Assembly: GCA_001940895.1 (NCBI GenBank)
Contig: MSGY01000011.1
Coordinates: forward strand, 78,942-142,941
Reading direction: 5' to 3'
Length of the DNA: 64,000 nucleotides
DNA from: Christensenellaceae bacterium Phil10
GTDB taxonomy: Bacteria; Bacillota; Clostridia; Christensenellales; CAG-917
The notes beneath the pieces were generated by a model. It was not told the DNA's origin, did no database searches, and worked only from the letters and a program-made list of their open reading frames with translations. How positions within the stretch are numbered: position 1 is the first letter of the stretch; every line of letters begins with the position of its first letter. This document shows positions 1 through 64,000 of this stretch, one piece after another. Made by a program: the position numbers and the translations under genes.

Positions 1-544
1 AAACGATTGTATCCGGGATAAGGTCGGGTATGGGTTCGTGATGGTCGGTAATAACCACGTCTATTCCCATCGCCCGGATAATTTCGGTTTCTTTTTTCGA
101 CGTAACTCCGCAGTCGGCAGTAATAACAAGGTCGATGTTTTCTTTTTTCACGAAATCCGAAACGACTATATCGTGCAATCCGTAACCGTCGGAATGGCGA
201 TTTGGCACGTAATAGGAAACGTGCGTTATTTTTTTTGCAAGATACGAATACAGCATTGCAACGGCAGTAAGACCGTCGCAGTCATAGTCTCCGTAAACCA
301 GAACTCTTTCATCGTTTCTGACGGCTTGCGTTATTCTGTCCGCCGCTTCCCTCATCCCGCACAGCGAATACGGGTCGATAAGGTCGTCGGGCGACGGATT
401 GATAAACTTTGCGACCTTTTCGGGGGTGTCGATACCTCTTTCGGACAACAGCACGGCAAGGGGACGTCTTATACCGCATTCCCTTGCAAGCGCCTCCGCC
501 GCGTGTTCGTCGTATTCGTTTCTTAAAACACTTTTTACCGTCAT
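1..544 (-). CDS. recJ: Single-stranded-DNA-specific exonuclease RecJ, N-terminal part (gene continues beyond the left edge)
   Basis: Absent from the ORF track because it is truncated. My translation down from ATG 544..542 reads MTVKSVLRNEYDEHAAEALARECGIRRPLAVLLSERGIDTPEKVAKFINPSPDDLIDPY...VLVYGDYDCDGLTAVAM...NRHSDGYGL...LVITADCGVTS...VVITDHHEP. These are DHH-family RecJ motifs. The secDF-recJ order is conserved in Firmicutes. Confidence 0.85.
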   Translation of the reverse strand, partial: MTVKSVLRNEYDEHAAEALARECGIRRPLAVLLSERGIDTPEKVAKFINPSPDDLIDPYSLCGMREAADRITQAVRNDERVLVYGDYDCDGLTAVAMLYSYLAKKITHVSYYVPNRHSDGYGLHDIVVSDFVKKENIDLVITADCGVTSKKETEIIRAMGIDVVITDHHEPIPDLIPDTIV

Positions 545-560
545 TTCAATAAAAAAGTAT

Positions 561-588
561 AAAAAAACCCTCTTATCGAGGGTTTTTT
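561..588 (-). terminator. Rho-independent terminator after secF
   Basis: Stem ccctc (568-572) / gaggg (578-582), extended by the flanking A7 and T6 runs. Sits 5 nt after the secF stop and before the recJ start. Confidence 0.65.
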
Positions 589-592
589 AACA

Positions 593-1579
593 TTATTTCT
601 GTATTTTTGCCTGTTGTTTATACTTCGCGTATTTCTTGGCGCGCGTTCTGATTAACCCGTTCTGCATCGAAGCCCATATAGGAGCAACGAGGAACGTCGA
701 CGAATAGAAGCCGGCAACCAGACCGAAGAGAATAGGCAACGTGAAGTAACGCATCGTCACCACGCCGAGAGCGGTAAGCATAATTACCATTATCATCGTC
801 GTAATCGTCGTAAACAACGTACGGTTCAGAGTCTTAGCAACGGCTTCGTCGGCGACGAAATTGTAATCGACAGACTTCTTGTCAAAGCCTTTCTTAACCT
901 CTCGTATGCGGTCGAACACGACGATGGTATTGTTTATCGAATAGGCCACGATTGTGATTACCGCGGCGATAAAGCTGCTGTTAACGGGTATGCGACAAAT
1001 TACCGTAAGACATACCATAATCAAAACGTCGTGAATAAGACCGATAATCGCCGAAACGCCGCTGAGCCACTCGAATCTTATGATAATATAAACGAGAATG
1101 AGCAAAAGCGCGATTCCTACCGAAAGGAAAGTCTTTTTAATAAGGTCCTGACTTGCCGTTTTGCTGCGGTTGGTGTAATCGACCTTTACGCCGAATCTGC
1201 CTTCGAGGTCCAGTTTTACGGCGTCGTTGAGGTCCTTCATTTCCTCGGCGTTGTCAAGAGTATTCATGTACTGCGCGCGGATGCCGTTTTGTCCGCCGGT
1301 CGTTACGCCCTGCAAGTAGTCGATATTTGTAATGCCGTGATTGCGAAGCACTTCGCGGACGATTTTTTCGTTTTCCGCATTATCCGCAACCATAACCGTC
1401 ATTTCGGTACCGCCGGTAAAGTCGATACCGAGACCGAAGCCCGTTGCCGCGTCGTGTTTGGCGCCGATTACCGAAAATACGATAACGAACGTAAGAATTA
1501 TCACAACGGGAAGAATAAACAGGAAATGAAGCTTTCCGGAAATTTTAAGGTCAAGGAGTTTTTGTTGTAATTTATTCAT
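593..1579 (-). CDS. secF: Protein translocase subunit SecF
   Basis: 328-aa multi-pass membrane protein with SecF-type layout and the C-terminal TM block (NNTIVVFDRIRE). Lies 2 nt downstream of secD. Confidence 0.9.
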   Translation of the reverse strand: MNKLQQKLLDLKISGKLHFLFILPVVIILTFVIVFSVIGAKHDAATGFGLGIDFTGGTEMTVMVADNAENEKIVREVLRNHGITNIDYLQGVTTGGQNGIRAQYMNTLDNAEEMKDLNDAVKLDLEGRFGVKVDYTNRSKTASQDLIKKTFLSVGIALLLILVYIIIRFEWLSGVSAIIGLIHDVLIMVCLTVICRIPVNSSFIAAVITIVAYSINNTIVVFDRIREVKKGFDKKSVDYNFVADEAVAKTLNRTLFTTITTMIMVIMLTALGVVTMRYFTLPILFGLVAGFYSSTFLVAPIWASMQNGLIRTRAKKYAKYKQQAKIQK

Positions 1580-1581
1580 AA

Positions 1582-2967
1582 TTATTCGGCCTCCTTGTTT
1601 CTTTTAAGCATATAGAATTTGGGATTGTTCATATTGTCGAAAGCACCGAGAAGGCTTATGTTCATTCTCGTGATGAAGAGAGCCGTAAACATCGATACGA
1701 TAATCGAAATAAACAAAGTCACCGCAAATCCGACGATTGACGTACTGCCGAAAATCCACATAACGATTGCGCCGATAAGGGTGGTTACGTTACTGTCGAT
1801 AACGGCGACCGCCGCTTTTCTGAAACCGCGCGAGATGGGGCCGCCCTGGCTCGTAATCTTGCCGTCGCTGCCGCGCTGAGGTTTAAGGAAGAGGTCGTCG
1901 GTGCCGAGAAGACCCGAGCGGTATTCGTCTTTGATACGTTCGAATATGAGGATGTTTGCGTCAACCGCCATACCTATACCGATAATGATACCGGCAATAC
2001 CGGGCAACGTAAGCTGTACCCAGGGGAGTATCGCGCAGAGGAAAAGCACGAGTTCGGTATAAGCGATAAGCGCAAGGTCCGCCATAAGACCGAACATACC
2101 GTAAAACACAACCATAAATATCATAACGATAAGAAGTCCCACAAGACCTGCGATAAGACTGGAACGGATTGCCGTCGTGCCCAGCGTCGGGCTGAGAATG
2201 TTGGTTTCGCGCACCGTCATATCTACGCAGAACGTACCTGCCTGCAAACGGGTTGCCATATCGTAGGCTTCTTCGTAAGTATAACCTCCCGAAGTGCTGC
2301 CGCCCTGTTTGATTACGGCTTGTCCGTTGGAAATTTCCGAACTTACGGAAACGCTCATAAGTTTTTCGCCGTTGATATAAATATCGAGGTTACTGCCGAC
2401 GTTATCCTTGGTTGCGGTTGCAAAAGCCGTCGTGCCTTCTTTGTTGAACTGCAAAGAAATGACGTAAGTGCCGTTATTCTTTTCGGTATCGGCGGCTACT
2501 CCGACCTGCGACAGATGTTTGCTGCCGACGATATAGACGGTGTCGGCGTCGTCGCCCTTCGTTATTTTAAGGGACGCGGGACGTCCGATAAGGTCAAAGA
2601 CGCGTTCGGGGTCGTCGACGTCGGGAATTTCAACGGTGATGGTGGGGTTTGCGCCGGTAGCGTTGTAGGTTACCACCGATTCGGTGTAGCCTTTTGACGT
2701 AAGCAAGTCTTCCATACTCGATTTGACGCCGTCAAGACGCACGCGCATTTCGTCGGCGGTAAGGTCTTCCCCTTCGGGAGCCTTTACGTCGAATACCGCG
2801 GATACGCCGCCGGCAAGGTCAAGTCCCAGCTTTATAGAACGTGCATATCCCGTGTAGTCGTAAACCGAGTTGCCTATCTGAAACGTGGGTATGAAAGCGA
2901 ATACCGCACCCAGTATCAGAAGCACGCTGATAAACGTAAAAATCACAATCGATTTTTTCTTATTCAA
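1582..2967 (-). CDS. secD: Protein translocase subunit SecD
   Basis: 461 aa with an N-terminal TM, a large extracytoplasmic loop and a C-terminal TM block (GIAGIIIGIGMAVDANILIFERIKDE). TTG start lies 8 nt after GGAGG. Confidence 0.9.
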   Translation of the reverse strand: MNKKKSIVIFTFISVLLILGAVFAFIPTFQIGNSVYDYTGYARSIKLGLDLAGGVSAVFDVKAPEGEDLTADEMRVRLDGVKSSMEDLLTSKGYTESVVTYNATGANPTITVEIPDVDDPERVFDLIGRPASLKITKGDDADTVYIVGSKHLSQVGVAADTEKNNGTYVISLQFNKEGTTAFATATKDNVGSNLDIYINGEKLMSVSVSSEISNGQAVIKQGGSTSGGYTYEEAYDMATRLQAGTFCVDMTVRETNILSPTLGTTAIRSSLIAGLVGLLIVMIFMVVFYGMFGLMADLALIAYTELVLFLCAILPWVQLTLPGIAGIIIGIGMAVDANILIFERIKDEYRSGLLGTDDLFLKPQRGSDGKITSQGGPISRGFRKAAVAVIDSNVTTLIGAIVMWIFGSTSIVGFAVTLFISIIVSMFTALFITRMNISLLGAFDNMNNPKFYMLKRNKEAE

Positions 2968-3004
2968 AGGTCGTGGCCTCCTAATATAGTAAAGTTACTG
3001 AAAT

Positions 3005-3033
3005 ATTATATAATTTATTTTTCGTGTAGTCAA
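3005..3033 (-). promoter_or_regulatory. Sigma-A-type promoter for secDF
   Basis: Minus strand reads TTGACT (3033-3028), a 17-nt spacer, then TATAAT (3010-3005). It lies about 40 nt upstream of the secD RBS. Confidence 0.55.
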
Positions 3034-3080
3034 ACAAAATAGGAAAGTATTAAACGATTATCGGCCATATTTAACCGCAT

Positions 3081-3110
3081 AAAAAAGAAATCGGGGCAAA
3101 AACCCCGATT
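3081..3110 (-). terminator. Rho-independent terminator after the SCIFF maturase
   Basis: Stem aatcgggg (3089-3096) / ccccgatt (3103-3110). On the minus strand it is followed by a T6 run (3081-3086). Confidence 0.7.
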
Positions 3111-3123
3111 GCGTAACGCTTAT

Positions 3124-4482
3124 TCAGTCATTCCCGCCATGTTCGATACAGTATATCGCAAGACTGTCTTCAAGACGACGTCTCATCATTTTACAACTCA
3201 GCCCGTACGGTTTTTTAAGGTCTTTGTTGAAGTTATAACTGTTTGCCGCACAACCGCCGCTGCAATAATATTTTGCGGGACACTTATTGCATTCTTCCTT
3301 GGAATATACGTTTATACCAGCGAAAGTTTTTTGTATATTTCTGTCGAAAGTTCCCGACAAAACGTTTCCCATATAATACTTTCCGTCGCCTCCCGCAAAC
3401 TGATGGCAGGGATATATATCGCCCGTAGGAGTTACGGCAACGTATTCCTTTCCCGCGCCGCAACCCGTAAGTCGCTTCGCTACGCACGGACCGTTTTTAA
3501 GGTCAATCATAAAGTGGAAAAAGTTAAACCATTTTTCGCCCTTTCTGCGCTTTATATATTCCTCGGAAAGTTTGTCGTATTCCTCGTAAACCTTCTCAAG
3601 GTCGCTTTCGTGTATCGCGAGCGGACTCTCGTCGGGAAGTACGACGGGTTCAAGCGATATCTGGTCGAAACCTTCGTCGTTGAGCGTCAGTGCGTCAACC
3701 GAAAAATCGAGGTTGTTCTGTGTAAAAGTGCCTCGTATATAGTAGCGTTTGTCGCCGCGGACGGCGCGGAATTTTTTCGCGTTTTTAAGCGCTACGTCGT
3801 AACTGCCTTTTCCGTTCGGCGAAACGCGCAGTTTATCGTGCACTTCCTTGCGACCGTCGATACTGATAACGACGTTGTCCATTTCGGCGTTAAGATATTC
3901 GATAGCGGCGTCGTTTAAAAGCACGCCGTTCGTCGTAAGCGTAAATTTAATGTCTTTTCCTATGGATTTTGCTTTTTCCTTTCCGTATGCGACAATCTTT
4001 TTGACGTTATCAAAGTTCATCAGCGGTTCGCCGCCGAAAAAGTCGACTTCGAGGTTATGGCGATTTCCCGAGTTCTCAAACAGAAAATCGAGCGCGGCCT
4101 TTCCTACTTCGAACGACATATAGTCGCGCGGAGTATTGTACGTTCCGTCTTTTGCAAAACAATAGCTGCAACGCAGATTGCAATCGTGGCATATGTGAAG
4201 GCACATCGCCTTTATTTCGCCGCTAAAAGGCAAATCGACGCGCGTTTCGGGAGTATTCAGCAACCCTTCGCTTTCGAGTTTAAAAAGTTCTTCTTCTATT
4301 TCGCGCTTTTCGACGTCCGAAACCGCGTCGAACTTTTGTCTTTCCTCGTCGGTAAGTTCCCCGAATTTGTTTTTGCACACTAAAAAAGCAGCCTCGTCCA
4401 CGTTATGCAGACTGCCGCTTTCTACGTCCCACGCGAAAAACAAAGGCTTTCCCTCGTGGGTATAAGTAAAACAATGTACCAT
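3124..4482 (-). CDS. scfB: SCIFF radical SAM/SPASM maturase (ranthipeptide thioether synthase family)
   Basis: 452 aa. Radical-SAM cluster motif CNLRCSYC. C-terminal SPASM-type Cys clusters (CGAGKEYVAVTPTGDIYPCHQF, CNKCPAKYYCSGGCAANS). Start overlaps the SCIFF peptide stop (TAATG). Confidence 0.85.
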   Translation of the reverse strand: MVHCFTYTHEGKPLFFAWDVESGSLHNVDEAAFLVCKNKFGELTDEERQKFDAVSDVEKREIEEELFKLESEGLLNTPETRVDLPFSGEIKAMCLHICHDCNLRCSYCFAKDGTYNTPRDYMSFEVGKAALDFLFENSGNRHNLEVDFFGGEPLMNFDNVKKIVAYGKEKAKSIGKDIKFTLTTNGVLLNDAAIEYLNAEMDNVVISIDGRKEVHDKLRVSPNGKGSYDVALKNAKKFRAVRGDKRYYIRGTFTQNNLDFSVDALTLNDEGFDQISLEPVVLPDESPLAIHESDLEKVYEEYDKLSEEYIKRRKGEKWFNFFHFMIDLKNGPCVAKRLTGCGAGKEYVAVTPTGDIYPCHQFAGGDGKYYMGNVLSGTFDRNIQKTFAGINVYSKEECNKCPAKYYCSGGCAANSYNFNKDLKKPYGLSCKMMRRRLEDSLAIYCIEHGGND

Positions 4483-4652
4483 TATTTACTCTCTTTTTTG
4501 GTGTTTACTCTTTCTTCGCGCCGTGCGCAGCTCTGATTGCCTACCGTGCAACTTGTTTTGCAGGCGGATTGACAACTGCTGTTGCACTCTCCGCAACCGA
4601 TTTTGCCTTCTTTATGCAAGCAGGATTTAACAACCGTATTTACGTGTTTCAT
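4482..4652 (-). CDS. scfA: SCIFF (six-cysteine) ranthipeptide precursor
   Basis: Trimmed to ATG at 4652, which has GGAGG 5 nt upstream. The 56-aa peptide is MKHVNTVVKSCLHKEGKIGCGECNSSCQSACKTSCTVGNQSCARREERVNTKKESK. It carries the hallmark GCGECxxSCQSACKTSCTVGNQxC core. Confidence 0.85.
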   Translation of the reverse strand: MKHVNTVVKSCLHKEGKIGCGECNSSCQSACKTSCTVGNQSCARREERVNTKKESK

Positions 4653-4680
4653 AAAAGCCTCCGATAATTCAAAACTGAAA

Positions 4681-4709
4681 TTATTATACACTATCAGAAA
4701 TTATAAAGC
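4681..4709 (-). promoter_or_regulatory. Sigma-A-type promoter for scfA-scfB
   Basis: Minus strand reads TTGCTT (4709-4704), 17 nt, then TATAAT (4686-4681). It lies about 30 nt upstream of the scfA start. Confidence 0.5.
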
Positions 4710-4728
4710 AACTAAATTAACGCGACAG

Positions 4729-5112
4729 TTACTTTTTATCGAGTTCGTATCCTTTTTTTTCGCTTCTTCCGTACTGACGGTCAAAGTTTTCCTTGTTCTT
4801 TTTCATATAGCGTTCGTAAAGTTCTTTTGCGTCCATTCCGCTATGTATGCACGCCGCCGTAAAGAAATGAAGGATATCGACCAGTTCGTCCTTGACGTTG
4901 TCGTCGTTTACGGGTTTGGGATTTTTCCACCATTTGAAATTGACTTCCGCAAGCAATTCGGCAAGTTCGCTTACTATCGCAAGCACTTCTTTCTGTATCC
5001 ATTCCTCTTTCGAATATTCGAGATTACGGTTTTTTATAAGGTCGTTGTCGAACAGATTCTGCATATAAAAAATCCTTTCGAGCATCTCCATTTCTTCAAA
5101 CTGTTTTTCCAT
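4729..5112 (-). CDS. Dimeric dUTPase / MazG-like all-alpha nucleotide pyrophosphohydrolase family protein
   Basis: 127 aa, all-helical. The pattern EEWIQKEVLAIVSELAELLAE...WWK...DELVDILHFF resembles the dUTPase_2/MazG-like family. Assigned from memory of the family only. Confidence 0.55.
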   Translation of the reverse strand: MEKQFEEMEMLERIFYMQNLFDNDLIKNRNLEYSKEEWIQKEVLAIVSELAELLAEVNFKWWKNPKPVNDDNVKDELVDILHFFTAACIHSGMDAKELYERYMKKNKENFDRQYGRSEKKGYELDKK

Positions 5113-5138
5113 AGGTAATACCTCTTTTGCGCGTTTTT

Positions 5139-6401
5139 TTATTGATTTTTAAGAATATCCAAAAGATTTTTGTCAATTTTCGGACCCACGTAACCTACTG
5201 CCGCATTCTCTTTTTTGAAGTTGACGGCTATCGCTTCGGCGACGTCTGCCGAAGTCACCGCGTCGATATCGGCAACAAGCGCGTCGATATCGGCGAGTTC
5301 GCCCGTTCGCACCGCGTGCTTTCCGAGCAGATTCATTACTCCGACGCTGCTTTCAAGGCCGAATACAAGCCCGCTTTTTATCTGCGCTTTTCCACGGGAA
5401 AATTCCTCTTCCGTTATGCCGTTTTTCCTTACTTCGTCTATTTCGGAAGAAACCGCAACGAGAGCCTTTTCGACGTTTGCCACGTTCGTTCCGATATAAA
5501 TCATCGAATGTCCCGTGAATTCGTACGGCGACAGATAGGAATAAACCGAATACGCAAGACCCGAGCGCTCCCTGATATTCTGATATAATCTGCTGCTCAT
5601 GCCGTAACCGAATACCGAGTTGAATATTCTCGTTGCGTTGAAAAGCGGTTCGTCGTACGATACCGACGGGAAAAGAACGTTAACGTTGCCCTGTTCGATT
5701 TTTTTGAATTTTTTCACGTATACGCTTTGAGTAGCCGGAAACGGAATTTTATTTTTTCCGCAAACGGCGCTTCCGAATTTCAATGCGAATTTGTTTCCTA
5801 TTACGTCGTAGACTTTATCGAAGCAAACGTGCCCCGCAACCGATATTACGACGTTATCCGAAGTATAGCGTTCGCCTACGTATTTCAGAATATCGTCGCG
5901 CGAAAATCCGGAAACGTTGCTTTTTGTGCCCAGAATGGGACGGGAAAGAGCATGCCCTTTATAAAAGGCCGTGGTCGCGATTTCGTACGAAAGGTCGTCG
6001 GGAGTGTCGTTGCACATTGCGATTTCTTCAAGGATTACGCCCTTCTCCCTTTCGAGTTCCTCGTCGGGAAAAACGCTGTCGAAAAAGATGTCCGACAAAA
6101 TGTCGGCGCTTTTTTCAAAATCCGAATCGACGCATTGAATATAATAGCAGGTTGCGGTTTTGGACGTATAAGCGTTTATAGCCGCACCCATTCCGTCGGT
6201 TTCGGCAACTATATCGAATGCCGACCGTTTTTTCGTACCTTTGAACATCGTGTGCTCGACGAAATGCGATATTCCGTTGTTTTTCGCATTCTCGTTTACG
6301 CTTCCCGTTTTTACGAACACGCCGATAGCCGCGCTTCTGACGTCGGGCATCTCATAATATACGAGCGTCAGCCCGTTATTGTATTTAGTTATTTTTTTCA
6401 T
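5139..6401 (-). CDS. M16 family (pitrilysin/insulinase-like) zinc peptidase
   Basis: 420 aa with the inverted zinc motif HxxEH (GISHFVEHTMFKG). Adjacent to a polysaccharide deacetylase, as in the B. subtilis ylxY-mlpA pair. Confidence 0.85.
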   Translation of the reverse strand: MKKITKYNNGLTLVYYEMPDVRSAAIGVFVKTGSVNENAKNNGISHFVEHTMFKGTKKRSAFDIVAETDGMGAAINAYTSKTATCYYIQCVDSDFEKSADILSDIFFDSVFPDEELEREKGVILEEIAMCNDTPDDLSYEIATTAFYKGHALSRPILGTKSNVSGFSRDDILKYVGERYTSDNVVISVAGHVCFDKVYDVIGNKFALKFGSAVCGKNKIPFPATQSVYVKKFKKIEQGNVNVLFPSVSYDEPLFNATRIFNSVFGYGMSSRLYQNIRERSGLAYSVYSYLSPYEFTGHSMIYIGTNVANVEKALVAVSSEIDEVRKNGITEEEFSRGKAQIKSGLVFGLESSVGVMNLLGKHAVRTGELADIDALVADIDAVTSADVAEAIAVNFKKENAAVGYVGPKIDKNLLDILKNQ

Positions 6402-6454
6402 AGTTGATATTTTAACACAGGCGCGGATTTTTTACAAGAAAAACGACGCTCCGA

Positions 6455-7162
6455 TTATATAACTTCGCCAACCTTTGCCGCTTCGAGCCCCGAAGCCCTG
6501 ACGTATTTCAGAATTTTAGGCAACGCTTCGAGAGTATGCGCGGTTGGATGCATCAGAATAAGGTCTCCTGCGGCAAGATTTTTTACCGCTCTCGAAAAAG
6601 TTATCGACGAGTTTTTATCGCGCCAGTCGACGGTATCTCTCGTCCACATTATCACTTTGTATCCGTACTGCTCGCACACGGAGTGCATGACGTCGCCCAT
6701 ATCGCCCGACGGCGGCGCAAACAGTTTTGCGGGTTCGGTATCCGTAATCTCTCTTAAAAGATTTTCGGTAACGAGAATTTCCGTTTTGTTTTGCTCTTCG
6801 TTCAGATTTTTGTGATTTTTATGATTATAGCCGTGATTGCCCAGTTCGAAACCCATATCCGCAAGTTGTCTGACAATTCCGGGATTCTGCGCAGCCCAGC
6901 TCCCGCCTATGAAAAACGTCGTTTTAAACCCGTATTCGTTAAATATTTCCGCCATAGGCAAAACGTACTCCGTCCCCCAGTAAACGTTTATCATCAGACA
7001 AACCTTATTTTTATCCGAATTGCCCTTGTAAATGGGCGCATAGGTTTCTCTTTCCGTACGGACGCCGTAAAAACCGCCCGAAAACGACGCAACGAGAACG
7101 ACGGTAAGCATTACGACTATCGCCATATTTGCCCATAATTCATAAATCCGCTCTTTTTTCAT
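6455..7162 (-). CDS. Polysaccharide deacetylase (NodB homology domain), YlxY-like
   Basis: 235 aa with an N-terminal TM and NodB-type motifs (TFFIGGSW, LGNHGYNH, LMHP). Confidence 0.8.
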   Translation of the reverse strand: MKKERIYELWANMAIVVMLTVVLVASFSGGFYGVRTERETYAPIYKGNSDKNKVCLMINVYWGTEYVLPMAEIFNEYGFKTTFFIGGSWAAQNPGIVRQLADMGFELGNHGYNHKNHKNLNEEQNKTEILVTENLLREITDTEPAKLFAPPSGDMGDVMHSVCEQYGYKVIMWTRDTVDWRDKNSSITFSRAVKNLAAGDLILMHPTAHTLEALPKILKYVRASGLEAAKVGEVI

Positions 7163-7394
7163 ACTGAATTATATGAACCGAGTCCGCGGATAATGATTTA
7201 GGCTTTTATTCTTCAGAAACCAGAATATTCGCCGTTTTACGCAATTAACTGGGGTAGTCGGCAATCATACGAGAACGGCGTAAAACAAAAAATATCACGC
7301 TAAACGAATAAACGCCCGAAAAATCGGACGTTTAACGTAAATCGCATTAAAACGAAGTCGCTCCGACGCAAATACGTCGGCGCGTTTATTATAA

Positions 7395-7958
7395 TTATAC
7401 GCGGGACATATACTCGCCGGTACGCGTATCGACGCGGATAGTATCGCCCTGGTTTACGAAGAACGGCACCTGAATGACGTAACCCGTCTCAAGCGTTGCG
7501 GGCTTACTGCCGCCCGTTGCGGTATCGCCTTTTACGCCGGGCTCGCAGAAAGTGATTTCGAGTTCGACGAAGTTGGGCGCTTCGACGGATATGGGACTGC
7601 CGTTGAAGAACGCAATATTCGCGGTCATATTTTCCTTGATGAAGTTAAGAGTATCCCCGAGCAAATCCTTCATAATGGGAATTTGTTCGTAAGTTTCCTG
7701 GTCCATAAAGTAATAAAGCTCGCCGTCGTTGTAAAGATATTGCATTTCTTTACGTTCGATATGGGCAAGTTCGAACTTGTCGGTGGGGTTAAACGTGCGC
7801 TCGATAACGCCGCCGGTAAGAATATTTTTGATTTTAGTACGGACAAACGCCGCGCCTTTGCCGGGTTTGACGTGCTGGAAATCTACGATAAGGAAGATAT
7901 TGCTGCCGTCCTGAAAAGTAATGCCTTTTCTGAAATCGCCCGCTGTTACAAATGCCAT
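7395..7958 (-). CDS. efp: Elongation factor P
   Basis: 187 aa. [12 protein letters not shown]...[16 protein letters not shown] is the classic EF-P N-terminus. A strong RBS (AGGAGG) precedes the start. Confidence 0.95.
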
Positions 7959-7974
7959 AAGAACCTCCTGTATT

Positions 7975-9039
7975 TTACAAAATCAATAGTTTTTTATCGG
8001 TACGACTGATGACCGAACATCCGTCGTTTTCAACGAGAATAAGGTCTTCCACCCTGACGCCGTAAAGGCCTTCCATATATACGCCGGGTTCGACCGTGAT
8101 AATCATATTCTTTTTCAGCACGGTATCCCCTTTGGGATTTACGACGGGCGCTTCGTGAATTTCCACGCCTACCCCGTGACCGGTGCCGTGAAGAAAATAC
8201 TCTGCAAGACCTTCGGATTTAAGATAATCCCGCGACGCGTTATCGACGTCGCAACCTTTTACGCCCGCTTTTACCGCCGAAATGCCGCGCATATTCGCGT
8301 TGAGAACGGCGTCGTAAATTTTTCTGAAATCCGCGCCCGGGTCGCCGAAAGCGAACGTCCTCGTGATATCGCTGCAATAGCCCTTGTATTTGCAGCCGAA
8401 ATCTATGGTTACGGGCATCCCTTCGCGCAGGACCGTGTCGCCTGCGTGAGCGTGCGGCTTACTCGTATTCGCGCCGAATGCGACGATTGTGGTAAACGCA
8501 AGCCCGTCTGCGCCGAGTTTTCTCATCTGGTATTCGAGTTCGGACGAAACCTGACGTTCCGTAACGCCCGCTTTGATTTTTTTCAGTGTTTTCGCGAAAG
8601 CTCTGTCGTTAATCGAGGCGGCCTTTTTTATAAGCGAAATCTCGTCGCGCGTTTTTACGGAGCGCAATTCGTCGAGAGTCGCGTCGACAGGGACGAGTTT
8701 TATACCTTCGAATGCCTTCGACATTGCCGAATAATCGTTGAAAGTAGTGTATTTGCCCTCGAAACCCAACGTCTTTACGCCCGTCTTAATCATTATGCCG
8801 AAGATTTTTTCGTAAGCGTCGCGACTGTTGACGGTTATAACTTCGGCGCCGTCGCCGCAAGCCGCTTTCGATTCCTCGGTATATCTTGTATCCGTGAAAT
8901 AGAACGCGCCGGATTTCGTAAGAAGAACGTAAGCCGAATCGTTGGCGTATCCCGTCAGATAAAACGTGCCGGCCTCGGACGTAATAAGCGCCGCGTCGAC
9001 GTTTCTGAATTTTTTAAAAACCGTTTCCAAGTTTTTCAT
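7975..9039 (-). CDS. M24 family Xaa-Pro aminopeptidase/dipeptidase
   Basis: 354 aa with a creatinase-like N-domain and a pita-bread domain ([23 protein letters not shown]). The efp-pepP neighbourhood is conserved. Confidence 0.85.
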
Positions 9040-9100
9040 AAGTTATATTATACACAAGATAGTGTAGTTTGTAAAACGTTTCAACCGCAAAACAACGCCG

Positions 9101-9946
9101 TTACAGCGCGAAATAGACGTCTTTCATATTTTTTGCGTCCTCCGCCTGCGTTCCCGCGCTTTCCGAAAGAACGTAAGGAGACAACTTATAATCGTAAAAA
9201 ACTTTCGCAAGCGGCGCGAATTCGGGGCCGTATATCTCGTCCGAAAACGTCAGATGTTTTATTTCTCCTTTTGCGCCGTACATTATCTTGGAAAAATGAA
9301 CGTGCATGTTTTCGGTTTTCTCCCTGCCTGCGCCGTTTATCAGTTTTTTTATAACGACTTCGTAATCGTCGTAGGATTTAAGCCCGCCCTGCGTTCTTGC
9401 GTTAAGATGGCCGAAATCCACGCACGGATAATAACTTTCGTCGATATTGCATATACGGATAATTTCGTCGACGTCGCCGATTTGCGCGATTTTTCCCATC
9501 GTTTCGGGACAAATAATATAGTTTTCGTATCCTTCGGCCTTTTTTATGTCTTTGAAAACCGTAAGACGTTTAATAATGTTTTCAACGGCGACGTCACGGT
9601 TAAGTCCCGTCTCGGTACCGCTGTGAAACACGACCCTGCGACCTCCCATAAACCCTACGGCGCGCATAGATTCGAGAAGATATCGGTAGCCGTTTTCGCC
9701 CTTTTCGTCGTCGGGATTTGAAAAATTTATGTAATACGGAGCGTGCGCAGTGATTTCAACGCCGTATTTATCGGCTTCCGCGCCGATTGCACGCGCCGTA
9801 TTCTCGCCTATCATAACGCCCTTTCCGAAAGAGTATTCGTATATGTCGAGACCTCTTTCGCTGACCCATTTCGGCGCTTCTACGGTAGATTTGTGGCCCT
9901 CGTTATAAAAACTTTCGCTGTTTCCGCTTGGTCCGAATTTAATCAT
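9101..9946 (-). CDS. Endonuclease IV-like / xylose-isomerase-like TIM-barrel protein
   Basis: 281 aa. The ligand-like pattern AHAPYYIN, VFHSG, CPETMG, VDFGH, HVHFS fits AP-endonuclease family 2. Overlaps the ribF stop by 4 nt. Confidence 0.6.
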   Translation of the reverse strand: MIKFGPSGNSESFYNEGHKSTVEAPKWVSERGLDIYEYSFGKGVMIGENTARAIGAEADKYGVEITAHAPYYINFSNPDDEKGENGYRYLLESMRAVGFMGGRRVVFHSGTETGLNRDVAVENIIKRLTVFKDIKKAEGYENYIICPETMGKIAQIGDVDEIIRICNIDESYYPCVDFGHLNARTQGGLKSYDDYEVVIKKLINGAGREKTENMHVHFSKIMYGAKGEIKHLTFSDEIYGPEFAPLAKVFYDYKLSPYVLSESAGTQAEDAKNMKDVYFAL

Positions 9947-10851
9947 AGCGTCCTCTTAATCAGTGCCGCAACCTCTATGTCCTGCTCGATTCGGGCACGG
10001 ATTTCATTTTCCGAAGCGAACTTTCTCGTGTCACGGATTTTACCGTAAAAATAAACGGTAATGAATTTGCCGTAAAGATTTCCTTTATAATCTATCAGAA
10101 AACTCTCGACGGTAAAGGAATAATCGTCGAAAGTGGGCTTCGAACCGATATTCGTAATGGCGTCGTAGGTATATCCGTCCACCTCGACGCCGGTGGCGTA
10201 CACTCCTTCGCGCAAAGTAGCTTTCTCCTCGGGTACGAAAAGATTCGCCGTCGGAAAACCGAATTCGCGCCCTCTTCCGAAGCAATGCACCACGTCGCCC
10301 GAAATCATATACGGCCGTCCCATCAGCTGATTCGCACGTCTGATTTGTCCGTCCGACAGACATTTTCTGATAAGATTGCTGCTTATTTTATCGCCGTTAT
10401 CCGTTCTGAAATAGGGAACGACCGTTAATGATATACCGGCTTCTTCCGCACGTTTTTTCAGATAATCGACGTTTCCGTTTCCTCCCGCTCCGAAAGTATA
10501 ATCGGCGCCGCAAACGACTGCTTTTATTTTAAAACTGTTGAAAATACCCGAGATAAAATCCTCTTTCGTCGTTTTTGCGTAATCGGCGTCCATATCCTTT
10601 CCGATAACCACGTCGACGCCGAGTTCTTCAAATATTCTCAGTCTCTCTGAAAACGTGAAAACCATTTTAGTATCGCGGTTGTAAAAGCGGAAAGGATTGT
10701 TTTTAAAAGTAAAAACGGCAAGTTCCACCCCTTCCGACCCGGCGATTTCTTTTGCCTCGGCGATGAGATGAGCATGTCCGCGGTGAACGCTGTCGAACAA
10801 CCCCATAGCAAGCACGATCTCTTTATCGTAATTATTTTCGACTATTTTCAT
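9943..10851 (-). CDS. ribF: Bifunctional riboflavin kinase / FMN adenylyltransferase
   Basis: 302 aa. GLFDSVHRGHAHLI is the nucleotidyltransferase motif. C-terminal riboflavin kinase domain (GFPTANL...). Follows truB. Confidence 0.9.
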   Translation of the reverse strand: MKIVENNYDKEIVLAMGLFDSVHRGHAHLIAEAKEIAGSEGVELAVFTFKNNPFRFYNRDTKMVFTFSERLRIFEELGVDVVIGKDMDADYAKTTKEDFISGIFNSFKIKAVVCGADYTFGAGGNGNVDYLKKRAEEAGISLTVVPYFRTDNGDKISSNLIRKCLSDGQIRRANQLMGRPYMISGDVVHCFGRGREFGFPTANLFVPEEKATLREGVYATGVEVDGYTYDAITNIGSKPTFDDYSFTVESFLIDYKGNLYGKFITVYFYGKIRDTRKFASENEIRARIEQDIEVAALIKRTL

Positions 10852-11714
10852 ATCAGCCTTGTTTTAACCTCTAAGCAGCCGTCCCGCCCGATGCCTATCC
10901 CTAAAAGAGAGCCTCTGACGTAGACGGTGAAAAAACCGTCGGGCAACGGTCCGATTTTAATTTTAACGCCGTTGATTACTTTCTCCGAAAGTATTTCCGG
11001 AACGTCGTATCGCGGATAATCCGACAGAAAGTATTCCGTAGGCAACATATGCCTTTCTGGGTCGGTCTGAATCTCGTCGGGAGTGACCGCGTTTTCCATT
11101 GCAAATTTTCCCGAACGAAGTCTTATGATAAAAGACATATACCCAACCGTCCCCAACGCATATGCCATATCTCTTACGACGCTTCTTATGTAGGTGCCGC
11201 CGCTGCACGTAATATCGAATACGAAAATCCCGTCTTTCTCATAAAGAAATTCGACGGAAAAAATCTCGACTTCCCGTGCTTCGATAACAAATTCTTTGCC
11301 CGCTCTCGCAAGGTCGTATGCACGTTTCCCGGCTATCGATATACTGCTGTAAACAGGCGGCATTTGCGCAATTTTTCCCATAAACGACGGTAAAATATGC
11401 AAAATTTCCTGAATAGTAGGTATTTTATCGGTAGTTTTTGTAATTTTTCCGTAACTGTCGAGAGTGTCGGTTTCGACGCCGAATTTAAAACCGGCGCGGT
11501 ATTTTTTTACCGTCTGCCCGGCATAATCGAACAACCTCGTCGCCCTGCCGACCGCAACAGGAAGGACTCCCGCACCGCCCGGGTCGAGAGTGCCGAGATG
11601 TCCGACCTTGATTTTCTCGCCGTAATGCCGTTTCAGTATTCCCCGGATTTTTACAACGACGTCGGACGAAGTCATACCGGTAGGCTTTATAACGTTGAAA
11701 AAACCGTCAGGCAT
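10848..11714 (-). CDS. truB: tRNA pseudouridine(55) synthase
   Basis: 288 aa. KPTGMTSSDVV...GHLGTLDPGGAGVLPVAVG includes the catalytic-Asp motif. Conserved operon position. Confidence 0.9.
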   Translation of the reverse strand: MPDGFFNVIKPTGMTSSDVVVKIRGILKRHYGEKIKVGHLGTLDPGGAGVLPVAVGRATRLFDYAGQTVKKYRAGFKFGVETDTLDSYGKITKTTDKIPTIQEILHILPSFMGKIAQMPPVYSSISIAGKRAYDLARAGKEFVIEAREVEIFSVEFLYEKDGIFVFDITCSGGTYIRSVVRDMAYALGTVGYMSFIIRLRSGKFAMENAVTPDEIQTDPERHMLPTEYFLSDYPRYDVPEILSEKVINGVKIKIGPLPDGFFTVYVRGSLLGIGIGRDGCLEVKTRLI

Positions 11715-12699
11715 TAAGTTCGTCCCTCGCAGCTTTTAAAAGTTTATCTACAACGTCCTCGTAAAACCCGGAGATTCTGCACCCGGCGGCTCTGGAATGT
11801 CCGCCTCCGCCGAAAACGGTAGCAACGGACGCTGCGTCGTAAGGCGCTTTGGTACGGATGCTCGCTTTATAATACTTTTCTCCGACTTCGCTTACGGCAA
11901 AAGCGATTTTTACGCTGTCAACGTCGATAAGTTCGTTTATAATACCGTCGGTGAACGCGGTCGAAGTTTCCGTTTCCGTGAAATCCTTTTTGAAAAAAGT
12001 CATCACGGCTATTTCGTTTCCGTCGAAAAATCTCGTGTTGCACATCGCGCGCGCTTTAAGTTTATATCTGTTCGCGGGCTGCGATTTTATCATTTTGTAA
12101 ATAATGTCGTGGCTGTCGACGCCGTAGTGAAGCAACTTTCCCGCAACGTCAAGCGTTTCGTCGGTAGTATTATCGAACGAAAACGCTCCCGTATCGCCTA
12201 CGAGCGCCGAGAACAGAAGCGTCGCGATTTCGTTATCGATAAGGTCGTAACCTGCCTTCGCGCTTAATTCGCACACAATTTTAAATATTATTTCGGCAGT
12301 TGCGCCCGCAAGCGGGTCGCAAATCGAATAATCGGCAAAATTTCTGTTGGTTTTATGATGGTCTGCCGAAAGCGTGCGCGAAGCGTGTTTGAAATACTTG
12401 CCCGCCGTACCGAAACGTTCGGGGTCGTTGCAATCGACGGCAATAACAAGGTCGTATTTTTTAAATTTATCGTCGGCGCACTCGTTAACGGCGTCAATTG
12501 TAGGAAGAAAAGAAAGTCGCGGCGGAGGATTGTCCTCGCAATAGACGTCGGCGCGGAATCCGAGCTTTTTTAAAGCGAGACGAAGAGACAGCGCACTGCC
12601 CAGAGTATCGCTGTCGGGATTGACGTGGCACAGAAGAGCCACGCTTTCGGCGCCGTCCGTAAAAGATACGAATTTTTTGATTTTTTCGGTTTCAACCAT
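11707..12699 (-). CDS. nrnA: DHH/DHHA1 phosphoesterase (NrnA-like oligoribonuclease / pAp phosphatase)
   Basis: 330 aa with motifs HVNPDSDTLGS, AVDCN, DHH (SADHHKTN) and GGGHSRAAG (DHHA1). Confidence 0.8.
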   Translation of the reverse strand: MVETEKIKKFVSFTDGAESVALLCHVNPDSDTLGSALSLRLALKKLGFRADVYCEDNPPPRLSFLPTIDAVNECADDKFKKYDLVIAVDCNDPERFGTAGKYFKHASRTLSADHHKTNRNFADYSICDPLAGATAEIIFKIVCELSAKAGYDLIDNEIATLLFSALVGDTGAFSFDNTTDETLDVAGKLLHYGVDSHDIIYKMIKSQPANRYKLKARAMCNTRFFDGNEIAVMTFFKKDFTETETSTAFTDGIINELIDVDSVKIAFAVSEVGEKYYKASIRTKAPYDAASVATVFGGGGHSRAAGCRISGFYEDVVDKLLKAARDELNA

Positions 12700-13054
12700 T
12701 GTTTTTTTCGTCTTTTTCCTTAATATCTTTAAGCAATTTGTCGATTTTCATACCATATTCTATACTCGTGTCGAGATAAAACGTAAGCTCGGGCATATTG
12801 CGTATATCCATTGCCGATTTAAGTTCGTTGCGGATAAATCCCGCGGCGTTATTGATAACTTTCAACGCCTCCTTCGTATCGGCGATATTAAGCATACTGA
12901 CGTATACTTTCGCGTATTTGAGATCGAAAGTGGTTTTTGCCGCCGTAACGCTGATAAGTCCGCCCGAAAGTCTCGGGTCGGACAATCTGTTCGAAATGAT
13001 TTCGGCGGTTCTTTTTTCTATTTCCGAATTTATACGCGCAATTTTACTGTTCAT
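12692..13054 (-). CDS. rbfA: Ribosome-binding factor A
   Basis: 120 aa, directly after infB with a 4-nt overlap. Shows the RbfA pattern (DPRL..., VTAAKTTFDLKYAKVYVS). Confidence 0.9.
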   Translation of the reverse strand: MNSKIARINSEIEKRTAEIISNRLSDPRLSGGLISVTAAKTTFDLKYAKVYVSMLNIADTKEALKVINNAAGFIRNELKSAMDIRNMPELTFYLDTSIEYGMKIDKLLKDIKEKDEKNNG

Positions 13055-15666
13055 TGAATCTGCTCCATTACGTAGGCTTCGATGAAGTCGCCCTCTTTTA
13101 TGTCGTTATAGTTAAGTATTCCCATACCGCATTCATAGCCTTTCGCCACTTCTTTGACGTCGTCTTTGAAACGCTTCAGGCTGCTGAGTTCTCCCTCGTA
13201 TACGAGAGTATCGTCGCGGTAAAGCCTGACCTTTGCGTTTCTCTGAATTTTACCGTCCGTTACGTAGCAACCCGCAACGGTTCCGGCTCCCGTGATGCGG
13301 TAAACCTGACGGACTTCGGCGTTGCCGAGAATATTCTCGCGGAATTTGGGTGCAAGCATACCTTTAATGGCGGAATTGACGTCGTCGATTGCGTCGTAGA
13401 TAACGCGGTAAAGGCGAATGTCGATATTCGCGCGTTCGGCGCTGACTTTAGCTTTCGCGTCGGGGCGCACGTTAAAGCCTATGATTATGGCGCCGCTCGT
13501 CGAAGCAAGCATTACGTCCGACTCGTTGATTGCGCCCACCGCCCCGTGTATCACCGAAATTTTAACTTCGTCGTTAGACAGTTTTTCAAGCGATTGTTTC
13601 ACCGCTTCCACGCTGCCCTGAACGTCGGCTTTTATGATAATATTGAGAGTTTTCGTTTCGCCTTTTTTGATTTGAGCGAAAATGTCGTCGAGAGAGGTTG
13701 ACGCCTTTATATTATTCATCTCGTTGCGCATTTTCATAATACGCTCGCTTACAACCTGCTTTGCGAATTTTTCGTCGGATACCGCGGTAATCGGGTCGCC
13801 GGCGTTAGGCACTTCGGAAAATCCGAGAACGGAAACTGGGACGGACGGTCCCGCACTTTTTACGTTTTTGCCTTTGTCGTCAATCATGCCGCGGATTTTT
13901 CCCGTGCACGTGCCCGCAACGACGTAATCTCCGACGTGCAGCGTGCCGTTCTGAACGAGAACAGTGGCAAGAGGTCCTTTTCCTTTATCGAGTTTTGCTT
14001 CGATAATACTTCCTTTCGCCGCGCGGTTGGGATTTGCTTTGAGTTCCAGAATATCGGCAACGAGAAGTATGGTTTCAAGCAAGTCGTTTACGCCCTGTCC
14101 CGTTTTCGCGCTGACGTTTACGACGGGCGTCGTGCCTCCCCACGCTTCGGGAACGAGGTCGTATTCGGTAAGTTGTTGCAATACTCTGTCGGGTTGAGCG
14201 CCCGGTTTGTCGATTTTATTTACCGCGACGATAATGGATACGCCCGCGGTTTTGGCGTGATTGATTGCCTCGACCGTCTGCGGCATTATACCGTCGTCGG
14301 CCGCAACGACGATTACCGCTATATCTGTAACGAGCGCGCCTCTTAAACGCATACTCGTAAAAGCTTCGTGTCCCGGCGTATCGAGGAAAGTAATGTTCCT
14401 GCCGTTAAGGGAAACGGTGTACGCGCCGATATGCTGGGTTATACCACCCGCTTCTCCCGAGGCTACGCTGCTCTTTCTGATATAGTCGAGAAGAGAAGTT
14501 TTACCGTGGTCGACGTGTCCCATTATGGTTATTATGGGAGGACGCGATACCTTATCGGCGTCGCTGTCGTCGTCTTCGTCGCGGATTTCCTGAAGCTTAT
14601 CTTCCGCCGTTTTTTCGGGTTCGTACGAAAGGGTAACGCCCAGTTCGCCCGCGACAAGGTCCGCGGTGTCGAAATCAATCACGTCGTTTATCGTTTTCAT
14701 AATTCCGAGAAGCATAAGTTGTTTCAGAATTTCGCTTCCCGTTTTTCCTATTTTTTCGGAAAGTTGTTTTATCGAGATAAATTCCGTGGTTATAACGGCT
14801 TTATCGATGGTAACGGTCTCGGTAATATTGAATCCGTTCTTTTTGGGACGTTTTTTGATATAACGTCCCGTTGCGCCGGCGTCCCCTTCTTCCTCGGTAT
14901 AATACGCGTCGTTTTCGACGATAAAACCGCGCTTGATAAGCGATTTTTTATTCTGCGCTTTTTTGTCGTCGTTCTGTCCCGAGGTTTTCTTTGCGGGAGC
15001 GGAGTTTCCTTTAAATCCTTTGTTGGCGGCGTTTGCGGCGGGAGGCGGAGGTGTTGCACCCGCTTTGGGACGCGCGAAAGAATTGTTGTTTTGCAAAGGC
15101 TTGCGGAAATCGCCGTTCTGTTGCGGCCTTCCGTTCTGCCCCTGACGGTTAAAGTTTGCGTTTTGCGAAGGAGTTCCCTGACGGTTGGGCGCGCCCTGTT
15201 GCGCGTTCTGACGATCGCGGGGTTTTCTGTCCTCGTTCGTAAAAATACGCGTCTGTACGACGGGCTGCTTTTCCTCCCGCGCGGGAGCGGCGGGTCTGCT
15301 CGGTTCGGGACGCGATGCTTCTTCGACGGGTTTTGTTTGCGCCGTTTCTTCTTTTTCCAAAGCGACGGCGGTTTTTTCATTTTCTTTCTCTGTCGCGGCT
15401 TTTTCTGCCTCTTCGCGTTTAATCCGTTCCTCTTCTTCCCGTTTCGACTGCAACTCTGCCTCTTCGCGCATTCTTTCTTCTTCAAGCCGTTTTTCTTCGG
15501 CCGCACGGATTTTATTCTCCTTTATCGAAAGAATGTCTTCGGTAAGAGAACGAAGTTTCAAGGACAACTCCGAAAGTTTTTTCAACGAAGGCGCGACGAC
15601 GTCGTTTTTAACGACTCCGAGACCTTTCGCACCGCTTTCGTGAATTTTAGTATTGTTTTCTGCCAT
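13051..15666 (-). CDS. infB: Translation initiation factor IF-2
   Basis: Trimmed to ATG 15666 ([10 protein letters not shown]), which has GGAGG 8 nt upstream. Low-complexity N-terminus, then the GTPase domain ([21 protein letters not shown]). Confidence 0.95.
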
Positions 15667-15680
15667 TAAATTACCTCCGC

Positions 15681-15974
15681 TTATAACGCATTTTCGATTA
15701 TAGCATTCGCAAGTTCGCGGTCGGTTACCGCCACAACCTTGCAATTATTTTTTTTGAGAATTTCTTCCAGCGTGACGTTTTCGAGAATCACGACGGGAGA
15801 TTTACTTTTTTCGGCGTACGAACTTATTTTTTTTGTCGTATTTTCGGCGGCGTTTCCGCTTAAAACGATAACGGGCACGCGCGGCCTTACGAGAATACGG
15901 TCCGTGCCGAAAACGATTTTGTTTGCTCTTGCCGCAAAACCTATATAACTAATTATTTTCCCTGTATTTTGCAT
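15681..15974 (-). CDS. ylxQ: L7Ae-family RNA-binding protein YlxQ
   Basis: Trimmed to ATG 15974 (MQNTGKIISYIGFAARANKIVFG...). About 97 aa, between ylxR and infB as in Bacillus. Confidence 0.75.
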   Translation of the reverse strand: MQNTGKIISYIGFAARANKIVFGTDRILVRPRVPVIVLSGNAAENTTKKISSYAEKSKSPVVILENVTLEEILKKNNCKVVAVTDRELANAIIENAL

Positions 15975-16242
15975 ATTCTTCGCCAAGCGATTTATACGCT
16001 TCGTCCGACAGTTTTTCGTCGAACGCCTTATCAAGCAACCGCTTTTTAAGACATTTTTCGAAACACTCGGGTTTTTTGCAAACGTACGCGCCGCGACCCG
16101 ACTTTTTTCCGGTAGCGTCTATCGAAAAACCGTCGGCGTTTCTGACAACGCGCAGAAGTTCCTTTTTTTCAAACATTCCGCGACAGGCAACGCACATGCG
16201 CAAAGGGATTTTCTTAGGCATTTTCGCTCTCCGCTTCGCCAT
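15949..16242 (-). CDS. ylxR: YlxR/RnpM family RNA-binding protein (DUF448)
   Basis: 97 aa. IPLRMCVACRGMFEKKELLRVV...GRGAYVC is the DUF448 signature. Directly after nusA. The true start may be the internal Met at 16221. Confidence 0.8.
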   Translation of the reverse strand: MAKRRAKMPKKIPLRMCVACRGMFEKKELLRVVRNADGFSIDATGKKSGRGAYVCKKPECFEKCLKKRLLDKAFDEKLSDEAYKSLGEEYAKYRENN

Positions 16243-17308
16243 CGCCAGATTCGGCGGTGAGCGTTTTCATAACTTCGCTGTAAGGCTTTACGTCGATTTT
16301 CCAGCCGGTGAGTTTAGCGGCGAGACGAGCGTTTTGTCCCTGTTTTCCTATTGCGAGCGAAAGTTTTTCGTCGGCGACGACAACTTTTGCTTTCTTTTCT
16401 TCCTCGTTTATCTGAACCATCTGAACGGGAGCGGGACTCAAAGCGCGCGCTACGAATTCAAGCGGGTCGGCGCAATAAGGAATAATATCGATTTTTTCTC
16501 CGCCGAGCTCGGCAACGATTGCGTTGACGCGGCTGCCCTTCGGTCCGATGCACGCGCCTATAGCGTCGACGGACGGGTCGTCGGACGATACCGCCATCTT
16601 GGTGCGGTAGCCTGCCTCGCGGACGATGCCGTTGACTCTTACGAGACCGCTTCTGATTTCGGGAACTTCCATTTCGAACATACGCTTCACGAATCCCGCC
16701 GAACTTCTCGATACCACGACCTGCGCGCCGAAATCGGTGGAGCGGACTTTTTTGACGTACACCTTTATCACGTCGCCTATATTAAGGCGCTCGCCCTGAA
16801 TCTGGTCGGGAAGCGCAAGAATGCCTTCCATCTGATTGCCCGATATTTCCACAAAGTAATTGGTGCCTTCCTTACGTCTGACGGTGGCGGAAACGATTTC
16901 GCCTTCGCGTTCGGTCATTTCGCTCATAACGACGTCGCGACTGGCGTCGTTGAGGCGCTGAATAATAACCTGCTTCGCAGTCTGAGCGGCAATGCGCGAA
17001 AAGTTTTTGGGAGTGATATCCTCAAGCACGATATCGCCGACCTTGTAAGTCGATTTGATTTCTTTAGCCTCTTCGAGAGAAATTTCCTTTTCGGGGTCCT
17101 CTACGGTTTCCGCCACGGTGCGATACGCGTATATTTTAATGGTATAACGCGCTTCGTCGCATCTCACGACAACCTGACGGGTTTCGCCCGTTTCTTTTTT
17201 ATAGGCGAAAAGAATACCGGCTTCCAAAGCTTCGATAAGTTTTTCGCGACTGATTTTCTTTTCCTTTTCCAGAACGTCAAGCGCCTGAAAGAACTCCTTG
17301 TTTACCAT
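16214..17308 (-). CDS. nusA: Transcription termination/antitermination factor NusA
   Basis: 364 aa with N-terminal, S1 and two KH domains (GPKGSRVNAIVAELGGEKIDI..., IGKQGQNARLAAKLTGWKIDV). Confidence 0.95.
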   Translation of the reverse strand: MVNKEFFQALDVLEKEKKISREKLIEALEAGILFAYKKETGETRQVVVRCDEARYTIKIYAYRTVAETVEDPEKEISLEEAKEIKSTYKVGDIVLEDITPKNFSRIAAQTAKQVIIQRLNDASRDVVMSEMTEREGEIVSATVRRKEGTNYFVEISGNQMEGILALPDQIQGERLNIGDVIKVYVKKVRSTDFGAQVVVSRSSAGFVKRMFEMEVPEIRSGLVRVNGIVREAGYRTKMAVSSDDPSVDAIGACIGPKGSRVNAIVAELGGEKIDIIPYCADPLEFVARALSPAPVQMVQINEEEKKAKVVVADEKLSLAIGKQGQNARLAAKLTGWKIDVKPYSEVMKTLTAESGDGEAESENA

Positions 17309-17346
17309 ATTACCTCCTGCGGAATTCCGCTTATTAAGTTTTTCCT

Positions 17347-17832
17347 TTATTCAAAGCGAACGGCAAGACTTGCCTTCGCAATTTCTTTTCTGTCGAGAAC
17401 GAACGTGCTGCCGACGGTTTTTCCGGTTTTTATATCCGTAAGTTCCAGCGTAATCGAGTCGTTGTCGTAACCTTTAAGAACGCCCGTGATTTTTTTGTTT
17501 CCGTCAATTTTTTTGAAAAGGGAAATTTCAAGTTCTTTCCCCGCTCTTCTTCTGAAATCGTCGTCCGTTTTAAGCGGCCAGTCGAGCCCCATCGACGATA
17601 CTTCGAGATTGTACGATTTGTCGCCGAAAGGATTGATTTCGTCAAACAGAGCGTCGACGGCGTTATGCACTTTTTCGCAATCGTCAAGTCCCATGTCGCC
17701 GTCGCGGTATATTACGACCGTGACGGTATCCGTTCCGTACCGCACGCTCGTTTTAACGTCGACGAGTTCGTATCCTTCGCCCTCGACGACGGGTTTGATT
17801 TTTTCTTTGATTTTCAGAATATCTTCTTTCAT
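17347..17832 (-). CDS. rimP: Ribosome maturation factor RimP
   Basis: Trimmed to ATG 17832 (MKEDILKIKEKIKPVVEGEGYELVDV...). 161 aa, immediately upstream of nusA. Confidence 0.85.
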   Translation of the reverse strand: MKEDILKIKEKIKPVVEGEGYELVDVKTSVRYGTDTVTVVIYRDGDMGLDDCEKVHNAVDALFDEINPFGDKSYNLEVSSMGLDWPLKTDDDFRRRAGKELEISLFKKIDGNKKITGVLKGYDNDSITLELTDIKTGKTVGSTFVLDRKEIAKASLAVRFE

Positions 17833-17951
17833 ATTGCACCCTTTATACGAACAAGAGCGAGCCGTCGGGCTCACTCTCTTCATTCAATCAAGCAAACATA
17901 TAATAGCATATATATTTATATTATGCAATTGTTTTTCGGTCTTTTTTAAGT

Positions 17952-19667
17952 TTATTTTAGTTTTTCGGCAAGTATAAGGAACAGTTTTGCCGTTGCGATA
18001 GCGTCGAAGTCGGCGTTATGGGCGCATTCGAGGTCGATGCCGAAATACTTTGAAAGGTTCTGGAGATTATAACTCGGCAATCTGTATTGATTCTTCGCAA
18101 TCACACGCGTGTCGAGTACGGGATTGTCGAAATTATATCCGCATTTCTTGGCAAGACGTACGAGTATCGGATAATCAAAGCCGAAAGCATTGTGTCCCAC
18201 AAGGGTTGCTCCGCGCGAAAATTTATAAAAATCGGCAACGATTTCCTTAAAATCGGGCGCGTTTTCGACGTCTTTGTCGTATAATCCGTGAATTGCGCTC
18301 GTGTCCTCAGGAATATGACAGCCGGGGTTAACGAGAGTACTGAAAGTTTCCACAATTTTTCCGTCGACGATTTTATAACTTCCAATTTGCACGATTTTGC
18401 AACGTCCTATGTCGAGTCCGGTGGTTTCGAGGTCGAAAACCACAAAGGTTTTCCCTTTGAGATAAGGCGCGACTTCTTTTTTGCCGTCCATCAGTTCGTC
18501 CATGCCGCATTGCGACTCCTCGAAATATTTTTCGGGATGAACGAGATAGTAATTTTTGCTGACGGGCTTTGCGGGAAGTTCGGTTTTTATCGTCGAATAG
18601 TCTACGTCGGCAAGCCACATTTTGTCCGCGAGAATCTGCCTGATTCCGTTTCTCTCTCCCAGTTTTCCCGAAATCACGACGTCCGCTCCCTCTCTTAACG
18701 ACAGGTCGAGCGCGTTTACGTTCGTATCCTTCGCAAAATACACGACGGCCAGTTTTCCCGTAGTATCGTCGATAAAAAAGGAATACATCGGAAGCTTTTC
18801 GTCCGTCGTGTTTTTTTTGAATCTTCCGCCCGTAGGAAGATTAAGTCCGAAATTTTTGTTTTTGTATTCGCGCTTTTCAAGCCCCGCGACTTTGCCGCAT
18901 ACCGTTGCGGTTTCCAACGTGTCCTTAATATCGCCGATATACATAGGCAATACGTTCATATAGGCTTTTCCGACGAGGTTTTCAACAGGGGTTGCTTTGA
19001 TTTGCCGCACTTGTTCGTACAGAACAACGGTATCCTGAGAAGGGTCTATAAGGTCGGTAAAGACGTGGTTTCCGTCCTCTTTTACGGTGCCGTCGTCGTT
19101 AACGGAAATATTACAATTCAAGCCGGCGTTTTCGACTGTTTTCAAACTTTTTTCGCTAATTTTCCGTTTTTCTTCTTCCGTAATGTATTTTTCGATTATC
19201 TCATAGTTGACGTTTTCAACGAAATTGTCGTTAAGATATGAAACGACGTTGTCGCGGACGTCTTCGGTGTTCAATAACGAAAAATACGCTTTCTGCGCTT
19301 TAATCCTTACGTCGATTACGTATTCGTCCACGCGCACCGATACGTCCTCGGGTTTTATTGCCTGCGCGGCAACTCCGACGTATTTCGTTATCGCCTGCAT
19401 AAGCCGGACTCTCACCGTCTCCTCGTCCGCGTGAACCTTTATGTATTTTACGGAAAAAGTGATTTCGTCGGGAAGAAGAGGAACGATTGTATTTACGATA
19501 TCCTCTTTTACGGCGTCGGACAAAATGCCGCCGTCGACGGCCTGAGCCGTAGCCAGAAAATATATAAGCAGCTTATTTTCGCTTCGGCTGTATTCGGCGC
19601 GGACGAACCTGACGAAAGGATATTTATTTTCCGATTTAAGACGGAAAGTCTCTTCAAACTTTTTCAT
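17952..19667 (-). CDS. PolC-like N-terminal/OB-fold/DEDDh 3'-5' exonuclease protein lacking PHP and polymerase core
   Basis: 571 aa. Exo motifs FVVFDLETTGLD (I), LVGHNAFGFDYPIL (II) and ECAHNADFDAIATA (III, DEDDh) closely resemble the PolC proofreading insert. Residues about 255-355 look like an OB fold. Occupies the polC slot between ispG and rimP. Confidence 0.7.
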   Translation of the reverse strand: MKKFEETFRLKSENKYPFVRFVRAEYSRSENKLLIYFLATAQAVDGGILSDAVKEDIVNTIVPLLPDEITFSVKYIKVHADEETVRVRLMQAITKYVGVAAQAIKPEDVSVRVDEYVIDVRIKAQKAYFSLLNTEDVRDNVVSYLNDNFVENVNYEIIEKYITEEEKRKISEKSLKTVENAGLNCNISVNDDGTVKEDGNHVFTDLIDPSQDTVVLYEQVRQIKATPVENLVGKAYMNVLPMYIGDIKDTLETATVCGKVAGLEKREYKNKNFGLNLPTGGRFKKNTTDEKLPMYSFFIDDTTGKLAVVYFAKDTNVNALDLSLREGADVVISGKLGERNGIRQILADKMWLADVDYSTIKTELPAKPVSKNYYLVHPEKYFEESQCGMDELMDGKKEVAPYLKGKTFVVFDLETTGLDIGRCKIVQIGSYKIVDGKIVETFSTLVNPGCHIPEDTSAIHGLYDKDVENAPDFKEIVADFYKFSRGATLVGHNAFGFDYPILVRLAKKCGYNFDNPVLDTRVIAKNQYRLPSYNLQNLSKYFGIDLECAHNADFDAIATAKLFLILAEKLK

Positions 19668-20697
19668 TTTTTCCCTTATATTTCTCGATTAAAGATTTTA
19701 TTTCGTTCGATATTTCATTATTTTCAACGGTTTTTGTTATTTTACCATTTTCGAAAACAGCCGATTTTCCTATACCGCCCGCCACTCCGAAATCGGCGTT
19801 TTCGCTTTCGCCGATTCCGTTAACGACGCATCCCATCACCGCTACTTTAAGCCCCTTCGTACCTGCAAGCAGTTTTTCGGCCTCCTCTGCGATTTTACTT
19901 ACGGGAATAGCGGTCCGCGCACAGGTCGGACAGGATACTACCTCGCTGTCGTCGTTAAGCCCGAGGGATTTTAAAAGCATTCGCCCCGCGCGAACTTCTT
20001 CGACGGGGTCGGCCGTCAGCGAAATTCTTATCGTATCGCCAATTCCGTCAAGAAGAAGGGGCGCAATCCCCGCAACGTTTTTTATAAGACCTCTTTGATA
20101 CGTTCCGGCCTCGGTAACGCCTATGTGTAAAGGATAGTCGAATTTTGCCGAAAACGCTCGGGCGGCGGCAACGCTTGTCCTTACGTCCGACGATTTAAGG
20201 GAAACGACGATTTCGTAAAAACCCGCATTCTCAAGCATTGCGATATGTCTCTCCGCGCTTATCGTCAACGCTTCGGCGACCGGCTTTTGCTTCAGGTCTT
20301 TTTCGATACTGCCCGCATTAACGCCTATTCTGACGGGAACGCCCCTTTCCTTCAGAAAATCGGCAAGATATTTTACCTTGCCTCGGTCTCCGATATTTCC
20401 GGGATTGATTCTGACCTTGTCCGCTCCGTTTTCGACGGCGGCGACGGCAAGCTTATAATCGTACTGAATATCCGCAACTACGGGAATATGCGTGCGTTTT
20501 TTGATTTCCGACAGGGCTTTCGCGGTTTCCTTTCCGTTTACCGCAACGCGCACGATATCGCACCCTGCGTTTTCGAGAGCGATAATCTGTCCTACCGTGG
20601 CGTCGACGTCGGCAGTGTCAGTATTACACATCGATTGTACCGTTATCGGTGCGTCTCCGCCTATAAAAATATTTCCGACTTTTATTTTGCGCGTCAT
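19654..20697 (-). CDS. ispG: 4-hydroxy-3-methylbut-2-en-1-yl diphosphate synthase (flavodoxin)
   Basis: 347 aa. IGGDAPITVQSMCNT..., C-terminal Fe-S Cys (SCPTCART, GCVVNGIGE). Confidence 0.92.
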   Translation of the reverse strand: MTRKIKVGNIFIGGDAPITVQSMCNTDTADVDATVGQIIALENAGCDIVRVAVNGKETAKALSEIKKRTHIPVVADIQYDYKLAVAAVENGADKVRINPGNIGDRGKVKYLADFLKERGVPVRIGVNAGSIEKDLKQKPVAEALTISAERHIAMLENAGFYEIVVSLKSSDVRTSVAAARAFSAKFDYPLHIGVTEAGTYQRGLIKNVAGIAPLLLDGIGDTIRISLTADPVEEVRAGRMLLKSLGLNDDSEVVSCPTCARTAIPVSKIAEEAEKLLAGTKGLKVAVMGCVVNGIGESENADFGVAGGIGKSAVFENGKITKTVENNEISNEIKSLIEKYKGKNEKV

Positions 20698-20702
20698 AAA
20701 TC

Positions 20703-22229
20703 CTATTTAATCATATGGAATATATCGATAAATATCGTAAAAGTAAACAACAATACCATACCGACTGTATGAATGACGGCTTCGACCTTTCTGTTCAGGG
20801 GTTTCCCTCTTATCCACTCGACCGCGGTAAGCACTATTTTGCTTCCGTCAAGCGCGGGAAGCGGCAACAGATTCATAACCGCAACGTTTGCCGAAAGAAT
20901 ACAGGTAATATACAAAAGATACGGGAAGCCGGCCTGCCTGATTCCGCTTGACATAGTCGAGATAACCGTTATCGGACCGCCTGCGCTTTCAAGTCCCATC
21001 TTGCCGGTAATAAGCTGTCCGAGAAGAGCCAGCACCTTGAAAACGATAAAGAACGAATAGGTGAAGCTTCGTCCGAGCGAGCGGAAAAACCCTAACTTTT
21101 CGGACGATAAACGTCTCGTAAATCCGAAATTTGCGGGCTCGTTTCCGTCCTCTCCCGCGATAAGCTGATTGTGACCCGAAACGAAACCGAAATAGGAAAA
21201 ATCGCTAATTACGTTGCCCGAAAAATCCTTTACGGTATCCTGCGACAGCAATACGGGCACGCTGTAACTTCCGCCCTCGAGTTCCTGTTGAAACATTATA
21301 TAATCGCCGTTTTTCAGCGATTTCGACAGAGAATCGTATTCCGTCGTCGTCATAGGAGGCACGAAATTGTCGTTAAGAAAGGTAAGTCTGTCGCCGCGCC
21401 TTACGACCGTTATAAAGCCTTCGTGACTGACGCCGTCTTTTTCGAACACTACGGAAGTGCCGCTTTTGAGTTCGGTAAGCGGCGTATCGGCGTTTTTCTT
21501 TTTGCCGTCGATTTTCGTGACGGTCCAGCCGTCGTCGAGATTTACAGCGCGGTAGGCGTTGTCTTCGATATACAGAATTTGATAAAAGTCTCTTTCGGCA
21601 ACGGGCGCGAAATACTTATACGAGCCTTTTTCGATAACGACTTTCTGTGTTTTTCCGTTTCTCAGTATTTTCAGCGTGGCGGTGTCTCCGCACCCGGCAA
21701 ACATATCCGAAAAATCGTCGTTCATCAGAATGTGCTTGATTTTTCCGTCAACCGCAAGGATAATATCGCCCTCTTGCAGAATTTCCGAGTTTTTTCCGCC
21801 TTCGTACATTTTCCCGACCACGGCAACCTGCTCGCCGTACGCCGAGAAAAAAATCGTAATTATAATCATTGCCGACACGAAGTTGAAAAACGCGCCCATA
21901 AAAAGCACGATTATCCGCTTCCACGGCGGCATATTGTTGAACGCTTTCGGATTGTCGTTGTCGTCCTCTTCGCCCTCGAAAGCGCAAAAACCTCCGAGCG
22001 GTATGGGACGTATGGAAAACTGACCGCCCCATTTTGTTTTTCGTTTATAAATCGGCGGTCCGAAACCTATCGCGAACTCGTTTACCTGAAAACCGAGTTT
22101 TCTGCCCGCAATGAAATGTCCGAATTCGTGAACGACAATCATGAACATCAAAGCGAGCAACGCTACGATAACGTATAAAATATTCAGCATTACGTCCGAA
22201 AAGGAGCAAAGCGCGGATAACAACTGCAA
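20703..22229 (-). CDS. rseP: RIP metalloprotease RseP/RasP (M50 site-2 protease)
   Basis: 508 aa with HEFGHF (HExxH) in TM1 and NLLPLPALDG near the C-terminus. The region between TM blocks (PDZ region) is unusually long. Confidence 0.85.
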   Translation of the reverse strand: MQLLSALCSFSDVMLNILYVIVALLALMFMIVVHEFGHFIAGRKLGFQVNEFAIGFGPPIYKRKTKWGGQFSIRPIPLGGFCAFEGEEDDNDNPKAFNNMPPWKRIIVLFMGAFFNFVSAMIIITIFFSAYGEQVAVVGKMYEGGKNSEILQEGDIILAVDGKIKHILMNDDFSDMFAGCGDTATLKILRNGKTQKVVIEKGSYKYFAPVAERDFYQILYIEDNAYRAVNLDDGWTVTKIDGKKKNADTPLTELKSGTSVVFEKDGVSHEGFITVVRRGDRLTFLNDNFVPPMTTTEYDSLSKSLKNGDYIMFQQELEGGSYSVPVLLSQDTVKDFSGNVISDFSYFGFVSGHNQLIAGEDGNEPANFGFTRRLSSEKLGFFRSLGRSFTYSFFIVFKVLALLGQLITGKMGLESAGGPITVISTMSSGIRQAGFPYLLYITCILSANVAVMNLLPLPALDGSKIVLTAVEWIRGKPLNRKVEAVIHTVGMVLLFTFTIFIDIFHMIK

Positions 22230-23366
22230 TTACCTCATAACCTGACGAATATATTTTTTTACCGTTTCGTCGATTGACAAAACCTCGTCGACGCTGCCGA
22301 CCTTGTTCCCTCGTGCGTACGACATGCCTTTTTCGACGTATCTTGCAATATCGTTGAAACCTATTCTTCCCGAAATAAACTCCGCAACGGCAATTTCGTC
22401 GGCGGCAGAAACCGCCACGCACGCCGTTTCTCCGAGTTTTGCGGCTTCGATTGCGAGCGACAGGCACCTGAATTTTTTAAGGTCGGGACGTTCGAAATGA
22501 AGCGCTCCGAGTTTTACAAGGTCCAGACTTTCGACGAAACTGTCTATACGGTCGGGATACGTCATCGCAAGTTGCACGGGAAGGCGCATATTCGGCATGC
22601 TCATACACGCCATAACGGTTTTATCGATAAACTCAACGAAACTGTGAATAACGCTTTCTCTGTGAACGATAACGTCGACTTTTTCCTTCGGGAGATTGAA
22701 CAGATTCATTGCCTCGATTACTTCCAGGCCCTTGTTCATAAGCGTCGCGCTGTCGATAGATACTTTTGTTCCCATAGACCACACGGGATGTTTGATGGCC
22801 ATCTGCGGCGTAACCGTTGCGAGTTGCTGCTCCGTATAATCCACGAAAGGTCCGCCCGACGCGGTAAGCGTAACTTTTTTAACGTCTTTCGTCTGTCCCG
22901 CTTTCAGGCACTGAAAAATAGCGCTGTGTTCGGAATCGACGGGTATAATCGTCGCGCCGTAACGCTCTGCGGCCTCTCTCATAAGACGACCTGCCGCAAC
23001 GATGGGTTCCTTGTTGGCGATTCCGAGAGTGCTTCCGTTTTTAAGTACGTTCATCGACGGTTTAAGTCCGCTTATACCGACCATACCGTTAATAACGCAA
23101 TCGACTTTTATCTGTGATAATTCTTCCATGGGAAGAACCTGAACGAAAGGCGGCTTGTATTTCACGAATTCGGCGCGCGCGGCAGCGTCGGTAACCGCAA
23201 CGTAGCGTGGTTTGAATTTCATAATCTGTTCGGCAAGCACCTTAACGTTGGTATTTGTAGAAAGTCCTACTACCCTGAACTGTTCGGGATTCTTTTCGAC
23301 AATCTGCAGGGCTTTCGTTCCTACGGAGCCCGTGCTGCCGAGAATCATAATCTGTTTGGTTTTCAT
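22230..23366 (-). CDS. dxr: 1-deoxy-D-xylulose 5-phosphate reductoisomerase
   Basis: 378 aa. ILGSTGSVGTKAL (NADPH site), PVDSEHSAIFQCL, NKGLEVIEA. Confidence 0.93.
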   Translation of the reverse strand: MKTKQIMILGSTGSVGTKALQIVEKNPEQFRVVGLSTNTNVKVLAEQIMKFKPRYVAVTDAAARAEFVKYKPPFVQVLPMEELSQIKVDCVINGMVGISGLKPSMNVLKNGSTLGIANKEPIVAAGRLMREAAERYGATIIPVDSEHSAIFQCLKAGQTKDVKKVTLTASGGPFVDYTEQQLATVTPQMAIKHPVWSMGTKVSIDSATLMNKGLEVIEAMNLFNLPKEKVDVIVHRESVIHSFVEFIDKTVMACMSMPNMRLPVQLAMTYPDRIDSFVESLDLVKLGALHFERPDLKKFRCLSLAIEAAKLGETACVAVSAADEIAVAEFISGRIGFNDIARYVEKGMSYARGNKVGSVDEVLSIDETVKKYIRQVMR

Positions 23367-23401
23367 AAAATATTCCTCTTCTATATAACCCTTGATTTTT
23401 T

Positions 23402-24247
23402 TCAGTACATAAAAGTAAACGCCGTAAACAACATAATAAGCGTAAACATAATGCTGTCAAGCCTGTCAAGCACTCCTCCGTGTCCCGGAAAAATATTTCC
23501 GAAGTCCTTTATGTCCATGGAGCGTTTTATACGGCTTGCCGCAAGGTCCCCTATTTCCGCGATAACGCCGCCGGCGATTCCCAGTACGACGTATACGACG
23601 GCGGTTACTGCAACGCTGTCCGAAAATCCCGTATACCCGGCCTTAATTACGCCGAAATAGTCGAATAACAGGAAAAACAGCACGGCGCACAATATGCTTC
23701 CGATTTCGCCGCCTATTGCGCCCTCAACCGTCTTCTTGGGCGATATCGACGGGCAAAGTTTGTGTTTTCCGACTGCGCTTCCGACAAGATAGGCAAACGT
23801 ATCGGAAAATACGGGAAGAAACACCGCAAACGATATTCCGAACACTCCTCCGCAGGCAAATTCGCGCGATAACGCAAAAGCAAGCGACACGATAAGCATC
23901 GGATAAATCATCGAGAACACCGTCGCAAGCAGGTCTTTGATTTCCATCTGCGGTCTGAAAGTATAAATCGCAAGCGACAGCGCGACGCACGCCGTAAATA
24001 TAATCAGTATACCGGCATAACCTTTAAAATACCATAAAGGATATATTCCGAGACACATTATCAGGGACGGTATGCCACTATTAATATATCCCGACTTTCT
24101 GAAAGTATGATACATTTCGTATGCGCCCGTAAATGCAAAAACCATTATGAGCGCGTCGAGAAACGCGTAATGCACGGTGGCGCCGAGAAAAAGCATAGCA
24201 ACCACGAAGCCTACAAGCACCAATGCGGTAACAGCGCGTTTTAGCAT
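23402..24247 (-). CDS. cdsA: Phosphatidate cytidylyltransferase
   Basis: 281-aa polytopic membrane protein with the C-terminal CDS signature SRIKRSMDIKDFGNIFPGHGGVLDRLDS. Confidence 0.88.
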   Translation of the reverse strand: MLKRAVTALVLVGFVVAMLFLGATVHYAFLDALIMVFAFTGAYEMYHTFRKSGYINSGIPSLIMCLGIYPLWYFKGYAGILIIFTACVALSLAIYTFRPQMEIKDLLATVFSMIYPMLIVSLAFALSREFACGGVFGISFAVFLPVFSDTFAYLVGSAVGKHKLCPSISPKKTVEGAIGGEIGSILCAVLFFLLFDYFGVIKAGYTGFSDSVAVTAVVYVVLGIAGGVIAEIGDLAASRIKRSMDIKDFGNIFPGHGGVLDRLDSIMFTLIMLFTAFTFMY

Positions 24248-24250
24248 AAA

Positions 24251-24460
24251 TTACTCCTCTTTTCCGACTTCGACGCGGAACTTCGAAACGATAAGCGCGG
24301 CGTGATTATCGCAAACGTCGGCGCTTACCACAAGTTCGCAATCATAATCGGCGTTGTTTCTGGAATCGTTATGAATAATTTCGACGTCGGTGACGCCGCG
24401 TTCGGACAAAAGCCGGACTGCTTTGTCTGCCTCGACGCCCGTTAACGCGACGTCAAACAC
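24251..24460 (-). CDS. Hypothetical small acidic protein (69 aa) in the position normally held by uppS
   Basis: GTG start lies 6 nt after GAGG and overlaps the frr stop by 8 nt. Its last codons (AAAGAGGAGTAA) supply the RBS for cdsA 3 nt downstream. I recognise no family. Confidence 0.45.
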   Translation of the reverse strand: MFDVALTGVEADKAVRLLSERGVTDVEIIHNDSRNNADYDCELVVSADVCDNHAALIVSKFRVEVGKEE

Positions 24461-25028
24461 TCATAACCTCGTCTTCTTTTTTCTTTGCGGTTTCTTCGAC
24501 TTTTTCGATTACGCTCGCAAGACGTTTATCGACTTCCTGAAGATAATTGTCAAGGTCGTCCTCGGTAATAACACTGTCTTTTTTGAGTTTCTTAAGGTCT
24601 TCGTTGATATCGCGCCTGTGATTTCTCAAAACGACTTTCGTGTTTTCTGCGCCGGCCTTTATGTCTTTGACCAAAGCGCGACGACGTTCTTCGGTAACTT
24701 CGGGGAAAACGAGGCGGATAACGGTGCCGTCGTTATTGGGCGTAATTCCGACGTTGGCGGCGAGGATTGCTTTCTCGACGCTCTTCAACGCGCTCTTGTC
24801 CCATACCGTAACGACGAGAACTCTCGCTTCGGAAACGGTCACGTTGGCCATCTGATTGAGCGGCGTCATCGTGCCGTAATACTCCACTTCGACCTTATCG
24901 AGAATATGAGGATTGGCGCGCCCCGCGCGAATGGCCTGCAGTTCCGTTTTGAAATTATCGAACGTTTTTTGGTTTTCCTCGTCGAAAACGTCGAATAACA
25001 AATCGATTTCGTCAATACCGAAAGACAT
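24453..25028 (-). CDS. frr: Ribosome recycling factor
   Basis: Trimmed to ATG 25028 (MSFGIDEIDLL...), with GGAGG 7 nt upstream. 191 aa. IRAGRANPHILDKVEVEYYG is typical of RRF. Confidence 0.93.
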   Translation of the reverse strand: MSFGIDEIDLLFDVFDEENQKTFDNFKTELQAIRAGRANPHILDKVEVEYYGTMTPLNQMANVTVSEARVLVVTVWDKSALKSVEKAILAANVGITPNNDGTVIRLVFPEVTEERRRALVKDIKAGAENTKVVLRNHRRDINEDLKKLKKDSVITEDDLDNYLQEVDKRLASVIEKVEETAKKKEDEVMSV

Positions 25029-25147
25029 ATATATTCCTCCAAATAAACAATTTAGTACGAATATTATAACAAAGATAATATATAAAATCAAGCAACTTTA
25101 AAACATTTGCCTTCGGCGACTGTCGGAAACATAATTCGTAAAACTAC

Positions 25148-25175
25148 AAAAAAACGGCGGAAACCGCCGTTTTTT
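25148..25175 (-). terminator. Rho-independent terminator after pyrH (symmetric A/T flanks)
   Basis: Stem cggcgg (25155-25160) / ccgccg (25164-25169) with an A7 run on one side and T6 on the other. Confidence 0.7.
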
Positions 25176-25203
25176 AAAAAATTTCCGATACTTTTGATGA
25201 TAA

Positions 25204-25908
25204 TTATTTAATTATTGTGCCGATTTTCTGACCCGTGGCCGCTTTGAAAATACCGTCGTTTTCTTTAAGCGCAAACGTGATTATGGGAATATGGTTTTCC
25301 ATACAGAGAGATACGGCGGTAGTGTCCATAACCTGCAGACCGTTTTTGATAACGTCGAGATATCCTATCTCGTCGTATTTTTTCGCTTCGGGATTCTTTT
25401 TGGGATCGCTGTCGTAAACGCCGTCGATATTTTTCGCCTGCAAAAGAACGTCGGCCTGAATTTCGGCCGCGCGCAACGCCGCGCCGGTATCAGTGCTGAA
25501 ATAAGGATTTCCCGTGCCGCACGCCATTATTACGACGCGTCCTTTTTCAAGATGTCTCAACGCTCTTCTGAGAATATACGGCTCCGCTACGCGCGGCATT
25601 TCCAAAGCCGTCTGCACACGGGTGGGCACTCCCGCTCGTTCGAGCGCGTCCTGTAAAGCAAGCGAATTGATTACGGTTGCAAGCATTCCCATATGGTCGG
25701 CGGTCGTTCTGTCCATATCCGTTCCCTGACGTCCGCGCCAGAAATTGCCGCCTCCGATAATTATGCCTATCTGAATACCGCGGTCGCGGACTTTTTTGAT
25801 TTGTTCCACAACCTGCGAGATAACTTCGTTATCCAGTCCGAATCCGTTTTCGCCCGCAAGCGCCTCGCCGCTGATTTTAATAACTACTCTCGAGTATTTA
25901 TTATCCAT
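25204..25908 (-). CDS. pyrH: UMP kinase
   Basis: Trimmed to ATG 25908 ([17 protein letters not shown]...), with AGGAG upstream. GGGNFWRG motif present. Confidence 0.93.
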
Positions 25909-25927
25909 AATTCTCCTGTATTTTATC

Positions 25928-25953
25928 AAAAAAAGGGGACGCTTAGGCGTCCC
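25928..25953 (-). terminator. Rho-independent terminator after tsf
   Basis: Stem gggacgc (25936-25942) / gcgtccc (25947-25953). On the minus strand it is followed by a T7 run (25928-25934). Confidence 0.7.
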
Positions 25954-25965
25954 TCGTAAAAACGA

Positions 25966-26637
25966 TTAACCGTTCTGTTGCATCTTTGCAAGATTCTCGC
26001 TGATTTCTCCGAGATAATCGTCCTTGCGTTTCTCGATGCCCTCGCCCATTTCGTAACGGACGAAACGACGAATCGCAACCTTTTCGCCAACTTTCGCGGT
26101 GATTTCGGTCTGATATTGTTTGATGGTCTTGCCGGGGTCTTTAAAGAAGTCCTGTTCGAGCAGGCAGACTTCCTTATAGTATTTCGCAATACGACCGTCA
26201 ACCATTTTTTCGATGATGTTCATCGGCTTCGGCTTGGGCTCGGAAAGAGCCTGCGCTTTATAAATTTCGCGTTCGGCCTCGACGGCTTTGGCGTCGACTT
26301 CTTCGATAGAAACGTAGGTGGGTTTCATAGAAGCAATCTGCAAAGCGACGTCGTGCGCGAAGGTTTTGAAATCGTCGCTCTTCGCAACGAAGTCGGTTTC
26401 GCAGTTGACCTCGACGAGAACGCCGATTTTACCGCCCATATGAATATAACTTTCGACAATGCCTTCGGCCGCTACGCGTCCCGCTTTTTTTGCGGCGGTC
26501 GCGGCGCCCTTTTCGCGAAGAATGGTAACCGCTTTGTCCATATCGCCGTCGGCTTCGGTCAAAGCCTTTTTGCAATCCATCATACCTGCGCCCGTGCGAG
26601 CGCGCAAATCCATAACGTCTTTACTGGTGAATGCCAT
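25966..26637 (-). CDS. tsf: Elongation factor Ts (short form)
   Basis: 223 aa. [16 protein letters not shown] is the UBA-like N-terminus. Directly downstream of rpsB. Confidence 0.93.
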
Positions 26638-26655
26638 ATAGTAATTCCTCCGGGA

Positions 26656-27501
26656 TTAATTTTCTTCTGCTTCGGCGATAGCCTTGTCAAGCGCTTCTTC
26701 TTTGGTAAGAGGAGCGGCTTCAACGACTTCTTCGGCTTTAACTTCGGCGACTGCCTCGGGTTTTTCTTCCTCGGCCGCTTCGGCATTTGCTTCGGCGTGC
26801 GCAGCCGCTACTGCGTCGACGCCCTGTTTGGCTTCGATAACGGCGTCGGCCATAAGAGACGCGAAAAGCTTGATTGCGCGGATAGCGTCGTCGTTGCCGG
26901 GGATAACGTAATCGACGAGATCGGGGTCGCAGTTGGTGTCGACGACGCCTACGATGGGAATATTGAGAAGACGGGCTTCTTTAACCGCGATTTCCTCTTT
27001 TTTGAGGTCGACGACGAACAACGCACCGGGAAGGTCGCGCATATTCTTGATGCCGCCGAGGTTCTTTTCGAGTTGGTCGCGTTCGGCTTTGAGACCGATA
27101 ACTTCCTTTTTGGGAAGAAGTTCGAACTCGCCTACGATTTCCATCTGATTGAGTCTGTTAAGTCTGTCGATACGGGATTTGATGGTTTTGAAGTTGGTCA
27201 GCGTGCCGCCCAGCCATCTCTGGTTGATATAGTACATACCGCAACGCTCGGCTTCCGACTGAATGGCGTCCTGAGCCTGCTTTTTGGTGCCTACGAAAAG
27301 GATATCCTTGCCCTCCGACGCAACCTGACGGATGAATGCGTAGGCCTCTTCAACCTTTTCAACCGAGATTTGGAGATCGATAATGTGAATATCGTTTCTC
27401 GCGGCATAGATGTACTTTGCCATTTTGGGGTTCCAGCGTTTAGTCTGGTGACCGAAGTGAACGCCTGCTTCGAGCAGTTGTTTCATTGATGTTACTGCCA
27501 T
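26656..27501 (-). CDS. rpsB: 30S ribosomal protein S2
   Basis: 281 aa. [19 protein letters not shown]. Carries an Ala/Glu-rich C-terminal extension of about 45 aa. Confidence 0.95.
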
Positions 27502-27602
27502 AAAAAAATACCTCCGTTTTTTACCCTCCCCGGAAGTTTTCGACGAATTTACTTAAAATCAAGCACGGAAACGTCAACCCACGGGTGCGGATTTTCGATA
27601 GG

Positions 27603-27631
27603 ATTATATCATAAGCGGAAAATCTTGGCAA
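27603..27631 (-). promoter_or_regulatory. Sigma-A-type promoter for rpsB-tsf
   Basis: Minus strand reads TTGCCA (27631-27626), 17 nt, then TATAAT (27608-27603). This leaves a leader of about 95 nt before the rpsB start. Confidence 0.5.
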
Positions 27632-27688
27632 ACGAAATTGCCCGACTTTTAATATAATTATAAATAATTATTGCAAAATTTTCAAAAT

Positions 27689-28033
27689 TCAGCCCGCGAC
27701 GTTCTCGATATGTTCGACTTCGTCGCAGCAGATTGCGATAACGTCTATCCGCAAAGTTTTGTCGTAAAGACCGTGTATCTGCGAATAGAGATTGATAAAA
27801 CGTTTATACCTGTTGATTTTTGCGGGGGTTACCGCCTCAACGGCGTATCCGTAAGAATACGAGGAGCGCGATTTGACCTCGACGAAACAAACGTCGCCCG
27901 ACGGGGCTTCGGCAATAATATCGACCTCGATACCCATCAGCTTTTCGTTGCGGCCGAGTATTTTATATCCCTTATCGACGAGATAACCCTCGGCGAGACT
28001 TTCGCCTCGTATTCCTTCGCAGCGCGTTTTCAT
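27689..28033 (-). CDS. yraN: YraN family (UPF0102) endonuclease-like protein
   Basis: Trimmed to ATG 28033, which overlaps the rnhB stop (ATGA). 114 aa. GESLAEGYLVDKGYKILGRN...EVDIIA...CFVEVKSR. Confidence 0.8.
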   Translation of the reverse strand: MKTRCEGIRGESLAEGYLVDKGYKILGRNEKLMGIEVDIIAEAPSGDVCFVEVKSRSSYSYGYAVEAVTPAKINRYKRFINLYSQIHGLYDKTLRIDVIAICCDEVEHIENVAG

Positions 28034-28641
28034 TCTTCGTCCCCCGAAATAAAATTTTTGATAAAAGTCCTGCGATGAACGGGACAAGGACCCTTTTCCT
28101 TTATTGCGGCGATGTGTTGCGCGCTTCCGTAGCCCTTGTTGCTTGCGAATCCGTATCCGGGATAAACTTCGTCGAGTTTTTTCATAAATCCGTCGCGCGT
28201 AACCTTTGCGATAATGGAGGCGCAACCGATGCTGTAAGACAATGAGTCGCCTTTTATAATGGCGTGCGTCTTATACGGAATATCAAGATTTACGGCGTCG
28301 ACAAGCACGACGTCGGGTCTGACGTCAAGCGATTCGATTGCGCGTTTCATCGCGTCTTTCGTGGCGTTCAGAATATTGACTTCGTCTATGTATTCGTTGT
28401 CGAGACTGACGACGGACTTCGCGATGGCGGCGTTGACGATGGGGTCGAATAATTTTTCTCTTTTTTTCTCGGAAAGTTTTTTACTGTCGTCGACTCCGTC
28501 CACTATTTTGTCGAGGTCCATTATGACGGCGCAAACGGTAACGGGGCCCGCAAGAGGGCCTCTGCCCACTTCGTCGACCCCGCATATATACTTCGCGCCC
28601 TGCGCAAGATAGGATTTTTCGAAAAAGAGTTTGTCCGGCAT
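28030..28641 (-). CDS. rnhB: Ribonuclease HII
   Basis: Trimmed to ATG 28641, which overlaps the folD stop (TAATG). 203 aa. ICGVDEVGRGPLAGPV and DSKKLS motifs. Confidence 0.9.
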   Translation of the reverse strand: MPDKLFFEKSYLAQGAKYICGVDEVGRGPLAGPVTVCAVIMDLDKIVDGVDDSKKLSEKKREKLFDPIVNAAIAKSVVSLDNEYIDEVNILNATKDAMKRAIESLDVRPDVVLVDAVNLDIPYKTHAIIKGDSLSYSIGCASIIAKVTRDGFMKKLDEVYPGYGFASNKGYGSAQHIAAIKEKGPCPVHRRTFIKNFISGDEE

Positions 28642-29486
28642 TATTTCGGTCTTCTGTTTGCCGCCGCTACGGTGTTGCTCATAAGCATGGTAATGGTCAT
28701 CGGTCCCACGCCGCCCGGCACGGGAGTTATGAATGAACATTTTTCTTTGACGTCCTCGAAATCGACGTCGCCGCAGAGTTTGCCGTTTTCGTCGCGGTCC
28801 ATGCCCACGTCGATAACGATTGCGCCCTCTTTAACCATTTCCTTTTTGACGAACTTCGCCTTGCCTATAGCTACGACGAGAATATCGGCTTTCGAAGTAA
28901 TCGAGCCTAAATCGCGCGTTTTGCTGTGGCATACCGTAACCGTGGCGTTGTTCTGAAGCAGCAGATGAAACATCGGTTTTCCGACGATATTGCTTCTTCC
29001 TATCACGACGGCGTTCTTTCCCGCGATTTCGACGCCCGTCGATTTTATCAGTTCGATAACGCCGTGCGGCGTGCAAGGCAATAAATCGGGAGTGCCGAGA
29101 CACATAAGTCCCGTCTGATACGCCGAAAAACCGTCGACGTCTTTCTTTACGTCGATATAAGACAAAATTTTCCGTTCGTCGAGATGACGGGGAAGAGGCA
29201 ACTGAACGAGTATGCCGTCGCAATCGGGATTCGCGTTGAGTTCCTCTATTTTTGCGATAACGGTTTTCTCGTCGGTATCCGCGGGATAACGGCATTCGAA
29301 ACCGGTTATTCCGAGTTCCTCGCACGCTTTGATTTTGTTGCGGACGTAAACCTGACTTCCCGGGTCGTCCCCCACAAGAATTACGGCAAGTCCCGGGGTT
29401 ACGCCGCGACTTTTAAGGGATTGAATTTCACTTTTCAGTTTTTCGCGATATTTCGCCGATAAGGCTTTTCCGTCGATAATCTGCAT
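28641..29486 (-). CDS. folD: Bifunctional methylenetetrahydrofolate dehydrogenase (NADP+) / methenyl-THF cyclohydrolase
   Basis: 281 aa. VGDDPGSQVYVRNK, GILVQLPLP, VIGRSNIVGKP, PVPGGVGPMT. Confidence 0.93.
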   Translation of the reverse strand: MQIIDGKALSAKYREKLKSEIQSLKSRGVTPGLAVILVGDDPGSQVYVRNKIKACEELGITGFECRYPADTDEKTVIAKIEELNANPDCDGILVQLPLPRHLDERKILSYIDVKKDVDGFSAYQTGLMCLGTPDLLPCTPHGVIELIKSTGVEIAGKNAVVIGRSNIVGKPMFHLLLQNNATVTVCHSKTRDLGSITSKADILVVAIGKAKFVKKEMVKEGAIVIDVGMDRDENGKLCGDVDFEDVKEKCSFITPVPGGVGPMTITMLMSNTVAAANRRPK

Positions 29487-29896
29487 TATTTATTCTCCGA
29501 TAAGTATTTGTTAACGCTTGCGAGCACTCCGTTTACGAAAGTCTTGCTTTTTTCGGTTGAAAACTTTTTGACAAGGTCGACCGCTTCGTTAATGCTTACC
29601 GCAGCAGGGATATCGTCCTCGTATTTCAGTTCGTAAGCGCAGAGTATCATTGCCGCGAGGTCGGGCTTGTAAATGCGGTCCGCGTTGTATCCGTCGGCAA
29701 ACTGCGCGACGATTGATTTCAACTCGTCGAAATGCGCGGTTATGCCGTCGTAGGCTTTGACCATATACCGCTTGTCCTCGTCGCAAAGAGTTGCGTCCAT
29801 CAGATAGGCGTTTAACGTCTGCTCGTTTTTCTCGTTTGAAAAAATATACTCGAAAGTAAGTTGAAAAAGATGTTCTCTTGCCACGTGTCTGCTCAT
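29486..29896 (-). CDS. nusB: Transcription antitermination factor NusB
   Basis: 136 aa. SRHVAREHLFQ...ILCAYEL...INEAVDLVKKF. Follows an Asp23-family gene as in other Firmicutes. Confidence 0.9.
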   Translation of the reverse strand: MSRHVAREHLFQLTFEYIFSNEKNEQTLNAYLMDATLCDEDKRYMVKAYDGITAHFDELKSIVAQFADGYNADRIYKPDLAAMILCAYELKYEDDIPAAVSINEAVDLVKKFSTEKSKTFVNGVLASVNKYLSENK

Positions 29897-29946
29897 AAAA
29901 ACCTCTTAAAACAAACAAATTAGTCCCGCTTCGGGGACTAACCGTA

Positions 29947-30345
29947 TTATTTTTTATCCTCCGTCCTTTCGGAAGAATCCTCCTCTTCCGAAAACTCGTG
30001 CACCACGACGGGCTGTTCATCTTCGTCGTCGACGATAATGCCCATGACGGAAACGTTGACTTCCTGCACCTTATAGCAGGTTTCCTTTTCGATTGCGTCT
30101 TTAATCGCGATTTGCACCTTGCAGACGGTATCCGGAATATTGTATCCGTACAGGACGTTGAGGTATATATCGATATTGACGCGTCCGTCGCCGTTGAAAT
30201 AGGCGTGTACGTCGTTATCTTTTATCGGTCTGAACTTGTCGGGGTTTTCCCCGAGTAACCTTACCCCCTCCACAGTTGCGGCGCGGGCGGCGATATCTGC
30301 GATAATTTCGGCGTAAACCTCGGTATTTGACTTGACTTTCGACAT
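29947..30345 (-). CDS. Asp23/Gls24 family envelope stress protein
   Basis: 132 aa. IIADIAARAATVEGV...V.VDIYLNVLYGYNIPDTVCKVQ..IKDAIE with an acidic tail. Confidence 0.8.
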   Translation of the reverse strand: MSKVKSNTEVYAEIIADIAARAATVEGVRLLGENPDKFRPIKDNDVHAYFNGDGRVNIDIYLNVLYGYNIPDTVCKVQIAIKDAIEKETCYKVQEVNVSVMGIIVDDEDEQPVVVHEFSEEEDSSERTEDKK

Positions 30346-30366
30346 ATTACCCTCCGGAATGATGGT

Positions 30367-30395
30367 ATTATATCATAATTTTTTTCCGAGTTCAA
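30367..30395 (-). promoter_or_regulatory. Sigma-A-type promoter for asp23-nusB-folD
   Basis: Minus strand reads TTGAAC (30395-30390), 17 nt, then TATAAT (30372-30367). Confidence 0.5.
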
Positions 30396-30435
30396 GCGAT
30401 TGACGCCCCGACAAGCACTTTATTTATCCGATACG

Positions 30436-30924
30436 TCAGTAGCGGCATACGACGACGTCGTTTGCGGTATAATCGGTTTCGGAAGTTACTATGCTCAGAA
30501 TCTGCGCGACCTCGTTTGCCTGCAAATCGTCGTCCGCAACCACAACCGTGCAGGTTTTATCGGACAACGTAACGATTACGTCTCTGAAACCGCGGGCCTG
30601 AATAAGCCTTTCGAGCAGAAGTTCGTCTTCCATCTGTTTGCATACGCTCTGTTTCTGCGTTTCGGCGGCCGATTTCGCGTCCTGACTGCTGCTTTCGGCA
30701 GTTATTATGGCGTCGAGATAATCGAATAATTCCTGTCTCGTGGTTTCCCTTGTCGAACGGAAACTGCTGAAAGTTTCGGTAACCGTCGGTTCGTTATCGA
30801 CGTTAGCGACCTGTCCCTGCTGCTTCGTGAGTTTGTTGTTGAGAAGAACGTTCAGCACCGCCGACGCAACGAGCAGTACGAGCATAACCGATAAAACCGC
30901 TATTTTCTTTTTGTTGCCTTTCAT
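30436..30924 (-). CDS. spoIIIAH: Stage III sporulation protein AH
   Basis: 162 aa with an N-terminal TM and a C-terminal YscJ/FliF-like domain. Last gene of the contiguous spoIIIA operon. Confidence 0.8.
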   Translation of the reverse strand: MKGNKKKIAVLSVMLVLLVASAVLNVLLNNKLTKQQGQVANVDNEPTVTETFSSFRSTRETTRQELFDYLDAIITAESSSQDAKSAAETQKQSVCKQMEDELLLERLIQARGFRDVIVTLSDKTCTVVVADDDLQANEVAQILSIVTSETDYTANDVVVCRY

Positions 30925-30933
30925 AAAAACCTC

Positions 30934-31515
30934 CTACTTCATTATGAAAATTTTAATAATTTTTTCGTCTATATTCAAAGCGGCTGCCGTCGCCTCCATA
31001 AGTTCGAGACGGACTTTGATATCCGCCGCTCCTTCGGCGACAATCACTACCCCTTGTATTTTCGGACCGTTAGTTTTTTCGACGAGAGGGGTTTTCGACG
31101 AGCCCTCTCCGGTAAAGACAGGCGTCGTCTTTTCTTCGGTGACCGTAGTTTTCAGGTTCGCTCCGCCCGAGTCGTCCTCCCTGACGGTCGTGTTTACGGT
31201 TCTGTCGTATACGTAAACGACTTCTCCCGTACCCTCGTAACCTATATAAACTCTGACTTTACCGGCGCCTTTAATCTCCGACAGAATTTTTTCGAGTTTT
31301 CCGCACTCGTCTTCCCCTTCGGACAAAGTTCCCGTCAAAGAGGTTTCTCCCGCAGAGCCGTCCTCTTTCTTTTTCGCCTCTCTGACGATTCCGTAAAGCA
31401 AAAGTATTATCGCAATTAAAATTATGCAGACAATCAATTCGATATTCTTTACGCTTTTAAGTTTGGAGAAAAATCCCTTTATGCCCTTTCCGCGTTCGTT
31501 TTTATCGTCGTTCAT
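30934..31515 (-). CDS. spoIIIAG: Stage III sporulation protein AG
   Basis: 193 aa with one TM and a C-terminal ring-forming domain (KIQGVVIVAEGA). Confidence 0.85.
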   Translation of the reverse strand: MNDDKNERGKGIKGFFSKLKSVKNIELIVCIILIAIILLLYGIVREAKKKEDGSAGETSLTGTLSEGEDECGKLEKILSEIKGAGKVRVYIGYEGTGEVVYVYDRTVNTTVREDDSGGANLKTTVTEEKTTPVFTGEGSSKTPLVEKTNGPKIQGVVIVAEGAADIKVRLELMEATAAALNIDEKIIKIFIMK

Positions 31516-31990
31516 AAAAAACCCTTATATCCTCCTCGGCAACGCCCGAAAAAGCCGCCGCGCTTTTCCTGACTTCGTCAATATCAATACTATTCGACTT
31601 GTCCGCAGTAAATGCTTCCCGCGCCAAAATTACGTTAACGTAGTCAATTTCTTTCTCGTTTCCCGTTTTTCCGACAAAACGAACGGTGGCTTTCACGCCT
31701 GTAGCCGACAGATAATCCGCAAGAAGTTTCTCCCTCGTTTTAAAAGAATTTGCGGATATCCCGTCTAAGAAATCCTCGTCGGAAGAATATTCGGTATAAT
31801 CCGCCCCGATAACGTTTTTTATATCGAAATCCGAAGAAAGCAATTTCGGAAGAGGCGATATAACGACGTAAAGTATTATCAACGAAAGAATTCCCTTTAC
31901 GTATTTTTTGGTCTGCCCTTCGGGCAGCATCAGCGAAAGCAAAGAGCCCGCGGCTATAATACCCGAAATCGCAAGCACGTAAGTTCTCAT
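31502..31990 (-). CDS. spoIIIAF: Stage III sporulation protein AF
   Basis: 162 aa with two N-terminal TM helices (LLSLMLPEG.. motif). Assignment rests mainly on operon position. Confidence 0.8.
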   Translation of the reverse strand: MRTYVLAISGIIAAGSLLSLMLPEGQTKKYVKGILSLIILYVVISPLPKLLSSDFDIKNVIGADYTEYSSDEDFLDGISANSFKTREKLLADYLSATGVKATVRFVGKTGNEKEIDYVNVILAREAFTADKSNSIDIDEVRKSAAAFSGVAEEDIRVFYERR

Positions 31991-33186
31991 CCCGCCACCC
32001 CCGTATTACAAGACAGACTCACCGTAAGCACCAAAGCGAAAAACGCAAAAGCGGCGGCAAGTACGGAAGATACGAGAAGCTTACAGCTTTTTGCAATTTT
32101 GTTAAGTATTTCCGACGTATTGTCGGCGCCGAGAGGTTCCACCGCCGCGGCCGCGAAACGCAATAAAACAATAAACGCCGCCATTTTTAGGACGGGAAAA
32201 AGAACGACGGACGCAAGAATAATCAACCCGGTAACTCCGAGAGCGTTTTTAATCAGCACGCAACTTGCCATCACGACGTCGAAACCGTCCGAAAGATATC
32301 CTCCGACGACGGGTACGTAACTTTTAAGAGCGAATCTCGCGGCGTTGACGCCGACTCCGTCAACCGTTCGCCCCAATATTCCTGCGACGGTAAGATAAAA
32401 AACGAACGCCGAAAACGACAGTTTAAGCACCCATTCTCCGATTTTTCTGAAAAAATCCGAAAGTTTACTCAGTTTTACCGACGGAGAAACGTTTCCGACG
32501 GCGCCTATTACGACAGACCCCGTAAAGCACGGCAGGACCACGCTTTTCACGATTTTTACGGCGCCGGCAGAGGCTACGGCCGCAAGAGGTTTTATCAATC
32601 CCGCTCCGCTCGTTCCCCCCAAAGCAGTCATTAAAGTTATAAGAACGGGAAAAAGCGCGTTTGTGAGTTTTTCCACCCTGCCCACGGTTTCGACGGTCAG
32701 CGTAAACATTTTCGCCGTCTCGGAAATAACCACGGTAAGCACGGCGGCGTAACAGGCAAAACCCACGATTTCCGAAGTCGAATCGTTGAGAAAACCCGAA
32801 TTGAGTCCTTTCAGCATGCCCGATAGCACGGACACGACCATAACGGTAAGAACGGCGGGAATAAAATCCGTAAACCCGCCCGCAATTCCTTTGAACAACG
32901 CCGCGAGAAAATCCGTAAAAGACAATCCGACGTCGCCCGAAACGAGTTTTTTCAGCATAGTCTTTACGTCGTCGGAAATAAGTCCTTTCTCGTCTTCGGA
33001 CAGGCTGTCGAAATATTCTTCGAGTTTTGAAGTATCCAGTTTGTCAAGCGTATCGTCCACGCTTTCGGACAGTTCTTCCTCTATATCGCTTTCAGCCGCA
33101 TAAGCTACGTTTTTTACATCGATATGATTAAAAAAAGCAAAAAAAACTGCCGAAACCAGAATAAATAAAAATATTTTTGTTTTCAT
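31987..33186 (-). CDS. spoIIIAE: Stage III sporulation protein AE
   Basis: 399 aa with a signal peptide and a polytopic membrane domain. Operon position fits. Confidence 0.88.
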   Translation of the reverse strand: MKTKIFLFILVSAVFFAFFNHIDVKNVAYAAESDIEEELSESVDDTLDKLDTSKLEEYFDSLSEDEKGLISDDVKTMLKKLVSGDVGLSFTDFLAALFKGIAGGFTDFIPAVLTVMVVSVLSGMLKGLNSGFLNDSTSEIVGFACYAAVLTVVISETAKMFTLTVETVGRVEKLTNALFPVLITLMTALGGTSGAGLIKPLAAVASAGAVKIVKSVVLPCFTGSVVIGAVGNVSPSVKLSKLSDFFRKIGEWVLKLSFSAFVFYLTVAGILGRTVDGVGVNAARFALKSYVPVVGGYLSDGFDVVMASCVLIKNALGVTGLIILASVVLFPVLKMAAFIVLLRFAAAAVEPLGADNTSEILNKIAKSCKLLVSSVLAAAFAFFALVLTVSLSCNTGVAG

Positions 33187-33569
33187 ATCGTCAGCTTTCC
33201 GATAACGTCGATAAACGCTTCGATAATTGGCAATGCCAGTAAAAATATCAGCGTTTTCCCGGACAACTGCAATTTTTTCCCGACGCTGGACGCGCCGTAA
33301 TCCTCGCAGATTCCCGCCGAAAATTCCGTAAGATACGCCACTCCGACGATTTTGAGTATGCAGGTATAAAGCGCGCCGGGGACGCCCGTCTTTTCCACTA
33401 TTTCCGTAAAGGACGAAAGAACGCCGCTTAAACCTCTGGCTATCATCAGAAGAATCGCGAGTCCGGTAGCCATAACGACGAAAACCGAAAACTCCGATTT
33501 CGCGCTTTTTAAAAATCCGGCGGTTATGACGCCGAGTATTCCCACCCCCACGATTTTGAAAATATCCAT
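33183..33569 (-). CDS. spoIIIAD: Stage III sporulation protein AD
   Basis: 128-aa integral membrane protein (MDIFKIVGVGILG...). Operon position fits. Confidence 0.88.
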   Translation of the reverse strand: MDIFKIVGVGILGVITAGFLKSAKSEFSVFVVMATGLAILLMIARGLSGVLSSFTEIVEKTGVPGALYTCILKIVGVAYLTEFSAGICEDYGASSVGKKLQLSGKTLIFLLALPIIEAFIDVIGKLTI

Positions 33570-33766
33570 TATCTGAACCCGAACAACTGCTTTACGGTAT
33601 CGAATACTCCGCTTATCATATCCGCCACCATCATAAGAACGACGACGATGCCCACTATGGTTACGAACGTGCCTATTTCGTCCTTGTCGCTTTTTTTAAG
33701 TATGATGTTGATAACCGCGGTAAGCATACCGACGCCGGCTATTTTTAAAATAATTTCTATTCCCAT
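33569..33766 (-). CDS. spoIIIAC: Stage III sporulation protein AC
   Basis: 65-aa two-TM protein (ILKIAGVGMLTAVINIILKKS.KDE). Confidence 0.88.
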   Translation of the reverse strand: MGIEIILKIAGVGMLTAVINIILKKSDKDEIGTFVTIVGIVVVLMMVADMISGVFDTVKQLFGFR

Positions 33767-33767
33767 A

Positions 33768-34268
33768 TCACACCACGAGTATCATAAGCGTAATGCCCAA
33801 CAGCACGAAAAGCTTATAATACATATCGCCTTTTTTATTCAAATCCGACTCGTATTTGCGCTTTTTTTCTTCAAAAACATCCTGATATCTCTTTATATTT
33901 GTAATTTCGTTTTCGAGGTCGGATTTCCCGAGAGCAAACAGAAACGACGCAATAATCAGATTGTCTTCGTCCCTAAGGACGTTTGACCTCACGTCCGACA
34001 AAACCTCTTCCGCATTGCAGAAACCAACGCTCATCCCGGCGTAATACTTTTTCATAATACCCGAAAATACGCCTTTCCCTTCCTTGCAATATGCCCGTAA
34101 AATCTCGTCGAGAGGTGTCTTTAAAGAGGATATTTCCCTTTTATAATAAGCGCAGAAATCGCAGGCGTCCGTAAAAACCGACATCCTCGTGCGGAAACTC
34201 TTTTTTATTGCAAGACCCGTCAACGCCGCCGCAGTCATAAGCAACGCTCCCGCTACAACGCTCAGCAT
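33768..34268 (-). CDS. spoIIIAB: Stage III sporulation protein AB
   Basis: 166 aa with an N-terminal and a C-terminal TM around a helical cytoplasmic domain. Operon position fits. Confidence 0.85.
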   Translation of the reverse strand: MLSVVAGALLMTAAALTGLAIKKSFRTRMSVFTDACDFCAYYKREISSLKTPLDEILRAYCKEGKGVFSGIMKKYYAGMSVGFCNAEEVLSDVRSNVLRDEDNLIIASFLFALGKSDLENEITNIKRYQDVFEEKKRKYESDLNKKGDMYYKLFVLLGITLMILVV

Positions 34269-35125
34269 TTTTCGATTATTTCCGCGATTTCTCCGGGGCG
34301 TTTCTTTTTTGAAAGCACCACCGTAACGTCCATCGCTTTCTGCAGTTTTTCATAAACCGTATCTTTAAGCGCACCGACGGTTTCCGCGTGAACGCTTATT
34401 GCGACGCCCACGCCCGCCCTCATTGCGTCGAGCACCGCGTTTACCTCTTTTTCACCGTAAATCTCGTCGGTAATTACTGCGTCGGGATTCATGCTTCTGA
34501 CAAGCATTTCAAAGGCTCTGGTTTTCGAAACGCCCGTTATTACGTCGCACGACGGTCCCGTATCCAAAGTGGGTTCTCCTTTGCAAACGGCGGCTATTTC
34601 GCTTCTTTCGTCGATAACGGCAACGTTCAGCCCCTTTACGGACGCAGCCCTCGCAATTTCCCGAAGCAAAGTGGTTTTTCCGCCCGCCGGCGGCGAAACA
34701 ATCATCGTGTTTCTGAATTTTCTTCCTTCGACGATTTTTCCGATAAGTTCGTCCGCCTGTCCCTTTATTTCGCACGGTATGCGTATTGCGAGCGACGTAG
34801 GATACTTTACGTTGAAAACGGCGTCCCCGTCCGAAACGCACTCGCCGGTTACGCCGATTCTTATGCCGCCTTTCCACGTGATGAATCCTTTAACGAGGTT
34901 GTCCGTAACCGAATAAAGCGAATAGCCGCTTGCCCGACCGAGAACGTGCGCCACGTCCCCGCCGGTAACGACGTAGGGTTTATCGCCCTCCCGTACGAAA
35001 AACCATTTCCCGCCGTCGAAACAGTAAAGCGGTTTGCCGACTCTCATTCTCAGTTCCGAAATTTTATCGGGAAGCAACGGATAAAAGGTCAGCGGTAACA
35101 ATGAAAAGAGATTGTCCGTATCCAT
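34262..35125 (-). CDS. spoIIIAA: Stage III sporulation protein AA (AAA+/secretion ATPase-like)
   Basis: Trimmed to ATG 35125 (MDTDNLFSLLP...), because the longest ORF would run through the thrS terminator and into thrS. Walker A SPPAGGKTTLLREIAR, Walker B ITDEI. Confidence 0.88.
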   Translation of the reverse strand: MDTDNLFSLLPLTFYPLLPDKISELRMRVGKPLYCFDGGKWFFVREGDKPYVVTGGDVAHVLGRASGYSLYSVTDNLVKGFITWKGGIRIGVTGECVSDGDAVFNVKYPTSLAIRIPCEIKGQADELIGKIVEGRKFRNTMIVSPPAGGKTTLLREIARAASVKGLNVAVIDERSEIAAVCKGEPTLDTGPSCDVITGVSKTRAFEMLVRSMNPDAVITDEIYGEKEVNAVLDAMRAGVGVAISVHAETVGALKDTVYEKLQKAMDVTVVLSKKKRPGEIAEIIEKC

Positions 35126-35139
35126 ACTAAAAAATATGC

Positions 35140-35167
35140 AAAAAAAATCCCCGCAATAACGCAGGGA
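35140..35167 (-). terminator. Rho-independent terminator after thrS
   Basis: Minus strand: TCCCTGC-GTTATT-GCGGGGA followed by T8. Lies only about 15 nt upstream of the spoIIIAA start. Confidence 0.7.
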
Positions 35168-35195
35168 CTTTTTTCTACAATATTCGTGATTTAAA

Positions 35196-37139
35196 TTATT
35201 CGCAGACTTTATCGTCCACTTCTTTGCGGATTTTCGCGATAAACTCTTCAAGTGTCATAACGCCCAGGTCTCCGTCTTTGCGACTTCTTACGGCAACCTT
35301 GTTTTCGGCGGCTTCCTTGTCGCCGATTATAAGCATATAAGGAATTTTATCAAGCTGAGCTTCGCGGATTTTATATCCGACCTTCTCGTTTCTGACGTCG
35401 GTTTCGGCACGGAATCCGCATTTATAAAGCGTTTGACGCACATCTTTCGCAACGTCTGCGGTACGGTCGGTAAGGCTTAGCACGCGCACCTGTTCGGGGG
35501 CGAGCCACGTCGGCAACGCGCCCGCGTATTTTTCAAGCAGCAACGCGATAGTGCGCTCGTAACAACCGATTGAAGTGCGGTGAATGATATACGGACGTGC
35601 CTTTTCTCCGTTTTCGTCGATATAGGACATATCGAAACGCTCGGCAAGGAACATATCGACCTGAATGGTAATGAGAGTATCCTCTTTTCCGTGCACGTTC
35701 TTAATCTGTATATCGAGTTTGGGACCGTAGAAAGCCGCCTCGTCGATTGCCTCGTAATAAGGGACGTTCAGGTCTTTGAGAATGCGCTCCATTTCGCTTT
35801 CGGCATACGCCCACTGTTTGGGGTCGTCGATGTATTTGTCGTTGGGATTTCTGGGGTCCCAGCGCGAGAAACGATAGGACACGTCCTTGTCGAGGCCCAC
35901 GCATTTAAGGCAATACTTCGCAAGTTCGAGGCAATTTTTGAATTCCGATTCGAGTTGCGACGGCATACACATAATGTGGCCTTCGGAAATGGTAAACTGT
36001 CTTACGCGGATAAGTCCGTGCATTTCGCCCGACGCCTCGTTTCTGAACAGCGTGGAAGTCTCGCCGTAACGCTTAGGAAGGTCGCGGTAGGATTTCATTC
36101 CGTTTTTATATACCGCATATTGGAAGGGGCACGTCATAGGACGCAACGCAAAAACTTCGCCTTCCGCGTCGGGGTCGCCGAAAATGAACATACCGTCCTG
36201 ATAGTGTTCCCAGTGTCCGCTTATCTGATAGAGTTCGCGCTTTGCCATATAAGGCGTTTTTGTAAGAAGATATCCGCGTTCCGCCTCGGTGTCCTCGACG
36301 AAACGGTTCAGAATCTGAAAAAGTTTTGCGCCCTTCGGCATAAGCAGAGGAAGTCCCTGCCCGATGTTTTCGTCGGTCATAAAGTATCCGAGTTCCCTGC
36401 CGATTTTATTGTGGTCGCGACGTTTTGCGTCCTCAACGGCGGCAAGATATGCGTCAAGGTCGGCTTTTTTTTCGAACGCCGTACCGTATATGCGGGAAAG
36501 CATTTTGTTGTGCTCGTTGCCCTTCCAGTATGCGCCCGTAAGAGAAGTTAGCTTAAACGCCTTGATTTTTCCCGTCGAAGGAAGGTGCGGTCCGGTGCAA
36601 AGGTCGACGTAATCGCCCTGCTTGTAAAAGCTGATTTCCTCACCCTCGGGCAATTCCTCGATAAGCTGGATTTTATAAATCTCGCCTTTTTTCTTCATCA
36701 GTTCGATTGCCTCGGCGCGCGGCAGCACGAAACGGGTTATGGGCAGATTCGCTTTGATGATTTTGTGCATTTCCGCCTCGATTTTGTCAAAGTCCTCCTG
36801 AGTTATGGGAGTTTTGAAATCGAAATCGTAATAAAAACCGTTTTCAATCGACGGACCTATTGCGAGTTTGACGGTAGGATAAAGGTTTTTAACCGCCTGC
36901 GCAAGCACGTGCGAACAGGTATGGCGATACACCTTTTTACCCTCGTCGTCGGCAAAAGTTACTACTTCGAAACGGCAATCCGCGTCTGCCGTTGCCGTAA
37001 TATCGCGAAGTTTCCCGTCGGTTTTAACCGCGACGGCGTTTCGCGCCAGTCCTTCGCTTATTTTCTTTGCGGCGTCGAGAAACGAAGTGCCCCGTTCAAC
37101 CTCGAGAACGCTGTCGTCTTTTAAAGTAAGTTTGACCAT
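35196..37139 (-). CDS. thrS: Threonine--tRNA ligase
   Basis: 647 aa with TGS, editing, class II core and anticodon-binding domains. Preceded by a Thr-specific T-box leader. Confidence 0.95.
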   Translation of the reverse strand: MVKLTLKDDSVLEVERGTSFLDAAKKISEGLARNAVAVKTDGKLRDITATADADCRFEVVTFADDEGKKVYRHTCSHVLAQAVKNLYPTVKLAIGPSIENGFYYDFDFKTPITQEDFDKIEAEMHKIIKANLPITRFVLPRAEAIELMKKKGEIYKIQLIEELPEGEEISFYKQGDYVDLCTGPHLPSTGKIKAFKLTSLTGAYWKGNEHNKMLSRIYGTAFEKKADLDAYLAAVEDAKRRDHNKIGRELGYFMTDENIGQGLPLLMPKGAKLFQILNRFVEDTEAERGYLLTKTPYMAKRELYQISGHWEHYQDGMFIFGDPDAEGEVFALRPMTCPFQYAVYKNGMKSYRDLPKRYGETSTLFRNEASGEMHGLIRVRQFTISEGHIMCMPSQLESEFKNCLELAKYCLKCVGLDKDVSYRFSRWDPRNPNDKYIDDPKQWAYAESEMERILKDLNVPYYEAIDEAAFYGPKLDIQIKNVHGKEDTLITIQVDMFLAERFDMSYIDENGEKARPYIIHRTSIGCYERTIALLLEKYAGALPTWLAPEQVRVLSLTDRTADVAKDVRQTLYKCGFRAETDVRNEKVGYKIREAQLDKIPYMLIIGDKEAAENKVAVRSRKDGDLGVMTLEEFIAKIRKEVDDKVCE

Positions 37140-37392
37140 ATTTTTACCTCTTTTGGATTATTTTTGCGTTATTTTTCGGACAAATCAAAAAATCCTTATG
37201 AAAATTTGTCATTTCATAAGGACGATATTACATACCGCGGTTCCACCTTAATTGCAAAACTGCCACTTTATATTCCGTTTTCGCGCGCCGGTGGTATCCT
37301 TCAGGGTCGCCGTTGCCTCGCACCAAACGGCAACTCTCTGAAAGCGACTTATCGTCGGGACGTGTCCGTTGCGGCCGGACTTATCCGAAATT
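37140..37392 (-). promoter_or_regulatory. T-box riboswitch leader (Thr, specifier ACC)
   Basis: Minus strand carries an AGAGA box (cagagagttg) and GGUGCGA. The specifier-loop sequence GGATACCACCGG has ACC followed by A (plus 37293-37295). The T-box sequence is AATTAAGGTGGAACCGCGG (plus 37235-37253). Terminator hairpin CCTTATGAAA/TTTCATAAGG plus a T-run (37185-37221). Confidence 0.85.
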
Positions 37393-37398
37393 GCTTAT

Positions 37399-37427
37399 AT
37401 TATATATTTGCGTTTTTCATAAGTCAA
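37399..37427 (-). promoter_or_regulatory. Sigma-A-type promoter for the thrS T-box leader
   Basis: Minus strand reads TTGACT (37427-37422), 17 nt, then TATAAT (37404-37399). Confidence 0.6.
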
Positions 37428-37431
37428 GCGA

Positions 37432-38151
37432 TTATCTGATTTTTACCCTGACGATATGTCTTAACGCCCGCACCGCTTCTCTTTCGACGTCGCAATTAAC
37501 CGTAAGTTTCGTGGCGGACACCGCAATTACCGTGCCGATAATATCGAAACCGTCCACGTTAAACAATCGCCTGACGTTTATCTCCCTGCCGTCGCTCTGA
37601 CGTTTAAGAACGGGTTTTTCGTCGTATTCCAGCACGAGTTCGAGGGGCGTCTGCGTTTTTGTCGCGCTGATATAATTTATTACGTTGTAAATATCCTGCT
37701 CGTCGGTGCCTATCTCGAAAAGTCTGCCGCACATATCGGATATTTCTTTCCAGCTGGCTCTTAACGCTTTAAGTCTGAAACGGAAAATGGCGTCTACGTC
37801 GTAACTTGCCGTTTCCGATAATACTTTTCTGACAAACGCCTTTTCAAGGTCGTAATCGAGATAAATCAGCGTCGATACGAGCGTCGCGACGGGATAATCG
37901 AGCTCCTTGTAACCGAGATTTTCAAGATAATACGAAAGTTTATAGTGTGTAAGAATAAAATCGGCGACGAAGTTTTCTATTTTGTCGCGTATTTCGTCGG
38001 CGTATTCGCAAAGCCCCGCAAGATAAATATATTTTCTGTGGCGGCTTTCCTCCACCGCGCACGAAACGTCTCTTATCGCCTCTACTCCCGCAAGAAGTTC
38101 GTCGAAGAATTTTTCGTCGCTTTTATCAATGCTGATTACGTTTGACCACAT
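37432..38151 (-). CDS. ytxC: YtxC-like putative sporulation protein
   Basis: 239 aa with no enzymatic motifs. Called from its position immediately upstream of thrS (as for B. subtilis ytxC) and its general size and composition. Not verified by alignment. Confidence 0.55.
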   Translation of the reverse strand: MWSNVISIDKSDEKFFDELLAGVEAIRDVSCAVEESRHRKYIYLAGLCEYADEIRDKIENFVADFILTHYKLSYYLENLGYKELDYPVATLVSTLIYLDYDLEKAFVRKVLSETASYDVDAIFRFRLKALRASWKEISDMCGRLFEIGTDEQDIYNVINYISATKTQTPLELVLEYDEKPVLKRQSDGREINVRRLFNVDGFDIIGTVIAVSATKLTVNCDVEREAVRALRHIVRVKIR

Positions 38152-38331
38152 AGCACTATTGTATGCAACGAAACGATAATTATTAAACGCCGGACTTTTT
38201 CGGGGATATACTTTTTATACCGATTCCGTCCGTATACTGATTATTTTACAAAATTTGCGGGACGTACGAATATTTTTGCGAAACGTTGCACTAAACCCGC
38301 TTTACGTGCGGGTTTACCCGTTGCCGAAAAC

Positions 38332-38360
38332 AAAAAAGACGATGTTCTTCACATCGTCTT
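38332..38360 (-). terminator. Rho-independent terminator after tRNA-Leu
   Basis: Minus strand: AAGACGATG-tgaagaa-CATCGTCTT followed by T6. A second hairpin (aaacccgc/gcgggttt, 38294-38315) follows. Confidence 0.7.
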
Positions 38361-38363
38361 TTA

Positions 38364-38447
38364 TGGTGCGGTCGATGGGACTTGAACCCATACGGTCTTC
38401 CCATACGCCCCTCAAACGTACGCGTCTGCCTGTTCCGCCACGACCGC
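38364..38447 (-). tRNA. tRNA-Leu (anticodon GAG), type II with long variable arm, CCA encoded
   Basis: Folded by hand. Acceptor GCGGTCG/CGACCGC. D arm GCG-GAACAGGCAGA-CGC. Anticodon stem TACGT/GCGTA with loop TTGAGGG. 12-nt variable arm. T arm ATGGG-TTCAAGT-CCCAT. A73 then CCA. Confidence 0.9.
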
Positions 38448-38458
38448 AAGCAAGATGT

Positions 38459-38487
38459 AATATAGCATACTTGATTTTTTATGTCAA
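38459..38487 (-). promoter_or_regulatory. Sigma-A-type promoter for tRNA-Leu
   Basis: Minus strand reads TTGACA (38487-38482), 17 nt, then TATATT (38464-38459) with a TGn extension. The predicted start is a few nt before the tRNA 5' end. Confidence 0.6.
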
Positions 38488-38544
38488 ATATTTTCGGATA
38501 TTTTGTGACGATTTTTATTATTTTGCCCCGTAGGGTAAGCACTA

Positions 38545-39456
38545 TTAAAGTCTGAGAATGCTTTTATCCGTTTCCGAATCGGTCAGAAGATATTTCACGG
38601 TTTTTCCGGCGGTGTATTTCGCAACCTGCACTTCGCGTCCGATGTAGCGTCTGTCTATAAGTCTGTTTGCGCTTCCCTCCTCAAGAGTAACGGTCTCGTC
38701 GTCGCAACGCACTATCAGTCTTCCCTGATATTCGCGCAGGACGGTCGGACGGAAAACCGCGTTTCCCCTTGACATAATCTCCGCCACTTTGTTGGAAAGA
38801 GGCTTTTCGAGAAGTTCTTCGTACGTGCCGTACTGCTCGATTACGCCGCCGTACAATACGACGATTTTATCTCCCATAGCCTGCGCTTCGTCAATATCGG
38901 AAGTCGCGAATATTTTCATTCCTTCGAGATTTAGCGAGATTTCTTTCAATTTTGACAAAAAACCGCTCTTTTCGTCTTTATTCAAAGCGCGAAGAACGTC
39001 GTCGAAAAGATATAAGTCGCGTTTTACCAGTCCGAGTCTCGCAACTGCAATGTACGGCTTCACGTTATCTTTGACGTTTTTTGCCCGCATATCCGCGTAT
39101 TTCCGCAATCCGAATTCGTCGATGGCTTTTTCCGCGGGAGCAGTATCCGCACCGCGCACGTAAAGAGGATAGCAGACGTTTTCGCGCACTGTTTTCCTTT
39201 TTAAAATACAATAATCTTCGAGGATTGCCTGAACTCGCGCTCCCTGCGGTTTTTTTGAAAGAGAAACGCCGTCGAGTACAAACTCGCCCGAATATCCGAC
39301 AAGTCCCGCAATCGCGTTTATAAGCGTCGTTTTTCCGTCTTTTTCGCCGCCGACGACAGCAAGGCAGTCGCCCTCGAAATCGAGGTCGAACCCCCTTAAC
39401 GCGCGAGAACCTCCGCGATATGCAACCGAAACGTTTTTTGCGGAAAATACGTGCAT
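38545..39456 (-). CDS. MalK/UgpC-like ABC ATPase homologue with degenerate catalytic motifs (probable pseudo-ATPase)
   Basis: 303 aa with a strong RBS (GGAGG). Walker A is kept (GGEKDGKTT). The Q-loop Q, LSGGQ signature (NVKDNVK), Walker-B Glu (LYLFDDV) and H-loop His (FATSD) are all replaced. It has a C-terminal regulatory-type beta domain. Confidence 0.65.
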   Translation of the reverse strand: MHVFSAKNVSVAYRGGSRALRGFDLDFEGDCLAVVGGEKDGKTTLINAIAGLVGYSGEFVLDGVSLSKKPQGARVQAILEDYCILKRKTVRENVCYPLYVRGADTAPAEKAIDEFGLRKYADMRAKNVKDNVKPYIAVARLGLVKRDLYLFDDVLRALNKDEKSGFLSKLKEISLNLEGMKIFATSDIDEAQAMGDKIVVLYGGVIEQYGTYEELLEKPLSNKVAEIMSRGNAVFRPTVLREYQGRLIVRCDDETVTLEEGSANRLIDRRYIGREVQVAKYTAGKTVKYLLTDSETDKSILRL

Positions 39457-39508
39457 GTTTATCCTCCGTAATTCTGAAAACCTGACAGATAAATTTCCAA
39501 TCGCAAAT

Positions 39509-39922
39509 TCATCGTCCGGTTTTGTCGAGATATGCCTGCAGAATTATGCATGCGGCAACGGCGTCTATGACTTTTTTGCGTTTTTTACGGCTCATATCCG
39601 CTTCGAGCAACGCTCTTTCTGCGCTGACCGTAGACAGTCTTTCATCCTGAAAAACCACGGGAATACCGCTGAAATCGTGCAATTTTGCGGCAAATTCGCG
39701 CGTGAGTTCGGCTCTTTTGCCCTCTGTGCCGTCCATATTAACGGGCAACCCGACAACAAAAGCGTCGGCGTTTTCCGATACGGCAAGGTCTGTAAAGTAT
39801 TTTATGTCGACATCGTCGTTGACTCTTCTGTAACTCTCGCGACCGTTCGCGCAGATTCCGAGCATGTCGGATACGGCTATTCCTATTCTGACGTCTCCGA
39901 CGTCAAGTCCTATTTTTTTCAT
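39509..39922 (-). CDS. ruvX: Holliday junction resolvase-like / pre-16S rRNA nuclease RuvX (YqgF)
   Basis: 137 aa. IGLDVGDVRIGIAVSD...VVGLP.NMDGTEG...DERLST. Confidence 0.88.
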   Translation of the reverse strand: MKKIGLDVGDVRIGIAVSDMLGICANGRESYRRVNDDVDIKYFTDLAVSENADAFVVGLPVNMDGTEGKRAELTREFAAKLHDFSGIPVVFQDERLSTVSAERALLEADMSRKKRKKVIDAVAACIILQAYLDKTGR

Positions 39923-39930
39923 ATAAACTC

Positions 39931-41622
39931 CTATATCGCTATTCTTTCAAACAGCTCTTCCGCTTTTTTGTTCAGAACGACTGTAAAAACCGCCGCAAGC
40001 ACGGCGCCGATTGCAGCTACTCCCGTCCAGAAACCGGCAACAGCCGCGCCGAAATTGAGAGCGGCTTCGTATTTTACTATTATCTGCGCGGCAAACATAT
40101 ACACCATGCCCAGCCCCATTGCGTAAAACATAGGCACGACGGGATATAAGTTGCGTTTAATCACTTCATAAGGACTTGTCCAGTTAATGTTCGGCTTTTT
40201 CAGGTCGCGATAAATGCAAAGCACGTTAAACGCGTAGGCGTATATCGCAAGAACGACCGCAGTCGGCAGAACGTTTACGACGTCGCCGCGGGACACCGCA
40301 AGACCCGTTATCGTCACGAGTACGATACCCGCAAAAGACACCGCGTTTGCAAGCGCGGTTTTCGCTTTAAGCACGTCTTTCAGTTTTACCGGAAGATATC
40401 TGAGCATATAAAATGCTCCGCCCTCTCTCGAAAACGCAAGCGCGGCGGTATAATTCGTGCCGCATAAAAGCATAAGACAATAAAACAGCGTCATACCCGC
40501 GTTAACGAAATTCGACGCGGCGCTTCCCGACAAAGCCGAAACTCCCGAATTGATTACGTTCATTATTATCACTATTACGGGAGTGATTATGCTGCCCATA
40601 ATACTGTTGAAAGCGAAACTCTGATTCCTGAAAAGACATTTCGCCTCGCGGACGAACAACGCCTTTTTCAATCCCGAAACGGGTTTTGCGGTTCCTTCGG
40701 GCGATTTGCTTTTTTTCCTCGTCTCTTCCTCGCCAGCTGTCATCGACTTTTTATATAGCAAAGCGGAAAGCATAACCGTAACGCCTACCGCCCCCGCGAC
40801 CGTTGCGATATAAATCAGCGCGTTGACGAAAAACCTCGTTCCCGTAAGCGCGAGCGCGAAATACCTGTTGAAAAACACCGCTTTGTCGAAACCGCTTATC
40901 GTTTTTGCCAGCGCGGGAGGCAACGCCGTGACCGAACCGTCGACAAAACGTCCGATTTTGTCGGCAAGAAGAACGTACACCGCAAAGAAGGCGACGAATA
41001 AAAGTATATTCATAATCAGCGTCGTTACCGATTTGTTTTTAAAATACGCGACTATGCGTATCAGCGGAAAAGACAGCACGGAAACGATTGCGAGAGGTAT
41101 TATCGGCGTGGTTATCAGAACGACGGGAATCATAAAATAGAAATACATGGGAAAAGTCGCGCCCGCATTGACGCAACCTGCCGCATACGCAATAATCGCA
41201 GGCAGCATAAATACAGTGCAAATAGCCAGTTCGTTCAGATATATAACCGTAAGTTTTACCGAAAACACCGTCTGCGGTCTTACCGGCAAAGAGGACAGAA
41301 ATTCATTATCCTTCGAAAAATACGTGTTTGACAACACGCCCGTAACGCCGAAAAGCATAACCATTATCTGAACGCCCGAAATTATAGTCGACAGCAATTT
41401 GACGTGCATATTGTCGAAAACGGATATGCCGGATATAACGTATACGACGGCGGAAAGAAAGAAAACCATAACGCCGACGCCGAGAATCATCATAACGGCG
41501 CCGAAAACCGTTGCGGCTTTTTTCTTTGCGTCTTTGCCGTTTTTATCGCTTATAAATCTGCTTTTCAGCGACCTGAAATTATTCAGAAGTACGGTTTTTA
41601 AAAGTTTAAAATATAATTTCAT
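39931..41622 (-). CDS. Large polytopic permease of a putative ABC exporter
   Basis: Trimmed to ATG 41622 (MKLYFKLLKTVLLNNF...), because the longest ORF overlaps the upstream ATPase. About 563 aa with more than 10 predicted TM helices. The RBS is weak, so the start is uncertain. Confidence 0.6.
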   Translation of the reverse strand: MKLYFKLLKTVLLNNFRSLKSRFISDKNGKDAKKKAATVFGAVMMILGVGVMVFFLSAVVYVISGISVFDNMHVKLLSTIISGVQIMVMLFGVTGVLSNTYFSKDNEFLSSLPVRPQTVFSVKLTVIYLNELAICTVFMLPAIIAYAAGCVNAGATFPMYFYFMIPVVLITTPIIPLAIVSVLSFPLIRIVAYFKNKSVTTLIMNILLFVAFFAVYVLLADKIGRFVDGSVTALPPALAKTISGFDKAVFFNRYFALALTGTRFFVNALIYIATVAGAVGVTVMLSALLYKKSMTAGEEETRKKSKSPEGTAKPVSGLKKALFVREAKCLFRNQSFAFNSIMGSIITPVIVIIMNVINSGVSALSGSAASNFVNAGMTLFYCLMLLCGTNYTAALAFSREGGAFYMLRYLPVKLKDVLKAKTALANAVSFAGIVLVTITGLAVSRGDVVNVLPTAVVLAIYAYAFNVLCIYRDLKKPNINWTSPYEVIKRNLYPVVPMFYAMGLGMVYMFAAQIIVKYEAALNFGAAVAGFWTGVAAIGAVLAAVFTVVLNKKAEELFERIAI

Positions 41623-41650
41623 CGTTTTTTTTTGCCGAAACGGCGATTTT

Positions 41651-42400
41651 TTACTCGGAAACCGTGTTTTCTTTTTCGTCTTTCTGCGTGACCGAAAGAA
41701 AATAACTTTCAAGCGAAGCGTCGCCGCTTGAACGCAATTCGTCTATAGTGCCCTGCGCTATGAGACGGCCTTTATCGATAATTCCCACCCTGTCGCAGAT
41801 TTTCTCGACGACGTCGAGCACGTGCGAACTGAAAAACACGGTGCCGCCCTCCTTGCAGTGTTCGCGCATGAGTTCTTTAAGCTGAAACGCGCTCTGCGGG
41901 TCGAGGCCCGTCATGGGCTCGTCCAGAATAAAGAGTTTGGGATTGTGAATTATCGCGCCTATAACGTTGATTTTCTGCTGCATACCGTGCGAGTAGGATT
42001 TTATGGGAGAATTAAAAACGTCGCGCATATTAAAAATATCCAGATACTTTTCAATGCGCGCTTTATAACCGTCGGCGTCGGAAACGCCGTAAACCGAAGC
42101 CATAAAACCGACGTATTCCGCCCCCGTAAGTCTGTCGTATATCACGTGACTGTCCGACACGTATCCGATACTTCTTTTTGCCTCGAGAGGCTGTTTTCCG
42201 ACGTCGTAGCCGTTGACTTCGATATTACCCGAATCGAATCCGATGATTCCCGTAACGCATTTTATCGTCGTCGATTTTCCTGCGCCGTTAGGACCTATGA
42301 AACCGAATATTTCTCCGTCGTTTATTTCGAGCGTAAGGTTATCCACGGCCTTTACGTCGCTTCTTCCGTACGATTTGGTAAGTCCGTTAATTTTAAGCAC
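41651..42400 (-). CDS. ABC transporter ATP-binding protein (ABC-2 type)
   Basis: 249 aa. GTG start lies 6 nt after GGAGG. Walker A GPNGAGKST, signature-like YSHGMQQK, Walker B LFILDEP, H-loop SSHV. Confidence 0.88.
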   Translation of the reverse strand: MLKINGLTKSYGRSDVKAVDNLTLEINDGEIFGFIGPNGAGKSTTIKCVTGIIGFDSGNIEVNGYDVGKQPLEAKRSIGYVSDSHVIYDRLTGAEYVGFMASVYGVSDADGYKARIEKYLDIFNMRDVFNSPIKSYSHGMQQKINVIGAIIHNPKLFILDEPMTGLDPQSAFQLKELMREHCKEGGTVFFSSHVLDVVEKICDRVGIIDKGRLIAQGTIDELRSSGDASLESYFLSVTQKDEKENTVSE

Positions 42401-42457
42401 TTTTAACCTCCGTGAGTCGCTTAGTATATGTTAACATTTGCGCGCGAAGGTGTCAAG

Positions 42458-43525
42458 TCAGCGCGAAAGGTCAAGCACCAGTCTCCCGTCCGGCGTAGGA
42501 GTTGCGCTTGAGAGAATCATTTCCTTTATTCTTCGCGGCGATGCGGACGGATATTTTTCCGTCAGCAGACAACATGCGCCCGCTATATAAGGCGCGGACA
42601 CCGAAGTACCGCTCATTTTTTTGTACGTAGAATTCGCCGATACCGATATTACGTCCACCCCGAGCGCGTATATTTCGGGTTTTCTGCGCCCCATAACGAA
42701 TCCTCTCGACGTAAAATCGGCAACCTTACCGTTTTCGTCGACCGCTCCTACGCTTATGACGTCGGGACTAGTTGCGGGCGTTTTTATCGCGCCGCGCCCT
42801 TCGTTCCCTGACGCCGCCACCACGGATATTCCGTTTTTTACCAGAATTTCGGCGCCGCGCCTTAACGGGTCGTTTGCGTCGGTGGGATTTGCGCCGAAAC
42901 TCATACAGCATACTTTTACTCCCGTTTCTTTCCGGGTGTCGAGAATCCATTGCATTCCGTCGAGAACGTCAAACGCGCCTCCCTCTCCGTCGGAGCCGAT
43001 TGCTTTGACGGCCACCACTTTCGAATCGCGCGCCACGCCGGCGTATTTGCCTCCCGAGGTAAGCCCGTTCCCGCACGCGACCCCCGCAACGAACGTTCCG
43101 TGTCCGTTATCGTCGTAAAAGTCGTCTTTTCCGCCAATTAAATCTTTAAAACGGAAAAGTCTGTTTATCGGGGTGCAGAAATCGAGATGAGGGGACACTC
43201 CCGTGTCGATTACCGCAAGCGACACCCCCTTACCCGTCAGCGACGTATTGACGTAAACGGGAGGTCCTATTCCGCGCGATACGCTCTCCGCGGCGAAAAC
43301 GCGGGCGCACGAAGTAACGTACCTGACGGCGGGATATCTTGCGAGACGTTCGAGTTCCGACGCGTTCGTTTCAATTCCCACGGCGTTGATAAAAGGATAT
43401 TCCCTTACAATTTCAAACCCGTCGGGAGCGCTTTTTGCGGATAAATATACGATTATCCTGATTTTTTCGTCCGAAAGAGTATTTACTGCATAAGTAAGCG
43501 ATTTCGAAATTTTATTCCCCCACAT
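42458..43525 (-). CDS. S8 family subtilisin-like serine peptidase with I9-like propeptide, no signal peptide
   Basis: 355 aa. Catalytic triad motifs AVIDTGV (D), HGTFVAG (H) and SGTSVSAPYIAG (S). The N-terminus (MWGNKISKSLTYAV...) lacks a hydrophobic signal sequence. Confidence 0.85.
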   Translation of the reverse strand: MWGNKISKSLTYAVNTLSDEKIRIIVYLSAKSAPDGFEIVREYPFINAVGIETNASELERLARYPAVRYVTSCARVFAAESVSRGIGPPVYVNTSLTGKGVSLAVIDTGVSPHLDFCTPINRLFRFKDLIGGKDDFYDDNGHGTFVAGVACGNGLTSGGKYAGVARDSKVVAVKAIGSDGEGGAFDVLDGMQWILDTRKETGVKVCCMSFGANPTDANDPLRRGAEILVKNGISVVAASGNEGRGAIKTPATSPDVISVGAVDENGKVADFTSRGFVMGRRKPEIYALGVDVISVSANSTYKKMSGTSVSAPYIAGACCLLTEKYPSASPRRIKEMILSSATPTPDGRLVLDLSR

Positions 43526-43814
43526 CGATAACGCTGATAATCTCTTTTAATTTTTTCAGTTGATTTTTATCGAGCATCGGCGCAACGGTATCGTAAAAGT
43601 TTTTAAGTCGTTCGCCGTCGAGCCTGCCCTCCCTTCTTGCCTTGTCGGCTTCTTTCATAATTTCGTCCATAAGTTCTTTCTGCGATTTTCCCCTCATCCT
43701 TTTTACGGTATCGTCGTACGTTCTTCTGACTTCTTCCTCGCCGAACCGACGGTCGTTACCGGTGTTTTTCGTTTTTTCGTTTTTCTTGTTTTCCGAATAC
43801 TGTCTGAAATCCAT
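43512..43814 (-). CDS. Hypothetical highly charged helical protein (100 aa)
   Basis: ATG lies 5 nt after GGAGGGG. The stop overlaps the S8 peptidase start by 14 nt. I recognise no family. Confidence 0.55.
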   Translation of the reverse strand: MDFRQYSENKKNEKTKNTGNDRRFGEEEVRRTYDDTVKRMRGKSQKELMDEIMKEADKARREGRLDGERLKNFYDTVAPMLDKNQLKKLKEIISVIDVGE

Positions 43815-43873
43815 AAACCCCTCCGCACTATTTCAATTTATGCGACATATATATTAAACGTGACGGAGGAATT

Positions 43874-44185
43874 ATGAATATAAATCCCATGATGATGCTG
43901 CCGCTGCTTCTGAACAAAAACGGAAACGGAGAAAGCAACGACGATATGACAAAAATGCTTTCGGTAATAAGCGCTATGAAAAACGGCGACGGCACCGACG
44001 CTGTTATGAATATGCTTCCCGTCGACGAAAAAACCCGGGCAATGATAAATATGTTCAAAGATATTAACGCGCCTCCGTCCGAAAACGTCGCGACGAACTG
44101 CGAAAAAAAAGAATTCCGTCCTTCGTTTGCGGGAGAAAACATCAACGCCGCCCTGAACAGACTTATAAATAAAAGCGGAAAGTAA
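43874..44185 (+). CDS. Hypothetical Met-rich protein (103 aa)
   Basis: ATG lies 5 nt after GGAGG. The antisense 105-aa ORF has no RBS. The protein has about 12 Met and an internal KNG(N/D)G... repeat. I recognise no family. Confidence 0.5.
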   Translation: MNINPMMMLPLLLNKNGNGESNDDMTKMLSVISAMKNGDGTDAVMNMLPVDEKTRAMINMFKDINAPPSENVATNCEKKEFRPSFAGENINAALNRLINKSGK

Positions 44186-44279
44186 TACTTTAATTATTTA
44201 CATATTACGACATTTTTCGACAATCGCTTGACTTTTTACCCCCGTCGTTGCAATATTTTTATTGTTTTGCGAGGACATA

Positions 44280-44480
44280 ATGTACAAGCGATTTTCGAAA
44301 AATCTGCGCATTGCGCGAAAACTCAGAAGAGTAACGCAGGCCGAACTTGCGGCTGCGGTGGGCGTAAGCAGAAACACCGTAAGTTCGTGGGAAAACGGCG
44401 TTACCGAACCGAATTTAACCGCTTTGAAAACCATCTCGGATTATCTGGACGTTTCCCTCGACGACCTCTTCGGACGTTAA
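44280..44480 (+). CDS. XRE family helix-turn-helix transcriptional regulator (66 aa)
   Basis: Trimmed to ATG 44280, with GAGGA upstream. LRIARKLRRVTQAELAAAVGVSRNTVSSWENG is a canonical HTH_3 motif. Confidence 0.8.
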   Translation: MYKRFSKNLRIARKLRRVTQAELAAAVGVSRNTVSSWENGVTEPNLTALKTISDYLDVSLDDLFGR

Positions 44481-44749
44481 ACGGGACGCACGTATTTTCT
44501 TCCCCCGTCGTTGACTGCCTCGAAAATTCCTATAAAAGAAGAAAAAGAGTATCTTTCGGTAAGTGCCGTTACCGAATTTTTCTGTCTTTCCGAAAACCTT
44601 ACCGAAAGACCGCACCCCGCTTCCGCCTCTTTCGGCGTATTGATGACCGCGGCCTGAATGCGGCGGCTTTTCATGATTTCGTAAAATTTTATCGTATGCT
44701 CCCGACTTCTGAAGGCAATAAAAAGATATTTTTCCATAACGTCCTCCAT
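44477..44749 (-). CDS. DUF3343 (putative Se/S carrier-like) protein
   Basis: 90 aa. The hallmark CGLSVRF follows a beta-alpha unit (FRSREHTIKFYEIMK). Adjacent to a class-V aminotransferase, as is typical for this family. Confidence 0.65.
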   Translation of the reverse strand: MEDVMEKYLFIAFRSREHTIKFYEIMKSRRIQAAVINTPKEAEAGCGLSVRFSERQKNSVTALTERYSFSSFIGIFEAVNDGGRKYVRPV

Positions 44750-44835
44750 ATTATGTATCGAAGGGAGTTTCTTTTTATGCCCTGTTAACAGTATATTCGG
44801 CGTAAAAATTTAAGGAACCTGCCACGGGGAGGAAA

Positions 44836-45966
44836 ATGATATATTTCGATAATTCGGCAACATCGCGTTTTAAACCCAGACAGACTTTAAAAGCAATCAG
44901 ACGGGAACTTCTGCACAGCGCGAACGGCGGCAGAAGCGGACACAACGACGCCGTCGCGACGGCGATGAAAATTTCCGATACCCGCACGCTTTTATGCGAT
45001 TATTTCAACGCGAACGAAGTAATTTTTACCAAAAACTGCACCGAAGCGCTGAATATCGTCGTTCACGGCATACTGAAACGCGGAGACCACGTTATAACCA
45101 CGGTAACCGAACACAACAGCACGCTCAGGCCTCTTTACAATCTGCAAAAAAACGGAATTATCGAATTATCGGTGATAAATCCCGATAAAAACCTGAAAAT
45201 AAACCCGTCCCACGTAAGAAGAATGATAAAAAACAATACCGCCCTGATTGCTCTTAACGCCGTTTCCAACGTTACGGGCGTGGAAAACGACGTCGGTAAA
45301 ATCGGCGCGATTGCGGCGGAATTCAGAATCCCCTTTCTCGTCGACGCGGCGCAGGCCGTTCCTCACGTTTCTTTCGATATGAAAAAACAGGGAATATCAT
45401 ATATTGCGTGCGCCGGGCATAAGGGTCTTCACGGACCGCAGGGAACGGGCTTTCTCGCTTTAAACAGACTTGCCGAAATAACTCCGCTTATATACGGGGG
45501 TACGGGTACGAATTCGGACAGCGTTTATCAGCCTCACAACCTTCCCGAATCGCTGGAAGCGGGCACGCTTAACGCACCCGGGATAATAGGCCTCGGGGAA
45601 AGCGTAAGATGGACTATTGAAAACCTCGATAAAATAACGTCTAAAATCAAAAGACTGAACGACAGAATAATGTTCGCTCTGAAAACGATGAAAAACGTCG
45701 AAGTCTACACACCCGTCGGAACGGATACGGGCGTTATATCCTTCAATATAAAAAATCTCGACAGTGCGGAAACGAGCGATATTCTCAATAAAAAATACGA
45801 TATCGCGGTGCGTTCGGGATTGCACTGCGCGCCTCTGATGCACAACTTTCTCGGCACTCTCGAAAAGGGCGCCGTACGCATCAGTATAGGATACAACAAT
45901 ACCGACGCCGACGCCGAAAAACTGATTGAGGCCGTAAGGGATATTGCCGAATACGGCGTAAGATGA
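44836..45966 (+). CDS. Class V aminotransferase / cysteine desulfurase family protein
   Basis: 376 aa. PLP-lysine motif ACAGHKGLHGPQGTG. C-terminal SGLHCAPL motif with a conserved Cys. Confidence 0.85.
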   Translation: MIYFDNSATSRFKPRQTLKAIRRELLHSANGGRSGHNDAVATAMKISDTRTLLCDYFNANEVIFTKNCTEALNIVVHGILKRGDHVITTVTEHNSTLRPLYNLQKNGIIELSVINPDKNLKINPSHVRRMIKNNTALIALNAVSNVTGVENDVGKIGAIAAEFRIPFLVDAAQAVPHVSFDMKKQGISYIACAGHKGLHGPQGTGFLALNRLAEITPLIYGGTGTNSDSVYQPHNLPESLEAGTLNAPGIIGLGESVRWTIENLDKITSKIKRLNDRIMFALKTMKNVEVYTPVGTDTGVISFNIKNLDSAETSDILNKKYDIAVRSGLHCAPLMHNFLGTLEKGAVRISIGYNNTDADAEKLIEAVRDIAEYGVR

Positions 45967-47262
45967 TTATTTGATTTTACCGAGTCGTTTCCGTCGCTCG
46001 CGCACGGTTTTTTCATAGCCGTGCTCCGACGGAACGTAAAACTTTTCGTCCTTTAACGAATCGGGAAGATATTGCTGTTCGACGTAGCCGCCGTAGTCGT
46101 GCGGATACTTATAGCCGCTTATTTTATCCTGCTTGTAGTTGACGTCGCGCAGGTACACGGGAACGGCTTCGTTTTTTACCGCCCTCACCGCTTCCTCCGC
46201 TTTGTCCTTCGCGATGACGACGCTGTTGGACTTTTCGCTTTCGCAGACGCATATTATCGCTTCGGCAAGAGGCAGTTTACCCTCGGGCATTCCTATCTTT
46301 TCATAAGCGACGAGCGCGTTGGTCGCAACGACAAGCGCGTCCGGATTCGCCATTCCGACATCCTCGGCGGAGTGCGCTATCGTGCGTCTGAAAATAATAA
46401 GAGGGTCGCAACCGGCGTCGATAAGGCGCATTGCCCAGTATAACGCGGCGTCGCTGTCGCTTCCTCTGAGCGATTTGCAAAAGGCCGACAACATATCGTA
46501 ATAATCGTCCTCGTTTACCGAAAGAACTCTTTTCTGAATACTTTGTGCGGCGATTTCTTTATTTATGCGGATAACTCCGTCTTTATCGGGCGCGGTCGTT
46601 ACCGCGGCGAGTTCAAGCGCGTTGAGCGCCGTCCTCAAATCGCCCGAAGCGGCCAGCGCGAGATATCCGAGCGCGTCGTCGTCCGCCGAAACGTTCATAT
46701 CGAGAAGTCCGCGTTTATCGTTAAGAGCCCTGTTGAGAGCTTTCGTAATATCGGCGTCGGTAAGAGGTCTGAATTCGAAAAGTCTGCATCTCGATACTAT
46801 CGCCTTCGTCATGGAAACGTACGGATTCTCCGTCGTACTGCCGATAAAAACTATATATCCCTGTTCGATGGCGGCAAGCACGCTGTCGGACTGAGCCTTG
46901 TTCCAGCGGTGACATTCGTCCAAAAGCAGATAGGTTTTTTTGCCGTACATCAGAAGTCGGTTTTTCGCTTCCTCGATTACTCTTTTTGCGTCGGCAACGC
47001 CGCTTGAAACGGCGTTCAGTATTTCGAAGTGGCTGTTTGTGTTTTTTGCGATAATATTTGCAAGCGTAGTCTTACCTGTACCCGGAGGTCCGTAAAATAT
47101 GCAACTTCCGAGTCTGTCTGCGGAAATTGCGCGCCTTAAAAGCGAGCCTTCTCCCACGATATGACTCTGTCCGATAAACTCGTTGAGAGCAGCCGGCCGC
47201 ATTCTCTCCGCAAGAGGTTTCAATGCGTCGTTGTTTTGGTTTGCGTAATCGAATAAATCCAT
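45967..47262 (-). CDS. rarA: Replication-associated recombination protein A (AAA+ ATPase)
   Basis: Trimmed to ATG 47262 (MDLFDYANQNN...PLAERMRP). Walker A GPPGTGKTT, Walker B LLDECHR, C-terminal MgsA domain. Confidence 0.9.
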   Translation of the reverse strand: MDLFDYANQNNDALKPLAERMRPAALNEFIGQSHIVGEGSLLRRAISADRLGSCIFYGPPGTGKTTLANIIAKNTNSHFEILNAVSSGVADAKRVIEEAKNRLLMYGKKTYLLLDECHRWNKAQSDSVLAAIEQGYIVFIGSTTENPYVSMTKAIVSRCRLFEFRPLTDADITKALNRALNDKRGLLDMNVSADDDALGYLALAASGDLRTALNALELAAVTTAPDKDGVIRINKEIAAQSIQKRVLSVNEDDYYDMLSAFCKSLRGSDSDAALYWAMRLIDAGCDPLIIFRRTIAHSAEDVGMANPDALVVATNALVAYEKIGMPEGKLPLAEAIICVCESEKSNSVVIAKDKAEEAVRAVKNEAVPVYLRDVNYKQDKISGYKYPHDYGGYVEQQYLPDSLKDEKFYVPSEHGYEKTVRERRKRLGKIK

Positions 47263-47304
47263 ACTTCGGATTTTATCACAACGAAACGCGAAATGCAAAC
47301 CGTT

Positions 47305-50300
47305 TCAGGGATATATTACGTCGAATATCCGATTATCGCCCTCTCTTATGGGTATTGCCGAAACGCTTTTCAGTTCCACACCGTTTTCAACGAGCATGAA
47401 TTCGCCGCCTCGTCTGAATCTGAAAATATATCTGCTTTTTCCGTCGTCGTATTTTACCGTGTACTCGTCCATTCCCGCGGGCGGACGCGGATTGACGCAT
47501 ATCGAACGGTTTTCTATTCTGACCCCCAGAAAACCTTCTATTACGGTTTTGTAGCACCAACTCGCGCTGCCCGTGTACCAAGTCCAGCCAGCGCGCCCCT
47601 CGTGCAACGAATTCGAATAAACGTCGGCGGCAAGCACATACGGTTCGCCTTTGTATTTTAGGACCGTTTTTTCGTCGCGGCATTTTTCGACGGGATTTAT
47701 CGCGTTAAAAATCTCGTACGCTTCGTCGGTTCTTCCTTCGTTAATCAATGCAAGAATAAACCACATAGCGCCGTGGGTATACTGCCCTCCGTTTTCTCTG
47801 ATTCCTTCGGGATATAAACTGATATAACCGTAATATCCGTTTTCGTCAAAAGGCGGCGCAAGTAACAAAAACATTCCGTTTTTTCTGTCAAACAGGTCTT
47901 TTTTTGCAGTAGTTAGTCCGTCGTTAACCTTTTTTTTGTCGTTTATACCTGCCAGAGAAGCCCACGCCTCGGATATCGCGTCGATTTTCATCGCTTTGGA
48001 TTTTCCTCCGCCCAACCACTCGCCCGAAGCAGTGACAAGCCTTTTGAAGCGACCGTTTTCGAAAGTTTTGAGAACGGCGGACGATAATTTTTCCGCCCTG
48101 TCCGCCCAAAAAAGTTTTTCCTTACCCTCGTAAAACGTGCTCATCCTTTTAAGCACGGCAATATAAAATTCGGTAAGCCATACGCTTTCGCCCGCCGTTT
48201 CGGTGCCTACGGCGTTCAGAGCGTCGTTCCAGTCGCCCGAACCTATTTTAAGAAGTCCGTTTTCGCCGATACGGTATGCGTTATTCACAATTCTTTCGAG
48301 ATGAGCAAGAAGCGAATCGCGTTTTCCCTCGTCGGGAATTTCGAAACGGTCCTCCTCGTTGACGGAAAGCCGCGCCGACAGCAGATAAGGCACGGATTCC
48401 CGAAGAATACCGTCGTCGCCGGTAACCGATACGTATTCCGTCACCGCATAAGGCAAAAACAGCCCGTCGTCCGATATGCGGGTGCGCACGCCGTGTCTTT
48501 CTCCGTGCCACCAATGCATAACGTCGCCCTCGTAATATACGTGAGACGCAAGGTCCAGCAATAGTTTTCTCGTCCGCGCGGGGTCGATATAAACGAAAGT
48601 CAGCAAATCCTGCGCCATATCTCTGAAACCCGTTGCGCCGCCCGCCTGATACAGTGAAGTTTTGCCGTTTATTCTCGACGAAACGGTCTGATAAGCAAGA
48701 CAGTGATTGAAAAGAACGTCCATATCGCGGTTTCCGGTTTCGATTGAAAAAACGTTCAGTTTTTTGAAATAATCCGTACTTTTGCGTTTTTCGCAAGCCA
48801 TATCGTCCGTTCGCGCGTTTCTCACGCTTTTATAATCTCCGCCGAAAACGAAACGATACGTCTCGCTTTCGCCCGCTTTCAGATTCACGTCGTAATACGC
48901 CGAAAAAGTAGCGTTGTTCATAGAGGCGGAAGGTATTTCCGCCCCTCTCGAACGCGGGAAAAATTTTTCGTCGTATTTTCCCGAAAACGCTTTAAGATAA
49001 GCGCTTACTCCGTTTTTAACGTTAACCGCCTCGCGGATTCCGTCCTCGGTTTTCATAAAAATATAATCGCCGTCTTTACGCGCGCCTAAAACGAGCGCGG
49101 GAACGAAAAAGAGTTTGCGTGAGATATCCTCGGAAGCCGTAACGGTTACTTCGAAAACCTTCGCGCCGCCGTCGCAAATCATATATTCGGACACTTCCGA
49201 AGTAAAACCGCCTCCGCTACCCGAAAACCGGCTTTCTCCCTGACAATGCGAGACGTGCGCCCCCGCTTTCAGGTCGAACGCCGAGGTATCGCCGTCGAAA
49301 AGTAAAATCCTTTCGGAAGGAATATCGGACGTATAATCGTTTCGCCATTCGGTCAGTTTACTTTCCCTCGAATTGCCGTAATAGGTATATCCTCCGCCGC
49401 CGTCCGTAACCACCGTGCCGCCCTTAGTACCGCAGATAACGTTCTGATAAGGCAGAAGAGTGCGCTCGTAAAAAGGCACCACCTCGTACGCGTCGCGCGA
49501 AAATCCGCCCTCTCCCGTTCCGAAAATAATTTCGGGCGGCGCGGCAGGCGTCACTTCGGATATCGACGGATTTTCCGTTTTTTCCTCGGAGAAACTTATC
49601 TTCGAAAAATCGTAAAAACAGATTTCTTCAAGGATTTTTACGGGCGTTTCGTCGTCGAGAAACACGTCCCGTCCCGTAACGCATTTGTCCAGAACTTCGG
49701 CGATTTCTCTTCTTACGGGCGCAAAATATCCGTCCCTGTCGGAGTAAGATACGATAAGACTCACCGCAATTCCCGCAGACAGCCATCTGTCCGAAAGCGT
49801 AAGCGCGCGTTTAAGCGCGTTCTTGTTGCCGTCGTAAACGAATAACAAGGGTTTTCTCGTAAAGTTGTGCGAATAGCGCATAAAAGTTCTGTTATATCTG
49901 CATATTCCGATTATTTTTTCGGCAGAAAAAGGTTCGTATATGAGTTTTGATGTCATAACGAGCGAAATATCGAAAAATCTTTTGTCCGTTATCGCGTTTT
50001 TTACGGCATTTCTTTTCGTTGACAACGCCCTGAAAGAAGATTGTCTTGTCTTGGCCAGTTCGCGGAGAACGCCCTCGCGACTCGTTCCGGCGGTTATATA
50101 AACGTCGATTTCTTTCGTTGAAAAAGCTTTAACATCGATATCCGCCGAAAATATGCACGCCGGGTCGAGCACCGCTCCGAATATTTCTTCGTTTTTTCTT
50201 TTTCCGAATACTCCCGCGGGATTTTTTGCGGTGTGCCCGCGCGAAAGGAAAGAATATCCGTCCGACGAAAAAACGGCGTTACACCCGTCTGCCCGCACGC

Positions 50301-53300
50301 CTAAAAACATTCCTTTATTATTATCTCTTTCCCGCCTTCGCGCGATGAAAACGTCCCCGTCTTTTTCCGTCTCCACGAACATATCCGAGAACACGGGATG
50401 GGCGATTTCGTTTTCGGTATAATTCAGCGCAAGGTCGAAATAAAAAGTTACCCTGTATTTTTTATCGGAATCGCAGTCGTTTTTTACCGAAAGCGTACGC
50501 ACTTCTCCCTCGAAAAAGCACGGGCAGGCAATCCTTTCCGAAAGTCCCGCCGCGCGGTTTTCGTAAGTTATGAAACCGTTTTCGAAAACGGTTGAATAAT
50601 CGCCGTCGGAAAAAACGGGAGCGGCGCACGGAGAAGAGACTTTTCCGTCTTCGTCGGTTACGTAAAAGAACATACCGCAGACAATATTCGGGTCGTTTCT
50701 GAAACGGTTTATCGCAATTCCCGACTTTTTCGAATAGCCGGCGCCGGCGTCGTCGGCAACCACAACGTAATCGGAAGACGACAGCACGTGCATAAGCGGC
50801 TCGGCGCGCATACCCGATACCTTTCTCGATATTCTGCATTCTTCGTGGGCGTCGTATACAAACACGTTCTTGTCGGGACGAAAACCTTTTTTATCGTTTC
50901 TTCTTTCGGACAGAATGATTCTGTCGGCATGCACTTCGGGCGCTTCGGAAAACGCGCGTCTTATCGCGCCGTCGGTAAGATGGTCCGCAATCGCCGCAAG
51001 CGTCATTCCGAGATGGTGCGCCATATATTCGCATACGATGCGCGGCGCGCCCGACAAGTCAAGCGCTTCGTACAGACCGTAACGTCCGTTCATTTCCCAT
51101 CTGTTTTCCAGTTTTTTAAGATTTTTCACGACCTCTTTTTCGGCGTAATCGAGCATCAGAAAAGACGAATAAGGCGATATAACGCATTTCGAAAGTTCGC
51201 TTTTAAGACTCAGATTGTCCAGTCCGAAGGCTTTGTAGGCGAAATTCCTGTTGTCGTCGAGGTCGAAATAACCGCTTTCCGAAATGCCGAACAATCCTTT
51301 GCATTTACGTCTCGTCATAATCTTTACGGCGCTTTTCGAAGTGCTTTTCAGAAGGCCGCCCGCCGGAGTATCGAGAAACAGGTCGGGCATAAGATATTCG
51401 AACGCCGTTCCTCCGAAACTCAGAAGAGTGTTTCCGCCCTCCGACGTAAATTCTCTTGCGAGATTGCACCACGATTCGACGGGAACGCCGAAACAGACCC
51501 CGAGATAGGCAAGAAGCCGCGCTTCGGACACGACGTTATCGTAATGACCCGAAAATCTGTTGCGGGATTTGTCGTATCCGATATAAAAAAGTCCGGCTTT
51601 CTCGTCGAACAACGCCGTAAAATCCACTTCTTCGAGATAACTGTCGACCGCTTCGCCTGTTTTTCCCCCGAAAATTTCGCGCGCCGTAATCAACGCCGTT
51701 ATAAAATTCGCGCTGTCGACGCTGCTGACGTATTCGGGATAAAGCGGTTTCCCCGTTCCGACGTCGTACCAGTTGTAAAGATGTCCGCGATATTTTTCCA
51801 GAGAAAGCGCGGCGGTCACCGTTTCGAAAACTCTGTTTTCCGCTTCTTCTTTCGGGACGATTCCCAGAAGATACGCGGAAATTTCGGCAATCACCGAAAA
51901 TCCGATATTTGTGGGCGAAGTATAATTCACTCTTTCGTTTTTCGGCAATTCGTTGAAATTGTCGGCGATAAGCGTCGTGCGGCTTTCTCTGAAATAGGCG
52001 TACGCTTTTACGGCGTGTCCCATAAGATACTGCCTGATTTCGGGTTTAACCTTCGCGCGTTTTTTCTCATATTTTCCCGCATAAAACGGCTTCCATTTCA
52101 GCAAATTCCTTTTCAGCGCGGTTTTCACGCAGGATACTGAAAACAGAACCGCGTCGGAAACCGCGGCATAAGGCAGAACAGAAAGCGCGAACAGCCGTCG
52201 CACGAAAACGGTCGCGGCGTCTTTGATACATGCGAACGTCCTTTTGTTTACGAACGCGGCGAAAAAATTATCCGCGGCGGATATTACGAAATCAGCGAAA
52301 AACGTTACGGCGGATATTATTGCGAGATTGACGTTCGAAAAAGCCGCGGCAAGCGCGAACAATACGGCGTAAGCGGGTGCCGAAAGTACACTTATCGCGT
52401 TAAAAAACATAATATATGCATAAAAAAACGGGATTTTATCTTTTTTATCGTCGCTTTTTGCAAAATTCAGAAAAGGTAAAAGCTGTATGTCGCCACGGGT
52501 CCAGCGCATTCGGCGCTCCTCGTCGGACGCAAAACTCAACGGCACGCTTTCGTAAACGGAAACGCCCGCTCTGCCCGTTTCGAGAACAGCTCCTTCCAGA
52601 ATATCGTGCGACAGAATCCTCTTTTCGGGAAGTCTGCCGTACAGCTTTCTGACGTAACTTTCAAGCCGGAATATCCCTTTGCCTGTAAAAAGTGCGCGTC
52701 CCGTAACGTCGAAAAACAAGGAAGAATACGAGGGATATTTTTCATAACCGTCCCCTCCGTAAAACAGACGGGAATATAACGATTCGAGGGAAAAAGCGTC
52801 GGTTTTTCCGTCGAAAGCAAGCAGGTCGTATTTTTCGTTCATCGGATGAAGCAACGCGTTGACGGCGTCGAGAACGCTTCCCGGAGCCAGCACGCTGTCG
52901 GCGTCGAGAACGATAAAAAACTCGGGCTTTCCCCATTCTTTTTCGGAAAGATAGCAAAAATTTTCATTATTGCCGTCGTATAAAAATTTCGCATAGTCCT
53001 CGACGGCGCCCCTCTTTCTCTCTCTTCCCGAAAAACCGCCTTCGCCGTTGTCGCTGCGACGTCTCACCGCCACTCTTACGTCCTTTTTCCCGTACGTTTC
53101 TATTGCGGCATAAAGTTTGTCGTCGTCATCGTCGCGCACCTTGTCCGAACCTTTGAAATCCACAAGCAGAGTAAACGTTGCGTTTTTCCCTTTATTGGCG
53201 AGATACGTCTCGTAAAGACGCGCGAGATTTTCTTTCAACGAGTCGGCATTCCCCGCAAAAACGGGCACCACCACGTCGGTTTTTGCGAAATCGGGTATTT

Positions 53301-54576
53301 CCTTATATCCCGTTCTCATCACGGGACGTTTTTTAACGAAATGCGAAAACAGATAATTATTTACCGAATACGCCGCCGGTAAAAAAGCCGCGAACGCGAC
53401 GACTCCCGCGATAATTCCCCTGACGAGTCCTCCCGCAAGCAATCCCGCGGCCGAAGCAAATGCGGCGGCAATCAGAAAATGACCCGAAATATAAAGCGTG
53501 GCTTTATTGACAACGCGGTTTTTACTTATGAGATTCGCATTGTTTTTTACGCTTTTGTTAAGCGCTTTACCATCCGAAAAAAGCAGATTTCCGAAATGCT
53601 CGCCGTCGGAGGCAAGAGAAAGAAGTCGTTTTGCGTATTCGTCCTCTCTTAAATTGACTCTGTCCGAAAGCACGGCGGTCTTTTCGAGATAAAGTTTTTT
53701 AGTGGTCTCGTCCGACGCGTCGAAAACGCCGTCGGCGGAATACACCTTGTAAACGGGCAGGTATTCGTAAAGTTTTTTCGTAAAAGCGTCGGCGTTTATG
53801 AGACTTCCGACAAGCGACGAGGTAAGCAAATCCGTTTCGGCAATCAACGACCCGAATACGAATTCGACGTCGTCGAAAGTTCTTGCGCTTTTATCGAGAT
53901 ATCCGTCGATTTTCGCTTTAAGGCGCATATTATGTTTGCCGATAAAATACAGATAAACGTTGTTTTTTATATATTTTTTCAGTAATTTTTTGGATTTTTC
54001 GGCCGAAAGGCGCATTCTTTCGATATAAACGCATTTATTCGCGCATGCGGCCGTTTTTTCGAGCAGCGCAAATTTCAGCGCGTCGCCGACAGCCGTCGCT
54101 TCTCTGTAAGTCAAAGGATTTACCTCGTTCATTGCCGAAACGGCTTCGATTATTCTGCCTTCGGTAACGTTGCCCGCACCCGTCGCCACGCACGCCCGCA
54201 TAAGAATAAGAACCCTCGGCACGCCGCCCGAATGAGGCAAATCGCCGAAATCGGGCACTCCCTTATCGAAAATCCCCGAAAATACGTAATTGTTATCGTA
54301 AAGCCATTTTTCCGCCTCGTAAAGAGTCTCGCCTTTCACGACTTTTTTCTTTATCATGCGATAGGCTCTTCTTACAGCCTTTTCCGCAGGCGTTATTTCG
54401 ACGCCCTTTCCGAAAGGCTCGGGGGTTGCGAGTTTTTTCGCAAGTTTCGATATTTTCAAAGAAAACTCCTCGTCGGACAAATCCGAAGAAAAATCCTCGT
54501 AAAGTTTTTTTCTGGCGTTTTTAAAGATTTCCGCAAGACAGAAAAGAATTATCAGAACAAACGGTATTATAAGCAT
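47305..54576 (-). CDS. Cyclic beta-1,2-glucan synthase-like multidomain protein (GT84-type glycosyltransferase / (alpha/alpha)6 cyclization-like domain / GH94 phosphorylase-like domain)
   Basis: Start trimmed to ATG 54576, because the rnpB terminator lies inside the longest ORF. TM helices flank a GT domain with DADS (52894-52905) and RWTRGD (52489-52506). YTSPTNIG (51901-51921) marks a glucanase-like barrel. The C-terminal half of about 1,100 aa has GH94 features including DWNDALN (48214-48234). Confidence 0.8.
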   Translation of the reverse strand: MLIIPFVLIILFCLAEIFKNARKKLYEDFSSDLSDEEFSLKISKLAKKLATPEPFGKGVEITPAEKAVRRAYRMIKKKVVKGETLYEAEKWLYDNNYVFSGIFDKGVPDFGDLPHSGGVPRVLILMRACVATGAGNVTEGRIIEAVSAMNEVNPLTYREATAVGDALKFALLEKTAACANKCVYIERMRLSAEKSKKLLKKYIKNNVYLYFIGKHNMRLKAKIDGYLDKSARTFDDVEFVFGSLIAETDLLTSSLVGSLINADAFTKKLYEYLPVYKVYSADGVFDASDETTKKLYLEKTAVLSDRVNLREDEYAKRLLSLASDGEHFGNLLFSDGKALNKSVKNNANLISKNRVVNKATLYISGHFLIAAAFASAAGLLAGGLVRGIIAGVVAFAAFLPAAYSVNNYLFSHFVKKRPVMRTGYKEIPDFAKTDVVVPVFAGNADSLKENLARLYETYLANKGKNATFTLLVDFKGSDKVRDDDDDKLYAAIETYGKKDVRVAVRRRSDNGEGGFSGRERKRGAVEDYAKFLYDGNNENFCYLSEKEWGKPEFFIVLDADSVLAPGSVLDAVNALLHPMNEKYDLLAFDGKTDAFSLESLYSRLFYGGDGYEKYPSYSSLFFDVTGRALFTGKGIFRLESYVRKLYGRLPEKRILSHDILEGAVLETGRAGVSVYESVPLSFASDEERRMRWTRGDIQLLPFLNFAKSDDKKDKIPFFYAYIMFFNAISVLSAPAYAVLFALAAAFSNVNLAIISAVTFFADFVISAADNFFAAFVNKRTFACIKDAATVFVRRLFALSVLPYAAVSDAVLFSVSCVKTALKRNLLKWKPFYAGKYEKKRAKVKPEIRQYLMGHAVKAYAYFRESRTTLIADNFNELPKNERVNYTSPTNIGFSVIAEISAYLLGIVPKEEAENRVFETVTAALSLEKYRGHLYNWYDVGTGKPLYPEYVSSVDSANFITALITAREIFGGKTGEAVDSYLEEVDFTALFDEKAGLFYIGYDKSRNRFSGHYDNVVSEARLLAYLGVCFGVPVESWCNLAREFTSEGGNTLLSFGGTAFEYLMPDLFLDTPAGGLLKSTSKSAVKIMTRRKCKGLFGISESGYFDLDDNRNFAYKAFGLDNLSLKSELSKCVISPYSSFLMLDYAEKEVVKNLKKLENRWEMNGRYGLYEALDLSGAPRIVCEYMAHHLGMTLAAIADHLTDGAIRRAFSEAPEVHADRIILSERRNDKKGFRPDKNVFVYDAHEECRISRKVSGMRAEPLMHVLSSSDYVVVADDAGAGYSKKSGIAINRFRNDPNIVCGMFFYVTDEDGKVSSPCAAPVFSDGDYSTVFENGFITYENRAAGLSERIACPCFFEGEVRTLSVKNDCDSDKKYRVTFYFDLALNYTENEIAHPVFSDMFVETEKDGDVFIARRRERDNNKGMFLGVRADGCNAVFSSDGYSFLSRGHTAKNPAGVFGKRKNEEIFGAVLDPACIFSADIDVKAFSTKEIDVYITAGTSREGVLRELAKTRQSSFRALSTKRNAVKNAITDKRFFDISLVMTSKLIYEPFSAEKIIGICRYNRTFMRYSHNFTRKPLLFVYDGNKNALKRALTLSDRWLSAGIAVSLIVSYSDRDGYFAPVRREIAEVLDKCVTGRDVFLDDETPVKILEEICFYDFSKISFSEEKTENPSISEVTPAAPPEIIFGTGEGGFSRDAYEVVPFYERTLLPYQNVICGTKGGTVVTDGGGGYTYYGNSRESKLTEWRNDYTSDIPSERILLFDGDTSAFDLKAGAHVSHCQGESRFSGSGGGFTSEVSEYMICDGGAKVFEVTVTASEDISRKLFFVPALVLGARKDGDYIFMKTEDGIREAVNVKNGVSAYLKAFSGKYDEKFFPRSRGAEIPSASMNNATFSAYYDVNLKAGESETYRFVFGGDYKSVRNARTDDMACEKRKSTDYFKKLNVFSIETGNRDMDVLFNHCLAYQTVSSRINGKTSLYQAGGATGFRDMAQDLLTFVYIDPARTRKLLLDLASHVYYEGDVMHWWHGERHGVRTRISDDGLFLPYAVTEYVSVTGDDGILRESVPYLLSARLSVNEEDRFEIPDEGKRDSLLAHLERIVNNAYRIGENGLLKIGSGDWNDALNAVGTETAGESVWLTEFYIAVLKRMSTFYEGKEKLFWADRAEKLSSAVLKTFENGRFKRLVTASGEWLGGGKSKAMKIDAISEAWASLAGINDKKKVNDGLTTAKKDLFDRKNGMFLLLAPPFDENGYYGYISLYPEGIRENGGQYTHGAMWFILALINEGRTDEAYEIFNAINPVEKCRDEKTVLKYKGEPYVLAADVYSNSLHEGRAGWTWYTGSASWCYKTVIEGFLGVRIENRSICVNPRPPAGMDEYTVKYDDGKSRYIFRFRRGGEFMLVENGVELKSVSAIPIREGDNRIFDVIYP

Positions 54577-54610
54577 AAAATAATTCTTGCCAGGATTACG
54601 AAGCGTAAAC

Positions 54611-54648
54611 AAAAAAAGAAAGTTACCGGCTCGCGCGCCGATAACTTT
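54611..54648 (-). terminator. Rho-independent terminator of rnpB
   Basis: Minus strand: 12-bp stem AAAGTTATCGGC / GCCGGTAACTTT with one G-U pair, a 6-nt loop, then C-T7. Starts 6 nt after the RNase P RNA 3' end. Confidence 0.75.
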
Positions 54649-54653
54649 CATAT

Positions 54654-54976
54654 GCGAGATTAGTCTGTAAGCCGAGTTCTGTCTTGAACGGTCATCTATC
54701 TAGACGTACCGTTGCCGGCACGTTCAAGCGATTGAGGGGACGGACAGGCAATCCATAGTCCCTTTTCTCTTGCATCGGGTGGGGTTTACATAGCCGTGGG
54801 CGTCGCCGCCCCGCTGGTGAGCTCTTACCTCGCCTTTCCATCCTTACACGGAAAACCGTGCGGTATATCTCTGTTGCACTTTCCCTGAAGTCGCCTTCGC
54901 AGGTATTTCGCCTGCACCCTGCCTTGTGATGCTCGGACTTTCCTCATCTTGCGATGCGACCGTCCGGCTAACTCGC
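54654..54976 (-). ncRNA. rnpB: RNase P RNA (bacterial type A-like, compact)
   Basis: Minus strand carries GAGGAAAGTCCGAGC (P4 5'), GGCAGGGTGC, AGTGCAACAGAGA, GGTAAGAGCTCACC, GTAAACCCCACC, CTAGATAGATGACCG and ACAGAACTCGGCTTA (P4 3'). P1 is GCGAGTTAG / CTAATCTCGC. Ends are +/- a few nt. Confidence 0.9.
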
Positions 54977-54981
54977 AAAGC

Positions 54982-55010
54982 GAGTATAACAGTAAAAACC
55001 TCTCTTGTCA
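54982..55010 (-). promoter_or_regulatory. Sigma-A-type promoter for rnpB
   Basis: Minus strand reads TTGACA (55010-55005), 17 nt, then TATACT (54987-54982). The predicted start coincides with the P1 5' end at about 54976. Confidence 0.6.
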
Positions 55011-55021
55011 AGCGGACATAC

Positions 55022-55049
55022 ACTTTCCGATTTTTTTCGACATATACTG
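55022..55049 (+). promoter_or_regulatory. Possible mother-cell (sigma-E/sigma-K type) promoter for sigK
   Basis: AC (55022-55023), 17 nt, then CATATACT (55041-55048). This resembles the AC-N17-CATA---TA sigma-K pattern and the CATACA-T sigma-E pattern. Motif match only. Confidence 0.3.
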
Positions 55050-55070
55050 ATTTTACCGTGGAGGTGCACC

Positions 55071-55772
55071 TTGCTTGAAAGTCTGTTTCTGATGCTGAAA
55101 AATCTTTTGATTTTCTCGTCTTACGTCGAAAACAAAAACTCTTTTCCGAAACCGCTGACGCCCGAAAAAGAAGCCGAGTACGTCGCTCGCGCCGAAAAAG
55201 GAGATAAAGAAGCCGTGGAACTGCTTATACGCCATAATCTGCGGCTTGTCGCGCATATTGCAAAAAAATACGGCAATTACCCCGATACGGACGAACTGAT
55301 TTCGATAGGCAGTATCGGACTTATAAAAGCGATAAGAACGTATAAATCGGGAAAAGGCACCGCTCTTGCCACCTACGCCGCAAAGTGTATCGAAAACGAA
55401 ATACTTATGACGCTTCGCGTAAATAAAAAGCATAAAAACAACGTTTCGCTGAACGACCCCGTAGGCACCGACAGAGAAGGCAACGAGCTGACTCTTATAG
55501 ATATGCTTTCGACGGACAGCGAAGGCGTTATTACAGACGTCGAAAACCGTATGCTTATCGAAAAAATATCCGAACTCATCGAAAAAACGCTCGACCCGCG
55601 AGAATACGAAATCGTTCGGATGCGCTACGGTCTCAACGACACCCCCGCGCTTACGCAGCGCGAAGTGGCCGAAAAATTCGGCATATCGCGAAGTTATATT
55701 TCGAGAATCGAAAAAAAAGCGCTTCTGAAAATCAGAAACGCCATAGAATCAAACGGTATGGAACTGAATTAA
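55071..55772 (+). CDS. sigK: RNA polymerase sporulation sigma factor SigK (pro-sigma-K, uninterrupted)
   Basis: Start set to TTG 55071, 6 nt after GGAGG. The pro-sequence plus LIFSSYVENKNSFPKPL matches B. subtilis ...LVSYVKNNAFPQPL. HNLRLVAHIAKKY, CIENEILM and GISRSYISRIEKKAL also match. No skin-like insertion. Confidence 0.9.
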   Translation: MLESLFLMLKNLLIFSSYVENKNSFPKPLTPEKEAEYVARAEKGDKEAVELLIRHNLRLVAHIAKKYGNYPDTDELISIGSIGLIKAIRTYKSGKGTALATYAAKCIENEILMTLRVNKKHKNNVSLNDPVGTDREGNELTLIDMLSTDSEGVITDVENRMLIEKISELIEKTLDPREYEIVRMRYGLNDTPALTQREVAEKFGISRSYISRIEKKALLKIRNAIESNGMELN

Positions 55773-56575
55773 AGCTCAATGTTTTTGCCGTTCAGATAAT
55801 ACAAAAAACTTTTCTCATCAAACGAAAATACGAGTTTTTTTGCCGTAAGTTGCTGTTTTTTTACTCCGAAAACGGCATTTATATCGTCGCGGCCGTATTT
55901 TCCGTCGCCTAATATAAAATGACCGTGCGCCGCAAGTTGCGCTCTTATCTGATGAGTTTTTCCGTTATGTATCGCGACTTCGACCAAAGTGGAATTATCG
56001 TCGTAACCTATTACTTTTACCGCCGCTTCTACGGGTACCGCGCCTTCCCGTTTTTCCGAAAAAATCCTGACTTTCCCCTCTTTTGCGTTTTTCCATAAAT
56101 AATCGCGGTAAACCGTATCTCCGCGCACCTTGCCGTAAACGCGAGCCTCGTAAATCTTTTCGACGTATCCTTCCCTGAATCCTCTTGCGATTTCGTTTTC
56201 GGCGCGTTCGTCAAGCGCGAAAATAAGCAAGCCGTCGGTATTCGTGTCGAGCCTGTGGCAGAGAACGGCTGTCTTTTCGTATTCTCTCACGATACTTTCG
56301 GCGGAAACGTCGCCCTCGCTTTTAAGGCCCTTCGGTTTATACGCTATAAGCAGGTTTTCGTCGCGGAAAACCTCTTTGAGGCGCATATCTTTCGCGTAGC
56401 AACGCACTACGCTGCCGTCGTTCACGATTACGTCGTCGCCGACTTTTACGCCGTCGACGCGCAATTCTTTGTCCTTTATGAGTTTTATTATCGCGTTATA
56501 AGAAAACAGCGGATAATGCTCCGCCGTTATTTTCGATAATCTTTGCGGTTTCCCGCGATAAACGAATTCCTTCAT
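55769..56575 (-). CDS. RluA family pseudouridine synthase
   Basis: 268 aa with an S4-like N-terminus, the catalytic motif HRLDTNTDGLLIFA, and GKTHQIRAQLA. Confidence 0.85.
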   Translation of the reverse strand: MKEFVYRGKPQRLSKITAEHYPLFSYNAIIKLIKDKELRVDGVKVGDDVIVNDGSVVRCYAKDMRLKEVFRDENLLIAYKPKGLKSEGDVSAESIVREYEKTAVLCHRLDTNTDGLLIFALDERAENEIARGFREGYVEKIYEARVYGKVRGDTVYRDYLWKNAKEGKVRIFSEKREGAVPVEAAVKVIGYDDNSTLVEVAIHNGKTHQIRAQLAAHGHFILGDGKYGRDDINAVFGVKKQQLTAKKLVFSFDEKSFLYYLNGKNIEL

Positions 56576-57075
56576 TGTTTTTTTTCGGTTTTACCCTTTT
56601 TTCCGTCGGAAGTCAGTGTTTCTTTAAGCTGTACGAGACTTTCGATTTCGTTAAGCAAAGTATTGATATCCTTGAACTGACGGTGCACGCTTGCGAATCT
56701 GACGTAAGCCACTTCGTCGAGCTGTTTCAGTTCCTCCATAACGAGGTCGCCTATTTCGCTGCTGGTGATTTCCTGTTCGAGACTGTTATAAACCTGTTTC
56801 TGGACGTTGTTTATCACCTTGTCGATATCGTACATCGAAACGGGACGTTTTTCGCACGCTTTCATAACGCCGGCGCGGATTTTGTTTACGTCGAAAGCCT
56901 GACGGTTTCCGCTTTTCTTGACGACCATTATAGGCGTATATTCGACGGTTTCGTAAGTGGTAAAACGCTTTCCGCAATTCACACACTCGCGACGGCGTCT
57001 TATCGACGTTCCGTCCTCGTTAAGTCTGCTGTCGACGACTTTGCTTTCGAGACAGCCGCAGTACATACATTTCAT
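56572..57075 (-). CDS. nrdR: Transcriptional repressor NrdR
   Basis: Trimmed to ATG 57075 (MKCMYCGCLESKVVDSR...), with GAGGTG upstream. Zn ribbon CxxC...CxxC plus an ATP-cone. Confidence 0.9.
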   Translation of the reverse strand: MKCMYCGCLESKVVDSRLNEDGTSIRRRRECVNCGKRFTTYETVEYTPIMVVKKSGNRQAFDVNKIRAGVMKACEKRPVSMYDIDKVINNVQKQVYNSLEQEITSSEIGDLVMEELKQLDEVAYVRFASVHRQFKDINTLLNEIESLVQLKETLTSDGKKGKTEKKQ

Positions 57076-57090
57076 AGCGCACCTCACCGC

Positions 57091-57119
57091 AAAAAAATGT
57101 CGTTTGTCCTGAAACGACA
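57091..57119 (-). terminator. Intrinsic terminator-like hairpin in the nrdR leader
   Basis: Minus strand: TGTCGTTT-CAGGAC-AAACGACA followed by T7. Lies between a promoter-like element (57125-57153) and the nrdR RBS. Confidence 0.55.
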
Positions 57120-57245
57120 GGATTATGATACAACATATTGTGGTGAAGGTCAAGTTTTTTTAACAAAAACCGTCTTTTGCACACATCATAAGCCGTTGAA
57201 GATTGTCGTTTTGCGAAAATCGTCGTCTTGCGGACAGATATCGCC

Positions 57246-57548
57246 TTACGCTCTCGGGTTTTCCTGCGGTTCGGTCTCCTCGTCTCCCGACATTATTCTT
57301 GCCGTTTGTCCCGTAAGCTCGACGAGTACGGCGTCGGTGCCTATCTTGCATACGTTGTGCCAGGGTATGAACAACGCGTCGCCCGACGTCAGACTTTTAA
57401 TAAATTTGGTATTGCCGGGAACGATAATGCCGAAAATCTGTCCCCGGCAGGTAAACGCGATATCGACGGCCCGCCCGAGACACCTTCCGTCGGTAACGTT
57501 GATGACGTCCTTTTCCCTGAGTTCGCAAAAAGTATATTCTTTACTCAT
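57246..57548 (-). CDS. ylmC: YlmC/YmxH family sporulation protein (PRC-barrel)
   Basis: 100 aa. ELREKDVINVTDGRCLGRAVDIAF...GIIVPG is typical of the family. Downstream of sigG. Confidence 0.8.
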   Translation of the reverse strand: MSKEYTFCELREKDVINVTDGRCLGRAVDIAFTCRGQIFGIIVPGNTKFIKSLTSGDALFIPWHNVCKIGTDAVLVELTGQTARIMSGDEETEPQENPRA

Positions 57549-57590
57549 AGGAAAATTTTATGACGCGCGTTTTGCGAATATACCGCTCCT

Positions 57591-58364
57591 TTAAGACAGA
57601 TATTTTCTTATCGATTCGATTGCGCTCTTCTCGAGACGCGACACCTGCGCCTGCGATATATTCACGAGTTTCGAAATCTCGACCTGCGTTTTTCCCTCGA
57701 AATATCTGAGATACAGAATTTCCCGTTCTCTTTCTCCCACCTTGGAAACCGCCTCCGACAACGCGAGGTTTTCCGTCCATTTCTCGTCCGTGTTTCTGGT
57801 ATCCGCAAGCTGGTCCATAAGAAGCATATTGTCTTCGCCCGAATTTCCCACAGGCTCGAAGTAACTCACCGTATCCGAAACAGCGTCGAGCGCGCAGGCG
57901 ATTTCCGATACCGGCACGTCTATTTCTTTTGCGATTTCCGTCATACAGGAATTCATATCGGCGCCCGCGTTTATCATACGCTCGCGCGCGCTCAATGCGC
58001 GATACGCTATGTCCCTCTGACTTCTGCTGACTTTTATTCCCGTGCTTTCCCTCTGATAGCGTCTGATTTCGCCTATAATCATCGGCACGGCGTACGTTGA
58101 AAACTTCACGTTCTGCGACACGTCGAAGTTGTTAAGCGCTTTTAAAAGTCCCACGCACCCCACCTGAAAAAGGTCGTCGGCTTCGCCTCTTCCTCCCGAA
58201 AACCTTTGCACGATAGACAATACCAGACGAAGATTCGCGGTAATAAATTCTTTCTTTTTTTCGTCGTCGCCCTCTTTGATTTCGGCAAGATAGCGCCTGC
58301 TTTCCTCCCCCGATATCTTCGGTAACGTCGACGTGTCGACGCCAATGATTTCGATTCGTTTCAT
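57591..58364 (-). CDS. sigG: RNA polymerase sporulation sigma factor SigG
   Basis: 257 aa. IEIIGVDTSTLP...NLRLVLSIVQRF...DDLFQVGCVGLLKALNNFD...NVKFSTYAVPMIIGEIRRY closely parallels B. subtilis SigG. Confidence 0.92.
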   Translation of the reverse strand: MKRIEIIGVDTSTLPKISGEESRRYLAEIKEGDDEKKKEFITANLRLVLSIVQRFSGGRGEADDLFQVGCVGLLKALNNFDVSQNVKFSTYAVPMIIGEIRRYQRESTGIKVSRSQRDIAYRALSARERMINAGADMNSCMTEIAKEIDVPVSEIACALDAVSDTVSYFEPVGNSGEDNMLLMDQLADTRNTDEKWTENLALSEAVSKVGEREREILYLRYFEGKTQVEISKLVNISQAQVSRLEKSAIESIRKYLS

Positions 58365-58381
58365 AAAAAAAACCTCCTGCG

Positions 58382-58407
58382 TGATATGTAGAAGGTTTTC
58401 GTTATAC
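58382..58407 (-). promoter_or_regulatory. Possible forespore-type (sigma-F/sigma-G) promoter for sigG
   Basis: Minus strand: GTATA (58407-58403), 14 nt, then CATATCA (58388-58382). This resembles GnATA...CATnnTA. Motif match only, and I am unsure of the expected spacing. Confidence 0.25.
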
Positions 58408-58451
58408 GGGGATTTAGTCGGGTCGGAAATCGGAATCGACGCGTTGAATTG

Positions 58452-59165
58452 TCACACTAGTTTTCCTATTTCCTTTTTCAGTTTCGACACGATTTTCTTT
58501 TCGAGTCTCGATATGTACGACTGCGATATGCCCATTTCGGCGGCGATTTCTTTTTGCGTTTTTTCCTCTTCGCCGAAAAGCCCGAATCGCATTTTAAGGA
58601 TTTTCTTCTCTCTTTCGCAAAGATGCGCGAAACTTTCGGCAAGGATATCCTTTTCTGCGCCGCTTTCGACGTCCTTGTAAATCACGTCGCTGTCGGTGCC
58701 GAGAATGTCCGATAAAAGCAGAACGTTACCCTCCCAGTCGACGTTAAGCGGTTCGTCGAAAGATATTTCGGCCTTTTGCCGCACCGTCTTTCTAAGATGC
58801 ATCAGAATTTCGTTTTCTATGCATCGGCTTGCGTAAGTCGCAAGTTTTATCTGCTTTGAAAAATCGAAACTGTTCACCGCTTTTATAAGGCCTATCGTGC
58901 CTACGGAAATAAGGTCTTCCATTTCTATTCCCGTGTTTTCGAAGCGTTTCGCGATATACACGACGAGTCTCAGATTGCGTTCGATAAGTTCGTCCTTCGC
59001 GCTTTTGTCGCCCGCATTAAGCCTTTTTACAACCTCCGCCTCCTCCTCGGGCGTCAGAGGCGCCGGTAAGGCCTCTCCTCCGCAAAGATAATCCGCAGAG
59101 TCGCTTCCCGCGCTTAAATCGAAGGCTTTTTTAAGCCAGTCGAAAATTTTTCTTATTAATTCCAT
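58452..59165 (-). CDS. sigE: RNA polymerase sporulation sigma factor SigE (pro-sigma-E)
   Basis: 237 aa. YLCGGEALPAPLTPEEE...IERNLRLVVYIAKRFENTGIEMEDLISVGTIGLIKAV...ATYASRCIENEILMHLR parallels B. subtilis pro-SigE. Follows spoIIGA. Confidence 0.92.
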   Translation of the reverse strand: MELIRKIFDWLKKAFDLSAGSDSADYLCGGEALPAPLTPEEEAEVVKRLNAGDKSAKDELIERNLRLVVYIAKRFENTGIEMEDLISVGTIGLIKAVNSFDFSKQIKLATYASRCIENEILMHLRKTVRQKAEISFDEPLNVDWEGNVLLLSDILGTDSDVIYKDVESGAEKDILAESFAHLCEREKKILKMRFGLFGEEEKTQKEIAAEMGISQSYISRLEKKIVSKLKKEIGKLV

Positions 59166-59173
59166 ATTCCCTC

Positions 59174-59968
59174 CTATAACGCGTCGGCGTTGTAAATGAG
59201 TTTGAATTCCGAAAAAACGTTGTCCGCTACCGCAACGGGAATTTTTTCGAACACTTTGTCTCCGTCGGAATTATGTATTACGATTTTGTCCGCAAGCACT
59301 ACCGGGCACGATTTTACCGAGTGTACCGTCGCAATCTCAATCTTTCGGCTTTTTTCGTCGACGTACGGTTTTCCTATATCGTTTGACAGAATCACGACGG
59401 ATTTTCCAGTAACGCTGTCGATAATGCGGTTTCCCGTATCGTTGAAACAGGACACCTTTAATCGATTATCGTTGATAAACAACTCGCACGAACGGGCGTC
59501 CGAGGCCGAAATTCGCCTTCTCGCGGCAAAACGCCCCGCTTCCCAGGAGAAAACCCATAAAAAAGCAAAAGCACCCGTTACGGCGTATTTTACGGCTTTC
59601 CCGCCCGCATACGCGAGCGCGCTCCCGCTCGTAAGCGTCATACCGAGAAAAGCGTACGCGGCGCCGCCGGCAATAAACGAGAGCGCGGAAAACACGACTA
59701 TGAACAGCAGATACTTCTTAAAGCGCTCGTATTTAGCCGCAAAAGCCGTCGTACAAATCAGAGCGCACGTTTTATATACGACCAGCGCACGTCCGACGAA
59801 AGGCAGACAGACCGCAAACGTCGCGCCTATAAGCGCCGACAGCAAAACCCTTATCCGGGATTTCGGAAGTTTAAGCGCCGTAACGGCAAGCGACAGCAAC
59901 GCTCCGTTTACGACGAAGTTCTGCAACGCGACTTCTTCGATATAAACCACGACTAAATTCTTGCACAA
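59174..59968 (-). CDS. spoIIGA: Sigma-E processing peptidase SpoIIGA
   Basis: 264 aa with five N-terminal TM helices and a C-terminal aspartic protease motif FNDTGNRIID. The start is TTG 59968 in the track. GTG 59950 is an alternative. Neither has a good RBS. Confidence 0.85.
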   Translation of the reverse strand: MCKNLVVVYIEEVALQNFVVNGALLSLAVTALKLPKSRIRVLLSALIGATFAVCLPFVGRALVVYKTCALICTTAFAAKYERFKKYLLFIVVFSALSFIAGGAAYAFLGMTLTSGSALAYAGGKAVKYAVTGAFAFLWVFSWEAGRFAARRRISASDARSCELFINDNRLKVSCFNDTGNRIIDSVTGKSVVILSNDIGKPYVDEKSRKIEIATVHSVKSCPVVLADKIVIHNSDGDKVFEKIPVAVADNVFSEFKLIYNADAL

Positions 59969-60023
59969 CTATTTGTCGCATACTTTCCGACGGAGTCGAT
60001 TTTTTTATACATTTTTGTGAATA

Positions 60024-60067
60024 ATTATACATTTTATATAAAAATTTTATGCATAAAATCTCTGCAA
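60024..60067 (-). promoter_or_regulatory. Candidate activator-dependent promoter region for spoIIGA-sigE
   Basis: Minus strand has TATAAT (60029-60024) with no matching -35 at 17 nt. TTGCAG (60067-60062) lies 21-23 nt upstream of TATATA/TATAAA hexamers (60033-60040). This recalls the over-long spacer of the B. subtilis spoIIG promoter. Confidence 0.3.
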
Positions 60068-60445
60068 GTCCGATATTTACTGGGTTTCTTGACTTATGCA
60101 ATTATGCAAAACTCAATTTTCAGCACTGAAAATTTAAGAAAAATCATGATAAACGCCGGCCGTTTTCAACCGGATTTACGTCGTACCCGACGCATTAACG
60201 AATACGGTATTTTTTTCAAAAATGTTTTACAATCCGAATAATAGCGTTGGAAAAAATTTCGGCGACGGACTCCGACCGGCGCTTCGAAAAGTTTTATGAA
60301 CTGCACTGTATTTTAAAATACTTACCGCCATAGCCACGCGATATCGACAATACCGGGCTCACGCGACCGACGGAAACCGGACTGAATTCGTTCCGAATAC
60401 AGACCCGTCTTTAAATAATTGCAGAATAATCGTTTATGGTTTGGT

Positions 60446-60472
60446 AAAAAAAAATATCCGCAACTGCGGATA
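60446..60472 (-). terminator. Rho-independent terminator about 440 nt downstream of ftsZ
   Basis: Minus strand: TATCCGC-AGTT-GCGGATA followed by T9 (plus A-run 60446-60454). This is the first convincing terminator after the ftsZ stop. Confidence 0.7.
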
Positions 60473-60908
60473 ATAAAAAAGTTATCAACTGTCGATAACC
60501 CGTTTTGTATATTTCGTTCCGGCGGGAATTATGTCCGACGTACGACGTCGGGGCTTCCTCAATCCGATAGGGAATATTCCCGTTTTGCCGTAAAAGCCGA
60601 AATCGCACCGATAAACCGCAACGCGTCCCTGTTGTACGACGCCGCGTCAAAACCCGCGTGCGTGCGCGCTTTATCCGGGTGCCCTGCTCTTGCTCGGGGA
60701 GCGGGCGCCCGGGATATATTCAGTAAATGTCGTGCGCTTCGTCGGTTTTACGACGAGACAATAAATTTCAGAATTTCTCCTCCGAAACGATACGTCCTTA
60801 CGCGCGGGAAAGCACACGCACACGCGTTACGCGTCCGCATACTTTTCGCGTTGTCCGATTGTCTGCGCGGTTATCTCGGCGCGGTCGTTTCTCGGGAATG
60901 GTTTTTCG

Positions 60909-62111
60909 TCAGTTCGAACGAGAGCGAATCATACGAAGGAATTCGGGAATGTCCTTATCGCCCGTATCCATTCTGCTGCTGTTCACTTCGCCCTGTCTTG
61001 CGCCCGCCATAACGGGTTCGCGGACGGGAGTTTCGGGCTGAACGATTTCGGCGCGGACGGCGTTAAGGTCGTCTTTTTTGTTTTCCTCTACCGACGCCTG
61101 AAACGCGCTTGCGTCGAAAAGTTTAGCGCCCATATCGAATTCGGGAGTGCGCTGAACGTGACCGTTGAAGCCGGTAGCGATAATGGTAACCACGACCTTG
61201 TCGCCCAGTTCTTCGTCAACGCCCGCGCCGAAGATGATGTTGGCGCTGCTGTCGACGACGTCCTGAACGAGTTTGGACGCTTCGGCAACTTCCGAAAGAG
61301 AAATGTCGAGACCGCCGGTTACGTTGATGATTACGCCCGTTGCGCCTTCGATATCCGTTTCGAGAAGAGGCGACTGAACGGCCTGACGGACAGCCTCGAG
61401 AGTGCGGTTTTCGCCCTCGCCGCATCCGATACCCATATGGGCAAGACCTTTGTTGGACATAACAGTACGCACGTCGTTGAAATCAAGATTGATGAGAGCG
61501 GGATTGACGATAAGGTCGGAAATGCCCTGAATACCCTGACGAAGCACGTCGTCGGCAACCTGAAACGCTTTAACGATAGGAGTGCCCTTGGGAACTACGC
61601 TTAAAAGTTTTTCGTTGGGAATTATAACGAGAGTGTCGACGTACTGACGGAGATTTTCGATACCTTTTTCGGCGTTCTCCATACGTCTTTTGCCCTCGAA
61701 ATTGAAAGGCTTGGTAACTACCGCGACGGTAAGAATACCCATTTCGCGCGCAAGACTCGCAACGACGGGTGCCGCGCCCGTGCCGGTGCCGCCGCCCATA
61801 CCTGCCGTAATGAATACGAGGTCGTTATCCTGCAATACTTCTTTGATTTGTTCGATACTTTCCTGAGCGGCTTTTTCGCCGATCGAGGGGTCGGCGCCTG
61901 CGCCGAGGCCTTTGGTGAGTTCGGCTCCGAGTTGAATTTTCAGTTCCGCCTTGCTGCGGATAAGAGCCTGATAATCGGTATTCATAGCGACAAATTCGGC
62001 GCTTTTGATACCTGCGTCAATCATTCTGTCGACTGCGTTGTTTCCGCCGCCTCCGACGCCGATTACGCGAATACGAGCAACATTTACCGGTGAACCGTAC
62101 ATAGAATTCAT
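60909..62111 (-). CDS. ftsZ: Cell division protein FtsZ
   Basis: 400 aa. [21 protein letters not shown] (tubulin signature), C-terminal DIPEFLR peptide. Confidence 0.97.
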
Positions 62112-63289
62112 CCTCCTATTTTGGATAAAAGATTTTGTAGTATTTTATTAAAACCCGTCAGTTCCTGCGCGTTGAGCTCGGAAGCCACGTCGAGCAATGC
62201 GATTGTCGACGAAAACTTCGGCTTGTTGTAACAGGGAACGTCGGGAGCAATAACATCTATAGGTTTTTTCAGCACCTGAGACATATATTCTTTCGCGCCG
62301 CGGACGGAAGTAACTCCGTTACCGGTAAGATAGACGGGACAATGCGCGTTGCATTCGAACCCCGACTGCGCGATGCTTTCGTTAATAAATTCGACTATAG
62401 TATCGAGACGCGATTTCGCTATCTCGTTGACGTCGAGCGCCGAAAAACGGTATTTTCCGTTCTCGCCCGCTTCGTAATAACTGCTCTCGTCGTAAGCAAG
62501 AGAAAGGTCTATTTTGTTTTTGACTTCCTCCGCCGCCGAAAAAGGCACGTCGAACATCATCGAGATATCGCTTGCGATATGCCCTCCTCCAAGCGAGAAC
62601 GAAGTAAGATTAACGAGTCCGTCGCCCTGCACCACCGCAACGCTGCTCGTAATGTATCCGACGTCTACGAGAAGCTGACGGCGATAACGCTTGTCCTCCG
62701 ACAACAGAGACATACCTTCCGCCCACGCCGACGATACGTACTCGACTTCTTTAAGATGAAGGTCTTTCGCGATTTCTTCGAAAAACGTCGTAAAACTTCT
62801 TTCGCACAACACGTATGACACAAGCGCGGTGATTTTGTACGCTTCGAGTCCCCGCGGTTCGAGATAACGCCTCGTTTTATCGTCGAGAGTATAGTAAACG
62901 GCAAAATTGCCTATCGTCGTATAACGACTGTGGTTTTTATACGTATCGCCCTGTTCGAACAAAGCCGTCAGGTCGGCGTCCGTAATGCGTTGTGCGCGGG
63001 CGCGTGCGAAAACGACTTCTTTAACGACGAGAGCAATAAATTCCGACGGTACGCCGACGTAAAGTTTTTTTACTTTTACGCCGCTCTCCGCTTCGGCAAT
63101 CCGTAAAGCTTTCCCGACAGTATTTCTCACGTCGTCGGGATTGAACCATCTTCCGCCCGAAAAGCCGCTGTAATAACATGAGCCGAAGCCCTTGATATTG
63201 TAAACGCCCTTTTCCGATTTGCCGCCTATCATTACGGATATTTTTTTGGAGCCGATATCGAGTACGGCCACGTCGTTGATTTTTGGCAT
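62108..63289 (-). CDS. ftsA: Cell division protein FtsA
   Basis: 393 aa with an actin-like fold ([31 protein letters not shown]). Overlaps the ftsZ start by 4 nt. Confidence 0.9.
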
Positions 63290-63431
63290 AAAAACCTCAA
63301 ATAATTATTTATGTGTATTATATTATATAAATCGTGCGCGCGTCAAGTAATTTTATAAAATTATATAAATATTTATTTAAATCGCGCAACATGTACGCGC
63401 ATATGTAAATGCGTTAAGTCTTAAAAAGCAT

Positions 63432-63455
63432 AAAAAAACGGGCAACGCGTGCCCG
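63432..63455 (-). terminator. Rho-independent terminator after the ftsQ-like gene
   Basis: Minus strand: CGGGCA-cgcgt-TGCCCG followed by T7. An AT-rich region of about 140 nt with TTGACG-N18-TATAAT precedes ftsA. Confidence 0.65.
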
Positions 63456-63479
63456 CATGACGGTTTTATCCGGTTTTTC

Positions 63480-64000
63480 TCAGACGGACTCCCATCTGAA
63501 CGACTCCGTATCGGCGTAATATCTCGCGAAACCGCCCGTTCTTTCGGGACTGCCCTCTTCCGTACTCATATACCACTCGTAGGCAAGCGGTATCCTTTCG
63601 AGAATGTCCTCGGTTGTAAGACCGCTTCCTATACGGAGAGTCACTCCGCTTCTGGTTTTCACGTCTGTTACGTTGCTTTCGAAAACGACTTTCGATATGA
63701 ATGCGAGAAATTGCGCGGGAGTAAGTCCGCAATTATAAAAACCCGCGGCGACGTTCTGAAGATAAAAAATCTGGTCGCCGAACTCGACGGGCAAAGTTTT
63801 GCCCGATTCGATAGTATATCTTCCGACAAGCGAAAAACCTTCGACGGTTACGTATTTACCGTCCTCCGGTTTTTCGTCGAGTATGCCGAGAACAGTCATA
63901 TCTCCGTCGACGAGCACGTATCCTTCGGAAGCGCTTTGCGACAGTCTGTATCCCAACGCGTAAACGGGCACCCTTTTCGAAACGTGTATCACGACCTTAT
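63480..64000 (-). CDS. FtsQ/DivIB-like cell division protein, C-terminal part (gene continues beyond the right edge)
   Basis: The reading frame stays open to the window edge. Called mainly from its position upstream of ftsA-ftsZ and its beta-rich composition. No diagnostic motif seen. Confidence 0.5.
   Translation of the reverse strand, partial: KVVIHVSKRVPVYALGYRLSQSASEGYVLVDGDMTVLGILDEKPEDGKYVTVEGFSLVGRYTIESGKTLPVEFGDQIFYLQNVAAGFYNCGLTPAQFLAFISKVVFESNVTDVKTRSGVTLRIGSGLTTEDILERIPLAYEWYMSTEEGSPERTGGFARYYADTESFRWESV

Follow-up and report, generated by a model that had tools for sequence, protein, structure and literature searches.

The replicative polymerase PolC (approximately 1,400-1,430 aa) is normally encoded beside rimP-nusA, and the E. 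coli epsilon subunit (DnaQ) is a free-standing DEDDh proofreading-type exonuclease of about 243 aa with a clamp-binding motif, QTSMAF, beside its exonuclease domain and a C-terminal tail that binds the PHP domain of alpha. The mycobacterial DnaQ, which combines a DEDDh exonuclease with a BRCT accessory domain and a C-terminal clamp-binding motif (CBM), is a non-canonical, additional proofreader beside the PHP-proficient DnaE1, and binds the clamp via its CBM (Q[Y/L]ALF) but not DnaE1 (PMC11348249). PolCs without an exonuclease (Exo) domain in Clostridia and Negativicutes, and Exo-fused DnaE1 proteins in Bacteroidetes, indicate that, in C-family replicases, the DnaQ-type module has been repeatedly gained, lost or re-attached (PMC3919608). 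In those proteins the polymerase is constant and the exonuclease variable; in the family described here it is the exonuclease that remains and the polymerase that is gone.

The gene considered here, a polymerase-less PolC derivative with the order N-terminal domain (NTD), OB fold, linker and Exo, lies on the minus strand at positions 17952..19667 of the window, by which we mean the whole 64-kb stretch of DNA that was analyzed. It is an ATG-initiated ORF of 571 aa plus stop, situated, as originally predicted and as the ORF coordinates bear out, between rimP and ispG (19654..20697, minus strand), which overlaps its start by 14 nt. The slot, rseP/ispG-X-rimP-nusA-infB, is the one held by PolC, for which the proteins of E. 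faecium (9QPC), G. kaustophilus (3F2B) and B. subtilis served as comparisons. The distance to rimP is 68 nt if the longest rimP ORF (start 17883) is counted; because the rimP orthologue at locus L002 is 161 aa long, the true start is probably at 17832, which would widen the gap to about 119 nt. At either distance there is no room upstream of rimP for decayed PHP, palm or fingers remnants, in agreement with what had been proposed from the shorter gap. A scan of the locus with Rfam revealed neither a leader nor a riboswitch.

The strongest resemblance to PolC resides in the C-terminal DEDDh 3'-5' exonuclease domain of the PolC/DnaQ type (residues 406-571; 17955..18452, minus strand). All three predicted DEDDh motifs were found (FDLETTG at 411-417, GHNAFGFD at 491-498 and HNADFD at 550-555), and Pfam RNase_T (PF00929) matched residues 409-563 with an E-value of 3.6e-30 and 106 bits against a cut-off of 24. 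The top NCBIfam model was PolC PRK00448, to which residues 402-571 align at model positions 419-589 of 1445, and the top PDB sequence match was the T. maritima PolC exonuclease domain, 2p1j, with 9qpc also matched; the dnaq domain model TIGR00573 was passed at 94.5 bits (cut-off 71.5). The runner-up NCBIfam model, a DinG-related exonuclease (TIGR01407), scored 129.6 bits (cut-off 547.7) over model positions 1-166 of 889, a match limited to the Exo part, and the DinG helicase domain is absent from the protein. Matches in viral, phage and defence libraries, and in plasmids by tblastn, were likewise confined to the exonuclease domain. The catalytic residues D412, E414, D498, H550 and D555 are invariant in 63 family sequences, and catalysis is thus under selection. 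The protein ends where the Exo domain ends; with no intein-sized extension following it, a split-intein reading was rejected.

Upstream of the exonuclease, the likeness to PolC is considerably more distant. An OB fold had been predicted at approximately residues 255-355, and this assignment was corroborated at residues 223-355 (18603..19001, minus strand) by Pfam, hhalign, Foldseek and an AlphaFold model with the barrel at about 223-355. The Pfam tRNA_anti-codon match to the 571-aa protein itself (24.1 bits at 293-351) is under the cut-off of 27, and the same model matches 62 of 63 family members at E <= 1, with a best E-value of 2.9e-12; against a PolC OB profile, hhalign returned a probability of 97.8% (E 7e-13). 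The NTD (residues 1-181; 19125..19667, minus strand) is a confident fold in the AlphaFold model (pLDDT of about 90) and consists of two tandem alpha/beta, type-II-KH-like subdomains. It is connected to the OB fold by a charged, disordered linker at residues 182-222 (19002..19124, minus strand), where pLDDT falls below 50 at 182-189 and 193-218. The best Foldseek match was PolC 9qpc_A over 414 columns, and a Foldseek search with the NTD model retrieved tandem type-II KH domains (NusA), ring-building modules and an archaeal beta-CASP RNase.

Profile-profile comparison was required to connect this N-terminal region to PolC. The family profile aligned with E. faecium PolC at a probability of 99.9% (E 6e-32), covering the OB fold and Exo with the N-terminal part of PHP (PHP-N) deleted, and the NTD and OB fold together aligned with a PolC N-terminal profile at 98.4% (E 5e-15) over 276 co-linear columns. 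The NTD alone scored 35.9 against the PolC NTD profile (E 3.7e-5, probability 71%), co-linear over 138-174 columns, where reversed and shuffled controls scored at most 18.1 with probabilities of at most 1.4%; against a single PolC sequence the NTD gave no hhalign match. The Pfam PolC-NTD models PF14480 and PF11490 matched none of 63 family members, and NCBIfam searches with residues 1-400, 1-230 and 221-400 returned weak RecG-wedge OB matches and no PolC match. An exhaustive phmmer search of 1.84 billion representatives with residues 1-400 retrieved family members and no long PolC-like protein; three long matches proved to be unrelated secreted repeat proteins. By these alignments, the homology of residues 1-400 to the N-terminal half of PolC is real but remote, with the evidence for the NTD by itself being moderate. 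The description of the protein as reading very much like PolC therefore stands for the exonuclease and was overstated for residues 1-400, since single-sequence and HMM searches miss a relationship that only profile-profile comparison detects. The suggested likeness of the first 230 or so residues to the PolC N-domain is likewise upheld by the profile-profile result with its clean controls and finds no Pfam or NCBIfam PolC match, and the contrary possibility, that the first 400 residues are unrelated to PolC, does not agree with the co-linear homology observed.

The remaining modules of PolC are missing: both parts of PHP, the palm, fingers, thumb and HhH, and the C-terminal clamp motif. Pfam detected neither PHP nor DNA_pol3_alpha palm/fingers and HhH in the 571-aa protein or the 63 members scanned. 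Whole-protein PolC models remained far under their cut-offs (NF001688, 144.1 bits against 873; TIGR01405, 112.4 against 1043), as did the canonical epsilon model TIGR01406 (76.9 against 222.7). The OB-Exo linker (residues 356-405; 18453..18602, minus strand) stands in place of a PolC segment of about 95 residues that carries the PHP N-terminal strands; in the hhalign alignment the PHP-N segment (RVELHVHSNMS...) falls opposite a gap at this linker, and no HxH metal-binding motif was found in its 50 residues. The linker does contain a conserved motif, Y373-x2-[VI]-x-P378-x2-Y381 (YYLVHPEKY; 18525..18551, minus strand), of which Y373 is present in 59 of 63 members and P378 in all 63.

A polymerase was also sought in the vicinity of the gene. 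No PHP or DNA_pol3_alpha ORF was found within the 64-kb window or 10 kb past either end (about 84 kb); of the two extensions, one carries recJ, relA and pnp, and the second carries mur genes along with ftsAZ and sigE/sigG. A 2448-aa ORF in the window was rejected as a polymerase on the basis of Pfam, which identified a GH94 enzyme. Similarly, the flanks of 83 family loci, 1.37 Mb in all (about 20 kb per relative), yielded no polymerase gene; the long ORFs there were infB and its antisense shadows, purL, and genes for an LRR and an EAL-GGDEF protein.

The short gene is shared by relatives. The same NTD-OB-Exo architecture recurs in over 150 protein clusters (500-590 aa), and a phmmer search with the NTD and OB part alone gave 101 matches in 1.84 billion representatives, nearly all of 500-590 aa or fragments. 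A family homology search gave 129 matches, ranging from 323 to 574 aa among the 120 matches listed; this search reports matches up to approximately 1.7 times the query length only, so its lack of longer proteins is no evidence. The slot rseP/ispG-X-rimP-nusA-infB is common to 83 loci in different genomes, with rimP downstream in 76 of them and ispG or rseP upstream, and identity among members in the conserved slot goes down to about 26%. All family ORFs at these loci close with a stop inside the contig, with open frames of 489-756 aa and lengths of 500-575 aa from the start codon.

These results bear directly on whether the gene could be a decaying pseudogene derived from a full-length polC, or a full-length polC that looks short through misassembly or a frameshift error, a suspicion raised by its being about 40% of PolC length and exactly at the polC position. 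This explanation is effectively refuted by the agreement of 83 independent assemblies in how long the ORF is, where it stops and how it adjoins rimP, by the recurrence of the window sequence in more than 20 public runs and by near-identical proteins on contigs of up to 1.17 Mb. The catalytic invariance, the high confidence with which all domains are predicted to fold and the distance of at most about 119 nt to rimP also speak against decay. The gene is a conserved domain-level architecture in the polC slot, as had been anticipated, and not a recent truncation or assembly artefact; the polymerase-less form sits at the ancestral polC position across a large, Christensenellales-type clade of gut Clostridia.

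A second feature of the OB-Exo linker may be informative about function. A motif of the form Qxx[LMIV][FL] was found in this linker in 71 of 159 members (45%; 57% with variants). The corresponding rates were 2.7% for linkers after shuffling and, outside the linker in these proteins, about 2% for every 30 aa. The family column profile gives Q-x-[S/N/D]-[L/M/V/I]-[F/L]-[D/E], which suggests a candidate motif of the beta-clamp-binding type, and would mean that the family acquired such a motif in this linker, whereas that of PolC is C-terminal. In the subclade of the window the candidate is QCGMDEL (residues 386-392; 18492..18512, minus strand), a variant one residue longer and of uncertain competence, in a low-confidence stretch of the AlphaFold model (pLDDT 66). 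About 43% of members are without a Q-initiated form (e.g., KVKSVFD). In the mycobacterial DnaQ, the CBM is dispensable for antimutator function (PMC11348249).

The explanation we consider probable is that the protein is a stand-alone, catalytically competent 3'-5' proofreader derived from the N-terminal half of PolC, tethered to the clamp and serving in trans a C-family polymerase whose gene lies elsewhere. The ancestral PolC would have kept its NTD, OB fold and Exo and lost PHP, the polymerase core and the HhH module; the motif in the flexible linker would anchor the protein on the beta sliding clamp, retention on the template or replisome would come from the OB fold and NTD, and the DEDDh domain would excise misincorporated 3' nucleotides made by the polymerase. 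The protein would then function as an epsilon-like subunit assembled from PolC parts. The polymerase served would most likely be DnaE1, which to our knowledge is present in all Clostridia. DnaE-type polymerases occur in every bacterium examined, DnaE1 is found alone in some Clostridia, and clostridial DnaE1 keeps a conserved, putative epsilon-binding surface (PMC3919608). In B. subtilis, the PolC exonuclease is able to proofread for DnaE in trans (PMC12926913).

Like E. coli epsilon, the protein is a free-standing DEDDh exonuclease of the proofreading type that passes the TIGR00573 cut-off, but it has about 400 extra N-terminal residues (NTD and OB fold), and the candidate clamp motif precedes Exo in the sequence. 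A counter-point to an epsilon-like role is the absence of the E. coli-type C-terminal tail that binds the PHP domain of alpha. The mycobacterial DnaQ, with its exonuclease, accessory domain and CBM, is the closest functional precedent, although it has no PolC ancestry and no OB fold or NTD, and belongs to another phylum.

Both functional options of the original prediction, a clamp-associated free-standing proofreader and one half of a split PolC, were weighed, and the former is favored because the linker motif is present and the PHP-N strands are missing. A split or subfunctionalized PolC would be a two-subunit enzyme in which an Exo-less PHP-Pol3-HhH polymerase, with or without its own NTD and OB fold, is encoded elsewhere. 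The retained modules are exactly those outside the PolC polymerase core, and PolCs without the Exo insert make up about 6% of PolCs and are almost exclusively from Clostridia and Negativicutes (PMC3919608). Additionally, gene-strand bias is about 78% in PolC-bearing genomes against 58% in those without PolC (PMC11040001), and roughly 44 of about 50 credible genes in the window are on one strand, which for a single 64-kb window is weak evidence; third-codon-position skews in the window were uninformative on a PolC-type replisome. However, PolC has PHP N-terminal strands ahead of its Exo insert, and since these are absent from the linker the break was not a simple fission at the Exo/PHP-C boundary. 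Nor does a polymerase gene lie close to any of the 83 loci in their 1.37 Mb of flanks, although the products of a fission usually begin as neighbors. The exhaustive search with the NTD and OB fold found no related long PolC-like protein, and a candidate clamp motif of its own suggests independent recruitment of the protein. We thus regard a split PolC as unlikely, if still a reading to be taken seriously.

Less likely again, and in our judgement improbable, is that the protein was repurposed away from replication, either as a DNA-repair exonuclease (ExoX- or DinG-exo-like) or as an RNA 3'-5' exonuclease with an RNA-binding KH-like NTD and OB fold. The second rank of the DinG-related model amongst NCBIfam matches would suit the repair version, but the exonuclease finds its best matches among replicative enzymes (PolC and TIGR00573 dnaq), and the clamp-type motif points to DNA transactions. 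For the RNA version one may cite the RNases amongst RNase_T family members and the Foldseek resemblance of the NTD model to the NusA tandem type-II KH domains and the archaeal beta-CASP RNase; yet the PolC NTD is itself predicted to be KH-like (PMC3919608), so a KH-like NTD is not RNA-specific evidence. The neighbors rimP-nusA-infB-rbfA-truB serve ribosome maturation and transcription, but this neighborhood was inherited from polC, which itself adjoins rimP-nusA, and is therefore not indicative of function.

The clamp-tethered, trans-acting proofreader leads to a broader and more tentative proposition, to which we give somewhat less than an even chance: that the Christensenellales-type clade has no PolC polymerase, replicates with DnaE1 only and has re-tooled the N-terminal half of PolC as a clamp-tethered epsilon-like subunit. 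In the literature, no relevant account was found of Christensenellaceae PolC, of a lack of PolC or of a truncated or split PolC, and the family is not described in any paper found. Databases label its members "exonuclease domain-containing protein" or "RNase H-like" protein and nothing more specific. The family has gone unnoticed because polymerase surveys discard such "fragments" (PMC3919608).

PolC is regarded as the hallmark essential replicase of low-GC Firmicutes, a view that an order-level gut clade with a non-polymerase half at the polC locus would revise. Inhibitors of PolC have reached late clinical development, and the PolC status of Christensenellaceae-type commensals bears on how far such compounds spare the microbiome; if the PolC polymerase has indeed been lost, a health-associated order of gut Firmicutes would be without the target of PolC antibiotics such as ibezapolstat. 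The PolC NTD is unresolved in the 2025 cryo-EM structures, and a natural protein composed of NTD, OB fold and exonuclease isolates the role of the PolC NTD and OB domains. Next to the PHP insert and the N-terminal fusion to DnaE1, a free protein with a candidate clamp motif would be a third independent way to attach a DnaQ-type proofreader to a C-family replicase. The polymerase-less family would show how replicase types interconvert and, if the PolC polymerase was lost, would represent a present-day intermediate linking the PolC+DnaE type of replisome with the DnaE+epsilon type.

The gene in the polC slot runs from an ATG to a TAA stop codon (17952-17954) at 17952..19667 on the minus strand and encodes 571 aa. 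It overlaps ispG (19654..20697, minus strand) by 14 nt, and a gap of 68 nt lies between its stop and the longest rimP ORF, all in agreement with the original prediction. Upstream, on the same strand throughout, are ispG, rseP, dxr, cdsA, frr, pyrH and tsf, while rimP, nusA, ylxR, an L7Ae-type gene, infB, rbfA and a DHH phosphoesterase gene follow downstream. The longest rimP ORF, of 178 aa from a start at 17883, probably overstates the length of the gene; because the rimP orthologue at another family locus (L002) has 161 aa, the ATG at 17832 is the probable true start, about 119 nt from the stop of the window gene. The intergenic region (17832..17951) holds a sigma-70-like site (17949-17920, minus strand), and therefore rimP-nusA-infB may have their own promoter.

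The exonuclease domain was readily recognized. The three DEDDh motifs quoted in the original prediction were all found in the translation, and D412, E414, D498, H550 and D555 were invariant in an alignment of 63 members. Pfam RNase_T matched residues 409-563 (E 3.6e-30). The top NCBIfam model was that of PolC, PRK00448, with residues 402-571 aligned to positions 419-589 of 1445 and a score of 144 bits that did not reach the cut-off of 873; the generic dnaq exonuclease-domain model TIGR00573 was passed (94.5 versus a cut-off of 71.5). In the PDB, the best-matching sequences were the exonuclease domain of T. maritima PolC (2p1j) and E. faecium PolC (9qpc). The sequence thus shows an intact DEDDh exonuclease of the PolC/DnaQ type that is under selection, with predicted activity.

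The claim that the N-terminal 400 aa are PolC-like stood in profile-profile comparison but not in single-model or single-sequence searches. Residues 1-400 matched no NCBIfam PolC model, phmmer with these residues retrieved no PolC, and neither the Pfam PolC-NTD models PF14480 and PF11490 nor Pfam PHP matched any of 63 members; Pfam gave a weak OB match at residues 293-351. For the profile comparisons, a B. subtilis PolC sequence served as bait only, the E. faecium reference was residues 23-722 of deposited 9qpc_A, taken from the PDB alignment, and the PolC profile was built from 49 genuine PolC N-terminal fragments retrieved with the E. faecium NTD+OB segment. Nearly all of these fragments carried PF11490 and most also PF14480, the longer ones additionally OB, PHP and RNase_T. 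The family profile aligned to the N-terminal half of E. faecium PolC in a single co-linear alignment that paired the two OB folds and the two exonuclease domains (probability 99.9%, E 6e-32), in which the PolC PHP-N segment 'RVELHVHSNMS…' was a gap opposite the short family linker. Family residues 1-400 matched the PolC NTD+OB profile over 276 co-linear columns (98.4%, E 5e-15), OB matched OB over 94 columns (97.8%, E 7e-13), and NTD matched NTD co-linearly over 138-174 columns (71%, E 3.7e-5, score 35.9). As controls for the NTD match, reversing the profiles, shuffling their columns (20 shuffled profiles) and comparing across domains gave scores of at most 18.1 and probabilities of at most 1.4%. 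Given these matches and clean controls, sequence comparison identifies the window protein as homologous to the NTD, OB and Exo parts of PolC, in that order, and as lacking the entire PHP domain and all that lies C-terminal of Exo; taken alone, the NTD homology is of moderate strength.

An AlphaFold model of the window protein built with the family alignment (mean pLDDT 85.5) comprised two alpha/beta subdomains (residues 1-181), a disordered segment (182-222), an OB barrel (223-355), a partly low-confidence OB-Exo linker (356-405) and the exonuclease (406-571). Full-length PolC (9qpc_A) was the first Foldseek match in the PDB (E 1.8e-16, 414 aligned columns), and all other matches spanned the 170-residue exonuclease alone. 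Modelled by itself (pLDDT 83), the NTD matched tandem type-II KH domains, as in NusA and an archaeal beta-CASP protein, and also ring-building or BON alpha-beta modules. None of the solved PolC structures resolves the NTD (PMC12592400), which makes direct structural comparison impossible.

The linker contains a nearly invariant Y373-x2-[VI]-x-P378-x2-Y381, followed at 386-391 by Q-x-[S/N/D]-[L/M/V/I]-[F/L]-[D/E] (e.g., QSNLFD, QTDLFN, QLNLFD, QVDLFS; pLDDT 66). The latter agrees with the bacterial beta-clamp-binding consensus QL[S/D]LF, as quoted from Dalrymple 2001 in PMC11348249. Within 30 residues before the exonuclease, Qxx[LMIV][FL] occurred in 71 of 159 members (45%), and in 90 (57%) when a longer variant was admitted. 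Shuffled linkers gave a background frequency of 2.7%, and the remainder of these proteins one of about 2% per 30 residues. The window's subclade has the variant Q-x-x-hydrophobic-x-[D/E]-hydrophobic (QCGMDEL), and another subclade lacks the Q (KVKSVFD). This clamp-binding-type motif is a new feature of the family and represents a candidate beta-clamp site.

A homology search with the window protein returned 129 clusters, at least 120 of them of 323-574 aa and nearly all of 500-575 aa. The 120 listed had OB and RNase_T in common at identities from 99% to about 26%, and their names went no further than '3'-5' exonuclease' or 'hypothetical'. This search reports no match longer than about 1.7 times the query, so that absent long matches are no evidence of absence; with a 165-aa PolC Exo bait it returned fragments of at most 287 aa alone and never full-length PolC. 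Members of the window protein's own cluster were labelled Christensenellales or Christensenellaceae bacterium. Among GTDB species representatives, at least 596 stretches matched, the best 80 coming from animal and human gut MAGs labelled Christensenella sp., Christensenellaceae, Clostridia bacterium, Ca. Coproplasma, Scatosoma, Onthoplasma and Gallimonas. Two MAGs labelled 'Spirochaetales bacterium' (L010) and 'Lachnospiraceae bacterium' (L011) also carry the gene, in the synteny frr-cdsA-rseP-X-rimP-nusA-infB; these contigs are probably mis-binned or mislabelled.

Relatives share the short gene at this locus: rimP followed in 76 of 83 loci, nusA in 73 and infB in 64, and ispG preceded it in 62 and rseP in 30. 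In the distant member L001 (10001..11569) the gene occupies the same slot in the opposite orientation to its neighbours, and at two loci a large gene is inserted before rimP, encoding a 1110-aa EAL-GGDEF protein (L046, 11454..14783, minus strand) or a 1182-aa LRR/Listeria-Bacteroides-repeat protein (L007, 4964..8509, plus strand).

Among the large ORFs checked, no other candidate polymerase was found in the window. The sole very large ORF (2448 aa, 47305..54651, minus strand) was rejected as such; its glucoamylase-like, GH94 supersandwich and GH94 catalytic domains identify it by sequence as a giant enzyme of the beta-glucan phosphorylase or synthase type. It is adjoined by a gene for an MgsA/RarA-type AAA+ replication-associated recombination protein (45967..47298, minus strand), and directly upstream a class-A RNase P RNA (54651..54975, minus strand, 252 bits) overlaps its ATG by 1 nt. 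The only tRNA in the window is tRNA-Leu(GAG) (38364..38447, minus strand). The organism appears to be a spore former, since spoIIIAE lies in the window (31987..33186, minus strand) and a spoIIGA-type peptidase U4 gene and two sigma factor genes (sigE/sigG-like) lie beside ftsA/ftsZ just past its end (L086, 13406..15764).

That the gene is a pseudogene or artefact is scarcely credible: at all 83 loci the ORF runs 500-575 aa from a start codon to a stop within the contig, which bears out the view that no recent truncation is involved, and the window sequence is present in over 20 public runs, most of them from pig-gut metagenomes. A non-replicative role, in repair or on RNA, seems improbable. 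A somewhat stronger contender, still unlikely, is one half of a split PolC. A PolC-type polymerase encoded elsewhere in the genome might be a full-length PolC or an Exo-less one, as exist in Clostridia (PMC3919608), and strong one-strand gene orientation, in one 64-kb window, is a weak pointer to a PolC-type replisome. However, the PHP-N strands are absent from the window protein, and a polymerase gene was near the family gene in none of the 83 loci. Additionally, when 1.84 billion representatives were searched exhaustively with HMMER, residues 1-400, without the exonuclease, found 101 proteins, nearly all of them 500-590 aa long or pieces of proteins of that size, and the three long matches were unrelated secreted repeat proteins.

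The sequence shows an exonuclease fused to PolC-type OB and NTD modules, polymerase-less, and encoded in the usual polC position. On balance, we favor a proofreader that would act in trans at the replication fork, recruited via the clamp motif and/or the NTD and OB. Its partner would more likely be DnaE1 than a relocated PolC core. Published work supports this reading: a DnaE-type polymerase occurs in every bacterium examined, with DnaE1 as the sole type in some Clostridia (PMC3919608), and in B. subtilis DnaE is complemented in trans by the PolC exonuclease (PMC12926913). Mycobacterial DnaQ offers a precedent, as its CBM binds the clamp rather than DnaE1 and it proofreads alongside the PHP domain (PMC11348249).

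The family was not described in the literature searched, where two large C-family polymerase surveys explicitly discarded fragments without a polymerase active site. Curated libraries (Pfam, NCBIfam) hold no model for it, and matches in phage and defence libraries were restricted to the exonuclease. Altogether, the family has a new architecture, in which parts descended from PolC make up a probable replicative proofreader of the DnaQ type.
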